Origin: Bdellovibrionales bacterium
GTDB taxonomy: Bacteria; Bdellovibrionota; UBA1018; CAIMNF01
Reading direction: 5' to 3'
Assembly: GCA_040380025.1 (NCBI GenBank)
Contig: JBEIJY010000040.1
Span: forward strand, 1-14,340
DNA length: 14,340 nt
Shown one piece after another: positions 1 through 14,340 of this stretch; the first letter of the stretch is position 1; the number at the start of each line of letters is the position of its first letter. The notes under the pieces are model-generated. The model was not told where the DNA came from. It worked only from the letters and a program-made list of their open reading frames with translations, and searched no databases. Made by a program: the position numbers and the translations under genes.

Positions 1-1683
1 GACCTTGGTTTTTTCTTCGGCAGGGACTTTCTCGGCGCGTTCTTTCAGGGTTTTCTCGATCGAGTAGATTAGCCCGTCCAGGGTGTTCCGTGCGTTGACG
101 ACCTGCTTGCGCTTCTCGTCTTCGCTCTTGTGCTCTTCTGCCTCGCGCTGCATGCGCTTGATCTCTTCTTCGCTAAGACCGCTCGAAGCCGTGATCTTGA
201 TCGACTGCTCTTTGCCGGTTCCGAGGTCTTTTGCGCCGACGTGAACGATCCCGTTCGCGTCGATGTCAAAAGTCACCTCGATTTGCGGCATTCCGCGCGG
301 AGCCGCGGGAATTCCCACGAGGTCAAAGCGTCCGAGCGACTTGTTGTGCTCGGCGAACTCGCGCTCACCCTGCAAGCAGTGGATGGTCACGGCGGTCTGG
401 CTGTCGGCCGCGGTCGAGAACACCTGGGACTTCTTGGTCGGGATGGTGGTGTTTTTTTCGATGAGCTTCGTGAACACTCCGCCCATGGTCTCGATTCCGA
501 GAGAGAGGGGAGTGACATCGAGAAGAAGCACGTCCTTCACTTCGCCCTTCAGGACTCCGCCTTGGATGGCGGCGCCCACAGCGACGACTTCATCGGGGTT
601 CACGCCCTTGTGGGGTTCTTTGCCGAAGATCTCTTTTACTTTTGCCTGAACGCGCGGCATGCGGGTCATCCCGCCGACCAGGATCACCTCGTCGATTTTG
701 TCCTTCGTGAGGCCGGCATCTTTCAGTGCGGTCTCGCAAGGACCTGCAAGCGCCTGAATGAGCGGGTCAACGAGTTGCTCAAGCTTCGAGCGCGAGAGCT
801 TCAGGTTCAGGTGTTTCGGGCCCGAGGCATCGGCAGTGATGAACGGCAGATTGATGTCGGTTTCGACCATCGACGAGAGCTCATGCTTCGCTTTCTCGGC
901 CGCTTCCTTCAGGCGCTGGAGCGCCATTTTGTCCTGAAGCAGGTTGATGCCGGATTCTTTTTTGAACTCGTCTGCGATCCAGTCGATGATCTTCTGGTCG
1001 AAGTTCCCGCCGCCCAAAAAGGTGTCGCCGTTCGTTGCTTTGACTTCGAATACGCCGTCGCCGAGTTCCAACACCGACACGTCAAAGGTACCGCCGCCCA
1101 GGTCAAATACGGCGATGGTCATGTTCTTGCCTTGCTTGTCGAGGCCGTAGGCCAGGGCTGCGGCAGTCGGCTCGTTGATGATCCGCTTGACTTCGAGGCC
1201 CGCGATGCGGCCCGCGTCTTTGGTGGCCTGGCGCTGGGCATCGTTGAAGTAGGCCGGTACGGTCACAACGGCTTCGGTCACCGGTTCGCCCAAGTAGTCC
1301 TCGGCGGTTTTCTTCATTTTTTGGAGCACCATCGCGGAGATTTCCTGCGGAGCGTACTCGCGGTCGCCGACTTTCACCCAAGCGTCGCCGTTCTTGGCTT
1401 CTTGCACCTTGAAGGGCGTGACTTTCACGAATTCAGTGACTTCTTTTGAGTTGAACTTGCGGCCGATCAGGCGCTTCACTTCAAAAAGGGTTTTATCGGG
1501 GTTCGTGACGGCCTGGCGCTTTGCAGACTGACCCACGACTTTCTCGCCGTTCGGGAGGAATCCCACGATCGAGGGGGTGGTATTCGCGCCCTCGGCGTTT
1601 GCGATCACTTTCGGTTCGCCGCCTTCCAGCACAGAGACGCACGAGTTCGTGGTTCCCAAGTCAATTCCAATGATTTTTCCCAT
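1..1683 (-). CDS. dnaK: Molecular chaperone DnaK (Hsp70); 3' end lies outside the window
   Basis: Not in the ORF track because it runs off the edge; translated by hand from the ATG at 1683 (SD AGGAG upstream). Sequence reads [32 protein letters not shown]..., and contains [45 protein letters not shown] and [17 protein letters not shown], all Hsp70 signatures. Confidence 0.99.
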
Positions 1684-1761
1684 AATTTCTCCTTACTAAT
1701 ATGAACTGAGTCGTAAATGAATCTTTTCCCATAATCGTTAATGGGAAGGGTTCAGGGTTTG

Positions 1762-2295
1762 TCAAACAATCGAATTCGTTTTAGGGCCTGCCGAGAGCAA
1801 AACCCGCGCGGGGCGCAGAAGGCGTCCGTGCAGGGTGTAGCCCCGTTGTTGCTCCTGGACGATCGTGCCGGCCGGGAGGTCGTTCGGGAGCTGGCCCACG
1901 GCCTCATGAAGGTCGGGGTTGAAGGCCTGGCCCGAAGTCGGAATCGCAGCAACGCCCTGTTTTTCGAGGGTGGCTTTGAATTGCTGCGAGACCATTTTGA
2001 TGCCATCGACCAGGGCCGGGTCGGCATCGGGTTTCGCGAACAGGAGCGCGCGCTCGAAGTTGTCGAGGATCTCGAGCAAATCGAGAGCCGTGTTCTTCCA
2101 GCCGAATTTCGCGGCTTCTTGTTGCTCGCGGATTGCGCGCTTTTTGAAGTTCTCGAATTCGGCGTAGAGATAAATGTGCTTTTGCTCGGCGTCCTTCAGG
2201 CGCTTTTCGAGCTCGGCCACGGGGGTGGCCTGGGCTTCGGGCACTACGGATTCCGGAGCGGTTTGCTCGGGTGCGGGATTGGGTTGATCTTGCAT
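1762..2295 (-). CDS. grpE: Nucleotide exchange factor GrpE (177 aa)
   Basis: Motifs YLYAEFENFKKR, LLEILDNFERAL, FNPDLHEA and GYTLHGRLLRPARV; lies directly upstream of dnaK. Start taken at MQDQPN (ATG 2295) because the longer ORF start runs through a repeat element. Confidence 0.97.
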   Translation of the reverse strand: MQDQPNPAPEQTAPESVVPEAQATPVAELEKRLKDAEQKHIYLYAEFENFKKRAIREQQEAAKFGWKNTALDLLEILDNFERALLFAKPDADPALVDGIKMVSQQFKATLEKQGVAAIPTSGQAFNPDLHEAVGQLPNDLPAGTIVQEQQRGYTLHGRLLRPARVLLSAGPKTNSIV

Positions 2296-2305
2296 GATCC
2301 GCTCA

Positions 2306-2335
2306 ATATGGTGCGGGTTTGCGAGTTGGCAAGGG
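2306..2335 (-). promoter_or_regulatory. Putative sigma32/RpoH-type heat-shock promoter of grpE-dnaK
   Basis: Minus strand CCCTTG(CC)-N14-CACCATAT matches the CTTGAA-N13/14-CCCCATNT consensus and spacing, directly upstream of grpE. Confidence 0.55.
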
Positions 2336-2340
2336 GGCGA

Positions 2341-2570
2341 GTTGGAATTTTTTGCAATCGCACGCTTTGGCTGTTCTTTTCTAGGCGGGAAATGGGGAAA
2401 GACCCTTGGAATAATTCCGTTTTTACCTCCGAGCCGCGTCGTGCGGCCTCGCTTTCGCGTTCGCCTACGCGTCCTGCTCCGGCGTGCGATGCACCACACG
2501 CCTCGGCTCATGCCTCGGCGTCACGCGCTCGCGAGAGACAGCCAAAGCGTACCGGTTGAAAAATTCCAGC
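2341..2570. repeat. Palindromic repeat element, copy 1 (arms 2341-2374 and 2538-2570; shared core 2426-2537)
   Basis: GTTGGAATTTTTTGCAATCGCACGCTTTGGCTGT is an imperfect reverse complement of ACAGCCAAAGCGTACCGGTTGAAAAATTCCAGC. The core CCTCCGAGCCGCGTCGTGCGGCCTCGCT...CTCGCGAGAG aligns with 12671-12780 over its length and with the ends of 6999-7052. Confidence 0.9.
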
Positions 2571-2581
2571 GAGCCTCTCGC

Positions 2582-5500
2582 TCACTTCAACAGCCGCGAG
2601 CAGGTGTCGCGATCGAGCTCCTGAAGCCGCGTCTTCACCGCCTCGGGCGAGTGCTCCCCGGCGAACGCCGACCGCGCCTCGGGGCTCATCGCCTCGACCT
2701 CGGCCTTGACCTCGAGGAATCGCTTGCCCGAGATCTCGCCATGCTGAAGAAGCTCATGCGCGACCTTGTATTCGAGCGTCCAGTTCTCGACGATGAAGTC
2801 GCGCGCCCGTTCGCGTGCAATCGAAAGTTCCCGGCTGGCGAAGTCCTGAAACAGCTTCTGCTGGGACTCATTAAAGACCGCATTCCCCTGATCATCGAGC
2901 TTCGCACCCATGAGCTCGGGCACGAGGCCCCACTGGGTCGCGGCACGGGTCAAGAGTCTGCGCTCTTCCAAAAGATCTCCCGCCTGGCCCGAGTTCATCT
3001 CGCGGCCCACCAAAAGCTCGGCCTCCGAGCCCGCGACCAGAGTCGCAAGCCGCGCGCGCAGGTCGCTCAGGGTGAAATTCGTCTTGAAGTTCGGGATGTC
3101 CTCGTAGCGCGCATATCCCAGGTAATGATCCGCGGGTACGATTGTCAGGTGCGCAAGCTTGCGCCCCGAGGTAGCCGGGTTGTTCAAAATGGCATGCCCC
3201 GCCTCATGAAAAGCCGTGGCGTAGGCATCAACGAGGCGAATCTGCTTGATGAATTTTGCCGATCGCGTGAAGTCCGACTCGACCCGCGTGATCTCGGCAC
3301 CATCCTGATGCACCGAAACGATGAGCTTTGCGAGCGTTTCATCGGGGGTGACCTCATAAAACGGCTGGGTCGGGATTTTGGTTTCGAGCGAGAGCTTCAC
3401 GAGTGCTCGGTTGCTCATGGTCGCTTTCGTGAAGTCCACCTCGAACACTCCTTGCGAGGCGGCCGAGCCGAGTGTGGTGTTCACAAAATTGATCACCGAG
3501 CGCGCGCCCTCGGTCGAAGAGTAGGTGAGGCGGCTCACCGTCTCGATGAAGTTCCCATCGTACAGAATCCGCACGGGTTGCTTTGCCTCGACCCGCGCAA
3601 TCCACTCGTTGACGAGTTTTTTCACGATCGCGGCTTTCGTGGTCGAAACCGGTGGTTCGGTCAGGACCACCGCACCCAGGCGCCCGACAAATGCGGGACT
3701 GAGCCCGCTTTCGCGAAGAAGCGCGCGCGCTCTTTCTTCAGAGCTGTAGCGGCTCCAGATCGCGCGGAGCATGTCGTCCTGAGTGTTCCCGGCAAAAACC
3801 TTCTCGGCCTCGTTGCCGGTGAAGATGAACACATAGTCCTTGAGAGGATAGGATTTTTTGGTGACCGGGCTGACCCAAACGCCATCATCCAAAATGGAGT
3901 AAAGGTATTTTCCGATTTCCTCTTTGGCGTTCTTGTCATTCCCGCCCGCGTTCCCCATCTCGTCAAACAGAATGACGCCTTTCGGGTAGCGCTGAAGAAA
4001 ACGCTCGAACTGCCCGGGCTGGTCGGATCCCACATAGCCCACCGAGGACTGAAAAATGTTCGAGAGGTCTTTCACGCTGCTGACCTGACCCATCTCGAGC
4101 TTGCAGAGGTATTCGGCCGACCCGAAGCGCACCATCGCAAGGGCCCGCGCCATCTCGGTCTTGCCGTTTCCGGTCATTCCGAGGGCGTAGATCGAAACAG
4201 GCTTCGGCGATCCGGCGTCGACCGCATTTTTGCGGATGCTCTCGGCGAGTTTTTTGGCATAAAAGCTCTGCCCGTACACGCGCGCGTTCAGCTCGGCTTC
4301 GAGGGTCTTCAGGATTTGCCGCTCGGAGGGGTCAAAGAGCGCGTTCTCGTAAGCGAGCTTCGGACCGAGCAGGGTCATCGACTGCGAGCGTTCGTTCACG
4401 GCCTGAAACTGCACAAAGCTCGTTCCCGCCATCGGGGGGAGGGTCTTGATCGCGATTTTTTTGGCCGGTCCGAATTCCTTGATGTGCGCATCGTACACGC
4501 GCGCAATGTGGTTCCGGATGTTCCGCTCAAGCTCGCGAACGCCGTAAACGGGATCATAGCTCTCGTTCACGATCGTATTCACGAAGGTCTCATCGACCGT
4601 CACCTCGCCCAGCCCCTGGTCGCGGTAGGTCTCAATCTCGTCGCGCACCTTGATGCGGGCGATGTCGAGCGCGGTTTCTTTCAGAATCGGCGCAACGAGG
4701 ATCATCTCGTCCATACGCGAGAGGATCTCGGGCTTCAGCACCTCGTCAGCGCGGGCGAAGGATTCCTGCTGGATGAAGGCCTCTTTGATGTCGTTTGCCG
4801 AAACCGTAAGAAGCCGCTTTTGGATTTCTTGCAAGGTCGCGGTCTTCACGAACTCGGGCGGGAAGAACTTTGTGGCACCCTTGTTCGAGGTGAAGAGCCA
4901 GAGCACGCGGCCGGTCGTGCGCATTCTGCCGTCGCCCGGAATGAAGGAGCCGGTGTCGATGATCTCCATCAGGCGCTCGACTTGCTGGGGGTGCATTTTA
5001 TCGAGCTCATCGACCAGAATGATGCTCGAGCCCTGCCCGGGGCCATCGAAGTGATTCGCAAGAAGGCCCTTGTTTTTGTCGCTTCCCAAGTAGCCCGATT
5101 TCGGCCCGAAAAGATAAAACCCGTTGTCGTCGCTCTTCAGTTGGTTTCCGTCGATTTTGAGCATGCGCGTGTGCGTGCCGTAAAAATAATGCACCAGCCG
5201 CGAGGGGATCAGGGATTTTCCGGTTCCGGTGGTGCCGACGATCACGGCGGCGCGGGTCTTTTTGCCTTTTGCCGTCATGGTGGCGGCAAAGAGGTTCACG
5301 ATGCGATCAATCGTCGCGTCCTGGCCCTTCACGTCCGACTTGATCTTGGCGCGGAGCTCGTCCATTTTGGCGATGAATCCTGCGCGGTCATGGGGCACGA
5401 CCGGAAGCCGCGCTTTTTTTGCGGCGAGTTCGTAAAACACCGCAAGCGTGAGTTCGGGGGCGCGACCGTTTGCAAGGCGGTTTGCGTAAATCGCGGCATC

Positions 5501-6814
5501 TTGCAAAAGCCTGATCGGAGCATCGGGACGCTTCAGATCGGGCATGAGATCCCCCGCGAGATCAATCGCGGCTGTGATGACCTCGTCTGATACCTTGAGC
5601 CGGTACGTGCGTTCGATGTCGGCCAGCGCCGTTTGCTTGATGAGCCCGAAGGTGGCGGCCTCGTCGAGCTCCTGGATTTGAATTGGCGTGATGCGGGTCG
5701 CGAATTGTTCTTCGGCAAGAAGCGAGAACGCGGCTTGTTTGGAGCCCGAGACCAGAATCATCGGGAAGATTCCCTCGTCGATCAGGGTCTTCAGCGTATC
5801 AAGCTGCGAGGGCAGAAGCTGGTGCGCGTTCTCGATGACGAGAATGGGGTTCGTCTCGGTCGCGCGGCCCACCTCGCGAAGGGACCGCACATACCAGTCC
5901 AAAAGACGCGCAAGGCCGCCGGATGACATATCGCGACCGATGCTTGCGATTTTTTGCGGGTTCGTGACGATCACAATCGAGTTCTTCAGCTGTTCGGAGT
6001 GGACTCCGGCCGGAAGATCGCCCTGAAGGAGGCGTGCTGCGATTCCCTCGACCACGGACGACTTGCCAACGCCAGTCTCGCCCAAAATCACGGGCGCTTT
6101 GCCCTTCAAGCGCAAGAGCACATCGATTGCGGTGTTGATCTCGGTGTCGCGTGCGACGATCGGAGTGAATTTGCCTTCGCGCTGGCGCTTTTGAATGTCC
6201 TCGGTCAGGACCACGAGCGCTCCTTGCTTCAGCTGCTCGGCTTTGTCGCTCTTCCAGGCGCCCAAAAAGCGCTGAAGGCGGATCTCTGAAATCCCCGCTT
6301 CTCGCACGACAGAAGGAGCCGCATTCGGAGTCGTGACGAGGTCTTTCAGTTCGGGGCGGGGAGTCGGGGGTACGGGGCGGGATTTGGCGGCCGCATAGCC
6401 CCGTTTTGCCGCGTCGATCATGCTCTCGATCTCGGGGTGATCGGGGTAGGAGGTTCGAAGCTCCGAGATCAGCCACTGAAAGAACACGATTTCATCGGAT
6501 ACCGAGATGCTTCCGAGCACATCCGTCCAGGCGATGATCGTCCGCGAGTCGAGCACCACGGCCTGGCTTTCGTGCAGGAGCTGTTTTCGGGCGAGGTCGT
6601 ACACCTCACGAAAATTCCGCCCCTTCAACGAGCGAATCTGCGCGAGCACATGGTCGGGATCGTTCGCGTACGAGGTGTGGCTTAAAAACTCGATCGTGGA
6701 GTTCAGTTGATCCGGATTCAGCTGGGCCAGGGCCCGTGAGCCCGAACCGGTTGAAAGGACGCTGATGGCTAAAAAAACGAAAGCGGCAAAACGAAGTTTG
6801 CGGACCGTGTTCAT
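2582..6814 (-). CDS. Signal-peptide-bearing triple AAA+ (ClpA/B-type D1-D2-D2') ATPase fused to a C-terminal FtsH-like M41 metallopeptidase (1410 aa)
   Basis: Strong SD GGAGGGGG before ATG 6814; N-terminus MNTVRKLRFAAFVFLAISVLSTGSGSRALA|Q. Walker A motifs GETGVGKS, GTTGTGKS and GMTGNGKT; Clp D2 motifs VKGQD/VYGQS, GYLG/GYVG, PEILSRMD/PAFVGRL, GVREL/GARSV. C-terminal ATAFHEAGHAIL...TIVP...LGYA...AGSEAE...SGQAGDL...WGL matches the FtsH protease domain pattern. Confidence 0.9.
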   Translation of the reverse strand: MNTVRKLRFAAFVFLAISVLSTGSGSRALAQLNPDQLNSTIEFLSHTSYANDPDHVLAQIRSLKGRNFREVYDLARKQLLHESQAVVLDSRTIIAWTDVLGSISVSDEIVFFQWLISELRTSYPDHPEIESMIDAAKRGYAAAKSRPVPPTPRPELKDLVTTPNAAPSVVREAGISEIRLQRFLGAWKSDKAEQLKQGALVVLTEDIQKRQREGKFTPIVARDTEINTAIDVLLRLKGKAPVILGETGVGKSSVVEGIAARLLQGDLPAGVHSEQLKNSIVIVTNPQKIASIGRDMSSGGLARLLDWYVRSLREVGRATETNPILVIENAHQLLPSQLDTLKTLIDEGIFPMILVSGSKQAAFSLLAEEQFATRITPIQIQELDEAATFGLIKQTALADIERTYRLKVSDEVITAAIDLAGDLMPDLKRPDAPIRLLQDAAIYANRLANGRAPELTLAVFYELAAKKARLPVVPHDRAGFIAKMDELRAKIKSDVKGQDATIDRIVNLFAATMTAKGKKTRAAVIVGTTGTGKSLIPSRLVHYFYGTHTRMLKIDGNQLKSDDNGFYLFGPKSGYLGSDKNKGLLANHFDGPGQGSSIILVDELDKMHPQQVERLMEIIDTGSFIPGDGRMRTTGRVLWLFTSNKGATKFFPPEFVKTATLQEIQKRLLTVSANDIKEAFIQQESFARADEVLKPEILSRMDEMILVAPILKETALDIARIKVRDEIETYRDQGLGEVTVDETFVNTIVNESYDPVYGVRELERNIRNHIARVYDAHIKEFGPAKKIAIKTLPPMAGTSFVQFQAVNERSQSMTLLGPKLAYENALFDPSERQILKTLEAELNARVYGQSFYAKKLAESIRKNAVDAGSPKPVSIYALGMTGNGKTEMARALAMVRFGSAEYLCKLEMGQVSSVKDLSNIFQSSVGYVGSDQPGQFERFLQRYPKGVILFDEMGNAGGNDKNAKEEIGKYLYSILDDGVWVSPVTKKSYPLKDYVFIFTGNEAEKVFAGNTQDDMLRAIWSRYSSEERARALLRESGLSPAFVGRLGAVVLTEPPVSTTKAAIVKKLVNEWIARVEAKQPVRILYDGNFIETVSRLTYSSTEGARSVINFVNTTLGSAASQGVFEVDFTKATMSNRALVKLSLETKIPTQPFYEVTPDETLAKLIVSVHQDGAEITRVESDFTRSAKFIKQIRLVDAYATAFHEAGHAILNNPATSGRKLAHLTIVPADHYLGYARYEDIPNFKTNFTLSDLRARLATLVAGSEAELLVGREMNSGQAGDLLEERRLLTRAATQWGLVPELMGAKLDDQGNAVFNESQQKLFQDFASRELSIARERARDFIVENWTLEYKVAHELLQHGEISGKRFLEVKAEVEAMSPEARSAFAGEHSPEAVKTRLQELDRDTCSRLLK

Positions 6815-6942
6815 GGAGTTCCCCCTCCGGTCAGCGACATTAGTAGCGCTCGGGGGAAAATTCAAAAGGTTTGGTTCACGGCGGTGTGAATTTTTTCTGA
6901 TAAACAAATTGAATTGAAAAACCCCCAAGTCGTTCTCTCTGT

Positions 6943-7128
6943 CTGTGCTTGATTTGGTTTCTGGATGCGGGAGTGGGCGGAAAATCATTCGGGTTTCGCC
7001 TCCGAGCCGCGTCCTGCGGCCTCGCTTGCGGCTGTCCTGCCTCGCGAGAGTCGGCGAAACAGGAATGATTCTCCACCCCCTCCCTCATCCAGTCTCATGA
7101 ATCAAGCGCAGTCAATCAGGCCAGTTTG
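6943..7128. repeat. Palindromic repeat element, copy 2 (arms 6943-7000 and 7053-7111; short core 6999-7052)
   Basis: CTGGATGCGGGAGTGGGCGGAAAATCATTCGGGTTTCGCC pairs imperfectly with GGCGAAACAGGAATGATTCTCCACCCCCTCCCTCATCCAG. The core begins CCTCCGAGCCGCGTCCTGCGGCCTCGCT and ends CTCGCGAGAGTCGG. The right end GCGCAGTCAATCAGGCCAGTTTG nearly matches the right end of copy 3. Confidence 0.9.
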
Positions 7129-7137
7129 GATTTGCCT

Positions 7138-8274
7138 CTACGAGAGCTCCCGCACGAGCGAATCGCTCATCGCGAATCCCCGCGCCGTCGCCCGAAGATG
7201 CCCCGGGCTTGTGGGGTGGGGCTCAAGGAGTCCGTGCGCAAGAAGCGTCTCGGACTTCTTCTTTTGCGCGTCGGTTTTCAGCCAGGAATCGGGGAAGCCT
7301 TCTGACAGGCGGATCGCCAGCATCCAGCGTTCGAGCTCGATTTGCGAATCGCTCAAGGTCTCGGTCCATTCGACGGGAAGGGTTTTTTCTTCGAGGAGCG
7401 CGCGCGCATACCGATGGAGCGACGAGAAGTTCTTGAACCGCGCACGGGACTCGCTCGAGTACGAGTGCGCCGACGGCCCGAACGACAAATAGGAGCCACC
7501 GGTCCAGTACACGAGGTTGTGTCGGGCACGGCCTCCGGGGCGCGCGAAGTTCGAGATCTCGTAGTGTTCAAACCCGCGTGCCTGTAAAAACGAGTCAATG
7601 AGGAGCAGGTGCTCGAGCTGTTCTTCTTCGCGCGGGAGCTCGCGGTACATGGCGTGGTGGGGCGGAAGAGTCAGAAGGTACACCGAGAGGTGCTGAATCG
7701 GAAACTCCGCGAGACGAATCAGGTGGGATTCGAGATCGGCAAGGCTCTGCCCGGGCACGCCACAGAGGAGATCGGTGGAAACATTCGAAAACCCCGAGCG
7801 AAACACCGTCTCGAGCGCCGTAAGCGCCCCTTGCTCGGAATGAACGCGTCCCAAACGAAGGAGAGTTTCGTCTTTTAAGCTCTGCACACCCATGCTGACG
7901 CGATTGATTCCAAAAGAGCGATAGGCCTTGAAGTTCTCGTACGAGATCGAAGAGGGGTTCGCTTCCATCGTCCATTCGATCGACGAAGAGAGCGGGGCAT
8001 GGGTAAGAAGAGTCTGAATGATCCGCTCCATCGAGGCGGGAGGGGTCATGCTCGGGGTCCCGCCTCCAAAAAAGATCGTCTCGATCGGGAGCGAGAGCAA
8101 GCCATCGCGCCCGCGAAGGTCAATTTCTTGTCGGAGCGCCTGCTCGAAAAGGTCCGGGTCGGAGGGTTTGGTCTTCTCGCGGCCGATCGAATAAAAGTCG
8201 CAGTAATGGCACTTGGCCTCGCAAAACGGAAAATGAAAATACAGCGATCGGGCGGGAGCGAGAGGGGAAAGCAT
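7138..8274 (-). CDS. hemW: Radical SAM heme chaperone HemW (HemN-like)
   Basis: SLYFHFPFCEAKCHYCDF (CxxxCxxC), FFGGGTPS, TMEANP, RVSMGVQS, YEISNFA and HNLVYW; HNxxYW is typical of HemW. The location upstream of grpE-dnaK is a common context. Confidence 0.9.
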   Translation of the reverse strand: MLSPLAPARSLYFHFPFCEAKCHYCDFYSIGREKTKPSDPDLFEQALRQEIDLRGRDGLLSLPIETIFFGGGTPSMTPPASMERIIQTLLTHAPLSSSIEWTMEANPSSISYENFKAYRSFGINRVSMGVQSLKDETLLRLGRVHSEQGALTALETVFRSGFSNVSTDLLCGVPGQSLADLESHLIRLAEFPIQHLSVYLLTLPPHHAMYRELPREEEQLEHLLLIDSFLQARGFEHYEISNFARPGGRARHNLVYWTGGSYLSFGPSAHSYSSESRARFKNFSSLHRYARALLEEKTLPVEWTETLSDSQIELERWMLAIRLSEGFPDSWLKTDAQKKKSETLLAHGLLEPHPTSPGHLRATARGFAMSDSLVRELS

Positions 8275-8280
8275 GGCGGG

Positions 8281-8309
8281 ATTAAACCCCGCCGAAGGGG
8301 AAGTGTCAA
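8281..8309 (-). promoter_or_regulatory. Sigma70-type promoter of hemW
   Basis: Minus strand TTGACA-N17-TTTAAT, followed by 6 nt and then the ATG at 8274. Confidence 0.7.
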
Positions 8310-8368
8310 ACCAATGGCGTGAAATCGGCGGTTTTTGCGGGAATTCCGGCGAAAAATCAATTTCTTTT

Positions 8369-8396
8369 TTGCCTTCTGTCGAAGCTTCGATACAAT
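8369..8396 (+). promoter_or_regulatory. Possible sigma70 promoter of the Cys/Gly-rich protein gene
   Basis: TTGCCT-N16-TACAAT, about 65 nt upstream of ATG 8461. Confidence 0.35.
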
Positions 8397-8460
8397 TTTG
8401 ATTGGCCCCCCTCCAGAAAAGGACTTCTGGAGCCGAAATGACATACTGAGGAGCTCGCTC

Positions 8461-10356
8461 ATGTCAAAGACCTTGAAAAGCACGATGCTGACCATCTTCG
8501 CCTTCCCTCTCTTTTTGTTTCTGGGTGTCCCGGTGGCGCAGGCGCAGAAAGAGGTGTTTAGTTGCCCGGATGGAGGGTGCTCTGTTTTCAAAGCTGGAGA
8601 TTTTTGCAAGTCAGGTGAAGAATATCGGTACATAGAGGGATGCGTTATAAAAAAGAAGAAATATGTCTTGAAGCATCGGCGCGCAACCCCGCAAGAGTTG
8701 ATCCAAGCTGGAATATATAAAGAAAATGTAACCATCGTTGATGTCGGCAAGACTACTCCGGGGCAAGGAGATAACGACAACGAAAATGGCGGTAGCGGCA
8801 ATGAAAGCTCCTGCCGGTGCCATTACTCGTGGTGTCACTACCTATGTCGGAAGAGTTCCACTGGAGTGAGTGGTGACTATTGTGAGCACCTGGAAGCAAT
8901 TGGGGATATGAAAGAGGATCGATTAAAAGATCTTAAGGGTGCCCAAAAGCCAGTAGATAGAAATAGCGATTATCTTTCGGAATGCCGAGATGCGTGCGCT
9001 ACACTTGCGCTCGACGTGAACAGCTCATGTTATTATTCAAGAAATAAAAATATTAATGAGCCAAGTGAATTTTGTCTTTATTTAACTGATACTGAAAAGG
9101 CTCAATTAAATAGTGGTTGCAACAACGTGACTGGCACAAAATCCAATAGCGATCTGTGTAATGCGATTTTGAATCATTCAAAATGCGCAAAAGAGCTCTC
9201 GGCCCTTACCACTGACAACTTCGATTGCGGTAACAATCAAGCAACCTATGCTGTGATTGATTATGCGAAAGAAAAGGTTCGAATCGAGGCTGATTATTTG
9301 TTCATTCGGGATCTAGAGGCAAGAACGAAGTGTCCATTTGATAAAGATAATCTTGAAAAAGATATTAAAACCTACACCGAAGACAAGTTCTCGGTTTCTT
9401 GTGTCCAGCAACTTGCCGAGGAGTGTTTTAATCAAACTGGCGGGAATGGTTCAGGAGACTGCGTCGACTGCGGCAACGGCGGAGGATACGACGAGTACGA
9501 AGAGATCATCCGCAGACGAGAGATCACAGAGATCTTGCGGCAACAGGGATATTGCACCTACGGTCCGTGTCCGTACGGGGTGAGCAAAGCGGCGCAGATC
9601 ATTGGCGCGATCGGCTCGATCGGGGTACCGATCGGCCTTGGAGTCATGAATCTCGTCATGAACCAGCGTGGGCTTGATGCGTGCCTTCAGGCGTACAATA
9701 TGCAGGTCCAGCAGGCGACGGCGGTTGGACTTCCCCCGCAAAATCCGATGTGCGGGATGGGCGGATTCGGCATGGGCGGTTTTGGTGGCGGCTGGGGCGG
9801 CGGATTTCCTGGCATTGGTGGCGGAATCAACATCGGCGGCGGCATCGGATTCCCCGGAATCGGCATCGGCGGCGGCATTGGGGTCGGCGGCGGTGGCGGA
9901 ATCTATGGCTATCCTGGCGGCGGCGGCGGTTGGGGCGGAGGGTTCCCGGGCGGTGGCATGTACGGATATCCGAACGTGAACATGTATGGAATTCCGACGA
10001 TCGGTGGTGGCGGCGGGATGAACATTCAGCAGCAGCTCTATGACAATCAGCTTCGCATGCAGGAGCTTGCCATGATGAACATGGTGAACCAGACCGGAGC
10101 CGGCATGGGGTATAACAACAACATGTACATGCCGGGGTACGGGACTGCTCCGTACTACGGCATGGGGAATATGGGGTACGGCTACCCAGGAATGTACTCG
10201 GGCGTGAATGCGGGTGCTGGAGTGAGCTTCAACGCAGGGGCTGGATTCAATATCGGCGCGGGTGCCGGAGCCGGCGGCGGATGGAATCCGTACGGCGGTT
10301 ATGGTGGCTACGGCGGAAACTGCGGTTACGGAGTCTCGTACCTGGGCGGGTGTTAA
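8461..10356 (+). CDS. Secreted hypothetical protein with a Cys-rich N-terminal domain and a Gly/Tyr/Met-rich low-complexity C-terminus (631 aa)
   Basis: SD GAGGAG at 8448-8453; signal peptide MSKTLKSTMLTIFAFPLFLFLGVPVAQA|Q; 28 Cys by hand count; GGF/GGI/GYPG repeats at the C-terminus. No family recognised. Confidence 0.8.
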   Translation: MSKTLKSTMLTIFAFPLFLFLGVPVAQAQKEVFSCPDGGCSVFKAGDFCKSGEEYRYIEGCVIKKKKYVLKHRRATPQELIQAGIYKENVTIVDVGKTTPGQGDNDNENGGSGNESSCRCHYSWCHYLCRKSSTGVSGDYCEHLEAIGDMKEDRLKDLKGAQKPVDRNSDYLSECRDACATLALDVNSSCYYSRNKNINEPSEFCLYLTDTEKAQLNSGCNNVTGTKSNSDLCNAILNHSKCAKELSALTTDNFDCGNNQATYAVIDYAKEKVRIEADYLFIRDLEARTKCPFDKDNLEKDIKTYTEDKFSVSCVQQLAEECFNQTGGNGSGDCVDCGNGGGYDEYEEIIRRREITEILRQQGYCTYGPCPYGVSKAAQIIGAIGSIGVPIGLGVMNLVMNQRGLDACLQAYNMQVQQATAVGLPPQNPMCGMGGFGMGGFGGGWGGGFPGIGGGINIGGGIGFPGIGIGGGIGVGGGGGIYGYPGGGGGWGGGFPGGGMYGYPNVNMYGIPTIGGGGGMNIQQQLYDNQLRMQELAMMNMVNQTGAGMGYNNNMYMPGYGTAPYYGMGNMGYGYPGMYSGVNAGAGVSFNAGAGFNIGAGAGAGGGWNPYGGYGGYGGNCGYGVSYLGGC

Positions 10357-10601
10357 GGCGTTCCTGCGTAATCATTCTGGATTCTCTTCAGGAGTTGGAG
10401 CCACAGGTGCTCTTCCTCGCGCAAAATCCAACCATTTTGAAGGGCGCGGGATTCATAGAGAGTCACTCCGTCCTGTTCAAGCGCAATCGGAGCAATTCCT
10501 GTCAAAAACACTGAGATCAACAACGGAGTCCAGGTGTGTCCGCTGATTCCCTAGCTGGAAATGATCGACCTTTAGCAACGGAAGTCGTGAATTCTCGAGG
10601 A

Positions 10602-10631
10602 TTGACAAAATCACTTGGTTTCTGGTAGTCT
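10602..10631 (+). promoter_or_regulatory. Sigma70 promoter of rpsA
   Basis: TTGACA-N18-TAGTCT with an extended -10 TG at 10623-10624. Confidence 0.6.
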
Positions 10632-10725
10632 CTCTCGGTCAGCTCAAACCTGATGTCCGAGCCATCCTCCTTGAAATGCTTTGCGTTTTTGGATGTCCGG
10701 AGTTCTCCAGTTAGGAAATCAAATC

Positions 10726-12531
10726 ATGTCCAAACTCAATACCGAAACTCCTGCTCCCAAGCAGAAGAAAAACCTTCTTTCGAACCTCAAGTGGATCGAA
10801 GAATTCAGCGATGCCGAGGGCGAACTCGTCGAGAGCCGTCCCCTGAGCGGAGCCGAAGACTTCGTGACCCTCTTTGAGAACCGCCAGAAAGACAGCGAAA
10901 TCCAGGAAGGCGCCGTGATCGACGGAAAAGTCGTGTCGATCGGCCCGGACGATGTCACTGTCGACATCGGCTTCAAATGCGAAGGGTTTGTTCCCCTTTA
11001 TGAATTCAAAGATGCGACCGGCACCGCGAAGGTGACCGTCGGCGACATCCTCTCGGTGTACGTCGAGCGCCTCGAAATCGAACAAGGCCGGATCCACCTC
11101 TCGAAAGACCGCGCCGACATCATCAAGGCGTGGGACGAGATCTCCGCCGCATGCGAACAAGACCAGCTCGTCGAAGGGATCGTGATCGCGAAGGTGAAAG
11201 GCGGCCTTGCCGTCGACATCGGCGTGAAGGCGTTCCTGCCCGGCTCCCAGCTCGACACCAAAGCGGTGAAGAACCTGGACAAGTTCATCGGCAGCCGCAT
11301 GAAGTTCAAGATCCTGAAGTTCAACAAAAAGCGCGGAAACATCGTGCTTTCCCGCAAGGCAGTTGTGGCGCACGAGCGCGAGCTCCAGCGCGCCGAGACC
11401 CTCTCGCAAATGCAAGAGGGCATGATCGTGGCCGGTACCGTGAAGAACATCACCGAGTACGGCGCGTTCATTGACCTGGGCGGAATGGATGGACTCCTCC
11501 ACATCACCGACATGTCTTGGGGCCGCATCAAGCACCCGAGCGAGCTCTTCAATGTGGGCGACGAAGTGAAAGTGAAGATCCTGAAGTACGACCGCGAAAA
11601 AGAACGCGTGTCGCTCGGACTGAAGCAGGTCTCCCCGAATCCTTGGGACGAGGCCGAATACAAGTTCCCGGTCAGCAAGGTCGTCAAAGGCAAAGTCGTG
11701 TCGCTTAAAGACTACGGCGCGTTTGTTGAGCTCGACGACGGCGTCGAAGGGCTCATTCACGTGTCCGAGATGTCCTGGACCGAGCGCGTCAAGAACCCGT
11801 CCAAGTACGTCAAAGTGGGCGACGTGGTCGAGTGCAAGGTTCTCGAAGTCGACACCCGCAACAAGCGCATCAGCCTCGGCATGAAGCAGCTGCAAGAGAA
11901 TCCTTGGGATGCTCTCGAGCTGAAATTCCCGGTCGGCGCGATTGTGGACGAGTGCGAAGTGAAGTCGATCACCGACTTCGGAATGTTCGTCGACGTCGGA
12001 ATGGGCATCGACGGCCTGATCCATGTGTCGGATCTTTCTTGGAACAAGAAGGTCGTGAACCCGTCCGAGAAGTACAAAAAGGGCGACAAGGTCAAGGCTG
12101 TGGTTCTCGGAATCGACAAGCAAGCCGAGAAGTTCTCGCTTGGAATCAAGCAGCTTGAGCGCGATCCTTGGGAAAACATCAAGTCCCGCTACCGCACCGG
12201 CCAGTCGGTCGAGGGCTTGATCACCAAGATCACCGATTTCGGTGCGTTCATGGAACTCGAAGAAGGCGTGGAAGGCCTGATCTACGTGAGCGAGCTCTCT
12301 GAGCAGCGCGTGGAGAAGCCGGCTGACGTCGTGAAGCTCGGCGAGAAAGTCCGCGCCGAGATCCTCTCGATCGAGCCGAAAGATCGCCGGATCAGCCTCT
12401 CGATCAAGCAACTCGGACGTTCGGAAGAGCGTGCGAACTACGAGACCTACATGGGCGATCGCAACAAGAAGACCTCGATGGGCGACCTCCTCGGCGACAA
12501 GCTGAAGGGTGCCCTGAAGCGCGACGAGTAA
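10726..12531 (+). CDS. rpsA: 30S ribosomal protein S1 (601 aa)
   Basis: Six S1 repeats (VDIGFKCEG, AFLPGSQLD, YGAFIDLGGMDGLLHITDMSW, GVEGLIHVSEMSW, GIDGLIHVSDLSW, GVEGLIYVSELS). ATG 10726 is preceded by AGGA; codon usage is strongly biased. Confidence 0.98.
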   Translation: MSKLNTETPAPKQKKNLLSNLKWIEEFSDAEGELVESRPLSGAEDFVTLFENRQKDSEIQEGAVIDGKVVSIGPDDVTVDIGFKCEGFVPLYEFKDATGTAKVTVGDILSVYVERLEIEQGRIHLSKDRADIIKAWDEISAACEQDQLVEGIVIAKVKGGLAVDIGVKAFLPGSQLDTKAVKNLDKFIGSRMKFKILKFNKKRGNIVLSRKAVVAHERELQRAETLSQMQEGMIVAGTVKNITEYGAFIDLGGMDGLLHITDMSWGRIKHPSELFNVGDEVKVKILKYDREKERVSLGLKQVSPNPWDEAEYKFPVSKVVKGKVVSLKDYGAFVELDDGVEGLIHVSEMSWTERVKNPSKYVKVGDVVECKVLEVDTRNKRISLGMKQLQENPWDALELKFPVGAIVDECEVKSITDFGMFVDVGMGIDGLIHVSDLSWNKKVVNPSEKYKKGDKVKAVVLGIDKQAEKFSLGIKQLERDPWENIKSRYRTGQSVEGLITKITDFGAFMELEEGVEGLIYVSELSEQRVEKPADVVKLGEKVRAEILSIEPKDRRISLSIKQLGRSEERANYETYMGDRNKKTSMGDLLGDKLKGALKRDE

Positions 12532-12555
12532 TCGTTCCCGCGAACAATTGAAACC

Positions 12556-12598
12556 AGAGGCCCCGGTCGGGAGATTCCCGCCGGGGCTTTTGTATTTT
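12556..12598 (+). terminator. Rho-independent terminator of rpsA
   Basis: Hairpin AGGCCCCGG-T-CGGGA gat TCCCG-CCGGGGCTT followed by TTGTATTTT. Confidence 0.85.
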
Positions 12599-12855
12599 CA
12601 AACTGGCCTACTTGACTGCGCATGATTTCAAAGCCCGGACGGCGAAGTGACCGAAATAAAAATGGTTTGGCCTCCGAGCCGGGTCGTCCGGCCTCGCTCT
12701 CGGTTCGCCTACGCATCCTGCTCCGGCGTGCTTCGCACCACACGCCTCGGCCTGCCTTGGCGTCCTGGCTCGCGAGAGTCGGCCAAACCATTTTTGTTTC
12801 GGGCACTTTGCCGTTCGGGCTTCCATAATTATGCGCAGTCAAGTAGGCCAGTTTG
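12599..12855. repeat. Palindromic repeat element (MITE-like or structured-RNA-like), copy 3, most intact (arms 12599-12672 and 12781-12855)
   Basis: About 75-bp near-perfect inverted arms starting CAAACTGGCCTACTTGACTGCGCAT and ending ATGCGCAGTCAAGTAGGCCAGTTTG; the 110-nt core is shared with copy 1. Confidence 0.92.
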
Positions 12856-12862
12856 TTTCATT

Positions 12863-12891
12863 TTGACTCCCCGCCACACCCCCTCTACCAT
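12863..12891 (+). promoter_or_regulatory. Sigma70-type promoter of the MFS gene
   Basis: TTGACT-N17-TACCAT, followed by 8 nt and then ATG 12900. Confidence 0.65.
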
Positions 12892-12899
12892 CGGCTTTC

Positions 12900-14051
12900 A
12901 TGAATCCTGTGATCCTGAAGGTCGGCCTCATCTCGTTCTTTGCTGATCTTTCGAGCGAGCTTCTGTACCCGATCACTCCGATTTTTTTGACGACCGTTCT
13001 TCATGCCAGCATGACCTCGGTCGGGCTGATCGAGGGCGTCGCCGAACTCACGGCAAGTTTTTTAAAAGTCTGGGCGGGAAGGCTCTCCGATCGCGCCGGA
13101 AAGCGCAGGCCCTTCGTATGGGGCGGGTACCTTGTGTCGACCCTCTCGAAGGCCTCGATCGGGCTTGCGACCTCGTGGTTCGGGGTTCTGGTGGCGCGAA
13201 GCATGGACCGGGTCGGAAAAGGCGTACGAACGGCTCCGCGAGATGCGCTGATCGCAGAATCGGTCGACAAAAGCGAGCTCGGGCTTGCCTTTGGCATTCA
13301 TCGCGGAATGGATACTCTGGGAGCCGTTCTTGGACCCTTGGCCGCTCTTGCCTTGCTTGAGTTTTACGGCACCGGGCATCTTCGGATGTTTTATCTTCTG
13401 GCGCTGTTTCCCGGAGCGTTTGCGGTCCTTCTTGCGATGAAGCTCCCCGAGGCCGCGAACTCGCGCGCGCCGGCTCTGTCGGTTCCAAAAAGCGAGAGGG
13501 CGGCACTCGCAGAACTCCCGCGCTCGTATTTTGTGTTCATGCTCGGGTGGGGGATTTTTTCATTCGTGAACTCGAGCGATGCGTTTTTGCTCCTTCGAAC
13601 ACAAGGAAACGGAAACTCCCTCGGCCACACGGTAATCATGTATTGCCTGTTCAATCTGGTATACGCGCTGTCGAGCCCGTTTTTAGGAAAACTCTCGGAC
13701 CGGATCGGAAAGCTCACCACCCTGAAGGCCTCGCTTGTGGTGTTCGCGCTCGTATACTTTGGCTTTGGATGGGGCGTAAGCCCCTGGGTGCTGTTCCCGG
13801 TGTACGGGCTCTTCATGGGAATGTCAGAGGGGGTGGGGAAGGCCCTGGTTGCCGAGCTGGTGCCGGCAGGGAGGGCGCGGGAGCTCGGGGCCACAGCACA
13901 GGGATTCTTTGGAATGGTGAGCGGGCTTTCGGCCCTGGGCGCGAGCCTCATGGCCGGAATGTTGTGGGACCGGGTGGGGCCCGAGGCGCCGTTTTACTAC
14001 GGCGGATTCGGCGCGATTCTGGCGCTGTTTGTGTTTCTTTTTTTCAGGTGA
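12900..14051 (+). CDS. MFS transporter (383 aa), substrate unknown
   Basis: Many hydrophobic helices; MFS motif A occurs twice (GRLSDRAGKRR and GKLSDRIGK); also DRVGKGVRTAPRDALI. Confidence 0.93.
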   Translation: MNPVILKVGLISFFADLSSELLYPITPIFLTTVLHASMTSVGLIEGVAELTASFLKVWAGRLSDRAGKRRPFVWGGYLVSTLSKASIGLATSWFGVLVARSMDRVGKGVRTAPRDALIAESVDKSELGLAFGIHRGMDTLGAVLGPLAALALLEFYGTGHLRMFYLLALFPGAFAVLLAMKLPEAANSRAPALSVPKSERAALAELPRSYFVFMLGWGIFSFVNSSDAFLLLRTQGNGNSLGHTVIMYCLFNLVYALSSPFLGKLSDRIGKLTTLKASLVVFALVYFGFGWGVSPWVLFPVYGLFMGMSEGVGKALVAELVPAGRARELGATAQGFFGMVSGLSALGASLMAGMLWDRVGPEAPFYYGGFGAILALFVFLFFR

Positions 14052-14065
14052 TAGGGTTTTTTCAT

Positions 14066-14142
14066 GGGCCATTAGCTCAGCTGGTTAGAGCGGTCCGCTC
14101 ATAACGGATTGGTCGCTGGTTCAAGTCCGGCATGGCCCACCA
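14066..14142 (+). tRNA. tRNA with CAT anticodon, most likely tRNA-Ile2 (lysidine-modified)
   Basis: Acceptor stem GGGCCAT/ATGGCCC, D arm AGCTCAGCTGGTTAGAGC, anticodon arm GTCCG-CTCATAA-CGGAT, T arm GGTTCAAGTCC and encoded CCA. It has a paired 1:72 position and lacks the three G-C pairs of initiator tRNA; it resembles E. coli ileX (TTGGTCGCTGGTTCAAGTCC). Confidence 0.95.
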
Positions 14143-14340
14143 AATTCAAACTGCCCCCCGAGCCTGCGCTTTCCTGGCGGCCAAAAATTTTTTCTTGGTT
14201 GATATGATTGGCATTTTTCGTGCTTTAGAACAGGCATGAAACGATGCTGCCCGAATCCCAATTGCCATTTAAGCCCTTCCCTTCTTTTGCCCCAAAAAAT
14301 CCTTGGTCCGAAATTCAAACCGATCATCAAAAAGGGGACC

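Follow-up and report, generated by a model that had tools for sequence, protein, structure and literature searches.

P0002, a predicted single-chain Clp-M41 metalloprotease with a putative export signal from a Bdellovibrionales bacterium

A single gene on the (-) strand of the window, the whole 14,340-nucleotide stretch of Bdellovibrionales DNA analyzed here, encodes P0002, in which a Clp/Hsp100-type unfoldase is covalently joined to an FtsH-type M41 peptidase and which is predicted to carry a cleavable Sec signal peptide. Searches with Pfam, NCBIfam and PDB sequences identified, from the N- to the C-terminal side, one AAA+ module of Clp D1 type, two AAA_2 modules of Clp D2 type and the M41 peptidase, and these matches support the view that P0002 is a Clp/Hsp100-M41 hybrid, with three Clp-type AAA+ modules on the same chain as the protease. 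P0002 is very probably an active single-chain protease, and we assign a probability of roughly 0.55 to the combined reading that it is a self-contained ATP-dependent Clp-M41 metalloprotease, which is also exported. The export signal is puzzling, since such machines need ATP. The design of P0002 is conserved in Bdellovibrio-like bacteria but undescribed; literature searches found no publication describing a three-tier Clp-M41 protein, in agreement with the original prediction, which had not recognized the architecture from any characterized protein.

The complete coding sequence spans 2582..6814 (-) and comprises 1410 amino acids plus the stop codon, as does an identical database gene call, which bears out the earlier claim of one gene for a Clp-M41 hybrid at this place. 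It lies within an open frame at 2582..6988 (-), for which an ORF search returned 1468 amino acids without internal stop. The start was assigned to the ATG at 6814 on the basis of this gene call and an upstream GGAGG; this Shine-Dalgarno-like element, read directly from the sequence, is located at 6824..6828 (-), 9 nucleotides 5' of the ATG. The window stems from a metagenome-assembled genome of 53 contigs, and the fusion could in principle be an assembly artefact, in which a clp gene was joined to an ftsH fragment. However, the end-to-end architecture recurs in independent assemblies from several sources, and contigs of run X1 tile positions 2459-7000 with an even depth of 29-33 and no joint inside the gene; unitigs of the same run overlap at every domain junction, again with even depth. 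Furthermore, the M41 tail shares merely 23-24% identity with the FtsH proteins of the same genome. The misassembled chimera considered along with the original prediction thus finds no counterpart in the build of the relatives or in the X1 tiling; as far as the results can show, the artefact reading is already refuted, and we give it next to no weight.

The M41 zinc peptidase domain (residues 1182-1410; 2585..3271, (-)) was assigned from Pfam, the tail of TIGR01241 and PDB matches. Peptidase_M41 (PF01434) scored 51.5 bits against a cut-off of 29.9 and covers 1257-1401 of the 1468-residue frame, in whose numbering all Pfam coordinates are given here, whereas the FtsH equivalog TIGR01241 reached 45.8 bits, far from its cut-off of 600, and matched the P0002 tail only, at profile positions 418-564. 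The tail aligns to residues 286-476 of Thermus thermophilus FtsH (2dhr; E 7.5e-9), with the HEAGH motif and the Asp of GxxxD in register, and 2dhr, 4eiw and Yme1 are all matched at E values of about 8e-9. HEAGH occupies residues 1203-1207 (3194-3208); GQAGDL starts at residue 1276 and provides Asp1280 (2975-2977) as the third zinc ligand. All of 36 sequences share these four residues (H, E, H, D), and among 110 family representatives the first His is kept in 105 and the Glu, the second His and the Asp in 104 each. Profile match, 2dhr alignment and conservation all uphold the C-terminal M41 domain with HEAGH and a third ligand that had been read from the motifs.

The motor part of the original prediction was correct in its motifs: all coordinates match the residue positions computed from P0002, and PIVARDTEI, RPDAPIRLLQDA, GYLG, ILVDELDK, GYVG and ILFDEMG were each found in the protein. 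The domain scan returned the expected AAA, AAA_2 (110.8 bits, two stretches) and Peptidase_M41, but AAA_lid_9 was absent and ClpB_D2-small was matched on the second module only, at 770-829 of the long frame; for modules 1 and 3, PDB alignments nevertheless extend over the small subdomain despite the missing Pfam matches. Module 1 (residues 211-480; 5375..6184, (-)) is a Clp D1-type AAA+ module with small subdomain, identified by PDB phmmer and by Pfam AAA_22/AAA_16 at about 277-440 of the long frame. Its best PDB match is the D1 of ClpE (E 6.6e-20), and the D1 modules of ClpB, ClpA and ClpC are also hit. The Walker A motif GETGVGKS is present at residues 245-252 (6059-6082); however, the Walker B motif has degenerated to LVIENAH (IENAH), thereby losing the catalytic glutamate, and takes the form [DE]-x-A-[HN] in P0002 and its close relatives, which also lack the pore-loop aromatic in alignment A1. 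In the wider family, the D1 Walker B is mostly canonical, with DE in 46 of 72 sequences. Because both the catalytic glutamate and the pore-loop aromatic are lost, the D1 tier of P0002 is probably a non-hydrolysing ring, and a nucleotide-binding or assembly ring is more likely here than a third motor. Three Clp-type AAA+ modules, as proposed for a three-tier unfoldase, are thus present, but an active motor in each of them is less likely.

Module 2 (residues 481-829; 4328..5374, (-)) is a Clp D2-type AAA_2 with D2-small subdomain, as judged from PDB phmmer (best match the D2 of ClpB, E 3e-19), Pfam, conservation and the structure model. It contains GTTGTGKS at residues 527-534 (5213-5236), the pore loop GYLG, the Walker B motif ILVDELDK, sensor-1 N644, Arg finger R700 and sensor-2 R760, and carries a beta-rich insert at residues ~786-819. 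Module 3 (residues 830-1136; 3407..4327, (-)), a second Clp D2-type AAA_2 with small subdomain, was assigned by PDB phmmer, with the D2 of ClpC as best match (E 1.3e-19), and by Pfam AAA_2 at 931-1105 of the long frame; it shares 22% identity with module 2. GMTGNGKT is found at residues 879-886 (4157-4180), and GYVG, a Walker B motif ILFDEMG followed by a 7-residue insert, sensor-1 N1001, Arg finger R1045 and sensor-2 R1105 are all in place. Conservation was counted in 110 family representatives of at least 1000 amino acids, whose proteins are merely 26-35% identical overall. Module 2 retains the Walker A Lys in 108, the Walker B Glu in 105, the sensor-1 Asn in 106, the Arg finger in 105 and the sensor-2 Arg in 103 of these; its Walker B Asp is replaced by Asn in 79. 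Module 3 is the best conserved motor, with its key residues kept in 104-110 representatives (K 110, D 104, E 107, N 108, R 109, R 109). Among 12 orthologues, the pore-loop tyrosine Y575 is invariant and Y927 is found in at least 90%; in one of them, P0015, the pore-loop region of module 3 is 12 residues shorter. In the wider family, aromatic residues are not general at the pore loops of module 2 (Y 36/110, F 5/110) and module 3 (Y 39/110, F 15/110), where the loop alignment is unsure at such divergence. The conservation of the catalytic residues indicates that the active sites of modules 2 and 3 and of the M41 domain are under selection. It also bears on the idea that an exported protease might carry AAA+ rings that no longer burn ATP and serve as a scaffold or passive channel for an energy-independent M41 domain, which would solve the ATP problem and could build on a D1 that has already lost its catalytic Glu. 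Modules 2 and 3, however, bear the signature of working ATPases, since 103-110 of 110 representatives retain the catalytic Glu, the Arg finger and both sensors of these modules despite so low an overall identity, and we regard inactive rings as quite improbable.

The N-domain (residues 31-210; 6185..6724, (-)) was delimited with an AF2 model, Foldseek and VIA-align. It is modeled (mean pLDDT 84.7) as a six-helix HEAT/ARM-like alpha-solenoid at about residues 34-145 and then a two-helix linker; a Foldseek search of the PDB reached an E value of 0.089 at best, and VIA-align Z scores of up to 9.7 to HEAT/ARM repeats represent a generic helical-repeat match only. The precomputed Pfam annotation of P0002 does not include Clp_N (PF02861), whereas that of the ClpB matches does. 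The AF2 model of residues 211-1410 has a mean pLDDT of 87.2, and its top Foldseek matches are two-tier protomers of ClpC, ClpA and ClpB (E 1e-30, TMt 0.75-0.79); it does not fix how the four parts sit relative to one another, because the monomer pTM is just 0.56. A beta-rich connector (residues 1137-1181; 3272..3406, (-)), seen as strands at model residues 927-971, links module 3 to the M41 domain; no family match was obtained for these residues.

By analogy with the hexamers of Clp/Hsp100 proteins and FtsH, six P0002 chains would stack into four rings. The HEAT/ARM-like N-domain on top might capture the substrate, and the D1 ring would bind nucleotide, probably without hydrolysis, and serve in assembly or gating. 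Both D2-type rings are equipped with Tyr in the pore loop, a Walker B Glu, an Arg finger and sensor residues, and would then pull the polypeptide through an axial pore to the M41 ring, where it would be cut at the zinc site formed by HEAGH and Asp1280. Such a machine would neither need nor permit coupling to ClpP, an adaptor or DnaK. The ClpP-docking tripeptide [ILMV]G[FL] is absent from the AAA modules in 12 of 12 orthologues and occurs in these proteins in signal peptides and at one non-conserved site only; about 58 residues that separate D1 and D2 of ClpE are missing in P0002, as the alignment skips ClpE chain residues 342-400. The absence of an IGF/IGL loop and of the ClpB middle coiled coil, both noted in the original prediction, is therefore confirmed.

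The N-terminal export signal, on the other hand, had been overlooked in the original prediction. Residues 1-30 (6725..6814, (-)) form a predicted Sec signal peptide with R5, K6 and R8 in the n-region, the hydrophobic core FAAFVFLAISVL and ALA before Q31, and the same n-h-c layout is found in 11 of 12 orthologues, while the sequence itself is unconserved. Signal peptides were called by simple scripted rules (core hydropathy, n-region charge and a small-x-small motif). According to these rules, 82 of 100 full-length representatives have a hydrophobic N-terminal core, compared to none of 15 ClpB/ClpV controls; the remaining 18 fall below the hydrophobicity threshold, several of them with borderline values or possibly miscalled starts. 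With this family-wide signal peptide, P0002 is read as a predicted exported rather than a cytosolic protease, and mature P0002 is expected to work outside the producer cytoplasm, be it in the periplasm, on the surface of the cell or further away; from the sequence evidence, we consider real export somewhat favored. ATP is not known to be available in the bacterial periplasm, and an exported AAA+ motor would thus be without obvious fuel; active rings outside the cytoplasm presuppose a source of ATP there.

AAA+ motors need ATP, which is cytoplasmic, and FtsH itself is membrane-anchored. P0002 might accordingly be a protease that serves quality control in the cytoplasm or tethered to the inner membrane, with an uncleaved anchor and as a functional analogue of FtsH driven by a Clp motor, and the location of its gene directly upstream of grpE and dnaK would suit this role. 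However, P0002 has just one hydrophobic segment, with no second one exceeding a 19-residue hydropathy of 1.6, and its core is short: averaged over 19 residues, hydropathy reaches 1.5-2.1 in nine of 12 orthologues, with lower values in P0005, whose N-terminus is cut, and P0008, and a maximum outside the N-terminus in P0015. Of the 82 representatives with a core, 79 have a net-positive n-region, the flank charges placing the N-terminus inside and the remainder outside, and 78 have a small-x-small motif after the core. Lipoboxes in three or four family members also count against tethering, because they only make sense for exported proteins, and the grpE-dnaK context is lost at loci L011 and L012. 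We therefore hold a tethered enzyme to be unlikely, and export of P0002 the better reading of its N-terminus.

The gene is located between a radical-SAM gene and grpE-dnaK. In many bacteria, the position before grpE-dnaK is occupied by hrcA, and together with the ClpB-like AAA modules this setting might suggest a heat-shock disaggregase that cooperates with the neighboring GrpE and DnaK and uses its M41 domain to clear material that cannot be refolded. We consider this very improbable: P0002 lacks the middle coiled coil on which DnaK docks in ClpB, no CIRCE element was found even when up to 3 mismatches were allowed, and a hairpin with a T-run lies at the P0002 stop codon, followed by a repeat element before grpE. 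Moreover, the predicted signal peptide does not fit this role, the gene context differs in relatives, with no conserved neighbors common to the window and loci L011, L012, L017 and L018, and the genome has its own ClpB (an 871-residue frame), in addition to two FtsH genes, ClpP, ClpA and ClpX.

As to taxonomic spread, which the original prediction had proposed to check, the same build was found in relatives, and P0002-type genes show an accessory, patchy distribution, with carriers numbering 33 among 401 sampled genomes of the phylum and 4 among 17 of the genus. The 13 relatives (1152-1425 amino acids, 46-72% identity) include 11 full-length proteins of 1401-1425 amino acids, and a library of 1.84 billion proteins yielded 141 representatives (about 140 clusters) at E <= 1e-30. 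The predicted three-tier architecture is present and conserved, but is just one form of a larger family, which also holds two-tier and one-tier forms with other N-domains.

Among known systems, the M41 AAA proteases FtsH, Yme1 and AFG3L2 (2dhr, 4eiw, 6az0) share with P0002 the combination of AAA+ motor and M41 domain on a single chain and the zinc ligands HEXXH plus a downstream Asp, with a protease alignment of about 190 residues. FtsH differs in having one AAA+ module instead of three, a classic-clade AAA before the protease, where P0002 has a Clp D2-type AAA_2 (E 1.3e-19), and a periplasmic domain set between two N-terminal transmembrane helices, where P0002 has a single short hydrophobic segment, the predicted signal peptide. 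ClpA, ClpC, ClpE, ClpB and Hsp104 resemble P0002 in the order D1 then D2, with a direct D1-to-D2 junction as in ClpA, in the protomer fold and in the D2 hallmarks of class I Clp/Hsp100 proteins (GYVG-type pore loop, sensor-1 Asn, Arg finger and GAR-type sensor-2). In contrast to them, P0002 has an extra D2 module, a signal peptide and a covalent protease in place of ClpP docking, lacks Clp_N and the middle domain, has an N-domain modeled as HEAT/ARM-like, and belongs to a subclade that lost the D1 catalytic Glu; its equivalog scores are far under the cut-offs for ClpB (TIGR03346, 229 vs 1232) and ClpA (223 vs 993). HSP101 of the Plasmodium PTEX complex is a ClpB-type unfoldase with a signal peptide, which works in an extracytoplasmic compartment. 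It is among the PDB matches of all three P0002 modules (6e10, 6e11; E 6e-10 to 2e-16); however, it is no closer by sequence than other Hsp100s and provides a functional analogy only, being eukaryotic, two-tiered, without protease and part of a membrane translocon. Lastly, Clp-type/M41 fusions in the ESM Atlas also join AAA_2 and ClpB_D2-small to Peptidase_M41; these proteins, likened by domains only and taken as leads only, have 526-943 amino acids and one or two modules, compared to three in the 1410 residues of P0002.

The gene in the window lies in a single, continuous open frame on the minus strand (2582..6988). Its true start is the ATG at 6814, which is preceded by a GGAGG sequence 9 nt upstream; the database gene call begins at the identical ATG and yields P0002, a protein of 1410 aa. 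The original prediction had described three Clp-type AAA+ modules followed by an M41 zinc protease, and the motifs that it listed were all recovered: GETGVGKS at 6059-6082, GTTGTGKS at 5213-5236, GMTGNGKT at 4157-4180 and HEAGH at 3194-3208, together with GQAGDL, which starts at residue 1276 and contains the proposed FtsH-like third zinc ligand. Each part of this architecture was matched in both Pfam and searches of solved structures. In Pfam, P0002 is recognized by AAA_2 (110.8 bits, two stretches), AAA and ClpB_D2-small, AAA_22/AAA_16 extend across the first module, and the C-terminal part, on which the prediction hinged, matches Peptidase_M41 with 51.5 bits (gathering score 29.9); Clp_N (PF02861) is absent from the families recorded for the protein. 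The best structural match of residues 211-560 is the D1 domain of ClpE (E 6.6e-20), that of residues 481-829 the D2 domain of ClpB (E 3e-19) and that of residues 830-1190 the D2 domain of ClpC (E 1.3e-19). The query with module 1 additionally matched D1 of ClpB, ClpA and ClpC, and its alignment extends into D2, skipping around 58 ClpE residues between D1 and D2. Residues 1196-1383 are best matched by the protease domain of Thermus thermophilus FtsH (2dhr, E 7.5e-9), and in this alignment the FtsH zinc ligands are in register with HEAGH and the Asp of GQAGDL. Modules 2 and 3 share only 22% identity and are thus not the product of a recent duplication.

P0002 resembles FtsH in carrying a motor and an M41 peptidase on one chain, and it resembles ClpA in its predicted stacked D1/D2 rings and in the lack of a middle domain; however, it falls short in the defining tests of both families. 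The NCBIfam models of ClpB, ClpV and ClpA score 223-229 bits, far under their cut-offs of 885-1232, and the FtsH model matches the protease tail only (45.8 bits versus a cut-off of 600). As predicted, no IGF/IGL-type ClpP-docking loop could be found, since the tripeptide [ILMV]G[FL] is absent from the AAA modules of 12 orthologs. An AlphaFold2 model of residues 211-1410, based on an alignment of 36 sequences, reached a mean pLDDT of 87.2 and a pTM of 0.56; its best Foldseek matches are the two-tier protomers of ClpC, ClpA and ClpB (E ~1e-30, TMt 0.75-0.79), and it contains two small β-rich inserts, one after module 2 and one between module 3 and the protease. For the N-domain, which spans residues 30-212, the model shows a six-helix solenoid (pLDDT 84.7). 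Its similarity to known structures is of a generic HEAT/ARM-like kind, with VIA-align Z values of up to 9.7, which lie in the range of generic helical repeats, and Foldseek returned nothing for this domain at E <= 0.001.

A chimeric misassembly would provide a trivial explanation for such a fusion, but it is excluded by three observations: the architecture is conserved in a family, the contigs assembled from the public run X1 tile positions 2459-7000 with overlaps, an even depth of 29-33 and no joint within the gene, and the two FtsH proteins encoded in the same genome share no more than 23-24% identity with the M41 tail. Three further runs containing a small share of the sequence (X2, X4 and X7) contributed only short pieces at low depth, and no RNA run carrying the sequence was present among the listed sequencing runs.

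A word-index search revealed 13 close relatives of P0002 with a length of 1152-1425 aa and 46-72% identity, of which 11 are full-length (1401-1425 aa, 46-69% identity). Below these, the list falls directly to ordinary ClpB and ClpV proteins with E ~1e-32, and a second search with the relative P0058 as query added six relatives, but no new taxon names. A scan of genome contigs with narrow patterns found three true relatives only. The family was considerably enlarged by a HMMER search of 1.84 billion cluster representatives with module 3 and the M41 domain as query (581 aa), which retrieved 141 proteins at E <= 1e-30, most of them 1100-1600 aa long and matched at their C-terminus. Of the 99 representatives listed with an initial Met and a length of at least 1000 aa, 91 possess an HEXXH motif within the last 420 residues; 58 have three P-loops, 33 have two, and four P-loops or a single one are found in four proteins each. 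The family further includes shorter proteins, for example P0149, P0150 and P0102, in which a signal-like start is combined with a single P-loop. The two-ring relatives, which belong to other families of the same order, possess different N-domains and are around 30% identical. In a FastTree phylogeny of module 3 and M41, for which 106 of 110 rows were kept, the 71 rows of the D1-bearing form are scattered, and well-supported branches force at least eight changes of D1 presence or absence, although some rows scored as lacking D1 may represent truncated proteins. Two kinds of unusual members were observed. P0167, P0171 and P0173, which are around 1020-1030 aa long, begin with a signal-like sequence and have three P-loops but lack the HEXXH motif; as judged from their sequences, they may represent exported Clp-like proteins that form three rings and have no protease. 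In the 2327-aa protein P0111, which is named SUMF1/EgtB/PvdO family enzyme at NCBI, the Clp-M41 unit extends to about residue 1323, with around 1000 further residues behind it.

Modules 2 and 3 have retained the residues expected of active ATPases throughout the family. In the 12 orthologs, both modules keep Walker A, the Walker B Glu, the GY[ILV]G pore loop, the sensor-1 Asn, the Arg finger and the sensor-2 Arg, with the exception of P0015, which is 12 residues short at the module 3 pore loop. The same was seen when 110 representatives with a minimum length of 1000 aa were aligned to a profile: in module 2, the Walker A Lys is kept in 108, the Walker B Glu in 105, the sensor-1 Asn in 106, the Arg finger in 105 and the sensor-2 Arg in 103 of the 110 proteins, and the Walker B Asp is replaced by Asn in 79. 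In module 3, the Walker A Lys is invariant (110/110), and Walker B Asp and Glu (104 and 107), the sensor-1 Asn (108), the Arg finger and the sensor-2 Arg (109 each) are conserved to a similar degree, as are the H, E, H and D of the M41 site (105, 104, 104 and 104 of 110). Module 1 behaves differently. Its Walker A motif is kept in the 12 orthologs as G[ED]xGVGK[STN], but Walker B reads [DE]-x-A-[HN] (IENAH in P0002), so that the catalytic Glu is gone, and none of these proteins carries a KYRG-type pore-loop aromatic residue in module 1. Across the family, 72 of 110 representatives contain module 1, and 46 of these 72 possess a canonical DE in Walker B; a dead D1 is therefore a trait of the subclade of P0002 rather than of the family as a whole.

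What had been overlooked in the original prediction is a Sec-type signal peptide layout at the N-terminus of P0002. The sequence MNTVRKLRF-AAFVFLAISVL-STGSGSRALA-Q opens with a positively charged n-region, continues with a hydrophobic core of short length and has ALA directly ahead of Gln31. This n-h-c layout recurs in 11 of 12 orthologs without sequence conservation, the N-terminus of the twelfth being cut, and no second hydrophobic segment is present in the ortholog proteins. Export was predicted by simple sequence rules for the core, the charge of the n-region and a small-x-small motif. A hydrophobic core within the first 50 residues was detected in 82 of 100 representatives of at least 1000 aa that start with Met, and among these, the n-region is net-positive in 79 and the core is followed by a small-x-small motif in 78; none of 15 ordinary ClpB and ClpV controls passed the identical core threshold. 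In addition, three or four proteins (P0039, P0064, P0120 and perhaps P0164) contain a lipobox-like L/V-x-G/A-C motif. Both the lipoboxes and the positive-inside rule favor translocation of most of the protein over anchoring on the cytoplasmic side. The N-terminal sequences thus predict an action outside the cytoplasm, where an ATPase would have no obvious fuel.

Beyond the domain identities and the conserved residues, we infer an oligomer, a pore and an activity by analogy with the Clp/Hsp100 proteins and FtsH, which are hexamers. A complex of six chains would thus consist of four stacked rings, one formed by D1, two by the D2 motors and one by the protease. Substrate would be captured by the helical N-domains on top, and ATP hydrolysis in the two D2 rings would drive its threading into the M41 chamber. 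The variable pore-loop aromatic columns speak against a uniform threading picture: among the 110 representatives, module 2 has Tyr in 36 and Phe in five, and module 3 has Tyr in 39 and Phe in 15, with the alignment of the loops being unsure at such divergence. It is tempting to speculate, with a probability of roughly 0.3, that Bdellovibrio-like bacteria export a complete ATP-driven unfoldase-protease that functions outside their own cytoplasm. Its site of action could be the periplasm or another cell, either on its surface or in its interior, and ATP leaking from or residing in that cell could drive the unfolding and digestion of foreign folded proteins.

To our knowledge, all characterized bacterial ATP-dependent proteases, namely ClpXP/ClpAP, HslUV, Lon and FtsH, combine one motor family with one peptidase family, and all of them act in or at the cytoplasm. 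The family of P0002 breaks both habits, as a multi-tier Hsp100 motor is fused to an FtsH peptidase and an export signal is placed ahead of it. In agreement with the original prediction, which recognized the architecture from no characterized protein, a search of full-text literature, whose coverage mostly leaves out subscription journals, retrieved nothing on a multi-tier Clp-M41 architecture or on exported bacterial AAA+ proteases. A 1986 paper by Ruby and McCabe, cited in PMC13689555, reportedly deals with an ATP transport system in Bdellovibrio. The joining of Clp-type and M41 domains is not unique to this family, since the ESM Atlas and other records point to shorter, apparently cytosolic fusions in other phyla and in large phages; what distinguishes the family is that a multi-tier build is combined with an export signal. 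If active, the protein would be a compact degradation machine derived from a single gene and a natural experiment on the number of rings that can be stacked in an unfoldase and on the contribution of a dead ring. Its location and energy source are of high interest. A truly exported, ATP-driven enzyme would challenge the textbook view that energy-dependent proteolysis ends at the inner membrane and would point to an unrecognized processing of proteins outside the cell by Bdellovibrio-like bacteria. Should the tentative export reading be true, this would be the first ATP-dependent protease of the bacterial extracytoplasmic space and a bacterial counterpart to the exported Hsp100 machines of eukaryotic parasites.

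Genes for two normal FtsH proteins and for ClpP, ClpB, ClpA and ClpX are present in the genome as well, and the Clp-M41 gene is therefore an accessory addition rather than a replacement. Within the genus, 4 of 17 genomes were seen to carry the three-ring form. In a phylum-wide sample of 401 genomes, 33 genomes from many families gave a match to the M41 tail at E <= 1e-15, whereas none of 100 genomes of the best-sampled family did; named records stem from Bdellovibrionales, Oligoflexia and 'Deltaproteobacteria' MAGs. A PADLOC search matched only generic ClpB-type AAA models (PDC-M37B, DolB) and left the M41 part unmatched, and in PHROGs, an 'ATP-dependent protease' family covers modules 1-2 only. 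Likewise, the best 80 loci on viral contigs are ordinary ClpA/B-like genes aligned to modules 1-2, none of which reaches the M41 part.

In the window, the Clp-M41 gene is flanked by a radical-SAM gene (7138-8274, -) on its upstream side and by grpE-dnaK on the other side. In many bacteria, hrcA occupies the position ahead of grpE-dnaK. No CIRCE operator was found in the window with up to three mismatches to the consensus, and scans for promoters and terminators gave nothing exceeding shuffled expectation; a hairpin with a T-run overlaps the stop codon of the Clp-M41 gene. The neighbors at the related loci L011 and L012 are wholly different and encode PhoH/PIN, unknown proteins and a LigT-like protein. 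No neighbor is common to the window and the loci L011, L012, L013, L017, L018 and L019, and none of the L011/L012 neighbors is shared with two-ring loci.

The Clp-M41 gene has, on both sides, copies of a MITE/REP-like element, a dispersed palindrome bounded by terminal inverted repeats. A full copy is found at 12599-12855 between rpsA and an MFS gene, and partial copies at 2349-2563 and 6983-7128 flank the Clp-M41 gene. The repeat has 60 matches in the genome, many of them at contig ends, and the depth of run X1 rises to 556-1094 at 2400-2553 within the repeat compared with ~30 over the gene. The grpE frame, listed at 1762-2511 (-), runs into the repeat element at 2407-2507, and the grpE start codon is therefore probably located further downstream than 2511. 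A low-GC stretch (0.445) holds a frame for 673 aa at 8335-10356 (+), for which nothing was found in Pfam; in its product, Met43 marks a start that resembles a signal peptide, the middle part is rich in Cys, one segment is membrane-like, and the long low-complexity tail is rich in Gly, Tyr, Met and Asn. A tRNA-Met (CAT) gene, the sole Rfam match, is located after the MFS transporter gene at 14066-14142 (+).

What the first reader, a model, noticed from the sequence alone, without database searches (positions are those of the whole stretch)
6725..6814. Sec-type signal peptide on an ATP-dependent protease: candidate exported effector
Seen: a basic n-region (RKLR), a hydrophobic h-region (FAAFVFLAISVL) and an A-L-A|Q cleavage motif after a strong SD, with no second transmembrane segment and no lipobox Cys. 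Known: the periplasm and exterior generally lack ATP, and Clp ATPases are cytoplasmic. Inference: the protein may act in another cell's ATP-containing contents (prey or host; plausible if the organism is a predator). Alternatively the segment is an uncleaved membrane anchor, or the ATPase rings act structurally.
Basis: partly seen in the sequence, partly recalled or inferred. Interest (0 to 1): 0.8.

Follow-up and report, generated by a model that had tools for sequence, protein, structure and literature searches.

The report
Exported three-ring AAA+ zinc protease
A bacterium from the Bdellovibrio group puts an export signal on a large ATP-powered protein-shredding machine, which is surprising because such machines normally work only inside the cell, where the ATP is.

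Summary
Minus-strand codons 6814-6725 follow a GGAGGGGG ribosome site and encode a textbook Sec-type signal peptide (MNTVRKLR / FAAFVFLAISVL / STGSGSRALA|Q). There is no second hydrophobic segment and no lipobox.

The 1410-residue protein is not a Clp protease. It has a helical-repeat N-domain, three Clp-like AAA+ modules and an FtsH-type M41 zinc peptidase (HEAGH plus Asp).

It belongs to a large family that I found undescribed. About 140 of the 150 best 50%-identity representatives match, and the family occurs in 39 of 401 Bdellovibrionota genomes sampled.

A home-made signal-peptide rule flags:
- 11 of 11 close relatives
- 85-92 of 112 full-length representatives
- 0 of 112 ClpB/ClpV controls

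The family is almost free of cysteine. The exception is one conserved Cys close to the C-terminus (136 of 140 members), in a motif C-x-x-L-L.

In this genome the same motif marks other signal-peptide proteins. They include two more AAA+ ATPases and a PIN-PhoH ATPase.

Export across the inner membrane is well supported in silico (about 0.8). Action inside prey cells is plausible but remains inference (about 0.4). Nothing here was tested experimentally.

The parts
6821..6828 (-). Shine-Dalgarno site GGAGGGGG, 6 nt upstream of the ATG
   Evidence: Read directly. An equivalent purine-rich site precedes the start in L001 and L002.
6725..6814 (-). Sec-type signal peptide, residues 1-30 (n: MNTVRKLR; h: FAAFVFLAISVL; c: STGSGSRALA; predicted cut after A30)
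   Evidence: A signal-peptide-like N-terminus is kept in 11 of 11 close relatives and in 85-92 of 112 family representatives, against 0 of 112 ClpB/ClpV.
6170..6724 (-). N-terminal domain, residues 31-215: all-helical HEAT/ARM-like solenoid, fast-evolving
   Evidence: AlphaFold2 mean pLDDT 77.6, about 90 for the first 120 residues. VIA-align Z 9-10 to HEAT/ARM repeat proteins, which is middling for helical repeats. Foldseek gave nothing at E<=0.001. No Pfam hit. Only about 35% identical where the whole proteins are 66-68% identical.
5405..6160 (-). AAA+ module D1, about residues 219-470: Walker A GETGVGKS (245-252); Walker B degenerate (I-E-N, 327-329)
   Evidence: Pfam AAA_22/AAA_16. Motifs printed. 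Second Walker B position is N/H/Q/D in this protein and its eight 63-69% relatives (E or D in the two 50% relatives), but D-E in many distant members.
4490..5347 (-). AAA+ module D2, about residues 490-775: Walker A GTTGTGKS (527-534), Walker B D602-E603, ClpB_D2-small lid (712-771)
   Evidence: Pfam AAA/AAA_2 and ClpB_D2-small. Motifs. Invariant in 9 of 9 aligned proteins.
3425..4327 (-). AAA+ module D3, about residues 830-1130: Walker A GMTGNGKT (879-886), Walker B D951-E952
   Evidence: Pfam AAA_2 best stretch 873-1047. Motifs. The last module before the peptidase has canonical D-E in most of the 102 members scanned.
2606..3247 (-). Peptidase M41 (FtsH-type) domain, about residues 1190-1403: H1203-E-A-G-H1207 and D1280
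   Evidence: Pfam Peptidase_M41 51.6 bits against a cut-off of 29.9. HEAGH and the Asp align with the genome's own FtsH. Invariant in alignments A1 and A2.
2585..2605 (-). C-terminal Cys motif T-C-S-R-L-L-K (C1405)
   Evidence: A Cys lies in the last 35 residues in 136 of 140 family members, consensus C-x-x-[LAIVF]-[LFYM]. It is the only Cys beyond residue 35 in 74 of 140. The same motif occurs on other signal-peptide proteins of this genome.
2568..2586 (-). Terminator-like hairpin overlapping the stop codon (2582-2584), followed by a T-run
   Evidence: Consensus scan and sequence. The match is to a pattern only.

Best explanation
The gene encodes a precursor whose cleavable Sec signal peptide takes it across the inner membrane. 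The mature protein, about 152 kDa, is soluble. It consists of a helical-repeat N-domain (a probable substrate or partner receptor), three stacked Clp/Hsp100-type AAA+ modules and an FtsH-type zinc peptidase.

By homology it should form a ring that unfolds proteins with ATP and feeds them into its own M41 chamber. That would make it a self-contained FtsH/ClpAP-like degradation machine without a membrane anchor.

Because it keeps intact ATPase motifs, it must work where ATP is present. The most likely place is the contents of another cell (prey), or the junction with it, reached after a second secretion step. The conserved single Cys near the C-terminus is part of a short terminal motif shared with other exported proteins. 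It probably serves export, tethering or assembly rather than catalysis.

Shown: the signal peptide, the domain architecture, motif conservation, the size and range of the family, cysteine depletion, and the shared motif.

Inferred: actual export, cleavage, ring formation, proteolysis, and the site of action.
For: Signal peptide
- Present at the true start.
- Kept in 11 of 11 close relatives and 85-92 of 112 full-length family representatives, against 0 of 112 ClpB/ClpV.
- Relatives at about 30% identity with other N-domains also have it (L016, L018).
- In 102 signal-positive members the 15 residues after the uncharged stretch have median net charge -1, and the N-flank is more positive than the C-flank in 91 of 102. 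N-flank positivity is partly built into the rule; C-flank negativity is not.
- About 4 representatives carry convincing lipoprotein-type signals, which make sense only outside the cytoplasm.

Cysteine content
- Median 1 Cys per about 1291 aa in the family, against 6 per 891 aa in ClpB/ClpV.
- In this genome, a Cys content as low as this protein's occurs in 3 of 135 long proteins without a signal and in 8 of 46 long signal-bearing ones.

Catalytic competence
- Walker A and B are intact in D2 and D3, and HEAGH plus Asp are intact and invariant.

Ordinary counterparts are present
- The genome also has an ordinary ClpB, a ClpA-like protein and FtsH, so this protein is additional to them.

Other exported ATPases in the same genome
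- Three further ATP-dependent enzymes of cytoplasmic type carry a signal peptide and the same Cys motif: a two-ring AAA+ protein P0278, a one-ring AAA+ protein P0279, and a PIN-PhoH ATPase P0281.
- Of 13 loci holding matches to P0278, 11 have signal-like N-termini judged by eye. The other 2 are ordinary ClpA-like proteins without one.

Lineage and secretion genes
- Named family members are Bdellovibrionales or Oligoflexia MAGs.
- Five secretin genes are present in this genome.
- A 2025 review (PMC12428579; I read passages only) gives a model for epibiotic Bdellovibrio in which the junction opens access to the prey cytoplasm and lytic enzymes are exported through it.
Against: - There is no experimental localisation, and no SignalP or DeepTMHMM run. 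My signal-peptide rule is crude.
- The periplasm and the exterior are generally held to lack ATP (textbook knowledge). No ATP route was found: no ATP/ADP translocase match, although that search's control also found nothing.
- How a 152-kDa protein, or a ring of about 0.9 MDa, would cross the outer membrane and a prey envelope is unknown. No T6SS sheath gene was found.
Predation is assumed from its phylum only.
- In the window the gene lies next to grpE-dnaK, which are cytoplasmic proteostasis genes. This neighbourhood is not kept in L001, L002 or L009, and grpE has its own promoter-like site while a terminator-like hairpin follows this gene.
- D1 has lost the catalytic Glu in the close clade.
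- The family is patchy: 39 of 401 genomes.
Confidence: 0.5

Rival explanations
1. The protein is exported but stays in the producer's own envelope. It would be either free in the periplasm or held on the inner membrane by an uncleaved signal anchor, with the N-terminus inside and the bulk outside. This is the topology of the mitochondrial i-AAA protease Yme1. There it would degrade or remodel envelope proteins, using ATP that reaches the periplasm during feeding, or working partly without ATP.
For: The same evidence for translocation applies as for the main reading. The M41 domain matches Yme1 as well as FtsH (6az0). That Yme1's catalytic side faces the intermembrane space is recalled, not tested here. 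A few family members have lipoprotein-type signals, which implies tethering in the envelope. No dedicated delivery system for a protein this large was identified.
Against: The h-region is only 12 residues, is followed by helix-breaking S/T/G and A-L-A, and no 19-residue window reaches 1.6. This favours cleavage over anchoring. Strict conservation of Walker A/B in D2 and D3 argues that ATP hydrolysis is needed, yet the periplasm is not known to hold ATP. An exported PIN-PhoH RNase/helicase in the same genome has no obvious substrate in the periplasm.
Confidence: 0.27
2. The protein is not translocated. The N-terminal hydrophobic stretch would be a membrane tether with the bulk in the cytoplasm, as for FtsH, or a non-functional leftover. 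The protein would be an extra cytoplasmic quality-control protease, in keeping with its place beside grpE-dnaK.
For: All characterised bacterial AAA+ proteases work on the cytoplasmic side (general knowledge). The gene is adjacent to grpE-dnaK in the window. ATP supply would then be no problem.
Against: The charge distribution predicts the N-terminus inside and the C-terminus outside. The hydrophobic stretch is too short for a helix that spans the membrane. Cysteine depletion fits exported proteins. Some members have lipoprotein-type signals. The neighbourhood with grpE-dnaK is not conserved. In relatives the neighbours are almost all signal-peptide proteins. Four different ATPase families would have had to acquire the same kind of N-terminus without function.
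Confidence: 0.1
3. The protein is exported, but the AAA+ rings no longer turn over ATP. They would serve as a scaffold or as an ATP-independent holdase in front of an extracellular zinc protease.
For: D1 has a degenerate Walker B in the close clade (I-E-N). The second module carries N-E instead of D-E in the majority of the 102 distant members scanned.
Against: The module next to the peptidase keeps canonical Walker A and D-E in most members. In this protein D2 and D3 both have D-E, and their motifs are invariant across the 9 proteins aligned. Such conservation is not expected for a dead ATPase.
Confidence: 0.08
4. The annotated start is wrong. Translation would begin downstream of the hydrophobic segment, so no signal peptide is made.
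For: An in-frame GTG (V55) and later starts exist.
Against: A strong Shine-Dalgarno site sits 6 nt before ATG 6814, and none is seen before V55. The same arrangement holds in L001 and L002. The frame stays open and hydrophobic through this region in all relatives. Residues 33-54, downstream of the cut site but upstream of V55, are conserved.
Confidence: 0.03

Closest known systems
FtsH / AAA-M41 zinc proteases (bacterial FtsH; mitochondrial i-AAA Yme1 and m-AAA)
   Same: An M41 peptidase domain with HEXXH and the Asp ligand, placed directly after an AAA+ module on one chain. The expected mechanism is the same: ATP-driven unfolding into a zinc-protease chamber. Yme1 works on the side of the inner membrane that corresponds to the periplasm (recalled).
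   Different: There are no two-helix membrane anchors and no FtsH periplasmic domain. Instead there is a cleavable-looking signal peptide. The protein has three AAA+ modules of Clp/Hsp100 type (AAA_2 with the ClpB D2-small lid) rather than one classic AAA module. The NCBIfam FtsH score is 45.9 against a cut-off of 600. The M41 domain is only 24% identical to the genome's own FtsH.
Class-1 Hsp100/Clp ATPases (ClpB, ClpA, ClpC, ClpV/TssH)
   Same: D1 and D2 align with ClpB, ClpA and ClpV over both rings. The D2-small lid is present, and these are the best matches among solved structures.
   Different: All scores lie far below the family cut-offs (ClpB 229.6 against 1232; ClpV 226 against 885; ClpA 223 against 993). 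No Clp_N domain was found. There is an extra third ring, a covalently fused peptidase, and a signal peptide that 0 of 112 ClpB/ClpV relatives show.
Plasmodium HSP101 of the PTEX translocon
   Same: A ClpB-like AAA+ protein made with a signal peptide that works outside the producer's cytoplasm, at the interface with a host cell (recalled). Its structures 6e10 and 6e11 are among the sequence matches.
   Different: It is eukaryotic and has two rings and no protease. It is part of a membrane translocon, and ATP is available in its compartment. No PTEX-like partners were found here.
Other AAA+ proteins in non-cytosolic compartments: human CLPB/Skd3 (mitochondrial intermembrane space) and torsins (ER lumen)
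   Same: These are AAA+ ATPases behind a targeting signal. CLPB structures match D3 (7ttr and 7us2), and there is a Torsin Pfam hit at 835-894 above its cut-off (36.4 against 27). Their locations are recalled.
   Different: Those compartments import ATP, and no such supply is known for a bacterial periplasm. They have no fused protease.

Membership tests
Peptidase family M41 (Pfam PF01434) | Score above the Pfam gathering threshold | tested here: met
   51.6 bits against 29.9, residues 1199-1343.
Peptidase family M41 (Pfam PF01434) | Zinc site: HEXXH plus a downstream Asp ligand (the identity of the ligands is recalled) | tested here: met
   H1203-E-A-G-H1207 and D1280 align with HEAGH and the N-D-I Asp of the genome's own FtsH. 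They are invariant in A1 and A2.
FtsH (NCBIfam TIGR01241) | Whole-protein score above the curated cut-off | tested here: not met
   45.9 bits against 600.
FtsH (NCBIfam TIGR01241) | Two N-terminal transmembrane helices flanking a periplasmic domain (recalled definition) | tested here: not met
   There is a single 12-residue hydrophobic stretch. No 19-residue window reaches 1.6 and none beyond residue 35 exceeds 1.35.
ClpB / ClpA / ClpV (NCBIfam TIGR03346, TIGR02639, TIGR03345) | Whole-protein score above the curated cut-off | tested here: not met
   229.6 against 1232, 222.9 against 993, and 226.3 against 885.
ClpB / ClpA / ClpV | Clp_N repeat domain at the N-terminus | tested here: inconclusive
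   There is no PF02861 hit. The N-domain model resembles HEAT/ARM solenoids. One weak Atlas lead points to Clp_N at 0.82, below the level to be trusted.
ClpA/ClpX-type partners of ClpP | A ClpP-docking loop (IGF/IGL type, recalled) | not tested
   I did not look for it. The fused M41 domain makes a separate peptidase unnecessary.
AAA+ ATPase, catalytically competent | Walker A GxxGxGK[ST] and Walker B hhhhDE in a module | tested here: met
   D2 (527-534; D602-E603) and D3 (879-886; D951-E952) meet it. D1 has Walker A but I-E-N in place of D-E.
Sec (SPase I) signal peptide | Basic n-region, 7-15-residue h-region, polar c-region with small residues at -3 and -1 | tested here: met
   Net charge +3; 12-residue h-region; A-L-A|Q. 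The home-made rule is positive, with 0 of 112 controls positive.
Sec (SPase I) signal peptide | Actual translocation and cleavage | not testable with these tools
   This needs SignalP or DeepTMHMM at the least, and fusions or proteomics for proof.
Tat signal peptide | Conserved twin-arginine motif (S/T-R-R-x-F-L-K, recalled) | tested here: not met
   The n-region is RKLR. R-R occurs in only 2 of the 9 aligned N-termini (P0007, P0008) and is not conserved.
Lipoprotein (SPase II) signal | Lipobox ending in Cys at the cut site | tested here: not met
   There is no Cys before residue 904. About 4 other family members do have a convincing lipobox.

The most novel reading that the evidence does not exclude
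Bdellovibrionota export a set of enzymes that can only work in a cytoplasm. The set includes this three-ring AAA+ zinc protease, two-ring and one-ring AAA+ unfoldases, and a PIN-PhoH RNase/helicase.

Each is marked by a Sec signal plus a short single-cysteine motif (C-[S/N/A]-x-L-L) at the mature N- or C-terminus. The lone Cys would form a disulfide to a carrier or partner in the oxidising envelope. The bond would be reduced in the prey's cytoplasm, releasing ATP-driven degradation machines that run on the victim's own ATP.

This would be a new sorting or tethering signal and a new class of bacterial effector.
Probability: 0.17. Interest if true: 0.92.

Novelty: new variant of a known kind. 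Interest (0 to 1): 0.8.

Why it matters
AAA+ proteases are taken to be strictly cytoplasm-facing in bacteria, because the periplasm and the exterior lack ATP. Here a large, conserved family has intact ATPase and zinc-protease motifs behind an export signal. If it is truly exported, one of two things follows:
- these bacteria have an ATP source outside their cytoplasm, or
- they send self-contained unfolding-and-degrading machines into other cells and run them on the victim's ATP.

Either would change how prey digestion by Bdellovibrio-like bacteria is understood. How their enzymes reach and dismantle prey contents is still largely unknown (review PMC12428579, passages read).

The question is directly testable. 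The shared single-Cys terminal motif offers a handle for defining the exported set and looking for its receptor. Under the headline, the protein is also a new domain architecture: three Hsp100-type rings fused to M41.

Tried and rejected
- **Heat-shock regulation.** No CIRCE operator was found in the window at up to 3 mismatches. The gene has its own terminator-like hairpin, and grpE has its own promoter-like site. I therefore dropped the idea of co-transcription with grpE-dnaK.
- **Conserved partner genes.** I clustered ORFs from 26 loci. Only one neighbour family recurs, in 6 of 26 loci. There is therefore no obligatory operon partner.
- **Cysteine switch.** I considered that the C-terminal Cys latches the protease zinc, but think this unlikely as the general explanation. 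The same motif sits on non-protease proteins, and at N-termini. It could not be tested structurally, because models come without coordinates.
- **Known C-terminal sorting signals** (exosortase, rhombosortase and MYXO-CTERM types, recalled). The tail after the Cys is 4-15 polar residues with no membrane helix, so it does not resemble them.
- **Tat export.** There is no conserved twin arginine.
- **ATP/ADP translocase PF03219.** There was no match, but the control genomes gave no match either, so the search is uninformative.
- **T6SS sheath PF05943.** None was found in a 98%-complete genome.
- **ESM Atlas search of the N-domain.** Scores were 0.84 or below, so these are leads only.
- **Foldseek on the N-domain model.** Nothing at E<=0.001.
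- **RNA evidence.** No RNA holder was listed.
- **Literature.** Four full-text searches returned nothing on exported AAA+ or M41 proteins, or on such a Cys motif, in Bdellovibrio-like bacteria. The library lacks most subscription journals.
- **Earlier scan notes.** None covers this place or this protein.
- **L012** proved to be an ordinary ClpB and was dropped.
Full report
**1. The observation**

The finding lies on the minus strand. A 1410-codon gene runs from ATG 6814-6812 to the stop at 2584-2582. GGAGGGGG (6828-6821) lies 6 nt before the ATG.

Residues 1-30 map exactly onto 6725-6814. They read MNTVRKLR-FAAFVFLAISVL-STGSGSRALA and are followed by QLNPDQ. One search gives these features:
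- The n-region has net charge +3.
- The uncharged h-region has 12 residues.
- The c-region is polar and ends A-L-A.
- The next 20 residues have net charge -2.
- No 19-residue hydropathy window reaches 1.6 anywhere in the protein. The best beyond residue 35 is 1.35, so there is no second membrane segment.
- The only cysteines are C904 and C1405, so there is no lipobox.

The longer frame starting at 6988 runs into an intergenic repeat element (6983-7128) and has no ribosome site.

**2. What the protein is**

It is not a Clp protease. Pfam finds the following:
- an AAA module at about 219-400;
- an AAA/AAA_2 module with the ClpB D2-small lid at about 520-771;
- a further AAA_2 module at 873-1047;
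- Peptidase_M41 at 1199-1343 (51.6 bits, cut-off 29.9).

Walker A is present in all three modules. Walker B is D-E in D2 and D3 but I-E-N in D1. HEAGH (1203-1207) and D1280 align with HEAGH and the zinc-ligand Asp of the genome's own FtsH.

All curated NCBIfam models score far below their cut-offs: ClpB 229.6 against 1232, ClpV 226 against 885, ClpA 223 against 993, FtsH 45.9 against 600. The nearest solved structures are ClpB, ClpC, Hsp104, Plasmodium HSP101 and human CLPB for the rings, and FtsH and Yme1 for the peptidase.

Residues 31-215 have no Pfam match. An AlphaFold2 model built on a six-sequence alignment has mean pLDDT 77.6, and about 90 over the first 120 residues. It is all-helical. 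Foldseek found nothing at E<=0.001. VIA-align gives Z 9-10 to HEAT/ARM solenoids such as PSMD2, importin-beta and HspBP1. The tool itself warns that this is a middling score for helical repeats. This N-domain is only about 35% identical between proteins that are 66-68% identical overall and about 75% identical in the C-terminal half.

The same genome (2.35 Mb, 98% complete) also encodes an ordinary ClpB, a ClpA-like protein and FtsH. This protein is therefore an addition to them, not a replacement.

**3. Do homologues keep the signal peptide?**

The word-indexed search found only eight full-length relatives (63-69% identity), followed by a gap down to ClpV/ClpB. All have a basic-hydrophobic-AxA N-terminus whose sequence is not conserved, while conservation starts right after the predicted cut. 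The one apparent exception, P0005, is a miscalled start. Its locus L001 has a TTG preceded by GGAAGGGGAG that restores a full signal peptide. L002 shows the same arrangement.

Two metagenomic relatives at 50% identity also have a signal peptide. So do relatives at about 30% identity from other families of the order, which carry different N-domains and two or three rings (L016, L018).

A profile of D3 plus M41 (alignment A2) was run against 1.84 billion representatives. About 140 of the best 150 span the whole profile, with lengths mostly 1000-1650 aa.

My home-made signal-peptide rule gives:

| Set | Flagged |
|---|---|
| Close relatives | 11 of 11 |
| ClpB/ClpV relatives | 0 of 112 |
| Family representatives of 1000 aa or more | 85 of 112 |
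| Same, if the core may start up to residue 60 | 92 of 112 |

Most of the 20 negatives begin with a non-Met residue or with what looks like the tail of a signal peptide, so they are probably truncated calls.

In the 102 positives, the 15 residues after the uncharged stretch have median net charge -1. The N-flank is more positive than the C-flank in 91 of 102. N-flank positivity is partly imposed by the rule. A lipobox regex hits 9 of 112; about 4 are convincing by eye (P0154, P0156, P0172, P0239).

Named members are Bdellovibrionales or Oligoflexia MAGs, plus 'Proteobacteria bacterium SG_bin7'. In a sample of the phylum, 39 of 401 genomes (29 of 204 genera) have a member. In the organism's own genus, 3 of 14 other genomes do. 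The family is therefore widespread but patchy.

**4. Independent signs of an extracytoplasmic life**

The family is almost free of cysteine. I examined 157 proteins and kept the 140 that have HExxH 150-300 residues from the end. In these, the median number of Cys beyond residue 35 is 1, in about 1291 aa. ClpB/ClpV have a median of 6 in 891 aa.

I made a naive ORF set of this genome (1787 ORFs). A Cys content as low as this protein's (0.145%) occurs in 3 of 135 long ORFs without a signal or membrane segment. It occurs in 8 of 46 long signal-bearing ORFs.

The one cysteine that is kept lies in the last 35 residues in 136 of 140 members, usually 4-15 residues from the end. The consensus is C-x-x-[LAIVF]-[LFYM]. 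It is the only Cys in 74 of 140. Among ClpB/ClpV, 5 of 111 have any Cys there. In this protein the motif is T-C-S-R-L-L-K at the very end (2585-2605).

**5. The motif is shared with other exported proteins, including other ATPases**

In this genome C..LL occurs in the last 25 residues of 20 naive ORFs, against 4.8 expected from its internal frequency. With a slightly wider pattern, 16 of 20 such ORFs have a signal-like N-terminus. That version of the rule is permissive, flagging 655 of 1787 ORFs.

A further 21 signal-bearing ORFs have the motif within about 20 residues after the signal. About 14 are convincing by eye, for example ...ARA|QDHSCNELL and ...SQA|QSNPDCSDLL.

Most of these proteins have no Pfam match. 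Three do:
- **P0278.** It has two AAA modules with D-E in both, and the tail ...KPCDFLLRK.... A signal peptide appears at an internal start, MRKHFVVLGLVVSFFVSFQAES|A.
- **P0279.** This is its downstream neighbour, with a signal peptide, one AAA module and the tail ...SCSDLLKGEKKDD.
- **P0281.** This is a PIN plus PhoH ATPase. Its PIN domain is preceded by a signal peptide and then NVCDDLL.

I inspected 13 loci holding matches to P0278 in other genomes. Eleven have signal-like N-termini by eye. Of those eleven, 8 have a Cys near the C-terminus, 2 have none, and 1 is cut by the contig end. The other 2 loci are ordinary ClpA-like proteins without a signal.

In the relatives L001, L002 and L009, the genes around the AAA-M41 gene are nearly all signal-peptide proteins with a terminal Cys motif. 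They include the PIN-PhoH protein.

Across 26 loci only one neighbour family recurs (6 loci). It too has a signal peptide and the motif, at either end. One member carries an FGE-sulfatase domain, and one family representative, P0190, is fused to such a domain.

**6. Context in the window**

Downstream on the same strand lie grpE (2295-1762; Pfam GrpE) and dnaK (1683-1). A terminator-like hairpin (2586-2568) follows the big gene. A promoter-like site resembling a sigma-32 promoter (my reading) precedes grpE. There is no CIRCE element. This neighbourhood is absent from L001, L002 and L009.

Upstream is a radical-SAM gene. Copies of a genome-wide intergenic repeat flank the gene at 2349-2563 and 6983-7128, with a third copy at 12599-12855. 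The repeat gives 79 BLAST segments on 32 of the 53 contigs. Earlier notes of this scan describe MITE-like palindromic repeats in this genome. I did not test whether these are the same family.

**7. How it most likely works**

- **Shown:** a precursor with a Sec-type signal; three Hsp100-type modules, two of them with complete ATPase motifs; an intact M41 site; and family-wide conservation of all of these.
- **Inferred from the known families:** ring assembly, ATP-driven threading through stacked rings, and degradation in the M41 chamber. The helical-repeat N-domain would act as receptor. Its rapid divergence would suit a domain that meets foreign or variable partners.
- **Inferred from the signal, the charge pattern, the short h-region, the cysteine depletion and the company it keeps:** the protein crosses the inner membrane (I put this at about 0.8) and is probably cleaved.
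- **Where it then works is open.** Conserved ATPase motifs demand ATP. An exported PIN-PhoH RNase/helicase has no obvious substrate in a periplasm. The phylum is known for predators. The genome has five secretin genes. The current model for epibiotic Bdellovibrio has enzymes exported through a junction that opens the prey cytoplasm (PMC12428579, passages read).

I therefore favour action on another cell's contents, at about 0.4-0.45. Residence in the producer's own envelope, in an i-AAA-like topology, is the main rival.

Against all of this stand several points:
- There is no experimental datum.
- No route for so large a protein was identified, and no T6SS sheath gene was found.

**8. Novelty**

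Four full-text searches found no description of an exported bacterial AAA+ or M41 protease, or of the Cys motif, in Bdellovibrio-like bacteria. The library lacks most subscription journals. No curated family model covers the protein.

It works like a known kind of machine, an AAA+ protease. Its architecture (three Hsp100 rings plus M41), its signal peptide and its terminal Cys motif set it apart. I rate it a new variant of a known kind. Interest is high because its predicted location contradicts the usual rule and can be tested directly.

Noticed in passing
G000 genome-wide, e.g. C29:24699-29795 (four tandem paralogs), C34:773-3208 (two), C10:58494-62246, C2:147932-151231, C35:5328-8603; loci L044-L051: A short single-Cys motif (C-[S/N/A/D]-x-L-L) sits either 4-15 residues before the C-terminus or a few residues after the signal-peptide cut in about 28 signal-peptide proteins of this 2.35-Mb genome. 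The C-terminal form occurs 20 times against 4.8 expected. Most of these proteins have no Pfam match and only 1-2 cysteines in all. It looks like an undescribed terminal tag of exported proteins.
   Followed up: partly
G000 C1:93956-97917 (L047:457-4418; P0278, P0279): Two adjacent genes encode further AAA+ ATPases, one with two rings and one with one ring. Both have signal peptides and the C-terminal Cys motif but no protease domain. Of 13 loci with matches to the two-ring protein in other Bdellovibrionota genomes, 11 have signal-like N-termini; the other 2 are ordinary ClpA-like proteins without one.
   Followed up: partly
G000 C38:17279-18838 (L052:780-2339; P0281); also L001:2660-4183(-) and L002:2787-4358(-): A PIN plus PhoH ATPase (PhoH2-type RNase/helicase, normally cytoplasmic) carries a signal peptide followed directly by the Cys motif. 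In relatives it lies about 4 kb from their AAA-M41 gene.
   Followed up: partly
L001:1700-14500, L002:1800-14600, L009:760-9530: In three relatives the AAA-M41 gene sits in a run of genes whose products nearly all have a signal peptide and a terminal Cys motif, forming a 'secretome island'. None has a Pfam match except the PIN-PhoH protein.
   Followed up: partly
L024:12459-15629, L025:4915-6462, L028:4377-6443, L038:5921-7795, L041:497-15995; protein P0190: The only recurrent neighbour family (6 of 26 loci) is an unknown signal-peptide protein with the same Cys motif. One member ends in an FGE-sulfatase domain. One AAA-M41 representative (P0190, 2327 aa) is itself fused to an FGE-sulfatase domain.
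   Followed up: no
window 2349-2563, 6983-7128, 12599-12855: Three copies of an intergenic repeat with inverted-repeat ends lie in the window, and two of them flank the AAA-M41 gene. The 257-nt copy gives 79 BLAST segments on 32 of the genome's 53 contigs. It may be the MITE-like palindromic element described in earlier notes on this genome. The flanking copies could bear on the gene's patchy distribution.
   Followed up: partly
window 2305-2335 and 1-2295 (minus strand): grpE-dnaK lies directly downstream. A site resembling a sigma-32 promoter (CTTGCCA-N13-CACCATAT, my reading) precedes it, and no CIRCE/HrcA operator was found in the window. The longer plus-strand ORF 1741-2559 that overlaps grpE is probably spurious.
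   Followed up: partly
window 8335-10356 (+): A 673-aa ORF without any Pfam match has a low-GC stretch (0.445 around 8500-9500, against about 0.58 elsewhere) and a Gly-rich repetitive part encoded by GGC-rich direct repeats at about 9780-9945.
   Followed up: no
family-wide (P0125-P0273); window residues 323-332 and 597-607: Walker B differs by ring across the family. The ring before the last usually has N-E instead of D-E (the commonest pattern is DE/NE/DE). The window protein's clade instead has a degenerate first ring (E-N) and D-E in the other two.
   Followed up: partly
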